Source: Candidatus Obscuribacterales bacterium (GTDB lineage: Bacteria > Cyanobacteriota > Vampirovibrionia > Obscuribacterales > Obscuribacteraceae). From it: a stretch of DNA of 64,000 nt. Positions 1 through 64,000 of this stretch are shown piece after piece. Numbering within the stretch: position 1 is the first letter of the stretch; each line of letters begins with the position of its first letter. The DNA is taken from contig CBDDIJ010000005.1 of NCBI GenBank assembly GCA_965228855.1, positions 992,001-1,056,000 on the forward strand, read 5' to 3'. Both the position numbers and the translations under genes were made by a program. Under the pieces are notes generated by a model. That model had not been told where the DNA came from. It saw only the letters and a program-made list of their open reading frames with translations, and ran no database searches.

Positions 1-2
1 TC

Positions 3-1025
3 GGTGTAGTCGGTCAAATCATTCCATGGAACTTCCCGATGCTGATGATGGCATGGAAGTGGGGCCCAGCACTGGCATGCGGAAACTCCGTCGTGCTCAA
101 GCCGGCTGAACAAACACCTCTCACGGCACTGAGAATCGGCGAACTGGCTCTTGAAGCTGGTTTCCCGGAAGGCGTTCTCAACATCGTCACAGGTCTCGGT
201 CCGGATTCAACCGGCGAATTCCTCGCAAACCATGATGATGTCGACAAAATCGCATTCACCGGCGAAGACAAGACTGGTCAAAAAATCGTTCAAGCTTCGA
301 TCAAAACCCTCAAGAGAGTTTCGCTCGAACTCGGCGGTAAAGCACCGAACATCGTGTTCGCTGATGCCGATATCGATGCCGCCGTCAAAGGCGCAATCAC
401 CGGTATCTTCTTCAACCAGGGTCAGGTTTGCTGCGCCGGCTCCAGACTATTTATCGAGAAGAAAGTTCAAGACGAGTTTATGAGCAAACTCCTCGATCGC
501 GTAGGCAAAATGAAGCAAGGAAGCGGACTCGACACCGCTACCCAAATCGGTCCTCAAGTATCGAAAGAACAACAAGAGCGTATCCTCGGCTACGTCGACA
601 TCGCGAAAAAAGAAGGCGCGAAGTTGGCTTGCGGCGGCGTCGCTCCGGAAGATCTGAAGAAGGGCTATTTCGTCAAACCCACCATTTTGACCGACGTCAA
701 AAACGACATGCGCATCGCTCAAGAAGAAGTCTTCGGACCGGTTCTCGCAGTGCTGCCATTCGAAGGCTTGGATGATGTCGCCGAACAAGCAAACAACGTC
801 AAATTTGGTTTGTCCGGCGCAGTCTGGACAAAAGACATCAAGAAAGCGCACAAGTTCGCAGCTCACATCAAAGCAGGCACCATCTGGGTTAACTGCTACA
901 ACGTCTTCGATCCGGCCGTTCCGTTCGGTGGATACAAGATGAGCGGATATGGTCGCGAACTCGGCAAACACTCAATCGAGTTGTACTCGCAAATTAAGAG
1001 TGTTTGGGTCAACATGGGCGACTAA
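3..1025 (+). CDS. NAD(P)-dependent aldehyde dehydrogenase (5' partial)
   Basis: Frame is open from the window edge (GVVGQIIPWNFP); motifs LKPAEQTP, LELGGK (catalytic Glu), NQGQVCCAGS (catalytic Cys), EEVFGP, PFGGYKMSG. Confidence 0.95.
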   Translation, partial: GVVGQIIPWNFPMLMMAWKWGPALACGNSVVLKPAEQTPLTALRIGELALEAGFPEGVLNIVTGLGPDSTGEFLANHDDVDKIAFTGEDKTGQKIVQASIKTLKRVSLELGGKAPNIVFADADIDAAVKGAITGIFFNQGQVCCAGSRLFIEKKVQDEFMSKLLDRVGKMKQGSGLDTATQIGPQVSKEQQERILGYVDIAKKEGAKLACGGVAPEDLKKGYFVKPTILTDVKNDMRIAQEEVFGPVLAVLPFEGLDDVAEQANNVKFGLSGAVWTKDIKKAHKFAAHIKAGTIWVNCYNVFDPAVPFGGYKMSGYGRELGKHSIELYSQIKSVWVNMGD

Positions 1026-1073
1026 TTTAGACTCGCTATCGACACGCCGGCTTGCCGGCATGTCCCGGAAACG

Positions 1074-1109
1074 AAAACGCTGTGCCGAAAGGCGCGGCGT
1101 TTTTGTTTT
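1074..1109 (+). terminator. Rho-independent terminator
   Basis: aaaacgctgtgcc-gaaa-ggcgcggcgtttt stem with GAAA loop and T-tract, about 50 nt after the ALDH stop. Confidence 0.8.
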
Positions 1110-1209
1110 CTCGATGCGATAAACTGTAAAGACAAATCCTCTAGAGATAGGCTGGCGTCAACTGTAGAATTGATACTGCTCGACTGCATCAACCCAAAGG
1201 AACCTCATA

Positions 1210-2280
1210 GTGAAATCGTCGTTGTTCCGTCCAAGAGCAGTAGTCCCATCAAAATCGCTACTGTTTCTCTCGCTCACATTTTTGTTCACTCCAACAGTTT
1301 TTAAAACAGAAAACGCCTGCGCGCAAACAAGGAAGGAATCCGTGAGCACCACCTCGTCAGCCAACGGGAAACGTCTTGAGATTACGAAAGGAGTGACCTA
1401 CGAGCGCGTCGACATAGATGACAAAGCACATGCTCACGTCGTTTTCGTCGATACTACACGCGGTGCCGTAACCATCAAACCTTACATGAGCGAGTCCATC
1501 GAAACAACATCTTCGGCGGCTGCGAAAAACAATGCTATCGTGGCTATCAATGCCGGTTTCTTTAATCTAAGCGACGGAGAAAGCACCAGTTACATCACCT
1601 TGGATGGCAAGCAACTCTGTGAACCAAAGCACAACGCCGCGCTGGTAAACAACGAAGGATTGAAACCATTTCTTACCAACATCTTCAATCGCTCAGAGTT
1701 GCGTTTTTTAATTGACAAAAACAGCAAAGTCCAAATGAAAGTGCAGGCGCATTCAGATGCTTCGCCCGCAGGCTTCAAAGTGATTGACTCGATACAAGCT
1801 GGTCCTCAGCTACTACCGAAGTATACCGCAAGGGAAGAGGCGTTTGTTCGCAGACCTCCGGGCGCTGCAAAAGATGCAGATTCAATCGGCACAAACATGA
1901 GAGCAGCTCGCACCGCATTTGGTATCACGAAAAACGGACAGGCGGTTTTCGTCTGTGTGGAAGGGCGGAAAACGAAAGAGTTCGCGGAAGGAATCTCGCT
2001 GCCGAATCTCGCAGAATTTATGAGACGGATCGGTTGTGAGTCCGCAATAAATTTCGATGGCGGAACGTCGACGACGATGGTTCTGAGCGTGAGACCCGAA
2101 ATCGCGGCAGCTATAGGTGTTTCAAAGAAAACAGGCACAGGCAATCAAAGTTACGACACTCTTTCAACTTCACAAGCAACCTCACAAGCCGAAGGCAAAA
2201 GCCCTCAACTGGTGACCGTTGTAGCCTCCAGCCCGGAGCGGCGAGTGAAATCGATTATTTATGTGACGCCCGTAAAATGA
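1210..2280 (+). CDS. Exported phosphodiester glycosidase (NAGPA-like) family protein
   Basis: N-terminal signal-like segment; motifs AINAGFF, AGPQL, ARTAFG, AINFDGGTST. Confidence 0.85.
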   Translation: MKSSLFRPRAVVPSKSLLFLSLTFLFTPTVFKTENACAQTRKESVSTTSSANGKRLEITKGVTYERVDIDDKAHAHVVFVDTTRGAVTIKPYMSESIETTSSAAAKNNAIVAINAGFFNLSDGESTSYITLDGKQLCEPKHNAALVNNEGLKPFLTNIFNRSELRFLIDKNSKVQMKVQAHSDASPAGFKVIDSIQAGPQLLPKYTAREEAFVRRPPGAAKDADSIGTNMRAARTAFGITKNGQAVFVCVEGRKTKEFAEGISLPNLAEFMRRIGCESAINFDGGTSTTMVLSVRPEIAAAIGVSKKTGTGNQSYDTLSTSQATSQAEGKSPQLVTVVASSPERRVKSIIYVTPVK

Positions 2281-2393
2281 AACGTGAAGACGTCAGTAAT
2301 GCGGGTTCTTTCGATGTTTACCATTAGATCCGACGGGGAATTATGGAATAGCGGATATTACATCTAATAGATAGTAATCCAGGACTCTAGTCG

Positions 2394-5300
2394 ATGAATG
2401 TGGACGTGGTACACGGGGATCGGCCGAAACACCCTCTAGTAGGCACTGTTGTTGAGCCGTATGCAATTCTGGACGTTATAGCTGCCGGTGGTATGGGCGT
2501 TGTCTTCAAGGCGCGCCACACACTGACCGACAGAGTCGTGGCCATGAAACTTTTGCCTTCGGAACTCGCTCGCGATGAATCGAACGTAGAGCGCGTCAAA
2601 ATCGAAGCAAAGGCGCTCGCCCAGCTGAAGCATCCGAATATCGTCACAACGTTCGACTTTGGTTTCACTGCGATGCAAGAACCTTTCATCGTGATGGAAT
2701 ACGTCGCCGGTGAAAGTTTGAAGGAAGTGCTGGACCGCGAGGTTTTATTGCCCGTCGATCGTGCCCTCAAGATCTTTCTTCAAGCCGTTGATGGAATGCG
2801 ATACGCGCATTCTGCGAAGATTTTACATCGAGATCTGAAACCGCATAACATCATGGTTTCAAACGAGCCGGAAGCAGACCATGTCAAAATTCTTGACTTC
2901 GGAGTTGCGAAACTGGCCGAGTATACGCAAAAGATTACGCGCACCGGAGAAGTAGTCGGCAGCCCGCTATACATGAGCCCAGAGCAGTGCACAGGTAGAC
3001 CGACCGATCACCGCTGCGACATCTACTCTATCGGCGTGATGATGTACGAGACACTGACGGGACATCCGCCATTTCGGGGCGAAAACTACATCTCGACGGT
3101 GCACCTGAAGTGCACGAAATTGGCACCAAGTTTTAAGGACATTGTGCCCGGTCGAGTATTTCCGGAACGGTTGGAAATGATCGTTTTAAAATGTCTCGAA
3201 ATCGAGCCGGATAGGCGCTATTCGACAATGGCGGAGTTAAAAGCAGATTTGGAACTGGTGGCAGGAGTGGTGCCCCGCGTTGAGCGAGCCAAAACCAATC
3301 AAGGTCTGCCGGCTACACCTCCTGCCCAGAATCAAAATGTCGGAGCATCGCCCGCAAAAGCCGATGAAATAGGCTGGCAGCCTGCTTGGGCGGGCGGTCA
3401 AAGTTCACCCGCCAATCCCGCAGCACGGTCCAGGGAAGCTGATTTCAGCGATTCAATTGTCACTAATGTCAGCGACTCGACCGACAATCAAAGCTGGAGA
3501 ACTCCGTCGAGTCCTAATTTAAGCGATGACAACTGGGGAAATACCGACTTCTCAAAAGAACAGCGAAATCAATTGGGATGGTCAAATCCCGGGGCTACCG
3601 ACGATGACAACGAATGGATTCCGTCTACGCCACCATCTGCGACACCACAACAAAATGCCCAGAAGCCGCTGACGCAGACGCAAGGATTAGCTTCGCTCTC
3701 CGCCGCGCTTGAGGCATCCAGTATCGGCGCAGGCGACATGTTGAATATAAAACCGGGAGGGTTCAAAGCCGAAGGGATACCTCCCAGCGACGAAATCACA
3801 GGCGACAAACCAGTCGTGGATCTCGAGCAAACTAAAGGTCCGGCGCCTATTCCATTGAACAAAGACGACTCCGGAGACTCGCATTTCGTTCTGACCTGGG
3901 ACCAGAAGACAGGGCCATCGTGGAGCGCTACCACAGCATCGCCTCAGAGACCAAAAGCTCCGATGGGCAGCATGGCTGGTACACGCACACGCATGCCGGG
4001 GATGGACGCAAACGCTATCGCGAACGCTGCGGTCAACGCATCGAAATCAGGCGCAGGCGAGCAGAATCAACAACCAACTCAGAATGCGCAGGTGAATGGA
4101 TCTGTGCCTGGAAACAGGGAAGGTGCGCCGCCAGATCAATCGCAAAATCCATGGGGCGGCGACGACCAACAAACAAACACCGGCTCCCGGTTTAATGCCG
4201 CTGCGCATGGTTGGGCACCACCGACCTCCACAGGCTCGCATCAAGCTGTTCAGGGTCCCTCCGGCAGGGTGAATCAGGGCATGAACGGAGCACAGCCGCA
4301 AGCGATGAACCAGGGCATGACCGGCGCACAGCCGCAAGCGATGAATCAGGGCATGACCGGCGCACAGCCGCAAGCGATGAATCAGGGCATGACCGGCGCA
4401 CAGCCGCAAGCGATGAACCAGGGCATGACCGGCGCACAGCCGCAGATGGGCGAGAATCAGCCGCGTCAACCGCATCCCGGCTTCCCCCAACCCAAATCTG
4501 GACAGTCTTCTGAAGGACCTTCACCTCACGGGTTTCCGCAACAAGACAACCAGGGTTTTCAACTGCCGCCGAATCAATCTGGCGCGCAGCGTCCTGGCTT
4601 TCCCTCTCCGCAAATGGCACCATCAAACCAAAACGTTCCGCCTCAAGGATCTAACTCCGGTTTCCCGCCGGGTTCACAAGCAAACCCGGGATTTCCACAA
4701 GCAGGTCAGGGAGCCACAGGCGCGCATCAGTCGGCACCAGGGATGGTACCACAGCAAAATGGAATAAATAGTTTTTCCAATGGCGCGCCAGGCACAGCTC
4801 AAGTAAATCAGAAACCACCAATGCCCGATCCATGGGGAGAAACCGTCCCACCGGATGCTGCCGTCGCGCAAATGACCGAATCCGAAACTGGCGTGAAACA
4901 CATGGCGCCATGGCAGGATAAGACTCCGCCAGTTGGTCCTGTCGGAGGACCGATGAATCAGCCGCTCTTCCCGCCCTCGCCAGTGGCACAGCTGGCGGCA
5001 AGCTTAATGGATGATCAATCGACGAAGATGACTACCGATCACAGTTCGGATGCCTTTGCGCCGCTGAGCGGAGGATCGTCAAAACCGATACCGGCATCTG
5101 TTCAGGCGCTTATGCCACCACCACCGCCGTCGCGTTCCCAACAAAATATGCAACCGCCGGCGCCACCAGTGAGCGTGCCACAAAATACACCACCAAGCCT
5201 GTCACCAGGTTCGAATCCAGCAACGCCACAAAATGTTGCACCCGTTGCCCCGGCCAGCATGAGACCAGGTATGTCGACGCCCCAACCGGGCATGCCGACT

Positions 5301-6365
5301 TCCATGCAGCCTGACGGAGGTCACTCACTGATGGGCGGCATGGACGGCAGGCTGCCAGCTCAGCCGCTGCCGAAAGCGCCGCAGCCTCCACCATTCGAAG
5401 AGCCTCAAGTTTTAGGCAGCAACGAGCCATCCCCGTATCAAGGCACCACTGCTGGCGCTGCAATGCAGAAAACGAAGCCGACATTGAGATCAAATACCGA
5501 TTGGCATACCGACTCCGAACCCGTAATCGATGAAGCTACAGCTGCAGCGCCAGCACCAGACTCAGCAATAAAGCAATTCGCTGAGCGAATGAAAACCAAC
5601 ATGCCGGAGCCTGGGCAGCACTCAAATACAGACACAGGTAAGGGCTTTAAGAGCTACGAGCCGGTCTCTCTTGCGGAGTTGAATGCGATCAAAACTCCTG
5701 CTCCATCACAGACAAAACCGACGACGGAAGGATTGTCTACCGCTATTCCACCGGGGCACCAGACAACTGGTTCTGCGCCTATCTACAATAAAAAATCGAG
5801 GACTCGGTCCAACGAGGACAATGAACTTCCGGCACCGAGCTCAGCCCGCGGCAGTAGTGGCGCCCGCGGTGCAGGCACTTCAATGAGATTCAACACCAGC
5901 CGTGGTGGCACAGACACGAAAAAGGCAGTGCTTATGACATTAGTCGCTGTCGCTATTGTTGTCGTCATCGGTATAGTAGGTTTCATGCTGCTGCAGCACA
6001 CAGCTCAAAACGGTCAACAGACGACGGCAATTCAGGAAAGCACAAGCGAAACAACCGACACCTCTACGCCCTCGGAAGTTTCGACTTCGACAGAGCCTGA
6101 ACCATCATCAAGCTCTAAGAGTGTAACCAGTTCATCTTCGTCAACGAGCGCTTCAACAGCTACCAAACCGGCACAGAAACCGCAGCCGACGCCAAGCAAA
6201 AAAGAAGCAGCAAAGAAACCTCAAGTCGCCAAAGTTACACCGAAAAAACCGAAAAAACCTAAAGCTGTCGCCAGGACGCCGGCAGCAGAGTCGGACACTC
6301 CGTCCATTCCGCGCAGACGCCGGGCGTATTCCACGTACGATTCCTACTACAGCGACGGCAACTAG
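2394..6365 (+). CDS. Hanks-type Ser/Thr kinase with very long disordered Pro/Gln-rich linker, one TM helix and short Ser/Thr/Lys-rich C-terminus
   Basis: GGMGVV, VAMK, HRDLKPHN, DFG, GSPLYMSPE in the first ~290 aa; TM segment AVLMTLVAVAIVVVIGIVGFMLL near the C-terminus. Confidence 0.92.
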   Translation: MNVDVVHGDRPKHPLVGTVVEPYAILDVIAAGGMGVVFKARHTLTDRVVAMKLLPSELARDESNVERVKIEAKALAQLKHPNIVTTFDFGFTAMQEPFIVMEYVAGESLKEVLDREVLLPVDRALKIFLQAVDGMRYAHSAKILHRDLKPHNIMVSNEPEADHVKILDFGVAKLAEYTQKITRTGEVVGSPLYMSPEQCTGRPTDHRCDIYSIGVMMYETLTGHPPFRGENYISTVHLKCTKLAPSFKDIVPGRVFPERLEMIVLKCLEIEPDRRYSTMAELKADLELVAGVVPRVERAKTNQGLPATPPAQNQNVGASPAKADEIGWQPAWAGGQSSPANPAARSREADFSDSIVTNVSDSTDNQSWRTPSSPNLSDDNWGNTDFSKEQRNQLGWSNPGATDDDNEWIPSTPPSATPQQNAQKPLTQTQGLASLSAALEASSIGAGDMLNIKPGGFKAEGIPPSDEITGDKPVVDLEQTKGPAPIPLNKDDSGDSHFVLTWDQKTGPSWSATTASPQRPKAPMGSMAGTRTRMPGMDANAIANAAVNASKSGAGEQNQQPTQNAQVNGSVPGNREGAPPDQSQNPWGGDDQQTNTGSRFNAAAHGWAPPTSTGSHQAVQGPSGRVNQGMNGAQPQAMNQGMTGAQPQAMNQGMTGAQPQAMNQGMTGAQPQAMNQGMTGAQPQMGENQPRQPHPGFPQPKSGQSSEGPSPHGFPQQDNQGFQLPPNQSGAQRPGFPSPQMAPSNQNVPPQGSNSGFPPGSQANPGFPQAGQGATGAHQSAPGMVPQQNGINSFSNGAPGTAQVNQKPPMPDPWGETVPPDAAVAQMTESETGVKHMAPWQDKTPPVGPVGGPMNQPLFPPSPVAQLAASLMDDQSTKMTTDHSSDAFAPLSGGSSKPIPASVQALMPPPPPSRSQQNMQPPAPPVSVPQNTPPSLSPGSNPATPQNVAPVAPASMRPGMSTPQPGMPTSMQPDGGHSLMGGMDGRLPAQPLPKAPQPPPFEEPQVLGSNEPSPYQGTTAGAAMQKTKPTLRSNTDWHTDSEPVIDEATAAAPAPDSAIKQFAERMKTNMPEPGQHSNTDTGKGFKSYEPVSLAELNAIKTPAPSQTKPTTEGLSTAIPPGHQTTGSAPIYNKKSRTRSNEDNELPAPSSARGSSGARGAGTSMRFNTSRGGTDTKKAVLMTLVAVAIVVVIGIVGFMLLQHTAQNGQQTTAIQESTSETTDTSTPSEVSTSTEPEPSSSSKSVTSSSSSTSASTATKPAQKPQPTPSKKEAAKKPQVAKVTPKKPKKPKAVARTPAAESDTPSIPRRRRAYSTYDSYYSDGN
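4272..4448 (+). repeat. In-frame 36-bp tandem repeat (NQGMTGAQPQAM x ~5)
   Basis: Four full copies and one near-full copy of aa(t/c)cagggcatgaccggcgcacagccgcaagcgatg. Confidence 0.95.
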
Positions 6366-6457
6366 AGTGACCACGCCGCAACTCGACTGACCGACCGCGA
6401 CTGGATTGAACGCGCCATTACTCGACTGACCGCGCTCGCGCGCGCTCGATGAATACA

Positions 6458-6492
6458 AAAACGGCCGGATTTTTTCAACTTCCGGCCGTTTT
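6458..6492. terminator. Bidirectional terminator between convergent kinase and atpC
   Basis: aaaacggccgga / tccggccgtttt 12-bp inverted repeat with A- and T-tracts. Confidence 0.85.
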
Positions 6493-6514
6493 CTCATTCA
6501 TTTCATTACAGTGA

Positions 6515-6985
6515 TTAGCGCATGCGCCGACGTTCTCTCGCGATCTCCAGCGCCTTGAGGCGAGCGATCGCTCTGGTCAGTGCCAGTTCCGCCACGTGCG
6601 TGTGCAGCTTGTCCGCCTTCTGAGCGGTTTCCGCTTCTGCTCTGGCTTTCGCCTGATTGGCGCGGGCTTCGTCAATCTCGGTGCCCAGCTCGGCAGCATC
6701 AGTAATGACAGTGACTGTCAAATCTTGATCGCTCGTATAAACATCCCCAGGAAGCGCAGATTGCTTGTTCGCTACTTCCAGTACACCGCCGATGATGGCT
6801 GCAGACTTCTCTTCGCCGGCTTCCCAATACTTCAACGCGTCTATACCAAGAGCGGTCACAAGCGGCTCATGCTGCGGCAGAATTGAAAGCTGTCCATCGC
6901 GTGCCGTAGCTGTCACCTGCGACACCGTGGTATCGAGTACGATGCGCTCCGGAGTGATGATCTTGAAATTGAACGTGGCGGCCAT
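6515..6985 (-). CDS. atpC: F0F1 ATP synthase epsilon subunit
   Basis: FKIITPER...GQLSILPQHEPLVTAL...GGVLEV...AAELGTEID...ALTRAIARL; downstream of atpD. Confidence 0.92.
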   Translation of the reverse strand: MAATFNFKIITPERIVLDTTVSQVTATARDGQLSILPQHEPLVTALGIDALKYWEAGEEKSAAIIGGVLEVANKQSALPGDVYTSDQDLTVTVITDAAELGTEIDEARANQAKARAEAETAQKADKLHTHVAELALTRAIARLKALEIARERRRMR

Positions 6986-7056
6986 GGTCCTTTAGCTCCT
7001 ATCTCCAACCGGTGAGGGTCGACTTGGTTGCGCAGTCTTTGTGCGCTCGTTACCTT

Positions 7057-7809
7057 TTATTTTTTACGCGTGGTCTTTTTAGCGGCAGTGGAACGACCGC
7101 GCGTGCCGGTCGTTCCACCCGTGGTCTTCTTGCTTGTCGACGCTTTCGTGGACTTCGAAGTAGCGGCGCGCTTGCTCGAAGCCGCTGCTGAAGCGGACTT
7201 CGATTTAGACGCGCCTGAAACTACGCTCAAACGTCCTGCAGATTTGCGAGGAGTGTGTTTGATAATGCTGTCGACAATACCGTACTCGAGGGCTTCTTGA
7301 GCAGAAAGGTAATAGTCGCGTTCGATATCCTTGCGAATTCTTTCGCGATCTTGTCCAGTGCATCTGTGAAGCAATTCAATCTGAGCGTTTCTAAAGCGTT
7401 GGCCCTGAAGCGCCTGGATTTCCAGCGATGTGATGTCGCCTTCAGCTTCCCAGATGGTCTGGTGGAACATCAAGGTCGAAAACTCATACGCGGAGCGCTC
7501 ACCCGTGCCCGACGCCAAGATCTCACAAGCTCCCGAAAGGGCATGCCCCAGACAGATTGTGTTGACCTTGGGTGGAATCGAGTGCATGATCGCGATAATG
7601 GCATCGGCGTTGTATCCATTGCCACCTGCTGAGTTGATGTACAAATTGATCGGTGTTTTCGGATCGCGCTCTACTAGACGAAGCAAACGACGGATAACCG
7701 GCGTGGCAACTTCGTTTTCAAGTCTGCCGAAAACGTAAACGTCTCTGTTGGACAACTCATCGTTTTCTTTTTTCTCGGCGACCTTGGATTCCTGATTTTT
7801 CTTGCTCAT
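7057..7809 (-). CDS. clpP: Clp protease proteolytic subunit paralog with basic low-complexity C-terminal tail
   Basis: PINLYINSAGG, TICLGHALS(Ser), LMFH(His)Q, ERD(Asp)YYLSAQEALEYGIVD; ~65-aa K/S/T/A/R tail. Confidence 0.88.
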   Translation of the reverse strand: MSKKNQESKVAEKKENDELSNRDVYVFGRLENEVATPVIRRLLRLVERDPKTPINLYINSAGGNGYNADAIIAIMHSIPPKVNTICLGHALSGACEILASGTGERSAYEFSTLMFHQTIWEAEGDITSLEIQALQGQRFRNAQIELLHRCTGQDRERIRKDIERDYYLSAQEALEYGIVDSIIKHTPRKSAGRLSVVSGASKSKSASAAASSKRAATSKSTKASTSKKTTGGTTGTRGRSTAAKKTTRKK

Positions 7810-7848
7810 TGAAGCCTCGATGGGAAGGACTGAAACTGTTTATCTCAA

Positions 7849-9372
<1,524 letters not shown>

Positions 9373-9495
9373 TTACCAGCAAAGGATACAAGTCCGAGCC
9401 TACTTTCCCGGCGTCGTTTATGATACTTTTCGTATGCTAGATGTTTTTGTTTACTTTAGAAAAATTGGCGCCCTTTCTTACTCCGCGTTAATCTG

Positions 9496-10491
9496 GTGGA
9501 AGATCCAAAACTAAATCGAGTTCTTTCCCATTTATTCAAAATGGTGGCATTGGTCGGTCTGGGTACAGCCGGCTTCATGATCGTCGAAGGCTGGGGTCTT
9601 CTCGACAGCTTGTTTATGTCGGTCACGACCATAGCAACGGTTGGTTACGGCGAGGTTCATCCGCTTACTCCGGCCGGACAACTTTTCGCAATATTCCTGA
9701 TATTTTTCGGCGTCGGCGCTTTCCTCTACATCGCGAGCGACATGGTGTCGCTCGCTCTCGAATTGAGACTCGGAAGAAATATGAACAAACAAATTGTCAA
9801 GTTGCACAATCACCAGATCATCTGCGGATTCGGCAGAACAGGTCAAGAAGTAGCCAGTCAATTCCGTATAAATAAGATCCCGTTCGTTATCATCGAATTG
9901 AATTCAGCAACAGCCCTCCAGGCGGAGGAGGCAGGGTATCTTGTCATCGAAGGGGATGCTTCAGCCGACGACGTGCTGATGCGCGCGCAGGTTGAAAAAG
10001 CCAAAGGCGTCGTTTGTGCGCTTCCCGACGATACTCAAAATACTTTTATCGCGTTGACCGCGCGCGGTTTGAACGATCACATAGATGTTGTATCGCGGGC
10101 AGCTAATCCCGGTTCAGAGTCAAAACTGAAACGAGTCGGTGCGCGTATGGTGATTTCGCCATACGTGATATGCGGGCAGCGCTTGGCAGCCGCCGTTACA
10201 CATCCTCTTGTAACGCAGTTTCTTGACGTCGTCATGCACACCGCTGATGGTGACCTGAGGATGGAGCAGATCGTACTTTCAGACCACTCACAGCTCGTCG
10301 GGCGCACTTTAAAGGACGCCAATATAAAACAAGAATCAGGCGCGATGATCTTGGCGGTAAATCAAAATGGTAAGCTGATTACAAATCCAACGCCGGACCT
10401 CAAGTTTTGCGTCGGCGATGAGCTAATCGCTCTGGGGGCTCAAAGAGAGCTAAACAAACTCGCTAAGTTGGCAGGTAGAACGGAGAATTGA
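9496..10491 (+). CDS. Potassium channel with RCK (TrkA-N/TrkA-C) domains
   Basis: Two TM helices, filter TVGYGE, then ICGFGRTG Rossmann-like RCK-N and a C-terminal RCK-C. Confidence 0.93.
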   Translation: MEDPKLNRVLSHLFKMVALVGLGTAGFMIVEGWGLLDSLFMSVTTIATVGYGEVHPLTPAGQLFAIFLIFFGVGAFLYIASDMVSLALELRLGRNMNKQIVKLHNHQIICGFGRTGQEVASQFRINKIPFVIIELNSATALQAEEAGYLVIEGDASADDVLMRAQVEKAKGVVCALPDDTQNTFIALTARGLNDHIDVVSRAANPGSESKLKRVGARMVISPYVICGQRLAAAVTHPLVTQFLDVVMHTADGDLRMEQIVLSDHSQLVGRTLKDANIKQESGAMILAVNQNGKLITNPTPDLKFCVGDELIALGAQRELNKLAKLAGRTEN

Positions 10492-10498
10492 GATCAAC

Positions 10499-10822
10499 AT
10501 GACGAATGACACCCCGAACCCCGGTACCGATGACGCTATCATCACGCTGGAAGGTGAAGACGGCACATCATACAACTGCCAAATCCTCGACATTATCGAG
10601 TTTGAAGGTCAGGAATACGGAATTCTTCTCAAATTAAAAGGTCAAGGCGAAGAGCCTGCGCCCGAAAGCGATGGCGAAGAAGAAGAATCACTCGTAATCA
10701 TGAGACTTCTGCAACGCGACGATCAGTCGATTTTCAGAACAATTGAGAGCGACGAAGAGTTCGAGAAAGTTGTAGCCTACGTCGAAGAGCTCGCTAGAGC
10801 CGCGGCTGGCGCTGAAGACTAG
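10499..10822 (+). CDS. DUF1292-like acidic small protein
   Basis: IITLEGEDG...ILDIIEFEGQEYGILL...IESDEEFEKV pattern. Confidence 0.75.
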   Translation: MTNDTPNPGTDDAIITLEGEDGTSYNCQILDIIEFEGQEYGILLKLKGQGEEPAPESDGEEEESLVIMRLLQRDDQSIFRTIESDEEFEKVVAYVEELARAAAGAED

Positions 10823-10831
10823 TAACATAGA

Positions 10832-11815
10832 ATGTCCAATCAGTACGTAGACGACTTGATTGGCAGCAAGTTCGGCGATTTCACCTTGCAGGAAATTGTC
10901 GGTGAAGGCTCATTTTCACATGTGTTTCGCGCAGTCGATAAACACAAGAATGAAAAAGCCATCAAGATCCCGCGTAAGTTTACATCGGTGAGGGATGAGC
11001 GATTCGAGTTCGTCCCTACACAGGTCTTCATCAAACGCGGGCAGCGTTTCAGCCCACAAGAAGCATCTCCAATTCATATTCTTCGCATTCAGATCGCCCG
11101 CACTCGGCAAGTGGTCGATCAAGGAATTGTGCGAGTCGAAGACTATTCTTTTGACGGCGAAAACAGCTATTGCCGAATGCCATTCCTGTCCGGACAAACA
11201 TTGCGCGAATACATGCGCTCGGGTCCGGTACCAGTGGCGGTGCTGCGCAATCTGGCGCTGACGTTGTCCCGGCTCAATCATATGGAAAGTTTTGCTTACC
11301 ACGGCGATGTAAAACCGGAGAACATGGTCGTCACCGCCAATGGTGTCATACTGGTTGACTGCGGATATTTCGGAAACGTCAACGTCGGTGAAAAACCTGA
11401 TGATGCGCAGAAAACTCTGATCGTGACAACACCTCGCTATTATCCGAGATTGCTGCCCGATGATTTGCTGGCATTTGGTTTGATCCTCTGGGAAGCGGCG
11501 ATGAGAAAGCCGCTAATCGAGGGAGTTGCCTACCACGGAGATTATGCTGGGGAGGCGGTTTCCGAGAGACTGTCCGATCGAGTTCAGGAAGAAGAGGCAA
11601 TCGGAAATTTCAATTACACTTCGATTCTAGGTGCGGAGCGCCCCGGTTCCGTTCGAGAAGGACTGCCACCCCAGGTCGATAACTTACTTCTCCGTGCGGT
11701 GCGTCTCAAATACAACGATGCAAACGAACTCGACATCGACGAAGGTTTTGAAAGTTTCGAAGAGATCGCCGATGAATTGAAACGGCTGACACAGGCGGGG
11801 ATTCATTATCTATAA
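10832..11815 (+). CDS. Atypical soluble Ser/Thr kinase-like protein
   Basis: GEGSFSHV, AIK, YHGDVKPEN, DCG instead of DFG, TTPRYYP instead of GTxxYxAPE. Confidence 0.8.
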   Translation: MSNQYVDDLIGSKFGDFTLQEIVGEGSFSHVFRAVDKHKNEKAIKIPRKFTSVRDERFEFVPTQVFIKRGQRFSPQEASPIHILRIQIARTRQVVDQGIVRVEDYSFDGENSYCRMPFLSGQTLREYMRSGPVPVAVLRNLALTLSRLNHMESFAYHGDVKPENMVVTANGVILVDCGYFGNVNVGEKPDDAQKTLIVTTPRYYPRLLPDDLLAFGLILWEAAMRKPLIEGVAYHGDYAGEAVSERLSDRVQEEEAIGNFNYTSILGAERPGSVREGLPPQVDNLLLRAVRLKYNDANELDIDEGFESFEEIADELKRLTQAGIHYL

Positions 11816-12045
11816 ACGAGAGCGCCTTCCCGCAGCTGCAAGCTGAAAGAACGCTGGCATCGCGTTCTTTCGTGACATTAACGAACCGCCACCGTCGCAG
11901 CAAGCAGCAATTTTCGCGCAGTAAATCGAGTTGAACGCCGCGTAAAATCTGCATGAATTGGGCATGTCGTATGCGAGAATCCAGTCTCGGTTCGACAGAT
12001 AATTATTTATAGTATCGAACCCCATTCAAGCATGCGCCGGACGAA

Positions 12046-14715
12046 GTGATGACAACGTCGGACAGTGAAGTGAAAAAAGTCTGCATCGCGTGTGGTAAAG
12101 ATCCGAGCACGTGTCAGTGCTCGACGGTCAAAGTCTCGATTGAAGATGCGATGAAAGCTATGGACGCGGCCGCTCTGAAATCCGGAGACATCGAAGGTCG
12201 CTATCGCATTCTCGAGAAGGTCGGCGTCGGTGGCATGGGCACCGTATATAGAGCCGAGCATGTCGTACTGCGCAGAGAAGTCGCAATAAAAGTTTTGCGA
12301 TCCGAACTGCTCATGGACTCGATGGCGATGGCTCGATTCGAACAGGAGTCTCGCGCATGCGCGGCATTATCTCATCCGAATCTGGTAGCTGTTTATGACT
12401 GCGGAATAAACGCTCTCAGCCAGCCCTACTTAGTGATGGAGTTTCTGCGCGGCAAGAGTTTAATGGAGATCATCAAAGAAGGTGGTCCGTTGCCGCTGAA
12501 GCAGTTTTTCGAAGTATTCATCGAGGTTACAGCCGCACTCGACTACGCTCATCAAAACCATGTGATTCACCGTGATTTGAAGCCGTCAAATATTCTTTTA
12601 AGTGAAGATCCACGCGGTGGCATGACCACGAAGATTGTCGACTTTGGCGTGGCAAAAATCGAAGACCTTGGTGGTGAGTTTCAAATGCTCACGAGAACGG
12701 GTGAAGTTTTCGGAAGTCCAGCTTACATGAGCCCGGAGCAGTGCCAGGGCAATCAAGTCGATAATCGTTCGGACATTTACGCAATCGGTTGCGTGATGTA
12801 CGAATCCTTATGCGGAAAGCAAGCTTTTAAAGGCGCCAACATCATGACCATCATGACGAAGCAGTTGGAAGACGATCCGGTGCCACCCGAGCGCATTGAG
12901 AACGGTGAAGGATTGCCGGCTGATGTTCAGTTGATGGTGATGACCTGCCTCCGAAAAGATCCGGCTGAGCGGTTTCAGTCCATGAAAGAACTGAAAGAGG
13001 AACTGGAACGGCTTCAACATAACGCGTCCGCGAACCGTCCTGTGCGGCTTGGCTCGCTGACGCTGCCTGCTGTTTTCATTCCGATTATGGTATCGCTAGC
13101 GGTGCTGGCGTGCATTTTTAGTTTCTCTTCATTGATGCCCGGAGGTTCGGTCGATCGTTTTGCCGGTTCGCTGCGGTCGCCGATGTCGAAGGCGATGCTA
13201 GCTACATATACGCACATGCGGCATATGCGAAGAATGTCGATTGACACTTTTGAATCGATGTTGATTGGACCTCAGGCAAAGAGCATCGGCCTGGCTGATA
13301 AGGTTTCCATAGCCGCTGTGCTTTTCGACAAACTGAATCAGCACGACAGCACTCGAAAGGAGATTTTGCCGCTGTACGGCAAGACTGTTGGACCGCTTCT
13401 CAATGACGTGGAGCGCGCGGCGAGTTCCAATCCCAACTCGCTGGACGGGTGCAGGTGGTCTGCGCCTCTGGTTTACAACTATGTCGGTTTGACTTACGAG
13501 AAAAACCGACAATACGCGGACGCTGAGGCAAGATATAAGCGAGGTCTAGCCCTGGCAAATCAGTTGGATTCGCCGCTGTGGGTGCGTTCGAAGCTAGAAC
13601 AAGCGCTTGGCGAAGTATACCTGCACCAGAAGTTTCTGAACTTGGACGCTGCGATTCCCTTACTGGAGAACTCGTTGAAACATTTGCGATCCGAGAAGAA
13701 AGCGGTCAGAGAGCAGCGCAACGAGGCACTCACAGACACCTCCGAGGCGCTCTTCAAGGCGTTGACATTGAAGAATAAACCGAAAGAAGCGGTTGCTGTT
13801 TTGGAAGAGCAGGTAGATTATCTGCGCAAACAAGAGATTATAGATTCGGGCTCGATTGCACGACTAACGAACAGCATAATCGATTTTTACCGCAGTTCGA
13901 GTCAGTGGGAAACAGCTGATAAGTGGAGGAAGGAGCTCGCCAAAATCAATCCGAGCGGCGGCTCCACGGACAGAGGAGCGAATCAGTCCAAGGCATCAAA
14001 TACGGTGCGCCTGGCAAATGCCTGGTCTTTGAGAAACGAACAAAGTCCCTGGCACAAAATTATGGAAGCCTACAAAGCGGCTATTGAAAGGGCTGATGAC
14101 GACCTGGACAAATTCGCAATAGCTCTATTAGCATTTGATACCACTTGCGAGTATAGTCTGTACGATGACGCTAAAGACCTCACCGGATTAATCCAACCCG
14201 CATTAAAGCGAACCCAGGAGAGAGTGAAAGCGGCGGCAAACACCGGTACTCAGGAAGTATCTACCGGTCAGGCGCCGATGGCTCTGTTCTATCTCGCGTT
14301 CACAGAGTATAAGCAAGGCGCCTATCCCGTGGCGGTCAAACATCTGGCGCTGGCAAGAGAGCTTGTTCGTGGACAGCCGGACGAGACGTTCGTATCCGGG
14401 CGGCTGGACGCGCTGGAGGGGAATATGGCCCTGACCTTGAAACAGTATAAAGACGCGGAACAATTGTTGAAGCGCGCGGTGCAAGAATTAAAGGACGGCG
14501 GTGGTGCCAAGAACTTCCGAGTCGCAGATACGCTTGTCTTACTTGGACGCGTGTACATGGAACTTAGAAACTTCAGCGCAGCAAAAGAATGTTTCAACGA
14601 GGCGACGACGATTTACAATACTGAACCATGGAAGGGATGGAATATGTGGCACATCAATTCCGACATCGAGACTCAGCTAATCAAGATGAGAGAGCTTGAG
14701 AAAGGAAAAAAATAA
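12046..14715 (+). CDS. Ser/Thr kinase - TM - TPR receptor-like protein
   Basis: GVGGMG, VAIK, HRDLKPSN, DFG, GSPAYMSPE; TM AVFIPIMVSLAVLACIFSF; TPR-like helical repeats; N-terminal CIACGKDPSTCQC. Confidence 0.92.
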   Translation: MMTTSDSEVKKVCIACGKDPSTCQCSTVKVSIEDAMKAMDAAALKSGDIEGRYRILEKVGVGGMGTVYRAEHVVLRREVAIKVLRSELLMDSMAMARFEQESRACAALSHPNLVAVYDCGINALSQPYLVMEFLRGKSLMEIIKEGGPLPLKQFFEVFIEVTAALDYAHQNHVIHRDLKPSNILLSEDPRGGMTTKIVDFGVAKIEDLGGEFQMLTRTGEVFGSPAYMSPEQCQGNQVDNRSDIYAIGCVMYESLCGKQAFKGANIMTIMTKQLEDDPVPPERIENGEGLPADVQLMVMTCLRKDPAERFQSMKELKEELERLQHNASANRPVRLGSLTLPAVFIPIMVSLAVLACIFSFSSLMPGGSVDRFAGSLRSPMSKAMLATYTHMRHMRRMSIDTFESMLIGPQAKSIGLADKVSIAAVLFDKLNQHDSTRKEILPLYGKTVGPLLNDVERAASSNPNSLDGCRWSAPLVYNYVGLTYEKNRQYADAEARYKRGLALANQLDSPLWVRSKLEQALGEVYLHQKFLNLDAAIPLLENSLKHLRSEKKAVREQRNEALTDTSEALFKALTLKNKPKEAVAVLEEQVDYLRKQEIIDSGSIARLTNSIIDFYRSSSQWETADKWRKELAKINPSGGSTDRGANQSKASNTVRLANAWSLRNEQSPWHKIMEAYKAAIERADDDLDKFAIALLAFDTTCEYSLYDDAKDLTGLIQPALKRTQERVKAAANTGTQEVSTGQAPMALFYLAFTEYKQGAYPVAVKHLALARELVRGQPDETFVSGRLDALEGNMALTLKQYKDAEQLLKRAVQELKDGGGAKNFRVADTLVLLGRVYMELRNFSAAKECFNEATTIYNTEPWKGWNMWHINSDIETQLIKMRELEKGKK

Positions 14716-16179
14716 ATGCCCGCATCCGGGAGTTTCGCTTCGGCAGTTTTGAAACCGTTTGCATGGCTGTATTCTGCAGCAGCTGTGCCTTTCGTGTACA
14801 CACTAAGCTTCGGTTCTGCCGATAGATTACTGCGAGTATCGGAACGTCTGAATGAAGGGGGGTCGTTTCTTCATCACGTATTGCGCAGCATCTACTACGA
14901 ACGATTGAAAATGTATCTGGAGGCTCGTGAAAGCAGTCATAGAGCGCTGGAAATAAACGATCGCAACCACGTGCCCTACTTAAATCTGGCATCGTCGCTC
15001 TGTTTTCTTGGTCGTTACGAAGAGGCGATGGAATATTGCAATCGTGCGCTGGCGATGGGTCGTCCGGACGAAAAATGGAAAGCGATGGCGTTGTCCACGC
15101 GTGTTGATGTTTACATCGCGCTTGGAAAAATGGTGGCAGCGAAGGAAGATGTTGAAACCATTTTTCAGTTGATGAAAAAAGATCCGATAGCGCTCGCTGC
15201 CAGAGCGAAAGTTTCCGACGCACAGGGAGACTATCAACGGGCGTTGGAGGACCTAAACAACGCGATCGAAAATTGCGAACCGATGGATCTGCCGGGCTTG
15301 CTGGAACAGCGGGGCGCTGTTTATGCAAGACTCTCGGGACCCGACGCCGCAGCCACGGATCGGCTGAAGGCGAGTGAAATCAGAAACTCATGGTTGAATG
15401 AGACCCGATTGTTTTCAGCACCGTCATTTCAATCGTCGCTCGTGCGAAACTCGACTGCAATTATGTTTTTCGCGCTGGTGACATTTGCATTTTTAAACCG
15501 CGAATCGACTCTTGGGCTGATGTTGCTGCCTCTTTTCGTGATCGCGCTTTTCCGGCGCTGCGCAGTCGGTCTTGTCACAGGTGCGATTGTCGGCGTAATC
15601 TGTTTGGCATCATTGGGCATGTTCGTCCCCATAAGATTTTGGGAAAACACACAGGCGCAGCCAGTTTCATTCAAGACTCAAACAATTGCAGGCAAACCAT
15701 TCAATCTGGACGGATGGAAAGGCAAGGGCGTTCTCATCTATTACGCGCCATCAGGCGAGGTGGAGACAGACGATACAAAATCACTCAAAGCGGTTTTCAA
15801 CAAATATCCGAGAACAAAGCTAGAGATCGTTGGTATCGTTGACGGTGGCACGACAAAAACGGTCGCCAAAACGCCGTGGCCCATCGTGGCCGGCAAAGGT
15901 CTGGATTCGAAGTCCAAGAGCCAGCTCGACAACCTGGAAAAGGTCAACACATATTTATTGTCGCCGCTCGACCATCACATCGTGGCGCGCAGCAGTCACC
16001 CGGATGGCATCAACGTTCCTCTCGAGTGGATAATGAAGTCACAGGTCGATTTAAAGAACTACTCGCAGAGCGAGGTGCGCGTTCTGAGCTGGATATTAGA
16101 TATACTCGTGCTGGTGCCGGTCCTTATATTCATGGTGCTTGACCGTACGCTGCAAAAATTCGTGACAGGTGAGGACTAA
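14716..16179 (+). CDS. TPR + multi-TM + degenerate TlpA/thioredoxin-like domain protein
   Basis: TPRs (YLNLASSLCFLGRYEEA, GDYQRALEDLNNAI), about three TMs, GKPFNLDGWKGKGVLIYY...LEIVGI, C-terminal TM; start abuts the previous stop. Confidence 0.7.
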   Translation: MPASGSFASAVLKPFAWLYSAAAVPFVYTLSFGSADRLLRVSERLNEGGSFLHHVLRSIYYERLKMYLEARESSHRALEINDRNHVPYLNLASSLCFLGRYEEAMEYCNRALAMGRPDEKWKAMALSTRVDVYIALGKMVAAKEDVETIFQLMKKDPIALAARAKVSDAQGDYQRALEDLNNAIENCEPMDLPGLLEQRGAVYARLSGPDAAATDRLKASEIRNSWLNETRLFSAPSFQSSLVRNSTAIMFFALVTFAFLNRESTLGLMLLPLFVIALFRRCAVGLVTGAIVGVICLASLGMFVPIRFWENTQAQPVSFKTQTIAGKPFNLDGWKGKGVLIYYAPSGEVETDDTKSLKAVFNKYPRTKLEIVGIVDGGTTKTVAKTPWPIVAGKGLDSKSKSQLDNLEKVNTYLLSPLDHHIVARSSHPDGINVPLEWIMKSQVDLKNYSQSEVRVLSWILDILVLVPVLIFMVLDRTLQKFVTGED

Positions 16180-16181
16180 CT

Positions 16182-16655
16182 ATGAAAACAAACGCCACGC
16201 GAATTTTAGATAGCCTAAACATCAAATACTCTTTGCGCGAGTACGAGGTCGATCCTAACGACTTGACGGCAGAAACCGTCGCGCAAAAAATCGGATTTCC
16301 GACCGAGCAAGTATTTAAAACCCTTGTGGTGATCGGCAGCAAGAATGGTGTTTGTCTGGCTGTAGTGGCTGGAAACGCACAATTAGATTTGAAGGCTCTT
16401 GCGAAAATGACCGGTGACCGTAGCGTCGATACCGCGCCACTAAAGGATGTTCAGAATCTTACCGGCTACATCCGCGGCGGCGTCACCGCCCTGGCCTGCA
16501 AAAAAAACTATCCCGTATACGTCGACGAAAACGTTTACTTATTCGATGAAATCTCAATCTCCGCCGGCGTGCGTGGAACCCAAATCATAATAGCGCCCGA
16601 TGACTACATCTCGGCGACCAAAGCCACTGTCGGTCAAATCGCCAAGGACGCCTGA
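16182..16655 (+). CDS. ybaK: Cys-tRNA(Pro) deacylase
   Basis: MKTNATRILD, QVFKTLV, LDLKALA, TGYIRGGVT, SAGVRG. Confidence 0.93.
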   Translation: MKTNATRILDSLNIKYSLREYEVDPNDLTAETVAQKIGFPTEQVFKTLVVIGSKNGVCLAVVAGNAQLDLKALAKMTGDRSVDTAPLKDVQNLTGYIRGGVTALACKKNYPVYVDENVYLFDEISISAGVRGTQIIIAPDDYISATKATVGQIAKDA

Positions 16656-16720
16656 CGGTCTTATGAATCGAGCTCACCAGGCCGGTGACACGAAAAAACG
16701 TAAAACGGCTGGAAAAGTGA

Positions 16721-17194
16721 TTAGCCGCCGCCCAGTAATAAAGTTGGTTTAGCAACGGCACCTGGCTGTTGAATCAGCTCGTTAGCCATTTCATCGATTA
16801 CGGTTTCAAGAGGCGCATCCGATGCGAACTCACGCTCCTTGCCGTTCTGAGTCCAGCGACCGTCCTTATCTTTACCCGTTACGTAAAGCGAGACACATCG
16901 AGGCTTTGCGTGAATCGTGAAGAGAACTGACTGGCGTTCAAAATCATCCCATCGTTTGAGATTCAGAGCCTCGAGAATTGGCGAACCCGGCGTGACATCT
17001 TCGTCAGGAGTCGTGACAACTGGATTTCCGTCTACCAGCCGCCGGTAAACTTCAGCTTTCCATTTATCGACTTCCGGCACGTCGAAAAACTGTACAGGAC
17101 CAGTCTCGACATAAACGCCCGCCTCATTCTCTGCAACCAGCGGAAGTATAACCTTCTGGCCGACGGCATAGAGATAAACTCGGACCATGCTCAT
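16721..17194 (-). CDS. Hypothetical protein, possibly toxin-immunity-like
   Basis: ORF 16721-17281; start placed at ATG 17194 after a GAGG element; globular alpha/beta composition. Confidence 0.6.
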   Translation of the reverse strand: MSMVRVYLYAVGQKVILPLVAENEAGVYVETGPVQFFDVPEVDKWKAEVYRRLVDGNPVVTTPDEDVTPGSPILEALNLKRWDDFERQSVLFTIHAKPRCVSLYVTGKDKDGRWTQNGKEREFASDAPLETVIDEMANELIQQPGAVAKPTLLLGGG

Positions 17195-17689
17195 GAGAAT
17201 CGCCTCTAACTTGTGCCCCCACGCATTTAATTTAGCAAAACGCGCCTGATTGAGGATTAAACCGACGACGCTCATCGACAAGCTCTTTCCTGTCCGCCGG
17301 GAACTCTTAGGGCTTTGTCTATTGTGAATAGATTTTAGAACCGTCCGCCAGAGTGATTGCGATGCTCTGCTTCAAGGAAAAATGGGTTACCGTCGACATC
17401 GAACAAAGCTCGGAGCGAGCGTTACGAACTCCGGCTTTGGCCACCAAGCGGATTCGGCGACATTCGCTCGAAAGCTCTTCACGTACAAGCCCCGGAATCG
17501 GCATTGAAAGTCACTCGCACCAAAGACGCAAACCCTGGCTCGATTTCTAGAAAATCTACCCAGAGTAGAAAGAACCCTAAGCGGTGTGCTCGAGTGCATT
17601 AAGCCCTGATGGAAATCCTGAGATTTCTAGGAGCGACTCGCTACGGGATGAGACCGGAGCCCGTAACGCGGAGACTAGACAGGAACCCT

Positions 17690-19237
17690 TTAGCCTTTTC
17701 TCGACACGGCTTCGGCGTCTTTGTCGGGCTGAGCGTCCTTCGCAGTTTTTGGCGGCTCGACTATAGGTTTCATCGTGGGGAATGCGATGACGTCTCTGAT
17801 TGACGCGGAGTCGGTTAAAAACATCACGAGTCGATCGATGCCGATTCCAATACCCATGGTCGGAGGCATTCCGTATTCCATCGCGAGGATGAAATCCAGG
17901 TCAAGCGGCATGGCTTCTTCGTTTCCGGCGGCTTTTTTACGAGCTTGATTTTCCAAACGCTCTCTTTGATCAAGTGGATCTGTCAGCTCGCTGTAGCCGT
18001 TTGCGAGTTCGCGACCGGTGCAGAAGAGCTCGAAGCGCTCGACTTCGCCGGGGTTATTGCGATGCGCCTTTGTGAGCGGCGACACCTCGACCGGGTAGTC
18101 AATTATGAAAGTCGGCTGAATTAGCGAAGCTTCCGCCTTCGACTCGAAAATCGTGTTGATGACCTCGCCGCGGGTTTCTTCCTTGTCCAGGTGTACACCG
18201 AGTTTGGTGGCAGCCTCTTTCATTCCTTCGAATGTCGGAATCGATTCAACATCGAGTCCGCACGCATTCTTGATCGCATCGTTCATGCGAACGCGCTTCC
18301 ATGGACGAGCGAAATCGATCTCGTGCTCGCCGTATTTTACTTTCGTGCCGCCGGCAACAGCAGTCGCGCACTCACAGATCATCTCTTCGGTGAAGTCCAT
18401 GAGGTCGTTGTAGTCGCCATAGGCGCAATACATCTCGAGCATGGTGAACTCGGGATTGTGGCGAGTGCTGATACCCTCGTTGCGGAAGATTCTTCCGATT
18501 TCATAGACGCGCTCGAAACCGCCGACGATCAATCTCTTCAAGTGCAATTCGGTAGCGATGCGCAAGAACAAATCGATATCGAGAGTATTGTGGTGCGTGA
18601 CGAACGGGCGCGCATCGGCGCCGCCAGCCTCGACCTGAAGCGTTGGTGTTTCGATTTCCAGAAAATCTCTGTCGTCAAGAAATTTTCTTATCGTGCGAAT
18701 AACCACACTGCGCTTGCGCAGTGTGTCTCGAACCGAAGGATTGACGAGCATATCGACATAGCGGTGACGATAGCGCGCTTCCACATCATTGAAACCATCC
18801 CAACTATCGGGCATCGGTTGTAACGACTTGCAGAGCAACTCCCAATCGGTGACGCGCACGGAGAGCTCGCCGGCTTTGGTGCGGCGAATGGTTCCGGTGA
18901 CACCGATGTAATCACCCTTATCGAGAAGTTTTCGCTGGTCTAGTTTTTCCTGCGGCAAGCTTTCTTTGTGGCAGAACAATTGAATCTTGCCGGTTTCATC
19001 GTAAAGGTCGACAAACATCCAGCTGTTTCTCTCGTTCATGATTTTGCCGCAAACGCGCACGACATCCTGCGTTTCGACTTCCTTTTCGAGATCTTTGTAC
19101 TGCTCCTGAAGGTCCTGTGCCTTATGGGTTCTCTCGAAACGATAGGGATACGGTTTTATACCGAGCGACTTAAGCTCTTCGAGCTTCCGCAATCTCTCAG
19201 TCCTGAGCCGTCCGCCTTCAATTTCAATACCTGACAC
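17690..19237 (-). CDS. lysS: Lysine--tRNA ligase (class II)
   Basis: RYRHRYVD, GGADARPF, RIATELHLKRL, FRNEG, HNPEFT, GIGIDRL; GTG start at 19237 after AGGAGGT. Confidence 0.98.
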   Translation of the reverse strand: MSGIEIEGGRLRTERLRKLEELKSLGIKPYPYRFERTHKAQDLQEQYKDLEKEVETQDVVRVCGKIMNERNSWMFVDLYDETGKIQLFCHKESLPQEKLDQRKLLDKGDYIGVTGTIRRTKAGELSVRVTDWELLCKSLQPMPDSWDGFNDVEARYRHRYVDMLVNPSVRDTLRKRSVVIRTIRKFLDDRDFLEIETPTLQVEAGGADARPFVTHHNTLDIDLFLRIATELHLKRLIVGGFERVYEIGRIFRNEGISTRHNPEFTMLEMYCAYGDYNDLMDFTEEMICECATAVAGGTKVKYGEHEIDFARPWKRVRMNDAIKNACGLDVESIPTFEGMKEAATKLGVHLDKEETRGEVINTIFESKAEASLIQPTFIIDYPVEVSPLTKAHRNNPGEVERFELFCTGRELANGYSELTDPLDQRERLENQARKKAAGNEEAMPLDLDFILAMEYGMPPTMGIGIGIDRLVMFLTDSASIRDVIAFPTMKPIVEPPKTAKDAQPDKDAEAVSRKG

Positions 19238-19536
19238 GATAGACCTCCTGCCATGTGAATCAACCATGAAGTTCGACTATAGCGCAGGACGCCATACAAA
19301 TCGATTAGTTATTGACTCTTATTACGGTCTTGTTGAGTCTTATCATGTGAAAGGTGTTGAAGAGCTTCGTGATAGAGGCAAGTTTTAATCTCCGCTAGGT
19401 CTAAATATAGCGAGCGCGGGTATTTGGTAAATGTCGTCCAAACCTTACTAATTCGATTTTTTCAAGTTTCGCATATCGCCGATAGACGACCGATACGCGC
19501 ACAGATAGAACGCTCGCGTCCTCCGGCGCAAATCAT

Positions 19537-21921
19537 TTGACTTCGTATTCGTGTTCCCTCTCTGAAAGCAAGGTGATTATTATCAGCGAGTCGACTCCCA
19601 ACGAAAACAGCCCGCTCCCGGATTCTTCGCAGAGTTCGTCTTCGGACAATTCAACACAGAGCACGCCTCCGGCTGATGCTCCGCAAAACGCGCCTGCGGA
19701 CTCGTCACAGGACTCCACGAACTCAGGGAATTTGGCTTCTGACAATTCATCGCAGAGCACGTTTCCAGACAAGCTCAATCCGACGCTCACACTTTTTGCA
19801 GCGAGTTTTGCGTCGCTATTTTTCGAGCTCCTCATCATCCGCTGGTTGACTTGCGACTTTATCGCCTTTGGAGTGTTCAAAACATTTCCACTCGTCACCT
19901 GTTTTGTCGGACTGGGAACCGGTGTCGCCAAAGGCGACAGGAAGTTTTTCAAATACGTTGCTCCGGCGCTGTTCATCACTGTTTTGGTTTCTCTGTACAC
20001 AAGTTACAAGGGCTACGGCGGAGTGCCGTTTCCCTCGCTGACTCTCTATCAGTGGAACAATCTCAGTATGGAGAATTTGCAATTACTCTCACTGCAAGTC
20101 TTCCAAATGACACTTCTCATCATACTCTTGCTGATGGGTCCGTTTGCGGTCATGTTCTCAATCGGAACTATCATCGGCGAGACATTCAACAAACTATCAC
20201 CGCTCAAAGCCTACTGCATAGACATCATGGGCGCCATCACCGGCAGTATCACATTCGCTCTGCTGTCGTTTTTCTGCATCTCGCCTAACATGGAAGTGCT
20301 CCTGTTCTCGGCGATCGTCGGTCTGTTGGTTTTCAAAACCCAACCAACCAAACAGCTAAAAATCGACATTCCTGTTTTAATCGCCAGTTGCGTAGTCGCG
20401 ATGCTTCCGGTGTTCAACAGCTCAGACACAATCTGGTCGCCATACTATCGCATCGATGTTAAACCGATCACACTGCCCGCCAATCTAAACGCTACCGGAA
20501 AACAAGAAGACTTCGGCATCTTCGTAAGTACTAACCGCGGCTTCTCACAGGCCTTCACGCCTAAGTTCGATATCGAATTGTCAGCGGAAGGAGAGAAAGA
20601 AGAGGCGGCGAAACTGCTTCAAGGCTTCTTGAAGGTCCGGAAAAACTATTACTCGATTCCATATTTCTTCAAACAACCGAAGGACATTTTGATCCTCGGC
20701 GCCGGCTCTGGCTCTGACGTTGCAGAGGCCTGTAAGCGCGGCGCAACCTGGATCGATGCGGTCGAAATCGACCCGGGAACGCTCGGGCTTGCAAAGAAAT
20801 ACAATCCCAACTTCACGAATCCCGCTGTCCACTACCATCTCGATGATGGACGTCGCTACATAGCGAAAAACGACAAGAAATACGACTTGATTATTCTGGC
20901 ATGCCTCGACTCGCGAGCACTGTCAGGAACAGGTTCTTCGCTGCGAACAGACTGCTACATACACACACAGGAGAGTTACGTTGACTGCGTGAAACTGCTG
21001 AAGCCTGATGGTGTTTTCGCCCTTTCCTTCGGCGCGTCTGTCGATGGAAACTCCGACTGGCTGCGCGATCGGATTTATCGAACTCTCACGTCCGTCACCG
21101 GCTATCCTCCGATCGTCATGTCCGACGAGAAGGCTACACCGAAGTGGCCGGCCTATTATTTCGTCACCGGACAACCCGTGAAAGATGGACTGGTCAAGGC
21201 TCCCGTGCTCGACAATTCGTTTGCACAACTTGAGATTCCAGCCGCGTCAGCGAACGGACTCATCCTCAACGACGATTGGCCGTTTCTCTACGTGCGCGAC
21301 AAGGTGCTGGATTTGCCTTACCTCGTCGTTCTATCTTTGATTGTTGCCATCACGACGTACGTGGCGCGTTCCCTTATCTTCAGCAAGAAGACCGGCTCTG
21401 ATGTGCAGCTGTTTTTCCTCGGATCGGCGTTTATTCTTGTGGAACTACAGGCGATATCACGACTGTCGCTTCTCTACGGCGCGACCTGGGTGACAGCATC
21501 GATTGTAATCAACGGCGTCCTGTTGATGATTCTGGCAGCGAACTATGTGACCATAAAATCGCAAAAACCGTTTAACCAAAACATCTTGTATGCCCTTCTG
21601 TTCGTTTCTCTGCTCGCAAGCTACTTGCTACCGGTCAACGCAATTCGGACAAGCATGGCGAGCATGGATATGGTCGCAGCGGTGTTGATAACAGTCGTCA
21701 CCCTATTGCCGATTTTGATGGCTGGTCTCATATTTGCCACAGCTTTCAAAGTTGTGCAACACCCCTCGCGCTCATTCGCGTTTAATTTGCTGGGTAGCGT
21801 GCTCGGCGGATTACTCGAATATCTGTCGACCTATGTCGGTATCAACAATCTGGTGCTGGTCTCAATCATCCTTTATGTGTTCTCGTTCCTCGCAGCCAGA
21901 AAAGCATCGAAAAAAGTATAG
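19537..21921 (+). CDS. Membrane-embedded spermidine-synthase-like SAM-dependent transferase
   Basis: N- and C-terminal multi-TM blocks flanking ILILGAGSGSD...AVEID...DDGRRY...DDWPFLY; exact start uncertain. Confidence 0.85.
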   Translation: MTSYSCSLSESKVIIISESTPNENSPLPDSSQSSSSDNSTQSTPPADAPQNAPADSSQDSTNSGNLASDNSSQSTFPDKLNPTLTLFAASFASLFFELLIIRWLTCDFIAFGVFKTFPLVTCFVGLGTGVAKGDRKFFKYVAPALFITVLVSLYTSYKGYGGVPFPSLTLYQWNNLSMENLQLLSLQVFQMTLLIILLLMGPFAVMFSIGTIIGETFNKLSPLKAYCIDIMGAITGSITFALLSFFCISPNMEVLLFSAIVGLLVFKTQPTKQLKIDIPVLIASCVVAMLPVFNSSDTIWSPYYRIDVKPITLPANLNATGKQEDFGIFVSTNRGFSQAFTPKFDIELSAEGEKEEAAKLLQGFLKVRKNYYSIPYFFKQPKDILILGAGSGSDVAEACKRGATWIDAVEIDPGTLGLAKKYNPNFTNPAVHYHLDDGRRYIAKNDKKYDLIILACLDSRALSGTGSSLRTDCYIHTQESYVDCVKLLKPDGVFALSFGASVDGNSDWLRDRIYRTLTSVTGYPPIVMSDEKATPKWPAYYFVTGQPVKDGLVKAPVLDNSFAQLEIPAASANGLILNDDWPFLYVRDKVLDLPYLVVLSLIVAITTYVARSLIFSKKTGSDVQLFFLGSAFILVELQAISRLSLLYGATWVTASIVINGVLLMILAANYVTIKSQKPFNQNILYALLFVSLLASYLLPVNAIRTSMASMDMVAAVLITVVTLLPILMAGLIFATAFKVVQHPSRSFAFNLLGSVLGGLLEYLSTYVGINNLVLVSIILYVFSFLAARKASKKV

Positions 21922-21992
21922 CCAATCGACATACGACCACTGCGACAACTATGGTCAAGGTGGGACTGCGCCTCGAAAGGCGCTAGCTGAAC

Positions 21993-22019
21993 CCGTTGCC
22001 CCGAAGGCAACGGCCTTTT
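21993..22019 (+). terminator. Probable terminator
   Basis: ccgttgcc-ccgaa-ggcaacgg followed by cctttt; preceded by a second hairpin gcgcct-cgaa-aggcgc (21968-21983). Confidence 0.65.
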
Positions 22020-22328
22020 GTTACGCCGCGGGCACTTACTTGTTTTTCACGCCTTAGGATGGTTTCTACTGGCAATAGATTTTCATATCGATTATGCCTA
22101 CCATAGAAGCCTGCTAGTACCTAACGCACAACCGCAAAGACGGCGCGAGTCTTCTGAAGTGCTGAGCCTCAGCGCGACGGAATGTCCACTTACGCGAAGC
22201 CTAGAACCCGAAAACGTTACTCTATCTCAGTTTTGCTCAAATGACTCACAAAATCTAGAAATGATAGAACCACTATAAGCTGGATATTAAACACACTGCG
22301 ATTCTGAAGACAAAGGAGTATCAATCCG

Positions 22329-22440
22329 ACAAATAAAGGTCTCAGTCGCACAAATAAAGGTCCCAGTCGCACAAATAAAGGTCCCAGTCGCACAAGCAGA
22401 GGTCTCAGTCACAAAAGCAGAGGTCTCAGTCGCACAGACA
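22329..22440. repeat. Intergenic 21-bp tandem repeat (5 copies plus a partial)
   Basis: Units start at 22329, 22350, 22371, 22392, 22413; consensus acaaataaaggtc(t/c)cagtcgc drifting to acaagcagaggtctcagtcgc. Confidence 0.93.
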
Positions 22441-22542
22441 GACTCTCCAAAAATCAAGTCAAAAAATCGACAAATTTCAGTCCATTTTTTTAAGGAAGAT
22501 GTTCAGGCTGAAACGCGCTTCAGGAGCTAAATAGCTCAAGAA

Positions 22543-22551
22543 TGTTATACT
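22543..22551 (+). promoter_or_regulatory. Extended -10 element for gyrA
   Basis: TGtTATACT about 83 nt before the GTG start; RBS AAGGAG at 22619-22624. Confidence 0.55.
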
Positions 22552-22633
22552 CTGTTTTTGAAGTGATTTTTTGAGGCAATAGCGAGACGTTTTTAGCGTC
22601 CTTCGCGGTTGCCCGAGCAAGGAGTTTCATAAC

Positions 22634-25213
22634 GTGACGAGTTCAACAGGCAGCGGTGGCGGTGGTGGAGAGCGGATCGTCGAGGTCGAACTGCGGGACG
22701 AGATGCGCAAGTCGTTTATCGACTATGCCATGTCAGTCATCGTCAGTCGCGCGATTCCGGACGTCAGAGACGGTTTGAAGCCCGTACACCGCCGAATTAT
22801 TTTCGGCATGTACGAGTTGGGACTGGAACCGAATACGCGCTATCGTAAGTCGGCATTGACGGTCGGAGACGTAATGGGTAAATACCACCCACACGGCGAC
22901 TCGGCAATCTATGAATCCATGGTCCGCCTGGCGCAGAAAGAGGCGAGCCGTTACGTTTTGATCGATGGTCATGGCAACTTTGGCGACCTCGACAACCCTG
23001 CAGCTGCTATGCGTTACACAGAAGCGAAGCTCGCGCCGCTCTCGATGCAGATGTTGGCGGATATCGATAAAGAAACAATCGATATGCGCAGAAACTTCGA
23101 CGAATCTCGCGACGAACCCTCGGTTCTACCATCGCGCGTTCCGGCACTTCTGCTCAATGGTTCGGCCGGTATCGCCGTCGGTATGGCAACCAACATCCCT
23201 CCGCATAACCTGCGCGAAGTCATGGATGGCGCAATTGCTCTGGTTGATGACCCGAACCTTTCATCGACCGACCTCATGCAGTGGATCAAAGGACCTGACT
23301 TCCCGTCGGGCGGCATGATTATGGGAACCGAAGGCATCGTCGAAGCCTACACGACCGGCCGTGGTTCGATTCCTCAGCGCGGGGTCGCAACTATCGAGCA
23401 AGCAGCCAAGGGCAACAAGATGGTGATCGCGATCACATCGCTGCCATACATGGTTGGTCCGGAAGCCTTCACGAAGCGAGTGGCCGAACTGGTGCGGGGC
23501 GAACGTCTCACCGGCATCAGCGATGTCAATGACGAAACAGACAGAAGCGGTCTGCGCGTAGTCGTAGAACTCAAGCGCGACGCGCACCCTGAGGTCGTTC
23601 TCAACAACCTTTATAAACATACTCAACTGCAACAATCATTCCCCGTAAATACTCTGGCACTCGTGCCGGACCCGGGCAAGCCAGGCACCAACGGTCAACC
23701 GATGACCCTGGAATTGAAAGCATTGCTGCAGCAATTCATCAATCACCGGGTCGACGTCATCACAAGACGCACCAGATACGACCTTCGCAAAGCGCAAGAA
23801 AAGGCGCACATCTTGGAAGGATATCTGAAGGCGCTTGAGAAGATCGACGAAGTCATCAAGATCATTCGCGCGGCATCGACGACAGCCGAAGCGCGTGAAG
23901 GTTTGATGAGCAAATTCGCGTTGTCCGAAGCGCAAGCAAACGCAATTCTGGAGATGCAACTCCGCCGCCTGACAGGATTGGAACGCGACAAAATTCAAGA
24001 GGACTACGACGAACTCCAGAAAAATATCGCGCACTATAAAGCGATTCTCGAAAGCAAAAAGATGGTGGATGACATCATCAAACAGGAGCTCACCGAGATC
24101 CGCGACAAGTATGGCGACGATAGAAAAACTCAGATCGTCGGTGCGGTCGATTCGGAAATCTCCGCTAAAGACCTCACGCCGAACGAGCCGATGGCAGTGT
24201 TCATCACCAACCAGAACTACATCAAACGCATCGCGCTCGGAACCTTCAAGCGTCAACGTCGCAACACCCGCGGCGTAACCGGAATGAAGACTCGCGATGA
24301 GGATGAGATCCAACACTTCTTCGTCGCCAGCATGCACGACAGATTGCTGGTGTTTACGAACAAGGGTCAAGTCTATCCGCTCGAAGTTATGAACTTGCCG
24401 GAAGGCGGTCGTACCGCTCGCGGCCTGGCTCTCGTCAACCTGGTTCAAATCAGTCAAGACGAATCAGTCACCGCTGTTATTCCGGTAAGCGAATTCAAAG
24501 ACAACGAATTCTTGATCATGCTGACTCGCAATGCTTTCGTGAAGAAGGTCCCGATGTCAGAGTTCTCCAACATTCGCAAGAGCGGCATCATCGCCATCAG
24601 CTTGAGCGAAGGCGATGAACTCGGATGGGTCCGCCAGTCGAACGGCAAAACCGATGTCATCATCGGAACCAGCAACGGCATGTGCATCCGATACAGCGAA
24701 GAAGAACTTCGTCCGATGGGACGCACCGCTCGCGGCGTCAGAGCAATCACGCTGCGGGTTAGCGATACGATCGTCGGTTGCGACGCAATTGAACCAAATG
24801 ATTCTTGCTATGTGCTCGTCGTCACCAACGACGGATACGGCAAGCGCGTTAAACTCGAAGAGTTCCGCCAGCAAGGACGCGGCGGCGTAGGCATCATCGG
24901 CACCAAGTTCAAAACAGCCAAGTCACGACTTGCCTGCTTGAGCGTCATCGAGCCGACGGATCAAATTGTAATCGCCACCGCCAATGGTGTCGTGGTCAGA
25001 CAACACGGAAGCGATATCAGTGCGCAAGGACGGATGGCTACCGGTGTCAGACTGCAACAACTTGCAGAGGACGATGAAGTCGTGTCCGTAAGCCCGATCG
25101 TCGATCCTAACGAAAGCGAAATCGAAGGCGGCGATGATGGTGCCGATGGCGGCGCTGAGGGCGGCGACGCACCGGAGGCAGAAGGCGGCAGCGACGAGCC
25201 GGCAGCCGAGTAG
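22634..25213 (+). CDS. gyrA: DNA gyrase subunit A
   Basis: [27 protein letters not shown] (catalytic Tyr), GyrA-box-like QRRNTRG, beta-pinwheel repeats, acidic tail. Confidence 0.97.
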
Positions 25214-25273
25214 GCTGGTTGAACCGCCGCCTGAAAACGGTGGCCGTCTCAACGGTTCCGAAATCAAAAAGTT

Positions 25274-25308
25274 AAGAGCCAATCTCCTCAGAGGTTGGCT
25301 CTTGTTTT
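25274..25308 (+). terminator. Rho-independent terminator after gyrA
   Basis: aagagccaatctc-ctca-gaggttggctctt followed by gtttt. Confidence 0.8.
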
Positions 25309-25349
25309 AGTCTTTGTATCATCAACCGGTTGATTGATGAGGTATAGCC

Positions 25350-25637
25350 TTAGTGCCGAATTGAGTTCAAGCAGTCTTCGAAGCGGAGTCCGTTCTGCTT
25401 GCACTTCGAAACACACCAGTTAATCGACATCTGTTTTGCCAGGGCGACATTGTCAGGTGATTTCGGAAGGTTGTTGAACACTTTCATCAGAAGTCTTTCG
25501 AGTTCAGGTTGATGTTCTCTCAAATCGATTGGGAGGCTTAGAATCCAGCTGCCGCTGTCAGATACACTCACGAGTTCCGGTCGAGTATCTTCATTGTCCC
25601 GCGCAAACATGGTGGGACTTTTCGTGAGAAGTTGCAT
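25350..25637 (-). CDS. Small hypothetical protein
   Basis: ATG at 25637 preceded by GAGGT; 95 aa, protein-like composition, C-terminal WCVSKC...C. Confidence 0.6.
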   Translation of the reverse strand: MQLLTKSPTMFARDNEDTRPELVSVSDSGSWILSLPIDLREHQPELERLLMKVFNNLPKSPDNVALAKQMSINWCVSKCKQNGLRFEDCLNSIRH

Positions 25638-26075
25638 TAGGTTACCTCGATTTCTTTTTTGAAAGATTCGCAAGGATAGTCATCCTTGGATTGGTCAGAA
25701 GTGATGGAAGATGGAAAGCAAACACTCAACTGACGGTTGTATATAGTTTGAGTATATTTCTTACTCTTATAATAACGTTACACAACCCACAGAACAAGTG
25801 GTTATTAGCATCATCTAGTAATTGATCGGAACTGTCATGGGGAAAATTCCCATGGTCACTACGTGACTTCCCTCATAAGAATGCAATAAGTCGAAACGAA
25901 ATCGCGTTCCTTTCATGATGAGGTTCGCCTGAAGAAACCTCAGGTTTCCCTTACTGCTGCTGCGTTTCAGATAGATCACAAGAGCGTTTGGGCATACTGA
26001 ACATAAGTAATCTCGTCCGCGCCGTCCCCTTTTCATGATTTCGCCTAACAAAGTTTGTTAGGCAAGGAGCGCTCA

Positions 26076-26708
26076 ATGCCACAAAAAAGGGAGCCCGATG
26101 TCATCGAAAAAGTTGCCGGCCCTCGCATCTCGCTCGACACTGAAGCACGAGAAACTACCGCTAAGGCCCCAGGCGAAACGCAGACTAAGCAGACCGATTC
26201 AACAGAAATAAGATCAACCGGTTCGCATGCCGCAGGCGGTGCACCAGGTACAACCACTCTGCCGTCAGAAAAGACGCCTCTCGCCTCCCAGCCAATCGAC
26301 AAGTCAAAACCGGCTTCTTCCCGAAAAATTTCCGACGCGAGCATTGGTCACGTTCGCCGGGTAGTGGCGGGCAACCCAAACACCCCTCTGACGGTTCTTT
26401 CGCGGTTAGCTGAAGACGATAACTATTACATCCGGCGCACGGTCGCCGGAAATCCGAAAACTCCGGTTGAGATGCTCAAGAAACTATCTATGGATTACTG
26501 CCCGGAAGTGCGCCTGGGCGTCGCGGAAAATCCCCATACTCCCCGTGAAACACTTGCCTTTCTAGCCGACGACAACGCGATCGACGTTCGCTACGGTGTC
26601 GCCGAAAACCCGCACATGCCTGAGGACATTCTTCTAAAACTTGCCCGAGACGAAAACCCATACGTGCGCTATCGCGCCCTGAAAACATTGCAGATGCTTG
26701 TCTATTGA
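26076..26708 (+). CDS. Leucine-rich-repeat-variant (LRV)/HEAT-like repeat protein
   Basis: 24-aa repeats VRxxVAxNPxTPxxxLxxLAxD (four clear copies); ATG 26076 after AAGGAG. Confidence 0.85.
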   Translation: MPQKREPDVIEKVAGPRISLDTEARETTAKAPGETQTKQTDSTEIRSTGSHAAGGAPGTTTLPSEKTPLASQPIDKSKPASSRKISDASIGHVRRVVAGNPNTPLTVLSRLAEDDNYYIRRTVAGNPKTPVEMLKKLSMDYCPEVRLGVAENPHTPRETLAFLADDNAIDVRYGVAENPHMPEDILLKLARDENPYVRYRALKTLQMLVY

Positions 26709-26927
26709 AAGTAGGAACGCGCGCTTGGCGACGACAGAGGAGCTGGTTTCCAACTTCAATAACGTGGCTTCGTGATGGCAGACGAGCTGGTTTAGATGTG
26801 AGAACGAAAGGCAGATGAGCTGTTTCGACGTAAAAACGCGTGCGCAAATAGAATGCGCACGCGTTGTATGTTTTCTTCAGATAGCGGTTCGGAACCAGAA
26901 TCAGGCGCCGAAAGCGCGGCTCATCGC

Positions 26928-27629
26928 TTAACGCGAAGGCTCTTCTTCTCTGAGTACGTAGCCTTCGCCGCGAACGGTTTGAATCAGACGCTTGGCGTTG
27001 CCGTCTTCCAGTTTCGAGCGGAGGTACCGGATGTACACTTCAATGACGTTTGATTCGCCGATGAAATCGTAACCCCAGACCTTATCGAAGATGAACTCAC
27101 GGGAGAGAACTTGCTCGGGATACTGCATAAACAGTCTGAGCAGGTCGAATTCCTTGGCGCGGAGGTCGAGCTGGCGTTCGCCACGCTTCACCACGCGGTT
27201 CAACTGGTCCATCCAGAGGTCGGCATATGTAAGGATGCCTTCTTGCGGTTTACGGCGCATGACTGCGCGGATTCGGGCGAGAAGCTCTTCTGTGGCGAAC
27301 GGCTTGGTCAAGTAGTCGTCAGCTCCGCTGTCCAAACCGACAACACGGTCTTGAACGCCATCTTTGGCGGTCAACATAATCACAGGCACTTTCGACATGG
27401 CTCTGAGGCGTTTGCAAACCTCAACACCGTCGAGTCCAGGAAGCATCACGTCCAGCAGAACCAGATCGGGTTGCTCTTTCTTGAACAAATCCAAACCATG
27501 ATTGCCTTCGTGAGCTACATGTACTTGGTAGCCTTCGTAGCCCAGCTCCAGCTCGATTAGACGCGCAATATTCACGTCGTCTTCGATGATAAGGATTTTC
27601 AAGGATGATCCCTCGTTTCCACTTGCCAC
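26928..27629 (-). CDS. OmpR/PhoB-family response regulator (MprA/ArlR-like), no adjacent kinase
   Basis: IIEDD, LLDVMLP, LTAKD, GADDYLTKPF, SNVIEVYIRYLRSKL, IQTVRGEGY. Confidence 0.95.
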   Translation of the reverse strand: MASGNEGSSLKILIIEDDVNIARLIELELGYEGYQVHVAHEGNHGLDLFKKEQPDLVLLDVMLPGLDGVEVCKRLRAMSKVPVIMLTAKDGVQDRVVGLDSGADDYLTKPFATEELLARIRAVMRRKPQEGILTYADLWMDQLNRVVKRGERQLDLRAKEFDLLRLFMQYPEQVLSREFIFDKVWGYDFIGESNVIEVYIRYLRSKLEDGNAKRLIQTVRGEGYVLREEEPSR

Positions 27630-28064
27630 GATTTCATTAACCCCCGTTCAGTCTCTTACGCCTATTTTCTTTGCCGTTTTTCGAAGTCCTATCATGCTAG
27701 CTGAAATCACTTTCACGTACAGCAATTTCTTCGGAATATTGCAGGCATTATTAAATGCCTCCATTTGTCTCCCAATAATCCCCCACCTGGCTAAGTTGCA
27801 AGGTAGAAGATGATCGGCTCCTCAGGCAATACTCCGCAATTTGACTCAACATTCGACAGAACATCGTCAAGAGCTGGGTATAGCTGTCAGGTGGACCTCT
27901 TCCTGAAGCCACTCCATTAAAACATAGAATCTACCACTTGTTTAATCTTTGGAACAGATTCAGCTTGTCAGGTAGTCATAATTTGTAGCCCGGTTGTCAT
28001 CCAGCCGCGAAGTCAAGAATAGATTGGGATGAAAAGCGTTCTTAGGGATGGGTAAGCGTTCTAA

Positions 28065-29762
28065 ATGGAAAGCGCGCTCACAATTGAGAAAGGATTCGAA
28101 GACCTCGCGGCGCAAACGTTTCGCTTCGACCGCCAGGCTATCGCTTTGCTTGGAATCAGAACATCAAGCGTTGTCGCGACCATCCTTTCAATCCCCGATG
28201 CCATCGCGCTTATCCCCGGAAGCACGACCTTCACCGCCTGGATTCTGGCGATAGTCGGATGCTGGATCACGGCGCTGGTTTTATGGTTCGTGTTCTTTGT
28301 GGGCTTCCTCAACGCCATCCGACTGATCACCGGCGGTATAAAGGTAGGTCCAGCCGGCATAAAGCTATGGCGTTTCGGTCGCCTGCTCCCCTGGGATTCA
28401 ATTATTGCCGTATCTATAGAGGATGAAGGAGTTTTTTCAAGGCTTTTCTCATTCGACCGCAATGTGAAACGCCTGACAGTCTTCACTCACGTAGAAAGCA
28501 AGTCTGCATTCTTGCGGGCGATGGTGGTTCCGCATTACGTTGCATCCTTTTATTATTCGGAAACTGACTTCAAAGACCTCTGCCGCAGTATCGCAAAGTA
28601 TCGTTTCTCCTTAGACATCAGCGACCGCCCGATACTGCTCACCCCGCAAGCCGAAATTCCGCCTCTGCGCAAAGCGCACCAGGTCATGCGCTGGCAACGA
28701 GTTTTAGTTTCCATCGTAATCACGCTCAGCGTCGGCATGTTTCTCGGTCGCAAGGCGGTTGTGTTTTACTCCTACAATGAAGGGCAAAAGGCTTATCGGC
28801 TGAAGGATTTCGCAAGAGCGGAGCAACGGTTTATGACCGCGGTTTCAATCGAAAAAGGTTTCGCTCCAGCCTGGCACGGTTTAGCAAGTTCGGAATTCCA
28901 TCTCGGAAAGGTTGCCGAGGCGCAGCTACACTGGAAGGAAGCGTTGAAGTGGAAACCGGATTATGTCGAAGCAAAAGTCAGTCTGGCATACATGGACTTG
29001 CAGCAGCGAAAGTTTGAGGATGCTGAGAAGCTCATCAACAGTGCTTTAGCATTGGCTCCAGCCAATCCTACCGCTCTTCTGAATCGCGCGGACTTGAATT
29101 TGCGAACCGGACACATTCTCGAGGCGACGCAAGATGCAAGGCTCGTTGTCGCACAAACAGAAACACCACCGGCCGATCGGGACGTCTTTATGGCGACGTG
29201 TTTGCTGGCGCAGGCAAAACTCTTGCAGGGAAAGCCCACCGAAGCAGCAGAGATGTTGGCACCACTGCCGGTGACAGAGGCGCGATTAGGTATGGGCGAA
29301 AATTTGACCTATCGCCTCATCGTCGGCTCGCAAATCGCCCTTGCGCTAGGGCAAACCAACAAAGCGGAACGTCTGGCACGGCTTGCCGTGACGCGGGGAG
29401 CAACGCTCGATTCACTGTTGCAAATGGCCGAGGTTGAGATCGCGCGAAAAGATTATGAGGTTGCACAATCGATCGTCGAGCGCTGTCAGACCATGATGCC
29501 GACGAATCCATGGGTCTATATAGCTGCAAGTGAGATAAACATTGAACGCGATCGCTTTGAGCAGGCGTGCTCAAATCTACAGGGCGCACTTAAGTGTGAG
29601 CCGCTCGATGCCCTGTCCTTGGCGCGTATCGCCAAGCTATACGAACGGGCAGGTCGGGCGGACCAGGCGATCAGCGCCGCAAAATCGGCAATGAAGCTGG
29701 AACCCGCCAGTCAGATGGCGAAAGCAATCCTCGATAAATTAGATCCAATTGCTTCAAATTGA
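28065..29762 (+). CDS. Membrane-anchored TPR protein
   Basis: N-terminal TMs, small soluble domain, further TM, then multiple TPRs (FAPAWHGLA, PDYVEAKVSLA). Confidence 0.8.
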   Translation: MESALTIEKGFEDLAAQTFRFDRQAIALLGIRTSSVVATILSIPDAIALIPGSTTFTAWILAIVGCWITALVLWFVFFVGFLNAIRLITGGIKVGPAGIKLWRFGRLLPWDSIIAVSIEDEGVFSRLFSFDRNVKRLTVFTHVESKSAFLRAMVVPHYVASFYYSETDFKDLCRSIAKYRFSLDISDRPILLTPQAEIPPLRKAHQVMRWQRVLVSIVITLSVGMFLGRKAVVFYSYNEGQKAYRLKDFARAEQRFMTAVSIEKGFAPAWHGLASSEFHLGKVAEAQLHWKEALKWKPDYVEAKVSLAYMDLQQRKFEDAEKLINSALALAPANPTALLNRADLNLRTGHILEATQDARLVVAQTETPPADRDVFMATCLLAQAKLLQGKPTEAAEMLAPLPVTEARLGMGENLTYRLIVGSQIALALGQTNKAERLARLAVTRGATLDSLLQMAEVEIARKDYEVAQSIVERCQTMMPTNPWVYIAASEINIERDRFEQACSNLQGALKCEPLDALSLARIAKLYERAGRADQAISAAKSAMKLEPASQMAKAILDKLDPIASN

Positions 29763-29809
29763 TCTGTCCAAAAATCAAGTGACGCGTATAGACCTTAGCG
29801 GGATGGCTG

Positions 29810-31264
29810 GTGAAAACCAGGAGCACTCGCATGGAAACATCCCGCCACGAAGCCGACACTCCATCGACTTCGAATACCCACTCACAACAGAACCCGTTGG
29901 ATCTGTTAGCACTTTCACAAGTCCAACCACGTTCTCAGAATACCTCGCCGCTGGAAAGCCCTGCCAGCGATGAGCGAGAAAAGGAAAAGAGTTTCGCTGC
30001 TCAAGCAACGGAATGGCTTAGCGACCGGATTTTCGGCTGCGAACCAAACCCGCTATTTGAAGAATCACTCTGGCTGGCGGCCAATGCGCTCTACGATAGC
30101 TCCTGGAGAAACGACATATACGAGGGCTTTCAGAAGGGCGATGCATGCAAAATGAAAACCGACAACGGAGCGATTGTCGAAGCAAACAAAGTGCTCGACA
30201 TGACTGAGGATCCGTACACGGTCGTACTACCCAAAGAGACGACGGAACAATTCAATCAGCACGTTGAAGGCACTAGAGAGTCGCTCGGCATCGGCATTCA
30301 ACTCGTTGAGAAAAACAATCATCATCAAGCAAAATCAAATATCATCGGAACGGTCTTCCCCGGTAGTCCAGCCGACAAAGCGGGTCTCAAGCCCGGCGAT
30401 CGAATTCTATCGGCAAACGGCGAGTCAACTACAAATTCGGACGAAGAGACAATCATGGGTCTGCTTCATGGAGACGAAGGCACCAGCGTAGCATTGAAGA
30501 TCGATCGCGACGGCAAAACATTCGATGCTCGCGCAGAACGTGCCGACGTCGTCGAGCCCGCTACAATAAGTAAGATGGTAAATGGAGATACGCTCTATGT
30601 GCGCATGTTCGACTTCTTGAATCAGAAAACTGATGTCGAACTCGAGAAAGCGCTAAAGGATAACCCCAATGCAAAATCGATACTGCTCGATCTGCGCGGT
30701 AACGGTGGTGGCAGGCTAGACGAGATGATGGAAACCGTTTCGCTCGTGATGGACCAGGGCCTGCTATTCAAAGAGAAACTGCGAGATATGGATAGAGACA
30801 AGATTGTCGAGACTTCCGCAAATCTTGATGAAGACTCGATTTCGATAGTCGGCGGTCACCCGATCGTCAATCAAGTTCCTCGCCACGCTAATCTCACTGG
30901 CGATAAACCGCTCGTAATTCTGACCGACAAAGACACGGCATCAGCGGCGGAATTGTTTACAGCCGCTCTAAAAGACAATAATCGCGGTTATGTTATCGGC
31001 GATACTACGTTCGGAAAAGGTGTAGGTCAAAGCACGCATGAACTGAGCAATGGCGCGATGCTTCTGGTAACCAGCGCACGATACGAAAGACCCAATGGTC
31101 AGTGGGTCGGCGATGGTCACTTCAACAAGATAGGTATCAAGCCGGACTACACTCTTTACAGTTCAGCACCTGCAGACCAATACGCGCCGACCTCGAAGGA
31201 AGACAATCAATATCAATTTGCCCTGGGCTGGCTGAAGCGCGCTGAAAGAACCAGAGGAAACTGA
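29810..31264 (+). CDS. S41 family C-terminal processing peptidase with PDZ domain
   Basis: DPYT, GIGIQL, PGSPADKAGLKPGDRI, LDLRGNGGG, TASAAE (Ser), TFGKG (Lys), GIKPD. Confidence 0.92.
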   Translation: MKTRSTRMETSRHEADTPSTSNTHSQQNPLDLLALSQVQPRSQNTSPLESPASDEREKEKSFAAQATEWLSDRIFGCEPNPLFEESLWLAANALYDSSWRNDIYEGFQKGDACKMKTDNGAIVEANKVLDMTEDPYTVVLPKETTEQFNQHVEGTRESLGIGIQLVEKNNHHQAKSNIIGTVFPGSPADKAGLKPGDRILSANGESTTNSDEETIMGLLHGDEGTSVALKIDRDGKTFDARAERADVVEPATISKMVNGDTLYVRMFDFLNQKTDVELEKALKDNPNAKSILLDLRGNGGGRLDEMMETVSLVMDQGLLFKEKLRDMDRDKIVETSANLDEDSISIVGGHPIVNQVPRHANLTGDKPLVILTDKDTASAAELFTAALKDNNRGYVIGDTTFGKGVGQSTHELSNGAMLLVTSARYERPNGQWVGDGHFNKIGIKPDYTLYSSAPADQYAPTSKEDNQYQFALGWLKRAERTRGN

Positions 31265-31275
31265 GTATCGCCGAA

Positions 31276-32292
31276 TCACTTCTTCGGCGAGTCGATCTCA
31301 GTCGGCACAACCGGCTTCATTCCTTTCGTTCGTTCCATCAAAACCTTGTCAGCCTTCTCGCGCATCTTTCGGAGCTGATCTGACTTTGCAATCAACTCTC
31401 CGGCAACGATGTTCTTCAGACGATCAACGAAGTAGCCATCGACTTTCAGATAGAACGGTCCGGTTGGCTGTTTAATGACATAAAAATTGCCATCAGCCAT
31501 CTTGCCGAATACGAAATTCAACCTGCCACCGCCTTTTTTGGTGATGGTATATGAGAACGCCGGCGACGTAAGTCCGTACGAAGGTGCGTTTTCCGTACCC
31601 AATACATCCGACACATCAATGCCTCCAGCATTCTCAAGAACCTCACCACCGGTCAGGGCGTCGACGGTCGTGGTTTTGTCACGACTGGTGAGATCGAATG
31701 CCTTCTGTCTTCTAGCAAGCTTCAACTGTGGCAAATCAACGGCGATGATGTTATCCGGCTCAACATGCAGAATGCCGCGATCGATCCAGTCATCGACATT
31801 GGTACTCGCATTTTGCGATGGAAGCTCAACCGCGTTGATTTCGGTCTGCCGAGCAATTCTGAAGTGGACCTTGTTGAAGCCGGCCGCAGAGCCGATTAAA
31901 TATGTGTCGACTTCTTTTCCAGCCGCGCTCAAAGTGATTTTCTCTTGAAAATTATTGTCAGCGACACGGAATCGCGGTGCAGCATCTTCTGTTTTCGCAA
32001 CCGGCCAACCTTTTGTATACGCCTTAAGACCATCGAGCAAACGGCTCACAGACTCAGGTTCAGCCGGATAGTCAAACTTGCTCGGCAGGACCCAGACATT
32101 GTCAGAATTTTTCTGAAGAACCAGAGAGACGTTTTTCTCTTCGAGAACGATTTTATCGACCTTCGAAAGATCAGTTTTAATCAGCTTTTCAGTAGATGGT
32201 GTACCGCGTTGAGAATCAAAATATTTGATCCCGAACGCAAGAGAAATTTGAACTACAAAAAGCGCAGTCAATAGCGGCACAGCGTTTTTCAT
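31276..32292 (-). CDS. DUF4340-like protein of Gld-type ABC system
   Basis: N-terminal TM, W..P..FDYPA motif; 4-nt overlap with the upstream GldF/G-like gene. Confidence 0.7.
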   Translation of the reverse strand: MKNAVPLLTALFVVQISLAFGIKYFDSQRGTPSTEKLIKTDLSKVDKIVLEEKNVSLVLQKNSDNVWVLPSKFDYPAEPESVSRLLDGLKAYTKGWPVAKTEDAAPRFRVADNNFQEKITLSAAGKEVDTYLIGSAAGFNKVHFRIARQTEINAVELPSQNASTNVDDWIDRGILHVEPDNIIAVDLPQLKLARRQKAFDLTSRDKTTTVDALTGGEVLENAGGIDVSDVLGTENAPSYGLTSPAFSYTITKKGGGRLNFVFGKMADGNFYVIKQPTGPFYLKVDGYFVDRLKNIVAGELIAKSDQLRKMREKADKVLMERTKGMKPVVPTEIDSPKK

Positions 32293-35207
32293 TCTTCACG
32301 CCCCTCCGCGGCTGTCGCGTCTGTCGGTGAGCTCAGAGCAAGAATTTTCGCGTAGCGCTTTTGGGCGCGTCTGTGTACGATGAAGCGAACAATCCAGACG
32401 GCAAAGAGTGAGAAGAAAGCAAGAATGTAGTTAGCCGATTCAATCATCGACTGGTAGGAATCACTGAGCGGAGCAAGCGGACGAGAGAAGTGCCCGCGCC
32501 CACGAATTGCCAAAAGCTCGCGGTCGCCCATCGACCAATCGATCGAGTTTTCGATTATCGTGATTGGATTTAGATAGTGAGTTCCACCGAGCACAGATGC
32601 AAGTTGCAGCATTTCATCGGAGAGAAACGAGTTAGAAGCAAACACTACAATTCTCGAAGTCGAAGTTGATTTCTCAAGCAACGTGTTCACAACCGGCTCG
32701 TCGGGCACTTTGGCGGGGGTTGAAACAGGAGCCACTGTTTTCTTCACAGAATCCACCGGAGGCTTCTTGCCTTTGAAGTATGACTGGAACTGTCCTTCGA
32801 TAGCGCAGGCGATCAGATTGCGACCTGTTTTTGTCCCAATCGGAAAACCCAACTTGCTTCTGTCGAAATCCGGCTGTATATCGGTGCTTGGCGAAGTCCA
32901 AGATTCGGCGGAACTGTTCAGCAAACGCACAATCGTGTTGCCTTTATTTTTCGTCTCATCAATCACGATAGGCGAAGGCCAGTTCACAGTAATCTGATTG
33001 ATACCAGAGAGGATGCCACTCTGCTTGTCCATGCCGTCTGTGCGCACATCGACGAAGTATGGATAGGGAACCATTTGTGTCTCTTGAATCTTGAATCCGT
33101 TTGCGATTCGTTCCTGAGGAATTGGGAAACTGGAGTTCTTCGGATCAAGCACCATGGTGTCTTCAAGGTTGACTCCATTGTGCGCAAGCCATTGAGTCAT
33201 ACCTGAATCTAATTTTCGCCCTTCCAGATTATCGGAGAAATCGACATCGAAACCGGAAGTCGAAACTATCACGGTTCCGCCGGACATCAGGAATTGATCG
33301 ATGGCAAATAATTCTTGCTCGTTCATCTTTTCCGGAGCAAGAAGAATTAGAACGTCAATTTCGCTCGGAATTTTGCCGCCTTCGAATGACGCATTCGTTA
33401 CTGAGTACTGGCTCCCAAGCATCTGACGAATAGCGCTGAAGTGTTTAGCCTTCATATCGACGTTGAAGCCAGGAACGTCAGGTCTCTCAGTCCAAATACC
33501 GACGGTTTTCAGAAATCCTGTTGAGTAGCGCTGGAGAGCAGATTTGATGCTCTTCTCCAGAGACATCTTATCCAGATCCTGCGGGAGTGAAACTGGAACT
33601 TTTTGTCCGCCACTCTCCAGCACCATGTAGAAATAAAAAGTCTTATCGTCCAGCATGCCCAGCGCCATCGGGCGAAAGCCGTATTCGCTCTCGAGCTTCT
33701 TCGCCAGAACTCCGCCTGCGGCCTCCGGCTCTTTAAACGATACAGAAAACTTGCCCTTCGACTCCTCTTTGAGTTTATCAACAACCTCTTTTACTTTGGT
33801 CTTGAAGTCACGTAGCGGCTCTGGAAGATCGGCATCGGCAGAGATATATCCCGTGAAAGAGACTGGATCTTTGATGTCGCCGAACAAATTTCCTTCAGAA
33901 CGATAAGACGAGATCACCTTCTTTATGGTGCTGGTGATGTCATACTCGGGATTGCGAAGCTCTACCTCGATATCCTGCTCCCCAGTGGTTTTGACCTCGA
34001 TGAGGTCGCGGAAGGAGAGGGTTTCGAATTTGTCGCCATATTTAATTAGTACATCGAAGTACGAGTTCACTACAGCAGCCTGATACTTGCTCGCGGTTTG
34101 AAATACAACAGGCTTGATTCCGTACTTTTCGCCGGCTTCGCGCTCCAGTTCAGGGTTATCTAGAGGATCGACAAACTCGACTTTCACCTTTCCATGACCG
34201 GCAATCCCGTATTCATTCAACAAATCGCGCAGACGCGGCACAAGCGGTGCCAGAAGCGGATGAGTTTTCTTACTGAAGTACCCCCTGATTAGGAGCGGTT
34301 CTTGAAGATCTGAAAGATAACGCTTTGTCGTATCTGAAATCGTGAAGATTCGCCCTTCGGTAATATCAATTCGTGCAAAACCGATTTGTTGAAGCCAGAA
34401 GTTGCCGGCAACAAAATTGGCAATCATGAGCGCGGAGACAATCAGCCACTGCTTGTGTCGAGCGTTTGACTTATTGCCTGCCCATCGCAGTTTTTCAAGT
34501 CCAAGAACGTTTAACGATAGAAAGACTCCGATGATGCTGAGGTAATAGTAAAGATCGCGAAAATCTACAACTCCGCGAGTGATGGATTGAAACCGGGACC
34601 CCGAGCCAATTAACTTCAGCGTTTCACTCATCTCAGTCCCGAACAACGATGTCACCGGATCTGAACCAACAACGAGAAACAAAGCACAGACAAATATCGA
34701 ACACAATAAACTGACAATTTGATTATCTGTGCGAGCGCTTACGTAAAGCCCAATCGCGGTATAAGCGCCTGCAAGAAACATGGTGGCAATATAGCCGCCC
34801 AAGACCGGACCTATATCCAGATCACCCAGCGCGAGAACGGTAAGTGGGATCTGTACAGTCAGCGAAATCGTCACAGCGACTAGAGCCAGACATGCTGTAA
34901 ACTTTCCAAGAATCAGTTCAATATTGCTGACTGGCGAGGTTAATAACAATTCCAGCGTGCCGGAACGACGCTCTTCGCTCCACATGCGCATGGTGAGCGC
35001 GGGGACGAGGAAGATCAGAAGCGCGGGCATCCATTCGAACATCGGTCTAACGTCCGCCACGTTGCGCACGAAGAGAGGATCGGCCCAGAAGAAAACAAAA
35101 AGTGTGACGAATAAAAACGCGCCGATAAATAGGAACGCCGTTATAGATGAGAAGAAGGACGTAAATTCGCGCCGCGCAACGCGCATGATATTACTCATCG
35201 CCGCCAC
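32289..35207 (-). CDS. GldF-GldG-like fused ABC permease / extracytoplasmic component
   Basis: TMRMWSEERRSGTLELLLT, ELILGKF, NQIVS, DITEGRIFTIS, EYDITSTI, AIDQFLMSGG, NSIDW, LLAIRGRG. Confidence 0.9.
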   Translation of the reverse strand: MAAMSNIMRVARREFTSFFSSITAFLFIGAFLFVTLFVFFWADPLFVRNVADVRPMFEWMPALLIFLVPALTMRMWSEERRSGTLELLLTSPVSNIELILGKFTACLALVAVTISLTVQIPLTVLALGDLDIGPVLGGYIATMFLAGAYTAIGLYVSARTDNQIVSLLCSIFVCALFLVVGSDPVTSLFGTEMSETLKLIGSGSRFQSITRGVVDFRDLYYYLSIIGVFLSLNVLGLEKLRWAGNKSNARHKQWLIVSALMIANFVAGNFWLQQIGFARIDITEGRIFTISDTTKRYLSDLQEPLLIRGYFSKKTHPLLAPLVPRLRDLLNEYGIAGHGKVKVEFVDPLDNPELEREAGEKYGIKPVVFQTASKYQAAVVNSYFDVLIKYGDKFETLSFRDLIEVKTTGEQDIEVELRNPEYDITSTIKKVISSYRSEGNLFGDIKDPVSFTGYISADADLPEPLRDFKTKVKEVVDKLKEESKGKFSVSFKEPEAAGGVLAKKLESEYGFRPMALGMLDDKTFYFYMVLESGGQKVPVSLPQDLDKMSLEKSIKSALQRYSTGFLKTVGIWTERPDVPGFNVDMKAKHFSAIRQMLGSQYSVTNASFEGGKIPSEIDVLILLAPEKMNEQELFAIDQFLMSGGTVIVSTSGFDVDFSDNLEGRKLDSGMTQWLAHNGVNLEDTMVLDPKNSSFPIPQERIANGFKIQETQMVPYPYFVDVRTDGMDKQSGILSGINQITVNWPSPIVIDETKNKGNTIVRLLNSSAESWTSPSTDIQPDFDRSKLGFPIGTKTGRNLIACAIEGQFQSYFKGKKPPVDSVKKTVAPVSTPAKVPDEPVVNTLLEKSTSTSRIVVFASNSFLSDEMLQLASVLGGTHYLNPITIIENSIDWSMGDRELLAIRGRGHFSRPLAPLSDSYQSMIESANYILAFFSLFAVWIVRFIVHRRAQKRYAKILALSSPTDATAAEGREE

Positions 35208-35230
35208 CTTGGATCTGTTTGCGAACGCTC

Positions 35231-36178
35231 TCAGTCATCTCTATTTCCTCCGGCTATTTCTCCGAAGATAGTCTCCAGATCTCGCACCTGCGGATGAAGA
35301 GCGTACAGGCGCGCACCGTTTTGAACAAATGCGCGCGCCGCCTCAGGCGCGATTTCCTCAGCAGATGGCCCGGAATCGCTAGAAGTGGCAACTTCGAGTA
35401 CGTAATGATATTGATTGTCAGCCTCACGCGAAGATACTATGGAGACGCCTGGCAACTTATCGATTATAGATTTTGTTTTCTCTTCATCCTGATCGACTGA
35501 AACGAGAAGACGATTACTTGTACGCAGTGCTTCCATCGACGCATCCAGAGCCAGTTTACCTCGATTGATTATCAGAACTCGTCCGCAAACAGCTTGCACC
35601 TCTTGCATAATATGCGTCGAAATTACAACCGTCGCATTCTGTGAGAGTTCACGAATAAGTGAGCGCATCTCCTTGATCTGCGACGGATCAAGTCCATTCG
35701 TCGGTTCATCGAGAATCAAAATTTGAGGCGAATTCAAAATAGCCTGGGCCACACCCAGACGCTGACGATAGCCGCGAGATAGCGTGTTCACTTGCTGTAG
35801 TGCGACATCACGAAGACGCGTTTTATCGATTGCGTAGACAATGCGCTCGTTTTTCTTCTCTGCTGGCACGCCGCGTAGCGTCGCAATGTAATCGAGGTAA
35901 TCGAGCACCTTCATATCCGGATAGACCGGGCAATTCTCCGGCAAGTATCCGGTGTTCTGCTGCACATCGATTCTGTTGGAGGCGACATCAACTCCGTTGA
36001 CAGTAGCGATTCCAGCGGTTGGTTCGAGATAGCCGGTGAGCATTTTCATGATCGTCGTCTTTCCCGCGCCATTGTGCCCAAGCAAACCGACAATCTCGCC
36101 ATGCTCGATTTGAAAGGAAACATTGTCGACAGCAACGATCTTTCCGTATGTTCTCGTCAGAGATTCAGCCTTGATCAT
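35231..36178 (-). CDS. ABC transporter ATP-binding protein (GldA-like)
   Basis: GHNGAGKTT, LSRGYRQR, ILDEPTNGLDP, STHIMQEV. Confidence 0.93.
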   Translation of the reverse strand: MIKAESLTRTYGKIVAVDNVSFQIEHGEIVGLLGHNGAGKTTIMKMLTGYLEPTAGIATVNGVDVASNRIDVQQNTGYLPENCPVYPDMKVLDYLDYIATLRGVPAEKKNERIVYAIDKTRLRDVALQQVNTLSRGYRQRLGVAQAILNSPQILILDEPTNGLDPSQIKEMRSLIRELSQNATVVISTHIMQEVQAVCGRVLIINRGKLALDASMEALRTSNRLLVSVDQDEEKTKSIIDKLPGVSIVSSREADNQYHYVLEVATSSDSGPSAEEIAPEAARAFVQNGARLYALHPQVRDLETIFGEIAGGNRDD

Positions 36179-36269
36179 TCCAGTTCAACCGCAGTCAGCT
36201 CACGATGTCATGCGCCTACATGGCACGCGACGACCACTATTATAGAGCACTTGACTGAAATCCCTCCCC

Positions 36270-36896
36270 TTAGGGTTTCAGCAATGAATTTCGTTTGAGA
36301 GTTCCGGTTACGGCGGTTTCAGTCCTCGAGCCGGAACCACTGGCGGTACCACTTCCAAGTGGTCGTTCGTAAACAGCCGCTTGCTGGTCGGCAACCTTGC
36401 GAATCAGGCCGGGCGACGAAATCTTGGTCGGTCTCGTCATGCTTGACGGCGGCGCCATGCGACCTGTCACCTGTTGCTTTTGATTCAATAAACCATTCGA
36501 GCTCATTCCCTTTGGCAGGCTATTTTGCAACGACAACGGGCCGCTTGACGGAATGTTGCTACCGAAACGAGATTGCGGAAGCGCATTCAAATCGACGACT
36601 CCAGGCGGCAGCCCGCCACCAGCACCACCTGCACTCACCCGTATGATCTGCGGAGCTGGCACCGCTGGCGGTGTCGTGTCAACAACAAAAAGTTTTTGGG
36701 CCTCAGGTGCATTCGGAGTGCTCGTGACAATAGGATTCTCAGGAACAATCTGAATTCGCAGCGGCGCCGTATAAGGTTTACTCGCATTAGGAAGCTTCGT
36801 CGGATCGACACTCTGAAACTGGGCTCGAGCCTCCATGCCGCTCGTCGTAAATACAGTAATCAAAGAAAGCGCCGTCAGTGTCGCAAATTTTCTCAT
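36270..36896 (-). CDS. Secreted low-complexity hypothetical protein
   Basis: Signal peptide MRKFATLTALSLITVFTTSGMEARA; Pro/Ser/Gly-rich. Confidence 0.7.
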   Translation of the reverse strand: MRKFATLTALSLITVFTTSGMEARAQFQSVDPTKLPNASKPYTAPLRIQIVPENPIVTSTPNAPEAQKLFVVDTTPPAVPAPQIIRVSAGGAGGGLPPGVVDLNALPQSRFGSNIPSSGPLSLQNSLPKGMSSNGLLNQKQQVTGRMAPPSSMTRPTKISSPGLIRKVADQQAAVYERPLGSGTASGSGSRTETAVTGTLKRNSLLKP

Positions 36897-37132
36897 TAGT
36901 TGAACCTCGCATCGCGCGCCGATCCCCGCGCCTTTCCAGCGCAGAGACTACATATCGACTCGCTACTAAAGTATCAAAGTCGCACATCGCGACCGTCTTT
37001 CGCCAATTGTCATTCAACACGAAGGGACTTGATACAGGGAAAACCCTCATTCAAGTCCCGTTGTTTTCTTGTTTTCGCGCTCCCGGTTTCCATCGCACTT
37101 CGACAGACCGTTTCAAAACGGCTCCAAAACCG

Positions 37133-38398
37133 TTATCTCCAGTTCTTATTCTGGAATTTCAACCACATCTCCGCTTCCTTACCAGCAGGAAGAGGTTTCG
37201 AATGAGTCTGCACAGGCGTCGAAGAATAGTTTGATTGAACTGGTTGAGTTACCACCGGCTGAGTCACAACAGGTGTCAGCTGTGCAGCGGGTTGCGTCAC
37301 CACAGGCTGCGTGGTTTGTTGAACCACCTGCTGAGTCACTACCGGTTGAGTCGAAGGCGCGGTCGGCGCACTGCTATTGGTGGCAACCGGTTTCACAAGA
37401 TCGCCGCCCTTAGCTTTCATCTCAAGCACGCGTTTGTAGGTCAGACTCTCATCTTCCGGCACGGAGCGCGGAGAAACCGGTTTAGCAGCAATGCGTAAAG
37501 GTTCGCCTTCCCATTTGCTGTGCATCACAGGAGTTTGAAAGGCCTGGCGGTCGAACTTGACTTCAGACTGTACCTTGTCTTTCAAGGTATCGAACGCTGC
37601 TTGCAGGTCCGCCTTCTCTTGTTCTCTAGCCAGAACTTCGATCAAGTTGCGAGTAAAAACACCATTGTCGTATCGCTTTGATTCCCAGCTGCGTTGATCG
37701 GCGCCACTGGAGCTGATTACTATCTGACCTTTGCCTGCGATGGCCATCGGGTCGAAGTTGGTCGATCTATACAGGCCCTTTCCACCAACCTCGGCGGCGC
37801 CGCTGTTACAAGCGTCCAGCAAAAGCACAACGCGATCGCAGTGTGTACGTCTGTAGATCGTGGGAGCGAGGTCTTGAAGCAGAACTCCGGACGTGAACAA
37901 ATCGGATTGCTCAGTATCGTATGCAACAAGGAAGTTCTCGCCGCCTTTATCCAATTCACTCGGGCTGCCGTGAGTAGACGCATAAATCACAACAAGGTCA
38001 TCCGGCAAAACGCGCATCGGCAACCAAGTACCTGCGATCGAAGAGACTATATTGTTTCGCGTCGCATTTTCGTTCAACAACAAAAGCACATGGTCAGGAG
38101 CAAAATTTGCTTTCTCGACCAGAAACTTTGCGAAGTCCTGCGCGTCTTTAGCAGGGTAACGAAGTTTCGGAATTTTCGAATCCTTGAATGTACCAACGCC
38201 GATAACTACCGCCCACTTATCCTTAATAGGACGTTTTGAGGCAGATTCGTCAATAGCCTTCATGACCTTGTTCTCTGCCGACTCTTGCTCTGCGGCAAGG
38301 GCAGGAACGAAGTTGAGTATGCCTGTTACTAAAAGCGACATGCTTAAAAGCGAAAGCGCTCTCTTTGCACCATGCCGATTTTTCATATAATCCACCAC
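37133..38398 (-). CDS. Secreted caspase-family (C14) peptidase
   Basis: Signal peptide; KWAVVIGV, LRYPAKDA, STHGS (His), LDACNSG (Cys), SWES, NGVFT, QTP; PVVTQ-repeat tail. Confidence 0.9.
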   Translation of the reverse strand: MVDYMKNRHGAKRALSLLSMSLLVTGILNFVPALAAEQESAENKVMKAIDESASKRPIKDKWAVVIGVGTFKDSKIPKLRYPAKDAQDFAKFLVEKANFAPDHVLLLLNENATRNNIVSSIAGTWLPMRVLPDDLVVIYASTHGSPSELDKGGENFLVAYDTEQSDLFTSGVLLQDLAPTIYRRTHCDRVVLLLDACNSGAAEVGGKGLYRSTNFDPMAIAGKGQIVISSSGADQRSWESKRYDNGVFTRNLIEVLAREQEKADLQAAFDTLKDKVQSEVKFDRQAFQTPVMHSKWEGEPLRIAAKPVSPRSVPEDESLTYKRVLEMKAKGGDLVKPVATNSSAPTAPSTQPVVTQQVVQQTTQPVVTQPAAQLTPVVTQPVVTQPVQSNYSSTPVQTHSKPLPAGKEAEMWLKFQNKNWR

Positions 38399-38625
38399 CT
38401 ATATATCATCAGACGGAGCCGACGGCCGGAACGCCATCATTGCCCATAAGTTGAATTCGTACTTTCTCTACTTGGTTATAGATAATTTTAGGGCAGGAAA
38501 TTTATTTTTGCACAGCTAACTCTTGGCGACAACGTCAGACGGTTAATAAGTCCGCTGCAAGCCATTTTTTGCGTTTCAAAATTCCTTCGATTTCGAGCGA
38601 AACCGACTGTGCGTTCCCACACAGC

Positions 38626-39636
38626 TTAAAGAAGCTTGTTCTCTTCAGCCCAACGAATCTCGGCCTTAAGCGCAGCGTTTAGAGTCGCCCGCGGTTTAAA
38701 ACCGGTTGCCTGAATGAGTTTGGCGGGTGAGACGGTGGTTTCAGTAGTAAGCTTCTCGAGCTGTTCGCTGGACACGGGCGTCTTGCCGGGCATGAAGGTT
38801 TCAGCCATTTTTACGCCAAACTTGAGAAGACCGGCTGGAACAGAGGGAATTTTCTTCTCCATATCCAGTGCTTTCGAAATCTCTTCAGCCAGATCGTGGA
38901 CTGAAACCGCCTGCGGGTTTGCCACGTTGAAGACGTGATGTCCTTCCGGCACACGCGTGACACAAAGGAGAACGGCTCGAGCCAGGTCTTTTGCGTAAAT
39001 CAGGCTCTTGCTCGTATCACCTGCGCCGATGTGTTTGTAGCGCTGGTCCTTGATCTCCTTGATCATGCGTATCAAGTTACCCTTATCACCCTCACCGAAA
39101 ACGAGGGACGGGCGCAGGATTATCACACGCGGGATACCCTGGAGAGTTTTGAGAAATGCCTCGGAAGCGGCTTTGGAAACCGCATATGGTGTTTTTGCTT
39201 TCAGCGGCGCTGTTTCACTTACATCGGTAAACGGTCCCGGACCGTACACTGCCGACGAACTGAAAAATACAAAAGTATTGACGCGGTTGGCTACACAGGC
39301 TTCAGCCAGGGCTTGAGTCGCCCGAACATTTGCCACTTCGTATTCTTGATAAGGCGCATCGGGCTTGTGCGCTAGTCCCGCCGCGTGGATAACGACGTCG
39401 CAACCCTTGGTGAGCTCGCGGTGATCCTGCTCCAGCATTCGGGAGAAGTCGGCTTGATGAAATTCCGTCATGGCGAAATCGAACGCATCGCCGCATTTTT
39501 CGCGGGCTTCCAGTCGATCGCGGACCAGTGCTCTTAAGACACCGAGGCTTTGACCCTGCACGGCCGCTGCCACTTGCCGGCCAATCATTCCGGTTGCGCC
39601 GGTGACAAGTATTCGTTTTACACCATTGGATGCCAT
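38626..39636 (-). CDS. NAD-dependent epimerase/dehydratase
   Basis: VTGATGMIG, HAAG, SSSAVYG, YAVSK, LRPSLVFG. Confidence 0.9.
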   Translation of the reverse strand: MASNGVKRILVTGATGMIGRQVAAAVQGQSLGVLRALVRDRLEAREKCGDAFDFAMTEFHQADFSRMLEQDHRELTKGCDVVIHAAGLAHKPDAPYQEYEVANVRATQALAEACVANRVNTFVFFSSSAVYGPGPFTDVSETAPLKAKTPYAVSKAASEAFLKTLQGIPRVIILRPSLVFGEGDKGNLIRMIKEIKDQRYKHIGAGDTSKSLIYAKDLARAVLLCVTRVPEGHHVFNVANPQAVSVHDLAEEISKALDMEKKIPSVPAGLLKFGVKMAETFMPGKTPVSSEQLEKLTTETTVSPAKLIQATGFKPRATLNAALKAEIRWAEENKLL

Positions 39637-39675
39637 TTCAATCGCTTTTCTTGTTGAGTTACCGCTGCCGTCTGC

Positions 39676-40713
39676 CTACTTCTTGGTGAGGTGCATTGTG
39701 GGCGCCTCTTGTCGGCGGCTGTCCGATGCTGCAAGACCGCGCCGAGGCGCGAAGAGCCCGCGAATCAGGTTCACCAGGATGAACAGGAATGCCCGGCTCC
39801 AGATTGCAGCATACACCAGTATATTAAATGGTACCCAATATTTCTTGGCTAAATGCTTCTTGTAAAACACGTGCATACCTTTATGCAGGTTGATAGTAGC
39901 TCCGACCGGGCGTAAGCGGCTCGAAGCTCCATGCACGTGATAAATCACGCTGTCAGGAAGATAAACGACGCGATAGCCGTCTTCCTTTATTCGCCAGCAC
40001 CAGTCAATGTCTTCACCGAACATAAAGATGTCTTCATCGAGTAGACCTATCTTGTCTACCACCGATTTGCGAACCATCATGCAAGAGCCTGATAAAGCAT
40101 CTACTTCCAGCAGTTTATCCGGGTCGGCGTGGGTGAGGTTGTATTCGGAAAAGGTCTTGCTCTTGGGAAATAAGTGGCTCAGGTATGTCAGGCGGTAGAA
40201 CGATGCGCTCACACTTGGGAACGACCGGCGGCAAGCCAATTGCAGCGTCCCATCCGGGTTAAGAACCTTCGGACCGACTGCGCCGCAATCAGGATTCTCA
40301 TCGAGATAGGTCGCCATGAGCGAGATAGCGTCCTTCGTGACCTCGGTGTCCGGGTTGAGAAGAAGGACGTATTTGCCCAGCGCCGTCGGAATCACCTGGT
40401 TGCAAGCGACGGAGAAACCGACGTTTGCTGAGTTCTCAGTGAGCTTGACATGGGGATATTTGCTCTTAAGCATCTCCACACTGCCGTCTTGCGAATCGTT
40501 GTCCACGACCAGGATTTCAAAAGACTCATGCCCACTGTCTTCACGCGCAATAGAGTCAAGAAGCACCGCGAGCAATTCCGGTGTTTTCCAGTTCACAATC
40601 ACTATTGAGACAGTCGGCGTTTGTGTCATTTTTTCTTTGAAACCAATCTCGTTCTCGTTAAGAAATCTTACTAAGTCTGCCCCGTCACGAGGCGAAAGCG
40701 TCATTAGTTTCAA
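39676..40713 (-). CDS. GT2 family glycosyltransferase (WbbL-like)
   Basis: [40 protein letters not shown]; true start may be 40704 or 40629. Confidence 0.9.
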
Positions 40714-42269
40714 ACAGTGACGACAGGTCTAAACTTGCCGAATGCTGTCTTCAAAGTCTTACTGATCTCACCGACGGTGGCATAGGCTTCCACCGCCTCG
40801 AGAATAAACGGCATCAAATTGTCGGTTCCCTGAGCAGCAGCCAGCAGCTTGGCAAGCGACTCTTCGACTCTGGCATTGTCGCGAGTTTCTTTTACTCGCT
40901 TCAAATCACGCACCTGCTCTTCTTCCAGCTTTGGATCGACTCGTAAAAGTGGAATCGACGGATCATCAGCATCGATGAAATCGTTGACGCCGACAACGAT
41001 TTGCTCTTTCGACTCCACGGCTTTGTGATACTCGTAGGCCGAATTCTGAATCTCTTTTTGAATGAAACCGCTCTCGACAGCTTGAATTGCACCGCCCATA
41101 TCTTCAATGCGTTTGAGATAGACTCGAACGTCTTTCTCGATTTGATCGGTGAGACTCTCGACGTAATAAGAGCCGCCAAAGGGGTCTACGACATTAGTCA
41201 CACCAGTTTCAAACGCGATAATTTGCTGCGTTCTCAGCGCCGTCAGGGCTGACGCCTCGCTTGGCAGTGAAAGCGCTTCGTCTTTTGAATTCGTATGCAA
41301 CGATTGAGTTCCGCCAATAACTGCAGCCAGAGCCTCGACAGCAGTGCGAACGATGTTGTTGTCCGGTTGCTGTTGGGTCAGGGAACTGCCGGCGGTTTGA
41401 GTGTGAAAGCGCAACATCAGCGACTTTGGATCTTGAGCGTTGAAACGGTCTTTCATGATGCTCGCCCAGATGCGGCGCGCCGCGCGGAACTTCGCGACTT
41501 CCTCGAAGAAATTCATTTGAGCAACGAAGAAGAAGCTGAGCTGAGGCGCAAATTCATCGACGGACAAACCGCGAGAAATTGCCGCCTCTACATATTGAAT
41601 CGCGTTGGCGAAAGTGAACGCCAGCTCTTGAGTCGCAGTAGCACCAGCTTCCCTGATGTGATACCCGGAGATGGAAATCGTATTCCACTTCGGCATTTCT
41701 TTCGCGCAAAATTCGAAGATGTCGCAAATCAGACGCATTGAGCCGGTCGGCGGGAAGATGTATGTGTTTCTAGCTTCGTACTCTTTGAGAATGTCGTTTT
41801 GAATCGTGCCGTTGAGCAACTTCGGATCGACGCCTTGTTTCTTGCCTACCGCGCGATACATAGCAAGAAGGATCGAGCTGGTCGCGTTGATGGTCATCGA
41901 GGTTGAAACCTTCGAAAGGTCGATCTGGTCGAAGAGTTTTTCCATATCGGCGAGTGTATCGATAGCCACTCCGGTGCGTCCTACTTCGCCAAACGCCATC
42001 GGGTCGTCGCTGTCGATGCCCATCTGAGTCGGCAGATCGAACGCCGTCGACAAACCGGTCTGCCCGTTACCTAATAGATATCTAAACCTTTTGTTGGTTT
42101 CGGTAGCGTTTCCGAAGCCCGCGTACTGCCTCATGGTCCACACGCGAGAGCGGTACATGTTGTCATATATACCGCGCGTGTATGGGTATTGGCCTGGCTT
42201 TCCAAGCTTCTCGTCCTGTTCCCAAGAGCTCAGGTCTTCTGGTCGATAGAGGTTTTTATCAGTGGTCAT
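40710..42269 (-). CDS. Methylmalonyl-CoA mutase, substrate-binding (large) subunit without B12-binding domain
   Basis: [57 protein letters not shown]; ends ATVGEIS...F; start 42269 or 42347. Confidence 0.93.
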
Positions 42270-42395
42270 GCCGGTTGCGCGAGTTGTGTATTTGAGTGGG
42301 ATGCGTGCCAAATCAAGGTTTTCATAACGTTTTAAGACGGCTGTCACCGTATAATGAGGACGCTTTGCATATATTGTACGGGAGGTTCACCCCTG

Positions 42396-43808
42396 GTGAA
42401 GTACTACGAGAATATTCTTGAAACGATTGGCTCGACACCGCTGATTAAAATCAACAAAATAGCTAGCGGTGTGAAACCTTTGATCCTTGCAAAGATGGAG
42501 CCGTTCAATCCAGGTGGATCGGTTAAGGACCGTCCAGCCAAACGCATGATCGAAGAGGCCGAGAAAGCAGGATTGCTGAAGCCAGGCGGCACGATCATCG
42601 AACCGACGTCGGGTAATACCGGCACAGGATTGGCACAATTAGCCGCAGTCCGCGGATATCGCTGTATTCTCGTCTGTCCGGACAAAGTTGCCAGCGAAAA
42701 GATTAATCTGCTGAAAGCCTATGGGGCGGAAGTAGTAATTGTTCCCACTTCGGTTTCGGCAAGCTCGCACGAGAGCTACTACTCGGTAGCCAATAAGCTG
42801 ACGATGGAAATTCCAGGCGCATTCCAGCCCAATCAGTTTGGAAACCCAAACAATCCCATGGCTCACACATTGAGCACCGGTCCCGAGATCTGGGAAGCAA
42901 CAGGCGGAAAAATCACCGCATTCGTAGCCGGCATCGGTACCGGTGGCACCATATCCGGTACCGCTCGTTACCTGAAAGAGATGAATCCGAAGATCAGAAT
43001 CATCGGAGCAGACCCGGAAGGTTCAATTTATTCCGGCGATATGCCTAAGAGTTATAAGGTCGAAGGAATCGGCGAAGACTTCATCCCAAGCAACGCAGAT
43101 CTTAAGATCGTAGACGAAGTAGTTCGCGTCTCCGACAAGGATTCGTTCACGATGGCGCGCAGAATGGCTCGTGAAGAGGGTCTTCTGGTCGGCGGTTCTT
43201 CTGGAACAGCCATGACGGCAGCACTGAAAGCGGCGGAAACGATGACATCCGACGATGTAATTGTCGTTCTCATACCGGATGGCGGCAGAGGTTACTTGAG
43301 CAAAATCTATTCAGATGAGTGGATGGGCAACAACGGTTTCCTCCCCTCGCCCGGGCACAGCTACTATGTAAACGACCTGATGATGCGCAAAGCGGATCGA
43401 GGCAAGTTCCCACCTTTGATTACTGTAAGACCGGAAGATTCGATCAAGCAAGCGATCGAACTCATGGAAGAACATCACATCGACCAGCTTCCCGTGTGTA
43501 CCCAAACTGGACAGAACGTCGGTCATATAAACGATGTGGTAGCCATGCAAGTAGTTTACGAACGCAAGGACCCTGAAAAAGTGCACGTCAGCGACGTCAT
43601 GGGCAAACCGTTCCCTCAACTCGATCTGCATCACGAGATCGACGAATTGTACAAAACCTTCAGACTCGGCAACGCCATGGTCGTCATAACGGACCATGAT
43701 AAAGCTTGCGGCGTCTTAACTCGCTTCGACATCATGTCGCACTTGCGGGAAACGATGAGCAACGATAAAGGTGCGCCTGAGACAAAATCAAAAGCAGGAG
43801 TTAAGTAA
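42396..43808 (+). CDS. Cystathionine beta-synthase with C-terminal CBS domains
   Basis: NPGGSVKDR (PLP Lys), EPTSGNTG, GTGGT, EGIGED, DGGRGYLSKIY, CBS pair; GTG 42396 after GGAGG; TATAAT at 42350. Confidence 0.93.
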   Translation: MKYYENILETIGSTPLIKINKIASGVKPLILAKMEPFNPGGSVKDRPAKRMIEEAEKAGLLKPGGTIIEPTSGNTGTGLAQLAAVRGYRCILVCPDKVASEKINLLKAYGAEVVIVPTSVSASSHESYYSVANKLTMEIPGAFQPNQFGNPNNPMAHTLSTGPEIWEATGGKITAFVAGIGTGGTISGTARYLKEMNPKIRIIGADPEGSIYSGDMPKSYKVEGIGEDFIPSNADLKIVDEVVRVSDKDSFTMARRMAREEGLLVGGSSGTAMTAALKAAETMTSDDVIVVLIPDGGRGYLSKIYSDEWMGNNGFLPSPGHSYYVNDLMMRKADRGKFPPLITVRPEDSIKQAIELMEEHHIDQLPVCTQTGQNVGHINDVVAMQVVYERKDPEKVHVSDVMGKPFPQLDLHHEIDELYKTFRLGNAMVVITDHDKACGVLTRFDIMSHLRETMSNDKGAPETKSKAGVK

Positions 43809-44972
43809 ATGAAATTTGCTACCAGAGCCATCCACGCTGGACAGGAGCCGGATCCGACAACCGGAGCGATTAACGTTCCAATCTACCAAACATCTACTTA
43901 CGTACAGCAAGAGATCGGCAAGCATAAGGGTTACGAATACGCCCGTACAGGCAACCCGACAAGAACAGCCCTGGAAGCCTGCCTGGCATCACTGGAAGGC
44001 GCGAAGCACGGGTTGTGTTTCGGTTCCGGATTGGGCGCATCGATGAACATCATGCACCTGCTCTCCGCTGGAGATCATGTGGTCGTCGGAGACGACGTCT
44101 ACGGCGGCACTTTCCGTCTTTTCGATAAAGTGCTTTCTCGCTTCGGAGTAACCTTCTCATGGGTAGATGCACGCGACGTCAAAAACATTGAAAAAGCAAT
44201 CAAGCCTGAAACCAAAATGATCTGGTTGGAAACGCCTACCAATCCGCTTCTTCAAATCATCGACATCAAAGCGATTACCGATTTGGCAAAGAGCAAGAAG
44301 ATCGCCACGGTCGTCGACAATACCTTCGCCAGCCCATATCTTCAGAACCCGCTTGCTCTGGGCGCCGACATCGTCGTCCACAGCGCGACCAAATATCTCG
44401 GCGGTCACAGTGATGTCGTAGGCGGTGCCATCCTGACCAGCGACGAAGAGATGTACGAGCGTCTCAAGTTCCACCAGAACGCGGTCGGTTCAGTACCTGG
44501 CCCTATGGATTGCTTCTTGATTCTTCGAGGAGTGAAAACGCTTGCAGTTCGCATGGAAGCGCACCAGAAGAATGCAATGGCGATCGCAAAATTTCTCGAG
44601 AACAAACCGCAAATAGAGCGCATCATTTATCCCGGCTTGGCGGCACATCCGCAGCACGATCTCGCGAAAAAGCAGATGAGCGGTTTTGGTGCGATGGTTT
44701 CCATCGTCGTAAAAGGCGGATTGGAAAACGCAAACAAATTCGCTTCGTCAACAAAACTCTTCGCCCTTGCCGAAAGTCTTGGCGGCGTTGAGTCCCTCAT
44801 TTGTCACCCGGTATCAATGACTCACGGCTCCATTCCCAAAGAAGTTCGTGAAGCTAGAGGAATCGTCGATGGCTTGGTTCGACTCTCGGTCGGTATCGAA
44901 GACACTGATGATTTGCTAGCAGACGTGGAACAAGCACTCGCAAAGGTTCCACAGCTGACCGAAGCGAAGTAG
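43809..44972 (+). CDS. Cystathionine gamma-lyase/synthase
   Basis: PIYQTSTY, YARTGNPT, ETPTNP, VDNTF, HSATKYLGGHSD, LAESLGGVES, RLSVGIE; abuts CBS. Confidence 0.95.
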   Translation: MKFATRAIHAGQEPDPTTGAINVPIYQTSTYVQQEIGKHKGYEYARTGNPTRTALEACLASLEGAKHGLCFGSGLGASMNIMHLLSAGDHVVVGDDVYGGTFRLFDKVLSRFGVTFSWVDARDVKNIEKAIKPETKMIWLETPTNPLLQIIDIKAITDLAKSKKIATVVDNTFASPYLQNPLALGADIVVHSATKYLGGHSDVVGGAILTSDEEMYERLKFHQNAVGSVPGPMDCFLILRGVKTLAVRMEAHQKNAMAIAKFLENKPQIERIIYPGLAAHPQHDLAKKQMSGFGAMVSIVVKGGLENANKFASSTKLFALAESLGGVESLICHPVSMTHGSIPKEVREARGIVDGLVRLSVGIEDTDDLLADVEQALAKVPQLTEAK

Positions 44973-45075
44973 TTCCACCAGAGCGAGTTCGCCTCTCAAA
45001 AATCCGGAACGCAACGAGTAAGCCTGTTGCTGAAAAGTTTCAGCGAAGAAGTATCCATCTGACAAAGGTAGCTTC

Positions 45076-46524
45076 GTGATGAAACCGAACTTGTTTGTTT
45101 TATTGGTGGCTCTTCTCTGTTTTCAATCAGGGGCAGCTGCGAGCGAAACACGCAGTGCGTTCGATAAATATCTGATTCAAGCGGACCGCGATCGCAACAC
45201 TGAAGCGCTCGCCATGATCACTGCATTGTCGAAACGCGATCCGAACAACGAGATGTATCTATCCGAACGCGCTCGTATGCTGATGAATTTAGACCGCTAT
45301 GGGGAAAGCATCGAAGTCGCGACAAAAGCGTTGAAGTTATCGCCAACCAACGCGAGCACCCTGCGAACGCGTTCATACTGCTACCTGATTCAGCACAACT
45401 ACAAAGCCGGAATTGCGGATTTGCTTCTCGCCATCAAACACAGCCAGCCGGACTTCGTGGTTATGTGGCCGCACAACGATCACGACAATCTAGCAAGAGC
45501 ATATTCGCTAACCGGTCGCAACGATCTAGCCCAGAAGGAGCGCGAACTCGCAGCTCTCGACCAAATGACGGAACAAGCCGTTTCAGCCAGAGAACGCGCA
45601 AGTTTAGACAAGTCGATCAAGATCTGCGATCAAGTTCTTCAGAAAAATCCAAAGTCAGTAAATGCACTTGGATTCAAAGGACTCTGCCTGAATAATCTCT
45701 CGAAGTTCAACGAATCCATCGAATACTTGTCGCGCGCAATTGCGCTAAAACCCAAAAGCGTGGCGCTGCTATATCTGCGAGCTGATGCGTATAGAGAGTC
45801 GAAACAGTTTGAAAAAGCCATCCTGGATCTCAGCAAGATAATCGAGTTGAAACCGCAAGTCGTGATGTTTAAATTTGCGTCTCATACGGGAAGACTGCGC
45901 GACACCTTTAGCCATGAAGACATCGACACGATCACGATGCCGGACATCTACTATCTTCGCGGAGCTTGCTATGTCAGCCAGAAGAAGTACGACCTGGCAA
46001 TCAAAGATTTCAAACGGACATTGCAACTGGATCCAAAAGAGTTTAAAACAGCGGCGAGCATCGGCAACTGTTTTTTCAATTTGAAAAATTACAACGATGC
46101 CATTGCAATGTACACAAAAGCAGTATCGATAAATCCGCGTTATTGGCTAGGATACACGGCAAGAGCCAATGCCTATGAACAAGTTGGCAAATTGGAACAA
46201 GCCGCAACAGATTATTCGACAATTTTAAAAACACATCCCGGGGACATTGGTGCACGCTGTCTACGAGGAAACGTCTACCGAAAAGCAAAAGCATTCGACA
46301 AAGCGCTCGCGGATTTCTCGAAAGTTATCGAGTTAGCACCGAACGATGACGAGGGTTTTCGCAATAGAGCAGAAGCGTATGCCGAACTTGGGAAATTCGA
46401 ACTGGCACTTCGCGATTACGACAAGGCGCTCAGTCTGAGCTCTGAGGACAAAGAGCAAATAGCGAAGTTGCGCGCGGCCGTTTTGAAACGTATGGGACAA
46501 AAAGCCGCACCTGGTGCGCGTTGA
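45076..46524 (+). CDS. Exported TPR protein
   Basis: Signal peptide; about ten canonical TPRs (e.g. YYLRGACYVSQKKYDLAIKDF). Confidence 0.88.
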   Translation: MMKPNLFVLLVALLCFQSGAAASETRSAFDKYLIQADRDRNTEALAMITALSKRDPNNEMYLSERARMLMNLDRYGESIEVATKALKLSPTNASTLRTRSYCYLIQHNYKAGIADLLLAIKHSQPDFVVMWPHNDHDNLARAYSLTGRNDLAQKERELAALDQMTEQAVSARERASLDKSIKICDQVLQKNPKSVNALGFKGLCLNNLSKFNESIEYLSRAIALKPKSVALLYLRADAYRESKQFEKAILDLSKIIELKPQVVMFKFASHTGRLRDTFSHEDIDTITMPDIYYLRGACYVSQKKYDLAIKDFKRTLQLDPKEFKTAASIGNCFFNLKNYNDAIAMYTKAVSINPRYWLGYTARANAYEQVGKLEQAATDYSTILKTHPGDIGARCLRGNVYRKAKAFDKALADFSKVIELAPNDDEGFRNRAEAYAELGKFELALRDYDKALSLSSEDKEQIAKLRAAVLKRMGQKAAPGAR

Positions 46525-46581
46525 AAGGACAAAAATCGGGTAAAAAGATTTCACTTCCCGTCGCCCCTTTCAGGTGCAGTC

Positions 46582-47904
46582 ATGGTAACGGAATTAGAAA
46601 GAGTCCTTGCTCACAGCCGCGCGTTCGTTGACGACATGGTCAGTGAAGAGTTAAACGGCAAACCATTTTCAAAGGCGGCAGTGGAAGAATCAATCACCGC
46701 GTTCTACGCGATGCAGAAGCATGTTCGTCCGCAAATAATTTGGTTTCAAAATCCCTGGCAGTTGCACTACGGACCGGGCTTGTTTGAAGGTTACAAACGA
46801 AAGCAAATTCGGATTGACAGTTTTATAACCGAACTTACCAACACTACTCGCAGCCTGCTCGAAGAGCAGATGGGCAAACGCGAAACAGCTTACATTCTCG
46901 CATCTATTCAAGCGCTTATGCCGACGCGAAGTCTTTCGATGCTTTCACGTACCGTCGATCGGGAAATAGAACTTCTGAATCGACAACAAGATCATACACC
47001 GCTTGAGCTTTGCCACGGTCTGTTCAAAACCTGTAGCGATGCGAATCTGGCTCAGAATAGCAAGCTCAGATACATGCGCGAAGCAGAAAAACTAGATCGA
47101 AACATCGGTTGGTTTCAATTGCATCACGTAACGAATATCGAGAGCCCGTGGGAGCACCTAATCGTTGACTCGCAAAATCCGTTTGGAGTTCGCGGGCAAT
47201 CTCATTTTGAATGGGATTTCTGGGGCGAGCGACGAGCACCACAAGAGCCACCATTACATCTGCCCACACCAGGTGCAGAATGGAGTCACTTTCTGCGGAT
47301 GCGGACGGCAAGCATCTCTATCGCACAGCGTTTCATTGGATTAAAACTCATCGATGAGCTTGCAGAGGCAGCTTTCGTTTTGCAGACGCTGGGAGAGAAT
47401 GTTCATTCTATTGCATGTTTTCATGACGTATGTTTCGTTAGTGAGCCTCCGATTTCCATCAGCAGAGACGAAGATGGGCGATTTCATCGGCTGGGTGGTC
47501 CCGCGATAGATTACGCAGGTAATTTCCACATCTACTGCTGGCGCGACACACGTGTGACTGCCGATGCGCTCACCGGCGAAGTCACGGTCGATCGAATTCA
47601 GAAAGAAAATAACATTGAGGTCATGCGGATCTTACTGGAGCGATATGGCATCGAAGAGTTTCTTCGAGACAGTCAAGCGCAACACGTTCAAGAAGACGAA
47701 ACTGGAGCGCTATATAAACTCAGAGGAGGTCCCTGGGGTGATTCAATTGCTCTAGTGGGCGTCGTAAACTCAACTGCGGAACCAGATGGCACCTTCAAGC
47801 GCTACTTCCTCCGCGTCCCGCCCGATACCACAAGCGCCCGCGAGGGCGTCGCGTGGACCTTCCAATTAGCGACGGATGAATACTCTCCGCTCATCGAATC
47901 TTGA
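46582..47904 (+). CDS. DUF6745-like domain protein
   Basis: C-terminal GRFHRLGGPAIDY...ENNIEV.R...VNSTAEPDGTFKRYFLRVPP...AREGVAWTF signature. Confidence 0.8.
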   Translation: MVTELERVLAHSRAFVDDMVSEELNGKPFSKAAVEESITAFYAMQKHVRPQIIWFQNPWQLHYGPGLFEGYKRKQIRIDSFITELTNTTRSLLEEQMGKRETAYILASIQALMPTRSLSMLSRTVDREIELLNRQQDHTPLELCHGLFKTCSDANLAQNSKLRYMREAEKLDRNIGWFQLHHVTNIESPWEHLIVDSQNPFGVRGQSHFEWDFWGERRAPQEPPLHLPTPGAEWSHFLRMRTASISIAQRFIGLKLIDELAEAAFVLQTLGENVHSIACFHDVCFVSEPPISISRDEDGRFHRLGGPAIDYAGNFHIYCWRDTRVTADALTGEVTVDRIQKENNIEVMRILLERYGIEEFLRDSQAQHVQEDETGALYKLRGGPWGDSIALVGVVNSTAEPDGTFKRYFLRVPPDTTSAREGVAWTFQLATDEYSPLIES

Positions 47905-47905
47905 G

Positions 47906-48802
47906 TTATGAAGGTTGCAGTTTTTCAAATTCCCGTGGCGCAAGCTGTTGGCGCGCGAGTTCCAAAACGGAATGTGCGCGTTCCGAACAACCTGCTCGAC
48001 GTGCAGCATTTATGAATAAGCTAAACGATTCCGCGTCGCTCGCCACTGCGAAAACCTTTCGCACGAATTCATCAGCGACAAAGTCCCGATTTAGACCCAG
48101 ACTCGCTTCGAAAAGAAGTGCAGCATCACCCACAAGATCAGCACGACAATTATCCACATAAGACGAAAGCGCCTTATCCAGAGAGCCTGGAAATAAAACG
48201 CTGCTTTCAACTTCGACCCACATTCTCAGGAACTGAAGTCCCAACTTATCAAAGTAGGGTTCAATTCGCTGGTATTTCTTTTGACTTAGATATCTATCCA
48301 GGCTATGTCGCACAACAACTAGAGAATGGGATAACGTCATCTGACTGTCGCTATTCGCACTTCTCATCTTCTCGAGAAGAACCAAGTCCGGTTCTTCCTC
48401 TCCGAGAGCAAGGCTCAGGGCCAGCCACTCTTCTATTACCGCATGCGATTGAAAACCGCCGACAATTTTTTCCGCAAGTTCATCACGAAGGTTGTTTAAT
48501 GACTCCCTTGCAGCCGGATAACGTTCTAGCAGAACCGTCAAGCACGACTCCAAAGCCAGATCTTGCATGTTACCAACGGAACCTGTTAGAGATGAGAGGT
48601 AGAGTTCAAGTGCCCTCTCGTACTCTCCTGCCTCGACAAACTGGCGGGCTTTGAAGAGCTTCTCCAATTTAGCTGAAATTTTTTGCAGCCCTGTCGTCGT
48701 TCTCTCGCGCGGCACCATATCATCCTCAACGTATAACTGTCTCAACATATATCGACTATCATTGCACCTAGTCGTGTACTTATTGTGAGCCGACCGCCCC
48801 AA
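47906..48802 (-). CDS. Hypothetical all-helical protein
   Basis: 298-aa ORF filling the gap; true start probably downstream (MLRQ or MVPR). Confidence 0.65.
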   Translation of the reverse strand: MGRSAHNKYTTRCNDSRYMLRQLYVEDDMVPRERTTTGLQKISAKLEKLFKARQFVEAGEYERALELYLSSLTGSVGNMQDLALESCLTVLLERYPAARESLNNLRDELAEKIVGGFQSHAVIEEWLALSLALGEEEPDLVLLEKMRSANSDSQMTLSHSLVVVRHSLDRYLSQKKYQRIEPYFDKLGLQFLRMWVEVESSVLFPGSLDKALSSYVDNCRADLVGDAALLFEASLGLNRDFVADEFVRKVFAVASDAESFSLFINAARRAGCSERAHSVLELARQQLAPREFEKLQPS

Positions 48803-48876
48803 GCGTTAATGACTGTCAGCGACACAAGCAGCTTCGTCACAAGTCGATCGCGAGAAAATAAGGATTCGATCAGCAT

Positions 48877-48897
48877 CGGTTAACAACACCTTAACCG
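48877..48897. promoter_or_regulatory. Perfect palindrome CGGTTAA-N7-TTAACCG (candidate operator)
   Basis: 7-7-7 inverted repeat just upstream of a -10-like GATAAT (48905-48910) between divergent genes. Confidence 0.55.
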
Positions 48898-48918
48898 TGC
48901 AAATGATAATTTAGTGGC

Positions 48919-49032
48919 ATGAAAAATCAAGAATACGAGTTGAAGAGAAACCGACCAAGGCAAACGAGAAGCCTTCCAGAAAGCCAATCGAGTTTATACC
49001 AGAACGTCCAGCCCGAACAATTTAGTCCGTAA
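48919..49032 (+). CDS. Possible 37-aa leaderless small ORF / leader peptide
   Basis: MKNQEYELKRNRPRQTRSLPESQSSLYQNVQPEQFSP*; ATG 8 nt after GATAAT; terminator 4 nt after the stop. Confidence 0.35.
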   Translation: MKNQEYELKRNRPRQTRSLPESQSSLYQNVQPEQFSP

Positions 49033-49036
49033 TTCC

Positions 49037-49064
49037 AACCGCCGTTCGAGGCGGTTTTTTGTTT
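49037..49064 (+). terminator. Intrinsic terminator upstream of the MNIO operon
   Basis: aaccgcc-gttcga-ggcggtt followed by ttttgttt. Confidence 0.75.
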
Positions 49065-49144
49065 CCAGAATAGCCCGTTATCAAAGGGCAAAAAGTAATA
49101 CAGATTTCCAAGCCGCACCGCATCTGGTGTCGCAGGAGGTACAC

Positions 49145-50026
49145 ATGTTCTTTTTTGAAATTTCAGGTCCAGAGTTCCTGTTATGGTACGTGGTCTTTAT
49201 GGCGGTCTCTCTGATTGCCGCGCATGTAGCGAGAGCCAGCATCCTGCACGTTTCCACAAAAGATGTACCTGACGGTGAGATAGATGAATACGATATTGCT
49301 TACTTGAATGGCGGCGCGGAGCAGGTGTTCTTCAGCGCTATCGCAACTCTCGTTGAATGTGGCACAGTGGAACTCGATAATAAAGAACGAAAGCTGACAA
49401 TAAAAGACAACCAAATGAAAAAACAGCTTCACGTTGTAGAACAGAATTTAGTCAATACAATTCACTGGGGTCAAGCAGCGACTGTAGACAAACTATTTGA
49501 TCGGTTTAAACCCGCCACGGAAAAACTGAAAAGTCGATTGCAATCTATGGACCTGGTTGCAGGCGGAGATCGAGAAGTATTTGTAACCGCAATTCCGATG
49601 ATGATTCTAATGGCTCTGCCAATCGGACTCGGAATTCCCAGGTTGCTTAACGGGCTCTATCACAACCGCCCAGTATCATTTTTGCTTATCCTTCTTCTTG
49701 TTTCCTTCGTGATGATCCTGATGAGCGTGCTCAACAAAAATAAGAGAACCACTCTCGGTGACGAGGCTCTGCGAATACTTCAAAAGGATCACGCATCTCT
49801 GAGAGCAAACTTCAGCACCTGCAGACACACGCTTAAACCGCAAGATATTACCCTGGCGTACGCTCTGTTCGGCGGGGTTCTGGGCGGCGCCTTAATCAGC
49901 ACGCTGGACCCGTTTAACGCCGCAAAAGCTGCGATGCACCCGCCTGTATCCGGTGGCGGCGGAGGATGCGGAAGCAGTTGCGGCGGGGGATGTGGTGGCG
50001 GATGCGGTGGCGGTTGCGGAGGCTAA
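49145..50026 (+). CDS. TIGR04222-domain membrane protein with Cys/Gly-rich C-terminal tail
   Basis: GPEFLLWY, YDIAYLNGG...AIATLVE.G signature; RPVSFL, RTTLG; tail GGGGGCGSSCGGGCGGGCGGGCGG; ATG after AGGAGGT. Confidence 0.88.
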   Translation: MFFFEISGPEFLLWYVVFMAVSLIAAHVARASILHVSTKDVPDGEIDEYDIAYLNGGAEQVFFSAIATLVECGTVELDNKERKLTIKDNQMKKQLHVVEQNLVNTIHWGQAATVDKLFDRFKPATEKLKSRLQSMDLVAGGDREVFVTAIPMMILMALPIGLGIPRLLNGLYHNRPVSFLLILLLVSFVMILMSVLNKNKRTTLGDEALRILQKDHASLRANFSTCRHTLKPQDITLAYALFGGVLGGALISTLDPFNAAKAAMHPPVSGGGGGCGSSCGGGCGGGCGGGCGG

Positions 50027-50087
50027 AGGAACGAAGATATCGTTTACAACCACAGTATTAATCAGTTGAGATTCTAGAGTAAGGCAC

Positions 50088-50984
50088 ATGAACAACAGAC
50101 ATACAAAACTGGGAATAGGCTGGAGACCAGAAATAGCGGTAGCAATCGAGCGCCGCAAAGACCTCGATTTCGTTGAAGTACTCTTCGAGAATTTGGTTGG
50201 AAGAGAAATTCCACAAGCTTTGCTAAACCTTCGAGAACGCGGCATTACGATAATTCCCCACGCGGTGTCTCTGTCATTGGGTGGCGCCGAAAGACCGAAC
50301 GCCATAAAACTGAAACAGTTCAATAGAATGGCAAAAGCGGTTGATGCCCCCTTCGTGAGCGAACACATAGCATTTGTTCGCGCTGGAGGCAAGGAGTCTG
50401 GACATCTCCTGCCCGTGCCGAGAACAAAAGGCGCGCTCAAAGTTCTCGTTGAAAACATAAGCATCGCGAAGGAGCACCTGACGGTTCCACTCGTTCTCGA
50501 AAACATAGCGATGCTCTTCAACTGGAACAATTCCGAGATGGACGAAGCGGAGTTCATCACAGAGGTTCTAGAGCAAAGCGGTTGTCTGATGCTTCTTGAC
50601 GTAGCGAACCTTTATGCTAACTCTCTTAATCACAAGTTCAACGCAGTGGAGTTTCTGAAGAAACTTCCGCTGGACAAGGTCGCATATGTTCATACAGCCG
50701 GCGGCGTACTAACTAAGGGCATCTATCACGACACACATGCGCACCCGGTTGTTGATGACGTCCACTCGTTACTCGCAGAGCTGATGAAACTGAATGCGCC
50801 ACCACGAGTGATGCTCGAACGCGACGATAACTTTCCCGGCGAAGAGGCTCTTAATAACGAGCTTGATAGTATCGCAGCCATAATTCAGGGAGGCAATAAC
50901 CATGAGTACTTACAGACAAGAGTTGGAAGCGCAGCAGGAACAGCTTATAAACGCGCTCCTGAATTTAGCCGCGGCACCTTCTGA
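50088..50984 (+). CDS. DUF692 / MNIO (multinuclear non-heme iron oxidase) family enzyme
   Basis: GIGWRPE, PHAVSLSLG, VSEHIAF, LVLENIA, LLDVANLY, YVHTAGG, HDTHAHPV, LERDD: full set of metal-ligand motifs. Confidence 0.93.
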   Translation: MNNRHTKLGIGWRPEIAVAIERRKDLDFVEVLFENLVGREIPQALLNLRERGITIIPHAVSLSLGGAERPNAIKLKQFNRMAKAVDAPFVSEHIAFVRAGGKESGHLLPVPRTKGALKVLVENISIAKEHLTVPLVLENIAMLFNWNNSEMDEAEFITEVLEQSGCLMLLDVANLYANSLNHKFNAVEFLKKLPLDKVAYVHTAGGVLTKGIYHDTHAHPVVDDVHSLLAELMKLNAPPRVMLERDDNFPGEEALNNELDSIAAIIQGGNNHEYLQTRVGSAAGTAYKRAPEFSRGTF

Positions 50985-51219
50985 GGTAGATGCAGAACAA
51001 GTTCTCTGTTGCGCTCTAACGTTAAGAAACAAGCGTGCGCGCGTACTGAATAAACTTTCAGGCAGCAATGATGACTGTTGCGGCTCCAGAAGTGAAGAGA
51101 TGGAAGCTTATTTTAAACGTTATCCGGGAGTTCATCCCGACGGAGGATATGCTGACCTGAGGCGCTACAAGCGTTTCCTCGCAATCCGTCGAATTAAAGC
51201 GCGATTCGGTTTATTCTAG
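50902..51219 (+). CDS. Putative MNIO partner protein
   Basis: Own RBS (GGAGG) and ATG; RQELEAQQEQLINALL...LRNKRARV...GGYAD resembles, from memory, the extra C-terminal domain of actinobacterial DUF692 proteins. Confidence 0.7.
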   Translation: MSTYRQELEAQQEQLINALLNLAAAPSEVDAEQVLCCALTLRNKRARVLNKLSGSNDDCCGSRSEEMEAYFKRYPGVHPDGGYADLRRYKRFLAIRRIKARFGLF

Positions 51220-52097
51220 CGACTGCGAACTTTGGCGTTGACGGCCGTTTTCGTGATGCGCTGTGAGTAATTCTCAACTGGTGCGATTCTGCTGTAAGGC
51301 GCATAGCTGGCAGCCACGGTAGGCTCCAAAAGTTTAGCTTCAGCATTCTTTGCGATCAACTGTGCATCGACTCCACGCGCAGCAAGCTGGGCGGTGCATT
51401 CTTTCTGAGCCAATTGTCCGTTTACCGCTCTTGTTGCGGAGTTATTCAATCTGTTAGGTGATGCGTTGAGTTCCGCTTGAGCCGGATTGATTTTCGCCAT
51501 CAAATTCTTGCGACGAAGCTCGGCCTCCACTGCAGTGGTGGGCTCATGTTGGCCGCCGGGCGGGATTAAGCGGCCCATTGTGTCTCTATTCGAGAGTTGC
51601 GGTGCCACGTGTTTATAACCAATTGAAGTGTTGGTGCTGCGAAGGGTCGGAGCAACGTGTTTGTAAGCGATTTGTGTTCCAGTGCTGCGATGCGGTGCGA
51701 TTTGGGTCGGTTTCTTATAGACGCTTGGTCTTGCTTGAACCGGTTTATAAAGGTAATTTTTGCTGTCTATCGCAGTCTGATTTTTCTTCGACTTAGATGC
51801 GACCTCATGCTTCTTACCTCTAGAAGTCAGGCATTGTCGCGGGGGCGGCGGCGGACCGACGAGCCTCGTGCCCTGAACATTCGCATATATGGGATTCCAA
51901 TGGTAGTGCCGGAGGTTGGGATTGGACTTCAGGATATTGTTTTCCCAGTTTCTAATTTCGACGCAACCTACCGTCGCGCGAACCGGTCTCAATTCACCCC
52001 GGCGGGCAGCCTCGGCTTTCTGACCACCAACGAGCGCCAGAATTATAAAAACTGCCATAGCCAAGCCCTTGCGGGTGTTTTGGGAAGCGAAAACCAT
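51216..52097 (-). CDS. Secreted basic hypothetical protein with internal repeats
   Basis: Signal peptide ending AEA; YKHVAP x2; repeated V-x-(G/A)-x-L motifs; ATG 52097 after AGAGGTG. Confidence 0.7.
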   Translation of the reverse strand: MVFASQNTRKGLAMAVFIILALVGGQKAEAARRGELRPVRATVGCVEIRNWENNILKSNPNLRHYHWNPIYANVQGTRLVGPPPPPRQCLTSRGKKHEVASKSKKNQTAIDSKNYLYKPVQARPSVYKKPTQIAPHRSTGTQIAYKHVAPTLRSTNTSIGYKHVAPQLSNRDTMGRLIPPGGQHEPTTAVEAELRRKNLMAKINPAQAELNASPNRLNNSATRAVNGQLAQKECTAQLAARGVDAQLIAKNAEAKLLEPTVAASYAPYSRIAPVENYSQRITKTAVNAKVRSR

Positions 52098-52108
52098 AAC
52101 CACCTCTT

Positions 52109-52125
52109 GCTATAAACTTTATAGC
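52109..52125. promoter_or_regulatory. Perfect palindrome GCTATAAA-C-TTTATAGC
   Basis: 8-1-8 inverted repeat immediately upstream of the RBS of the 51216-52097 gene. Confidence 0.45.
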
Positions 52126-52444
52126 TTTTTCCCAAGACGTCGACTATGGGGAGATTACCATCGCTGGAACCGTTTATGAAACACTGCTCAAATGCAGTCA
52201 GCGCAAGCCTTTGGGAAATAATGACCGGGGCAAATCATGACAAATTCTTCTGATATTCCCGATATACGGCGGTTTTCGGCAAAAAATGTACCTACTTATA
52301 CCTAAATCCGCCAGATTTGAAAGGTAACGATTGTCATTACCAAGCCTTTTGATGTGTGAATGTCTGTGTCAGAATGCCATCGGAATCCTGAAGCGTGGCA
52401 AATTGCGCATTTTATCGGCTTCCCTCTTAAGAAAATCAGATCTC

Positions 52445-53368
52445 ATGAATTCAAGACTGACACGGAGAAGAGTTAATACCCTCGGGGTTTTAACCGCTGC
52501 CGCGGCAGCACTGCTAACGTTGAACGCTTGCAGCAAGGATACGAATTCCGACCCTAGAAATCTAACGCCAATGGTTTCTATAGAGGGATCGGACACGATG
52601 AGCGTTCTGCTCACCAAATGGGCGACTGCGTTCATGAAGGACAACCACGACATCCCGGTCTCCGTCACCGTCGCAGATTCCGGTGCAGGCTTGAAAGCTC
52701 TTCTGGACCGCAGAACAGACATTGCGGCCTCATCACGAGATCTCACAAATGAGGAAAACGAGACAGTACACAGCAAGGGCATGCACCTGGTGCGCCGAAT
52801 CGTCGCATTGGACTCAATCGCTGTCATCGTGAATCCGCAATCAGAGCTCACCGAAATTGCTTTACCGGAATTGCGCAAGGTTTTTGCGGGCACCATCAGC
52901 GACTGGTCGCAGCTCGACAGCAAACTGAAAGGCGACATCGTCGTTTGTGTGAGAGAGCCGGAGTCAGGCACCTCTAATTACTTTAGAGAACATGCACTAA
53001 AGTCGCCAAAGGAGCCCAAAGAGACCGCCCCGACTGAATACTCGAAAAACGCAGTTATCTTGAACTCGAACGACGCCCTGATCGGAGCGATTGCAACCAA
53101 CAAAAGCGCAATCGGTTTCCTTCCATATAGCGATGCTAGAAGTGCGACAGATAAGGTCAAATCGCTAAAAGTTAAACTGATGGCATCTTCGCCGGACGCG
53201 GTTGCGCCGACTCTGTCAGCAACAACGGATGACTACTCGCTGAGCCGACCGCTTTATATGTTCTTCGACTCGAAGTCAAAACCGTCGACCAAGAAATTCG
53301 TCGATTTCTGCCTCAGCGACAAGGGACAGGCGATCGTAAAAGAGCACGGATTCGTCAAGCTGAAGTAG
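52445..53368 (+). CDS. pstS: Phosphate-binding lipoprotein (PstS family), no adjacent pstCAB
   Basis: Lipobox LNAC; IEGSDTM, DIAASSR, ALDSIAVIVNP, REPESGT, YSLSRPLYM. Confidence 0.85.
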   Translation: MNSRLTRRRVNTLGVLTAAAAALLTLNACSKDTNSDPRNLTPMVSIEGSDTMSVLLTKWATAFMKDNHDIPVSVTVADSGAGLKALLDRRTDIAASSRDLTNEENETVHSKGMHLVRRIVALDSIAVIVNPQSELTEIALPELRKVFAGTISDWSQLDSKLKGDIVVCVREPESGTSNYFREHALKSPKEPKETAPTEYSKNAVILNSNDALIGAIATNKSAIGFLPYSDARSATDKVKSLKVKLMASSPDAVAPTLSATTDDYSLSRPLYMFFDSKSKPSTKKFVDFCLSDKGQAIVKEHGFVKLK

Positions 53369-53599
53369 TGGCCGATTGGCAACAGTTGTTTAATCAGGCA
53401 GAGAGTTGAAACGGATCTGTCATCTGAATTCTGCGCGCATTTTCGATGCTTAACGTTCTTCAAATTTTGCTTCGCAGCATGGCGTTTGACTTGCCGAACT
53501 TTTCGTAGCTTTTGGAATGTATCGAAGAGTAGCATCCGTTTTTTCTTGTGCTATTTACCTGTCATGGAGAAAGGAAACGGTTGCAAGTGAAGGTGTGAA

Positions 53600-53785
53600 A
53601 TGAGAGCCCTGAGAACGACCAGAGACAATTTGATTGAGGTCAACTTTGGAAAGCAGGAAGAAGTTAGATTGCTCAGCGCGGAGGAAGAAACTTCCGAGCA
53701 GTCGGAGAAAGTAACCTGCGAGAATGGCGTTTGCACTTTGAATTGGTCACCGACAAGACCCGCAAAGAAATCGGAAGCCGCTTAA
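53600..53785 (+). CDS. Small protein with CENGVC motif
   Basis: 61 aa, AAGGTG RBS, acidic linker, C-x4-C followed by TLNWSP. Confidence 0.65.
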   Translation: MRALRTTRDNLIEVNFGKQEEVRLLSAEEETSEQSEKVTCENGVCTLNWSPTRPAKKSEAA

Positions 53786-53891
53786 GCTTCACTTCCAGCG
53801 GTACTTACGTTTGATTACCAAACCGTGACAACTGACGCCGATCACCGTATCCTTAGGTAATGGCGCAGGTGACTATGTCCAGGTAAGTATT

Positions 53892-56800
53892 TTGTCGCGC
53901 AAAAATTTTCTAGACCGACTCAAAGAAAAAGTCCTCATTTTCGATGGGGCAATGGGAACGTCGATTCATAAATATGATCTGACCCTCGATGATTACGCGG
54001 GTCTGGAAAACTGTCCGGAGATTCTCGTCGAGAGCCGCCCTGACGTGATCCGCGAGATCCACGGCTCGTTCTACAACGTAGGCTGCGATGTAGTCGAGAC
54101 TAATACGTTTGGCGGAACCCCGATCGTCCTTGCAGAGTTCGGGATTGCAGAACGCGCCTATGAATTGAACAAGAAAGCAGCGGAACTCGCACGAGCAGTG
54201 GCGGAAGACTATTCAGCGGGCGGTCAGCAGCGTTATGTTTCCGGCTCGATAGGTCCGACAACTAAGCTTCCCTCGCTAGGTCACATAAGCTTTGCGGATA
54301 TGCGGGATGCCTATTACGAACAGGTGCGCGGTCTCGTTGATGGTGGCGTGGACGCGCTGCAGTTTGAAACCGGTCAAGATTTACTACAGGCAAAAGCCGC
54401 AGTTATAGCCATGCTCGATTACTTCAAGGTGATCGGGCGCAAAGTTCCGATCATCGTTCAAGTAACTATCGAAGCGCCTCCACTAGGCACCATGCTAGTT
54501 GGCTCAGACATCAGCTGCGCGCTGACGACTATGTCGGCATTTCCGATTGACGTAATCGGAATAAACTGTGCGACTGGTCCGAGTGAAATGCTCGATCCGA
54601 TACATTATCTGTGCAACAACACGGATAAACTCGTGTCAGTACTGCCGAACGCTGGATTGCCTGAAAACGTTGATGGTCAAACGGTTTATAAACTAACTCC
54701 GGATGAACTTGCAACAGCGCTCAAGCACTTCGTGGTTAACGATGGTGTCAACATCGTTGGTGGCTGTTGTGGTACCACTCCGGACCACCTGGCGCGAGTG
54801 GTGGAAGTGATTGGAAATGCCGCGCCGAAAAAGCGCGAACCCATTTACACACCAGCTGCAGCCAGCATCTACACAAGCGTTCCATTTGAAATGGATCAGC
54901 CGCCCTTGATTGTTGGTGAAAGAACCAACACCAATGGCAGCCGCAAATTCAAACAGCTTTTGCAAAAGGAAGATTGGGACGGAATGGTCTCGATGGGTCG
55001 TGAGCAAGAGCGCGAAGGCGCGCATGTGCTGGACGTTTGCACAGCATATGTCGGTCGCGACGAAATCCGCGATATGAATACGCTGATTAAGCGTTTAAAC
55101 ACAGAATTACAAATTCCGATAGTGATAGACACCACCGAGTATCCCGTTCTTGCCTCAGCGTTAGAACGCATAGCCGGCAAGCCCATAGTTAATTCCATAA
55201 ACTTGGAAGATGGCGTCGACAGTATGATGCGCAAGGTTGGTCTGATAACTCGCTTCGGCGCAGCCACTGTCGCGCTGACTATCGACGAAGATGGTATGGC
55301 GAAAACAGCAGATCGAAAAGTCGAGATTGCCAAACGCATTCACGATCTGGCTGTTGAAGCGGGTCTTCCAGCACACGATATAATTTTCGACGCTCTGACG
55401 TTTACTCTTTCGACTGGAAATGAAGAGGATCGCAAGCTCGGTTTGGAAACCCTGAAGGCGATCAAGATGATTAAGGAGCAACTGCCGGGAGTAAAAACTA
55501 TTCTCGGCGTGAGCAATATATCGTTCGGTTTCGATCCGATTATCAGGCAAACCTTAAACTCCGTTTTCCTCCACTATGCCGTTGAATACGGGCTGGATAT
55601 GGCGATCGTGAACGCTCAAAAAATCTTGCCGTTATTCAAAATCAACGAAGAAGAGCGCGAGTTTCACCGCAAACTTATCTTTGACGAACGCACTGAAAGC
55701 TACGATCCACTATTCGCGTTGCTCGATTACTACAAGGCGAAGACTGCATCGGAAGCCAGTGAAACCAAAGTTGTTCAGCACAGAGAAATCGAAGACGTCC
55801 TGAAGAACCGCATCATCGACGGCAATCGTGTCGGTTTGGAAAAGGATCTGGATAAGGCGCTTGAGAAATACGCGGCGCTAGAGATCATCAACAACATTTT
55901 GCTGGACGGTATGAAGGTCGTCGGAGACCTGTTCGGCAGCGGTAAGATGCAGTTGCCGTTCGTACTGCAATCAGCAGAGACGATGAAGGCTGCGGTAGCG
56001 TATTTGGAACCTCATATGGAAAAGGTCGAAGGCGCGAACCGCGGAACCATGGTGCTCGCCACGGTCAAAGGTGACGTTCACGATATTGGTAAAAACCTCG
56101 TCGACATTATCCTTTCGAACAATGGCTACAAGGTTGTAAACCTCGGCATTAAACAACCAATTGAAAACATAATTGCAGCAGCACTGGAGCACAAAGCCGA
56201 TTGCATAGGCATGAGCGGTTTGCTCGTAAAGTCAACAGTCATCATGAAAGAGAATCTGGACGTGCTGAACCAGCGCGGAATAAAGGTTCCCGTTATTCTC
56301 GGCGGCGCGGCTCTAACGAGACGTTACGTCGAATTCGACTGCAGGCAGAACTATCGAGGTCTGACCTTCTACGGTCAGGATGCCTTCGACGATTTGAAGA
56401 TCATGGAAGCGCTGCACGCGTTACGCACAGCTCAAGACAAGCTGGGTGGATTATCAGAGGAAGAGTTGCTGGCGCAAGTACACGGAACTTCAGGACTGTC
56501 TACAGCACATCCGGAAGAAGACGAAGCGACCGAAGAAGCGTTAAGCGATGGAACCGGCGCCGGAGAAGCCAGAATGCTCGAAGACGATGACGCCAGTGAC
56601 GAATCGCTCGACGAGCAAACTGCAGCTCGAATAATAGAGGGCAAACAGAAAGCACCTAGTTGCGCACGCGTGTCAAAATCTGGCATTGCAGGTGGTGCCA
56701 ATGGCGGCTCCAGTGAACGCGAAAACACGACTCGTTCCGACGTGTCTCGAACGATCGACGTCCCAAATCCGCCTTTCTGGGGTTCCAAGATCGTTGATGA

Positions 56801-57581
56801 CGTGCCTCTTTCAGAGGTGTTCGAGTATATCAACCAGATGGTTTTGTTTAAGGGACAGTGGCGAGTCCGGCAAGGACACACGCCCAAAGTCGAATACGAC
56901 AAAATGATCAACGAAAAATTCGTTCCAATTTATGAGGAACTGAAACAGCGCTGCATAGAGCAAAAATTGCTAATTCCGCGAGCGGTCTACGGATACTTCC
57001 CTTGCCGTTCCGAGAAAAACGACTTGATTGTCTACAAGGAAGACCAGAAAACGGAGTGGCTGCGTTTCCATTTTCCAAGACAAAACCATGGAAGAGGTCT
57101 CTGCATCTCTGATTTCTTCAAGTCAACGGACGAAGGGCAGTTTGACATATTGCCACTACAGGTAGTGACCATGGGGTCACGCGCGAGTGAGTACGCGCAG
57201 GAGTTATTTGCGCAAGACAAATACACGGACTACTTATACTTCCATGGGCTATCAGTAGAGTCGGCAGAGGGTCTAGCGGAAGTTATACACAAGAGAATCC
57301 GCGCGGAACTCGGCTTCGCCGGAGACGACGCAAAGAATAAAATGCAATTGTTCCAGCAAGGTTATCGGGGCACACGCTACAGCTTCGGCTACCCAGCTTG
57401 CCCGAATCTGGAAGATCAGCGGCAGCTGTTTGAGCTATTACAACCGGAACGGGTAGGTATTCAACTCACCGAGGAGTTTCAGCTCGTGCCCGAACAAAGC
57501 ACTTCTGCAGTTGTAGTTCACCACCCGGAAGCAAAATATTTCAATATAACTACGAGTAAAAAACCAGTCGCAGTGGAGTAA
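53892..57581 (+). CDS. metH: Cobalamin-dependent methionine synthase
   Basis: DGAMGT, GINCATG, GGCCGTTP, GERTN, KGDVHDIGKN (B12-binding), RYSFGYPACP, PEQSTSA. Confidence 0.98.
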   Translation: MSRKNFLDRLKEKVLIFDGAMGTSIHKYDLTLDDYAGLENCPEILVESRPDVIREIHGSFYNVGCDVVETNTFGGTPIVLAEFGIAERAYELNKKAAELARAVAEDYSAGGQQRYVSGSIGPTTKLPSLGHISFADMRDAYYEQVRGLVDGGVDALQFETGQDLLQAKAAVIAMLDYFKVIGRKVPIIVQVTIEAPPLGTMLVGSDISCALTTMSAFPIDVIGINCATGPSEMLDPIHYLCNNTDKLVSVLPNAGLPENVDGQTVYKLTPDELATALKHFVVNDGVNIVGGCCGTTPDHLARVVEVIGNAAPKKREPIYTPAAASIYTSVPFEMDQPPLIVGERTNTNGSRKFKQLLQKEDWDGMVSMGREQEREGAHVLDVCTAYVGRDEIRDMNTLIKRLNTELQIPIVIDTTEYPVLASALERIAGKPIVNSINLEDGVDSMMRKVGLITRFGAATVALTIDEDGMAKTADRKVEIAKRIHDLAVEAGLPAHDIIFDALTFTLSTGNEEDRKLGLETLKAIKMIKEQLPGVKTILGVSNISFGFDPIIRQTLNSVFLHYAVEYGLDMAIVNAQKILPLFKINEEEREFHRKLIFDERTESYDPLFALLDYYKAKTASEASETKVVQHREIEDVLKNRIIDGNRVGLEKDLDKALEKYAALEIINNILLDGMKVVGDLFGSGKMQLPFVLQSAETMKAAVAYLEPHMEKVEGANRGTMVLATVKGDVHDIGKNLVDIILSNNGYKVVNLGIKQPIENIIAAALEHKADCIGMSGLLVKSTVIMKENLDVLNQRGIKVPVILGGAALTRRYVEFDCRQNYRGLTFYGQDAFDDLKIMEALHALRTAQDKLGGLSEEELLAQVHGTSGLSTAHPEEDEATEEALSDGTGAGEARMLEDDDASDESLDEQTAARIIEGKQKAPSCARVSKSGIAGGANGGSSERENTTRSDVSRTIDVPNPPFWGSKIVDDVPLSEVFEYINQMVLFKGQWRVRQGHTPKVEYDKMINEKFVPIYEELKQRCIEQKLLIPRAVYGYFPCRSEKNDLIVYKEDQKTEWLRFHFPRQNHGRGLCISDFFKSTDEGQFDILPLQVVTMGSRASEYAQELFAQDKYTDYLYFHGLSVESAEGLAEVIHKRIRAELGFAGDDAKNKMQLFQQGYRGTRYSFGYPACPNLEDQRQLFELLQPERVGIQLTEEFQLVPEQSTSAVVVHHPEAKYFNITTSKKPVAVE

Positions 57582-57584
57582 GCC

Positions 57585-57989
57585 ATGGCAGACAATCACG
57601 GTATCACCGGGAACTGGAAGGGACACTACACATATCAAGCAAATCCGGATGAGGGTTCGAATTTCGACGCCATATTTGTCGAGCACGAATCAAGCTTGAA
57701 GGGAGAAATTCGAGACGAGGGAATTCTCGGACATGCAGTAGTCAATGGAACTTTCGTGTATCCGGCGGTCAATTTTACCAAAACATATTTCACGCAGGGG
57801 CTGGATCCAATATCGTACCAAGGCACCATGAGTGGTGACGGCAAAACAATAGTAGGAAGGTGGACAATTACTTCCAAAAATGGAAGTGTCCTTAAAGGCT
57901 CATGGATGGCGCATCGAACAGATCAAGACGAGCAGAAAAAACAGAAGGAAACTCAGCGCGCGAAGCAAGATTTAGAAACCGTGCGTTAG
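57585..57989 (+). CDS. Hypothetical beta-rich protein, translationally close to metH
   Basis: ATG 3 nt after metH stop with GGAG RBS; WKGHYTY, FTKTY, ISYQG, IVGRW. Confidence 0.7.
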   Translation: MADNHGITGNWKGHYTYQANPDEGSNFDAIFVEHESSLKGEIRDEGILGHAVVNGTFVYPAVNFTKTYFTQGLDPISYQGTMSGDGKTIVGRWTITSKNGSVLKGSWMAHRTDQDEQKKQKETQRAKQDLETVR

Positions 57990-57998
57990 ACCTGGACT

Positions 57999-59966
57999 TC
58001 ATCGTGAAACAAATTCGTTAGCGGTGCTCTGATTTGCTTCCACGCCGGGATTCGCGGAGGAAAACGTGCGAGGTCCCTGGAAGGGTAATTCATCTTCCAG
58101 ACCCAGCCTGAACTTGTGACGGCGATTGAACCTTTCTTCAAATTTCTTGAGCTCATCTTTGGACAGACCGGGACAATCGGCTATGCACAAAAGTGTAAGC
58201 GTCGGCATCTTCTCTAAGTAGTTCAGAGATAACGGAGTAATTTCCGCTCCGACCAGCTGAATCATGCGCAATTTGGGGAGCTTCGACAAACGCTTCACAT
58301 CCTCGTCGCGGCAAGGTACACGGTCCATGTCGAGCCTTATAAGTTCGGGAAGATCGCAGATAGCCGCCGGAGAAATTCTGCAAAACTTGACCGACAACGA
58401 TGATAAAGGTTTATTTCTAAGATGACTCAGACCTTCATCCGTCACATTTTGGCAACTGTCCAGTTTCAACGTAATCAACTCAGGCATTTTCGCGATCGCG
58501 GCTAGTCCTTTGGAATCTACCGCGGTCGAGCCCAAGGTCAGCGTCGAAATACGCGAAGACGAAAGTCTCTCGAGCACTTCTGTTGTCACCGGCAAACCTG
58601 AGATATTCAATTGTTGGAGATCTTTGCACTGACCCAGCAACAGCAAACCCTTCTCCGTCACGTCGGTGAAGCTGATGTCGAGAATAACGGGTCTATGTTT
58701 TACAAGCAGTGCTCGAAGCCCTTCATCAGTAATTGGCGCCTGGGCAAATAGGTACGCACGTCGAGCAGGAACTGGAATGCCCGCTTTAAGTCGCTCGTCA
58801 CTAATCGACTCATCTCCCCGCACAGCTTTCGTGAAAACGCTCTCCATCATAGGAACCGGAATCTTGCTTGCCGGATCCGTGGTCGTGAAATCATGATCAA
58901 CGCGTGCCGTTTGATTGTTCAAATTATGGAGGAAGAAGAACAGAAGGGCCGCAATGCTCGACAGCATTAGCAAAACAAATAGGCCAACCCGCGTTCGCGA
59001 TTGCAGAAAGCGAGAGCCGAAAAACTGATTGGCGTAATCGGGAATTATCGGGGTGGTTTCAGCAGATGCAACGGGAGTGATCGTCAGTTGCGGCAACGAA
59101 TCAACGATCTCGTTAATGTGGGTGACCAATTCTTCCACTGTCTGATAGCGCGCAGCAGGTTCTTTCTCCAAACACCTGGACACGACCTCCTGAAGTTTTT
59201 GAATAGATTCTACATCGTCGACATTTGCGAAATCTGCCAGCGCAGGCGGTTCTTCCTCAGCATGCTTCTTCATCATCAACATGACTGAATCCGCTTCAAA
59301 AGGAACGCGTCCGGTAAGGCACTCGAAAAGTAAGCACCCGAGCGAATAAATGTCACTGCGGACATCGCCCTCGCCTCGAGAGCTTTCAGGACTCATGTAC
59401 GCTGGGCTACCCTGAATTTTACCGCTCGTAGTATCCAGACCCGAGCGTTCATCAGGGTTACAGAGATGCGCAATCCCAAAGTCGATCACTCGTGCAGTCG
59501 GGCAGGCCGCATTCAGATGCTCCAACATCACATTGCTGGATTTAAGATCTCGATGGATGATTCCCTGGCGATGAGCATGAGCAACAGCGTCACAGACCTG
59601 GCGAAAAAGGCTCAACATCACCGAGAGATCGGAGGCACGTTCGTCGGAGAGAAATGCGTTAAGCGGAATCCCATCGATGAATTCCATAACCATGTAGGCA
59701 GCTCCCAACTTCGTGACGCCGAAGTCCATGATGCCTACGAGATTGGGATGATTCAGACTCCCAATCGCCTTCGCTTCCTTCTGAAATCGCATCATGCGTT
59801 TGCGATCTGACGAACCGGTTAGCAGGGTCTTAATTGCAACCTCCTTGCGCAAACTTATGTCTAGAGCGCGATAGACCGTGCCCATCGCGCCCTTACCTAC
59901 CGGACCGATCAATTGATAACGTCCAAGCAATTCGACTGGAAATTCGGAGTTGCTACCGGAAAACAT
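57999..59966 (-). CDS. Ser/Thr kinase - TM - leucine-rich repeat protein
   Basis: GKGAMG, VAIK, HRDLKSSN, DFG, GSPAYMSPE; TM VGLFVLLMLSSIAALLFFFL; LRRs ITDEGL, VTEKGL, VTDEGL. Confidence 0.92.
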   Translation of the reverse strand: MFSGSNSEFPVELLGRYQLIGPVGKGAMGTVYRALDISLRKEVAIKTLLTGSSDRKRMMRFQKEAKAIGSLNHPNLVGIMDFGVTKLGAAYMVMEFIDGIPLNAFLSDERASDLSVMLSLFRQVCDAVAHAHRQGIIHRDLKSSNVMLEHLNAACPTARVIDFGIAHLCNPDERSGLDTTSGKIQGSPAYMSPESSRGEGDVRSDIYSLGCLLFECLTGRVPFEADSVMLMMKKHAEEEPPALADFANVDDVESIQKLQEVVSRCLEKEPAARYQTVEELVTHINEIVDSLPQLTITPVASAETTPIIPDYANQFFGSRFLQSRTRVGLFVLLMLSSIAALLFFFLHNLNNQTARVDHDFTTTDPASKIPVPMMESVFTKAVRGDESISDERLKAGIPVPARRAYLFAQAPITDEGLRALLVKHRPVILDISFTDVTEKGLLLLGQCKDLQQLNISGLPVTTEVLERLSSSRISTLTLGSTAVDSKGLAAIAKMPELITLKLDSCQNVTDEGLSHLRNKPLSSLSVKFCRISPAAICDLPELIRLDMDRVPCRDEDVKRLSKLPKLRMIQLVGAEITPLSLNYLEKMPTLTLLCIADCPGLSKDELKKFEERFNRRHKFRLGLEDELPFQGPRTFSSANPGVEANQSTANEFVSR

Positions 59967-60015
59967 TAACTACCGAGGGCAGTGCCTCAAGCATTATTCC
60001 CGGAGCAACGGGCAA

Positions 60016-61092
60016 TTAGTTCTGTCCCCAGACAACGTTTCGAATGCCCTTGCGGACAAGCATGTTGCTAGTACGCTGCATCATTCGATTGCCCATGCTT
60101 CTGCGTTTCTTCACTGGTTTCTGGGGAATCTGACCGAGCATTTCCTGTTGTTTAACGGCATTCTTATCGGCAACCTGTCCAGTATTGAGGTCCCGGAAAT
60201 TTTCGTTTTTATCATACTTCGGTCTGCCGTAGTCCACATAAGCGGCTATGTCGAACTGATTGAACGGAACGAATGGCCTCATCGCCATGCGTTCGTGCAT
60301 AATGCGATCGGTAGTTTTAAAAGCATTTTTCGTACCGGGAGGCGCTTTCATGCCCTTCTCCATGGATACGAGTTGTATCGCAGCCTGCGGATTGACGATG
60401 GTGTCAGACTGGTATGGTCGATGTTGAGCCTCATACTTCATGTCGAAACCCTGCATACGACTCCGCGCAACCATCATTTGCGGATGCTCATCGATGTGTG
60501 CTAATTGTGCATTTCGATATAGCTGTCTCTTCTGCGTAATACTATATCTGGTGTCGTGCCAGAGGTCGTCCATGCGGGCGGCGAACTCGATTTCCCGCAC
60601 GAGATCACCAGGGTTCCAGTATCCAGGCAGACAATGCAGCACAGTTCCATCTGACGATAATAGAAAGGTTTGCAGGTTATGCGGACCGGCACCATTGGTA
60701 GTGACAATCGCATTCCCGTCTGGAGCATGCTTGCCCGAGAACCCGGCATAACTTTCATTCGAGATATCTCGATAACCGCAGACTAATTCATTTTTTAAAA
60801 CGGAGAGGGCTGGTTCCTGCGAGAGCGACACGGCTCTCAAGCTATTGGCGGCACTTCAAGTCGAGCCTGACATTTGTCCGATCATTTGAATCCAGAGAAC
60901 CATTTTGTTCTCTCGTCGAGCTTCTTCCAAGGCCTGTGAGAGATTGGTATTCCAGTGAATCTCGTTGTTCACCGTGCAAATATTTTCTTTGGCTACCGCC
61001 CCCTCTATCAAGCGGGGCATCGCCAGCGCTTGCAATGGCATCGTCAATGAAGAAGCGAGCGCCAGGCTGAGCATAAATGTTTTTTTGAGCAT
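60016..61092 (-). CDS. Candidate secreted thioredoxin-fold selenoprotein (358 aa, UGA at codon 79)
   Basis: ORFs 60856-61092 and 60016-60840 share a frame and are joined by TGA-AGT-GCC-GCC-AAT-AGC; signal peptide; IHWNTNLSQALEEARRENKMVLWIQMIGQMSGST-U-SAANSLR. Confidence 0.75.
60819..60842 (-). promoter_or_regulatory. Bacterial SECIS-like hairpin
   Basis: mRNA GC-UU(bulge)-GAGAGC-[CGUGUC]-GCUCUC-GC; loop starts 23 nt after the UGA, with G at loop position 2 followed by U. Confidence 0.65.
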
Positions 61093-61250
61093 AGAGCGAC
61101 CTCATCATCGGAGCCGACCACTGCCGGCAAAAGTCCCCATATCTTGTTAAACGTAAAACCGAGACAAAAAGTTCAATCAAACCGACGATTTAAAGATTAA
61201 ATGATCAAACAGCTCGAACCCGCGCCAATACCAGTGTACTGAAATCGGCT

Positions 61251-62837
61251 CTAGTCCTCATCCTTGAAAAGTTTGCGAAAGGCCGAACCTATTTGACCGA
61301 GAAAATCAGAGAAGCGTTTCCCGAAACCTCTCTTGGGCTTCGGGCGGCCGGGACGGCCAACTTTACTCTGTGCTTTGTTTGCGGACTCCCCTCTGTGCTC
61401 GACGTTCGGAGCCTGGCTCGCTGCCACGACATCCGAATCCTGAGGATCGAGCTGTGGAATTCTTGGTCGAGTGAAGTCAGCACGTCGAACAGTCCTGTGC
61501 CGAGCGCTTAACGTCGTTTGATGAGAAGTCGGAGGTTCGGTCGGTTCATCAGAATTGAAAATAAGATCGTCAAGGTCCGCAGGGGCGTCCGGAGGAGAAG
61601 GCATTTGCTGAACTGGCTGCGGCTGATTGGCTTCGCTGCCGGGCGGCGCCAATGGAGACTGCGAGCGCCCAAAACCAAGACCACTTTTACCTTGCAAGGA
61701 TCCCATCAGACCGGACGATCGCTGTTGAGGCTCCGGAGGTCTGCCGGAGTGAGGCTGACCTGGAGGCTGAGGCGGCTCCCCTGCTGCTGTAGCTTCCTGG
61801 AACAAGGCTCCCTGAAACGATTCCGGAACTGGAGCTTCCCGATACGGCTCCTCCTGCAACGGCACATTTGGGAATGGCACTTCTTGAGCAGGCAGGTTCT
61901 GATGAGAGGAGGCTGGAACGGGATTCTGAGCCGGCAAGCCCTGATTGGACTGCGACGGCTCAACCTCGTTAAGACGCCCCAAGAGTGGATTGGCAGGAGC
62001 CTCGAATCCTAAGCCGGGGGTCAGCGATGACGCCACTCGCGGCGGAGCTGCTGACGAGGGCTTCGCCGGTACAGTGGGTTGAAACGGCCGCGGCGGAGAA
62101 GCCGGGCTCTGTGGTGTTACCTGCTGAACAGGTTTCGGCTGGGGTGGCTGAGCCGGTTGGACCGGTTGCGGCGGAGCTGCATTCGGCGGCGCGGCTGGTT
62201 GAACAGATTGCTGTGGCGACGCTGCCGGTGCAGGCACTGAGCTTTTCTGGTTCGGGACATACTTAGGCAACACCGGAAGGGGCGATTGGCCCGGTCGCGG
62301 AGTGTAAAGCGGGGCATTCTGTTGCGGTGATTGAGCCGGTGGAAGACCGAAGGCGGGCGGAGGACTAAATGATTGCGCCGGATCCGGTTGCGCGGTTTCC
62401 GCCTGCGGACCGCCCGGCAAAGAGCCAAAAGTCTGGCTGCCCGAGCGACCAAAACCATTCTGCGAAGCTGGGTCGAGCGGCTGCTTTTCGATTTTAGTCG
62501 GTTTCACGAATTCGCCGGTCGCTTGAAGTAGCGATGAGAAAGTCGTGACCTGCGGGCTTTCCTGTTGCTCATCATTCAAACTATCATGAGCACCTGAACC
62601 GAGCAGGGAGCTTAGCCCTGAGCTGGATTGAGTTACCTCGGGTGGTTCCTCGCGCGCATCCAGATTCGACGGCTGGATCTGCAACTCATCACCGGACAAG
62701 TCGGCGCCAACCTCGAAAGTTTCGTACATGAATTGGTCAGAGACATCAATCATTCGAGTGAACGGTTTTCGCCGTTTCGCTCCGCCGGCCAGCGGATTAG
62801 GCTTTTCGTTTGAGTTGTTTTGTTCGTCGTCGTTCAT
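61251..62837 (-). CDS. Pro/Gln-rich disordered protein with C-terminal amphipathic helix
   Basis: 528-aa ORF; ends KRFSDFLGQIGSAFRKLFKDED. Confidence 0.75.
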   Translation of the reverse strand: MNDDEQNNSNEKPNPLAGGAKRRKPFTRMIDVSDQFMYETFEVGADLSGDELQIQPSNLDAREEPPEVTQSSSGLSSLLGSGAHDSLNDEQQESPQVTTFSSLLQATGEFVKPTKIEKQPLDPASQNGFGRSGSQTFGSLPGGPQAETAQPDPAQSFSPPPAFGLPPAQSPQQNAPLYTPRPGQSPLPVLPKYVPNQKSSVPAPAASPQQSVQPAAPPNAAPPQPVQPAQPPQPKPVQQVTPQSPASPPRPFQPTVPAKPSSAAPPRVASSLTPGLGFEAPANPLLGRLNEVEPSQSNQGLPAQNPVPASSHQNLPAQEVPFPNVPLQEEPYREAPVPESFQGALFQEATAAGEPPQPPGQPHSGRPPEPQQRSSGLMGSLQGKSGLGFGRSQSPLAPPGSEANQPQPVQQMPSPPDAPADLDDLIFNSDEPTEPPTSHQTTLSARHRTVRRADFTRPRIPQLDPQDSDVVAASQAPNVEHRGESANKAQSKVGRPGRPKPKRGFGKRFSDFLGQIGSAFRKLFKDED

Positions 62838-62936
62838 CTAGAAAACTCAACACTTCAATCCAACATATATACGATTGCAGATTCTAGCAAGCATTCAGGC
62901 TAGCAGGTTGAATTTCCGTTGAATAAGTGGAAGAAG

Positions 62937-64000
62937 TTAAGCCGAGGGCATCAGCCAGCGTTTCCACCATGGCATTTGCGAAACCGTCAATTGCTCCGTT
63001 AGTTTGGAAAGACGATCGTTCAAAGCGGTTATCTCGGTTCCCATCTCTCTGGCGATGCGCTCGGCTTCTTCTTTGGCGGACTGTTTTTCAGTTGCACTGC
63101 AGGCGGTGGCATTTCGAAGGTCTGACTCCAGGCGTTCGATTGCTTGAGCCTGCAGCGCGATCTCGGCAAGGCGCTCATCAAGCCGAGCTTGAATAATCTT
63201 CTTCTCCTGTTGAAGCAAATCAGCCTCATCATTGAGAACAGCAATCTCAAACTCTTTCTGACGCTGGTACTCGGCGGTAAACTGAGCGATCTGGGCGAGG
63301 TCCTTATCTTTCTCTCTTTTCAGTTGAGCGGCCTCTTCCTTGAGTCTTTGAATCTCAATTTCACGTTCCTGACGCATTCTATCGATCTCGGCTTGAGCTT
63401 CGCGGCGCTCACGATCCTTCGCTTCGATCAAGTCCATCAGCGCTGCTTCCAGTTCGACAATCGCAGCTCTGTTCTTCTCATCGAACGTCGCGCGAGTCGA
63501 TAGATCTGTAATCTGCTCGCGAAGCCTGGCAACCTCGATACTATGCATCCGGTATTCTTCTTCAAGCAGGGCCTCAAGTTGCGGGATAGTCTCCTGTTCT
63601 GCTCGTTCGAGCATCACAACGGTGTCGAATTGTTGTTGCTCCATGCAAGAGATCTGCAGACGATATGCAGCCGCCTCAAACTCCAGACGCTCAGCATCCT
63701 CGGCTTTCCGTTGAAGGTCCGGCAGGAGACGTAAGCGCAAATTGCGCTCCTCAAGTTCTTCAACCAAACGTGCAGCAATCACGCGATGATCGTCGAGACG
63801 CTTGGCGAATTCCCGAGCCATAACCCTCACGACCGTCATCATCGACGGTGCGTCGGCAGCTGCGGAAATTGCCTCAACAAGCGCCTGATCGCGCAACGCT
63901 TCGCGTACGACATCATCGACAGCCGCATCGAAGAAATACGTTTCACTTCCCTGCACGTTTTTGAACAGCGCAGCATCTTCGTAGTCTTCGTAGACATCAT
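62937..64000 (-). CDS. Long coiled-coil protein ending in PWWKRW (5' partial)
   Basis: Frame stays open to the window edge (DVYEDYEDAALFKNVQ...); E/R/Q/L/A-rich heptads. Confidence 0.8.
   Translation of the reverse strand, partial: DVYEDYEDAALFKNVQGSETYFFDAAVDDVVREALRDQALVEAISAAADAPSMMTVVRVMAREFAKRLDDHRVIAARLVEELEERNLRLRLLPDLQRKAEDAERLEFEAAAYRLQISCMEQQQFDTVVMLERAEQETIPQLEALLEEEYRMHSIEVARLREQITDLSTRATFDEKNRAAIVELEAALMDLIEAKDRERREAQAEIDRMRQEREIEIQRLKEEAAQLKREKDKDLAQIAQFTAEYQRQKEFEIAVLNDEADLLQQEKKIIQARLDERLAEIALQAQAIERLESDLRNATACSATEKQSAKEEAERIAREMGTEITALNDRLSKLTEQLTVSQMPWWKRWLMPSA

Follow-up and report, generated by a model that had tools for sequence, protein, structure and literature searches.

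The closest described systems to the locus considered here are the TIGR04222-MNIO-PME-type 2 clusters. An in silico survey (PMC12452194, Microb Genom 2025), in the portion of its text available to us, proposes the cysteine-bearing tails of TIGR04222 proteins as putative MNIO substrates served by 'PME-type 2' partners, puts the TIGR04222 family at more than 3,500 proteins, predicts the tail and the large domain to reside in the periplasm, and states that modification of these tails remains to be investigated. A literature search, in which subscription journals were thinly covered, returned that 2025 paper, a preprint and a passing mention, and found no experimental study of TIGR04222-MNIO clusters. 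The cassette described in this work is real, intact and conserved, and it belongs to this class predicted in print: as far as the available text of PMC12452194 describes them, the published clusters comprise the same trio in the usual order, a Gly/Ser-Cys tail, a short DUF2063-like partner, no DUF2063 gene, and the same proposed substrate role. It differs in that the present host lies outside the Actinomycetota, which dominate the family, and in that we favor the cytoplasm for the tail, whereas the paper places it in the periplasm. Both the arrangement of the genes and the proposal of the tail as substrate were already published there; the additions made here are the topology, a docking segment and a set of counter-cases.

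Other systems offer partial parallels. The captophorins (bufferins, oxazolin and fontiphorin; MNIO-PME1), as presented in the accessible part of PMC13097082, share the same metal-site residues and repeated Cys-Gly units, but they are small Sec-exported precursors with a DUF2063-RRE partner, whereas the candidate substrate here is an integral membrane protein of 293 aa with three helices, the partner has 105 aa and lacks PF09836, and the enzyme falls below the BufB and HvfB cut-offs. The methanobactin (MbnBC) and pearlin (TglHI) systems likewise combine an MNIO with a helical partner, and the partner in our cassette shows a weak resemblance to the N-terminal helices of MbnC and TglI; in contrast, their precursors are short, soluble and leader-bearing, and the enzyme here is far below the MbnB cut-off. 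The PF27765/GRDP-like proteins, which are found in bacteria and, as plant AtGRDP2, are covered by the accessible part of PMC4299439, have the same C-terminal Gly/Cys repeat and are in some cases fused to a TIGR04222 domain. They differ in possessing a His-rich N-terminal domain, mostly without an MNIO, whereas our membrane protein lacks that domain and is accompanied by an MNIO. Should the tail be modified, an MNIO would be rewriting an integral membrane protein in place, and the locus would open a family that has no characterized product in the literature found. It offers a compact three-gene test case, with a predicted docking segment (residues 214-234 of the membrane protein) and a predicted topology that contradicts the published one.

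Results

The window, by which we mean the whole 64,000-nucleotide stretch of DNA that was analyzed, holds three open reading frames on the plus strand: gene A (49145-50026), a TIGR04222 membrane protein of 293 aa; gene B (50088-50984), an MNIO (DUF692/PF05114) of 298 aa; and gene C (50902-51219), a 105-aa helical, PME-type-2-like putative MNIO partner. The first-pass annotation had read these as an operon of a TIGR04222 membrane protein, an MNIO and a 105-aa helical protein, and its reading frames, profile assignments and motifs were all borne out. Genes A and C are preceded by the ribosome site GGAGG, and gene B by a weaker AAGG. The final 83 nt of gene B lie within gene C. An assembly frameshift was considered as the origin of this overlap and rejected; we take the overlap to be real because two sequencing runs (possibly the window's own source) carry the stretch on one contig with 0 differences and 0 indels, and because the gene lengths in a close relative equal those of genes A, B and C here.

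Gene B adjoins gene A, and no DUF2063 gene lies next to it. The cassette itself contains no protease or exporter gene, and no copper-related gene was seen adjoining it. The same annotation had reported no short cysteine-containing precursor nearby, and we too found no short Cys-rich frame with a ribosome site on the operon strand within the intergenic DNA of 45000-54500. A 37-codon frame at 48919 was entertained as a hidden precursor and discarded, having neither a Cys nor a ribosome site; it meets an immediate stop in 3 of 8 aligned genomes. A DUF6745 protein is encoded nearby at 46582-47904, and similar genes adjoin the cassette in two relatives (L004, L005).

The product of gene A matches TIGR04222 at 100.7 bits, above the cut-off of 43, and its AlphaFold2 model (pLDDT 88.5) has three predicted transmembrane helices at residues 8-34, 141-172 and 178-196. 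The protein ends in a Gly/Ser tail (49949-50023, plus strand) in which five Cys, at residues 275, 279, 283, 287 and 291, are each followed by Gly, and which we regard as a candidate core peptide; pLDDT drops to 43-56 beyond residue 270. Among the 19,942 open frames of at least 100 aa in the 8.2-Mb genome, A alone ends with at least 4 Cys and at least 17 Gly/Ser in its last 25 residues. Homologues of A among the matches listed all (120/120) carry 3-8 Cys within their last 35 residues, with Gly directly after 620 of 665 tail Cys. A Foldseek structure search with A gave no match, and a search for a solved relative returned generic three-helix bundles alone.

The product of gene B scores 268.2 bits on PF05114 (cut-off 25) and matches the sequences of 3bww, TglH and MbnB. 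It holds H58, H93, E138, D171, N174, H202, D215, H217 and E244, nine metal-site residues which we take to be the full metal-ligand set; an alignment of 37 cassette MNIOs shows no variation at these positions in any of the 37. According to the accessible part of a preprint (bioRxiv 10.64898/2026.07.17.739211), N175, D242 and H244 of HvfB are essential; by motif these correspond to N174, D215 and H217 of B. The enzyme lies below every NCBIfam cut-off for a characterized MNIO: the best model is BufB (199.8 against 310), and scores on HvfB (182.3 against 360) and MbnB (40.7 against 325) likewise fall short. An MNIO tree of 65 rows places B among the tail-linked MNIOs, where it groups with records named Ca. 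Obscuribacterales/Melainabacteria, and apart from the two bufferin enzymes of its own genome; no single origin is claimed for the tail-linked MNIOs, because two changes would be needed and long branches meet. Besides B, the genome encodes three MNIOs: two each come with their own bufferin-type precursor and DUF2063 partner, and one is a distant orphan for which no precursor was seen (L015:4567-6827, L016:5843-7912 and L017:6113-7000). One of the two precursors has six Cys and the other carries short Cys-Lys repeats; their partners match PF09836.

The product of gene C is predicted to fold into four helices (pLDDT 89). Its homologues carry PF26136, while C itself gave no Pfam match (PF09836 included), no Foldseek match and no name from the ESM Atlas. 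Its structural matches to MbnC (VIA Z 4.9, rmsd 4.0, 77 aligned), TglI (VIA Z 3.9, rmsd 5.0, 96 aligned) and NGO1945 (VIA Z 4.1) are each in the noise range taken singly; all three fall within the top 15 of 48,161 chains. At 105 aa, C is too short for an RRE domain. In several relatives the MNIO bears a C-type domain fused at its C-terminus, and these fusions support the assignment of C as a putative MNIO partner.

Upstream of gene A, a leader (48878-49147) is kept in 8 of 8 aligned genomes, with about 130 variable bases separating its initial box from a hairpin. The box, which includes an extended -10 element (48904-48912), spans 48878-48921 on the plus strand and is retained in all eight genomes despite differing upstream genes; it is likely the activator-dependent promoter of the cassette. 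It occurs a single time in the genome, a regulon search having found no second copy there, and is not shared with the bufferin clusters of this genome. A terminator-like hairpin with a U-run inside the leader (49037-49066, plus strand), clear in 5 of the 8 aligned genomes, is a possible attenuator. Two short inverted repeats (49073-49089 and 49115-49129, plus strand, 8/8 genomes) lie just 5' of the ribosome site, and substitutions in their arms preserve pairing in the eight aligned genomes; they are candidate operator sites or RNA hairpins. The leader as a whole is possibly an attenuator or small RNA; it matched no Rfam family, and its folding was no better than that of shuffles (z -1.19). Promoter-like box, terminator-like hairpin and inverted repeats all accompany the cassette, though its neighbors differ among relatives.

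Among 40 relatives searched, A is present in 12 of 24 genomes of the same family, including 7 of 7 of the genus, and in 0 of 16 outside the family. The trio is complete in each of the 12 relatives having A, being intact with 4-7 tail Cys in 11 and frameshifted in one, and no other conserved gene accompanies the cassette in same-family relatives. Further afield, scanning DNA for the tail by itself gave at least 117 stretches, of which the 80 with flanks were examined; the 80 comprise 10 without an in-frame tail, 47 TIGR04222-like carriers and 23 other carriers. A gene-neighborhood survey had been suggested as a check in the first-pass annotation, and its outcome favors the proposed pairing: among the matches listed, 42 of the 47 TIGR04222-like carriers are followed on the same strand by an MNIO, and 36 of those 42 also have the partner (two of the scan's cassettes repeat ones already counted among close relatives). 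The remaining five carriers among these matches comprise two with radical-SAM genes, two at contig ends and one with neither. Actinomycete loci, of which 54 were chosen by domain rather than by tail and 42 were scored on the profile, gave an MNIO within the locus in 22 of 22 Cys-tailed cases; in this, as in every tail, MNIO or homologue count given here, kin are not independent.

The tail is also found on other anchors. Among the matches listed, one carrier (L082) consists of a signal peptide, an outer domain, one helix and the tail, and adjoins an MNIO and partner; two others (L085, L128), with a signal-peptide outer domain and a single-helix tail, lie beside radical-SAM/SPASM enzymes.

The link between tail and MNIO is strong yet non-obligatory, because MNIO-less tails and tail-less MNIO loci both occur. 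Within the phylum of the host, TIGR04222 was matched in 22 of 301 genomes, from which 20 loci were widened and 19 scored. Seven of these are long forms with a PF27765 N-terminal domain (UCP032817-like, GRDP-related) and 3-6 tail Cys, and their genomes (99-100% complete) contain no PF05114 match. Twelve are cyanobacterial short forms, of which 11 end in a Cys tail or a short Cys-bearing terminus; nine of the 12 have an adjacent MNIO, one of these being cut by a contig end, and the three with none adjacent (L060-L062) all belong to the 11. From the tail scan, eight PF27765-type carriers among the matches listed lack a nearby MNIO, and 5 of 7 of their genomes checked (completeness not given) have no MNIO at all. 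Of the tail-less streptomycete loci, 18 were widened, and in 15 of them a fusion of MNIO and partner persists, its nine metal-site residues complete and no Cys tail nearby, an arrangement that looks like the 'adjamnio-II' of PMC12452194 as described in its accessible portion. Five genomes with such loci held no tailed homologue beyond one weak match, and a short DNA tail pattern matched five streptomycete genomes no more often than did a control. These loci (L242-L259), which lie beside heme synthesis genes, combine intact MNIO-partner fusions with a tail-less TIGR04222 paralogue. At least three of them have a gene for a 59-78-aa six-Cys peptide upstream of the gene preceding the MNIO, and this peptide might be another MNIO substrate.

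As modeled, A is likely inserted N-out/C-in, and we consider it very likely that the tail resides in the cytoplasm, where the MNIO is. This placement is new relative to the published class, and runs against the periplasmic prediction of PMC12452194. Across 96 sequences, K+R averages 0.5 before helix 1, 2.8 after helix 1 and 4.1 after helix 3; the loop between helices 2 and 3, which is outside in the proposed model, carries 2.7 K+R and counts against a cytoplasmic tail. Were segment 233-253 a fourth membrane helix, the tail would lie outside, as the available text of PMC12452194 predicts. That segment is borderline hydrophobic, its hydropathy reaching 1.6 in 56% of homologues; in the AlphaFold2 model, residues 232-242 form an 11-residue helix, too short for a membrane crossing. 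The long forms bear on the same question. Exactly one hydrophobic segment lies between the soluble N-terminal domain and the TIGR04222 start in 23 of 28, eight of these having a lipobox-like motif, and the soluble domain is itself without a hydrophobic segment; given a single segment before its start, the TIGR04222 domain would begin outside, and the tail would therefore come to lie inside after three helices. Inspection of the single-helix signal-peptide carriers (L082, L085, L128) gives the same answer by sequence, and in L124, among the matches listed, the tail directly follows a helix pair. The first-pass annotation had raised the concern that the tail could lie across the membrane from the enzyme; the charge bias, the AlphaFold2 model and the fused long forms favor the cytoplasm, and a far-side location is probably not the case.

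A model of the three proteins together was a further check proposed at the outset. B and C were modeled jointly with full-length A from paired 37-row alignments, alongside three controls, and the resulting complex placed B on A 214-234 with a score of 0.75, the best of the three controls scoring 0.00. Of 157 solved pairs, 116 attain the score mark, as against 2 of 215 mismatched ones, figures that apply here only roughly. At least 34% of contacts are common to the runs, and the pLDDT of A is at least 76. Since no relative of A has been solved, the model is unlikely to be reproducing a similar known complex. The confident interface comprises residues 13-21, 42-47 and 249-255 of B against 214-234 of A (49784-49846, plus strand), and supports direct binding of B to this predicted docking site, an internal leader-like segment; the confident contacts with A include neither the tail nor C, which is evidence neither for nor against their involvement. 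The docking segment, our second addition, lies some 50 residues ahead of the first tail Cys, and the accessible text of PMC12452194 names no docking site. It has a length of 21 residues in 30 of 37 MNIO-linked forms as opposed to 3 of 28 long forms, whose segments measure 8-35 residues and often 19-20 (genome context being known for 7 of the 28). The first tail Cys falls 44-73 residues beyond position 222.

Discussion

The reading we prefer, and hold to be reasonably probable, is that the MNIO likely docks on the likely cytoplasmic segment 214-234 of A and oxidizes the tail cysteines in place. The enzyme likely rewrites these cysteines because the operon pairs a Cys-tailed membrane protein with a predicted docking enzyme and a helper. 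In the proposed sequence of events, A would be inserted N-out/C-in, with its soluble domain and tail inside, and B together with C would dock on A 214-234. This contact would take the place of the leader/RRE contact of other MNIO systems, as the 105-aa partner is too short to supply an RRE. The flexible tail could then reach the iron site, where, if the chemistry of the family holds, its Cys would be oxidized using O2 and a di-iron centre. The accessible part of PMC13097082 describes Cys-Gly as the modified unit in fontiphorin and oxazolin, each Cys losing 4 Da to yield 5-thiooxazole. By analogy, each Cys-Gly of the tail would lose approximately 4 Da, and if the tail is modified, 5-thiooxazole would be its most likely product, a proposal to which we assign slightly less than an even chance. 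The modified product would remain on the inner membrane face, because the cassette is without a protease or exporter; proteolytic release of a modified core from its leader, as in a RiPP in the strict sense, would have to rely on an unlinked protease. The weakest step is the function, for which we tentatively suggest, again by analogy, that the modified thiols may serve as a buffer or sensor by binding Cu or a different soft metal; sensing or the handling of other metals would be equally plausible, because a cytoplasmic site differs from that of the exported captophorins. By membership the cassette stands outside the captophorin clusters, yet by analogy it probably employs similar chemistry.

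That the tail is the substrate of the MNIO was the central proposal of the first-pass annotation, and it is sustained in part: gene context, carrier swaps, topology and the complex model speak for it, and the non-obligatory character of the link, in either direction, speaks against it. Also weighing against our preferred reading are the scores of B, below the cut-off of every NCBIfam model for a characterized MNIO, the lack of any copper-related gene seen adjoining the cassette, and an upstream box that the bufferin clusters of this genome do not share. Three other explanations must be weighed. It is conceivable that the tail is never modified and serves as a flexible multi-thiol that binds metal or Fe-S or senses redox, with the MNIO acting elsewhere or obtaining iron from the tail. 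Full Cys tails in seven genomes without any MNIO are in keeping with this, as are the eight PF27765-type carriers (among the matches listed) without a nearby MNIO, five of seven of whose genomes have none at all, and the Gly/Cys end consensus shared by plant GRDP proteins, as reported in the accessible part of PMC4299439. Yet two unrelated Cys-modifying enzyme families adjoin the same tail on different anchors, and the MNIO-less carriers mostly hold the His-rich PF27765 domain, itself a putative catalyst; we regard an unmodified tail as unlikely.

Less probable still, in our estimation, are two accounts that we rate alike. One holds that A is a scaffold tethering the MNIO at the membrane, its tail being accessory and the substrate another protein or peptide, which would suit both a confident interface confined to A 214-234 rather than the tail and the 15 of 18 streptomycete loci where intact MNIO-partner fusions adjoin tail-less TIGR04222 paralogues. 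It sits poorly with the joint occurrence of tail and enzyme in same-family relatives and at each of the 22 tailed actinomycete loci, with the lack of any other conserved gene accompanying the cassette among same-family relatives, and with the lack of a small candidate precursor near the operon. The other has the tail modified in the cytoplasm and then brought outside, through a fourth helix or cleavage by an unlinked protease, as a bufferin-like outer copper buffer. The periplasmic prediction in the available text of PMC12452194, the borderline hydrophobicity of segment 233-253 and the ranking of BufB as the best NCBIfam model for B are all compatible with such a route, but the modeled helix of 11 residues at 232-242 is too short to cross, the tail of L124 follows its helix pair directly, those of L082, L085 and L128 come after one helix that is itself preceded by an outer domain with a signal peptide, and the cassette has no protease gene. 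In-place oxidation of a cytoplasmic tail remains the reading we favor over all three.

A broader conception of the tail is that of a portable cytoplasmic maturation tag, borne by many unrelated membrane anchors, matured by three interchangeable and unrelated catalysts, and extending to plant GRDP proteins; we consider this unlikely. The catalysts would be an O2-dependent MNIO acting by way of an internal leader helix (as at this locus), a radical-SAM/SPASM enzyme, and a His-rich PF27765/GRDP-like domain, which in the absence of an MNIO would act on the chain it belongs to.

Several minor observations concern relatives of the tail. The PF27765 domain has conserved Trp-His-x-His and His-His-x-Pro motifs ahead of the Gly/Cys tail, in genomes most of which lack an MNIO (fusions at L045-L051, L067, L075, L079, L086, L109, L118, L124 and L139), and from these motifs it could be a metal-dependent catalyst acting on its own chain. 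A nucleotidyltransferase-like gene, absent from the window's cassette, lies beside tailed proteins at L010, L012, L076, L082, L085, L100, L128 and L131, and is found in both MNIO and radical-SAM versions. What appears to be a minimal version of the tail-MNIO system occurs at L087:2869-3298, where tandem single-helix peptides of 53 and 65 aa with Gly/Cys tails adjoin a nucleotidyltransferase-like gene and are convergent with an MNIO and partner. Finally, an archaeal protein at L091:3501-4949, with heavy-metal-associated and DsbD-like membrane domains, ends in a Gly/Cys tail and is encoded upstream of a gene that begins like a heavy-metal P-type ATPase, a context that hints at a link of the tail to metal handling.
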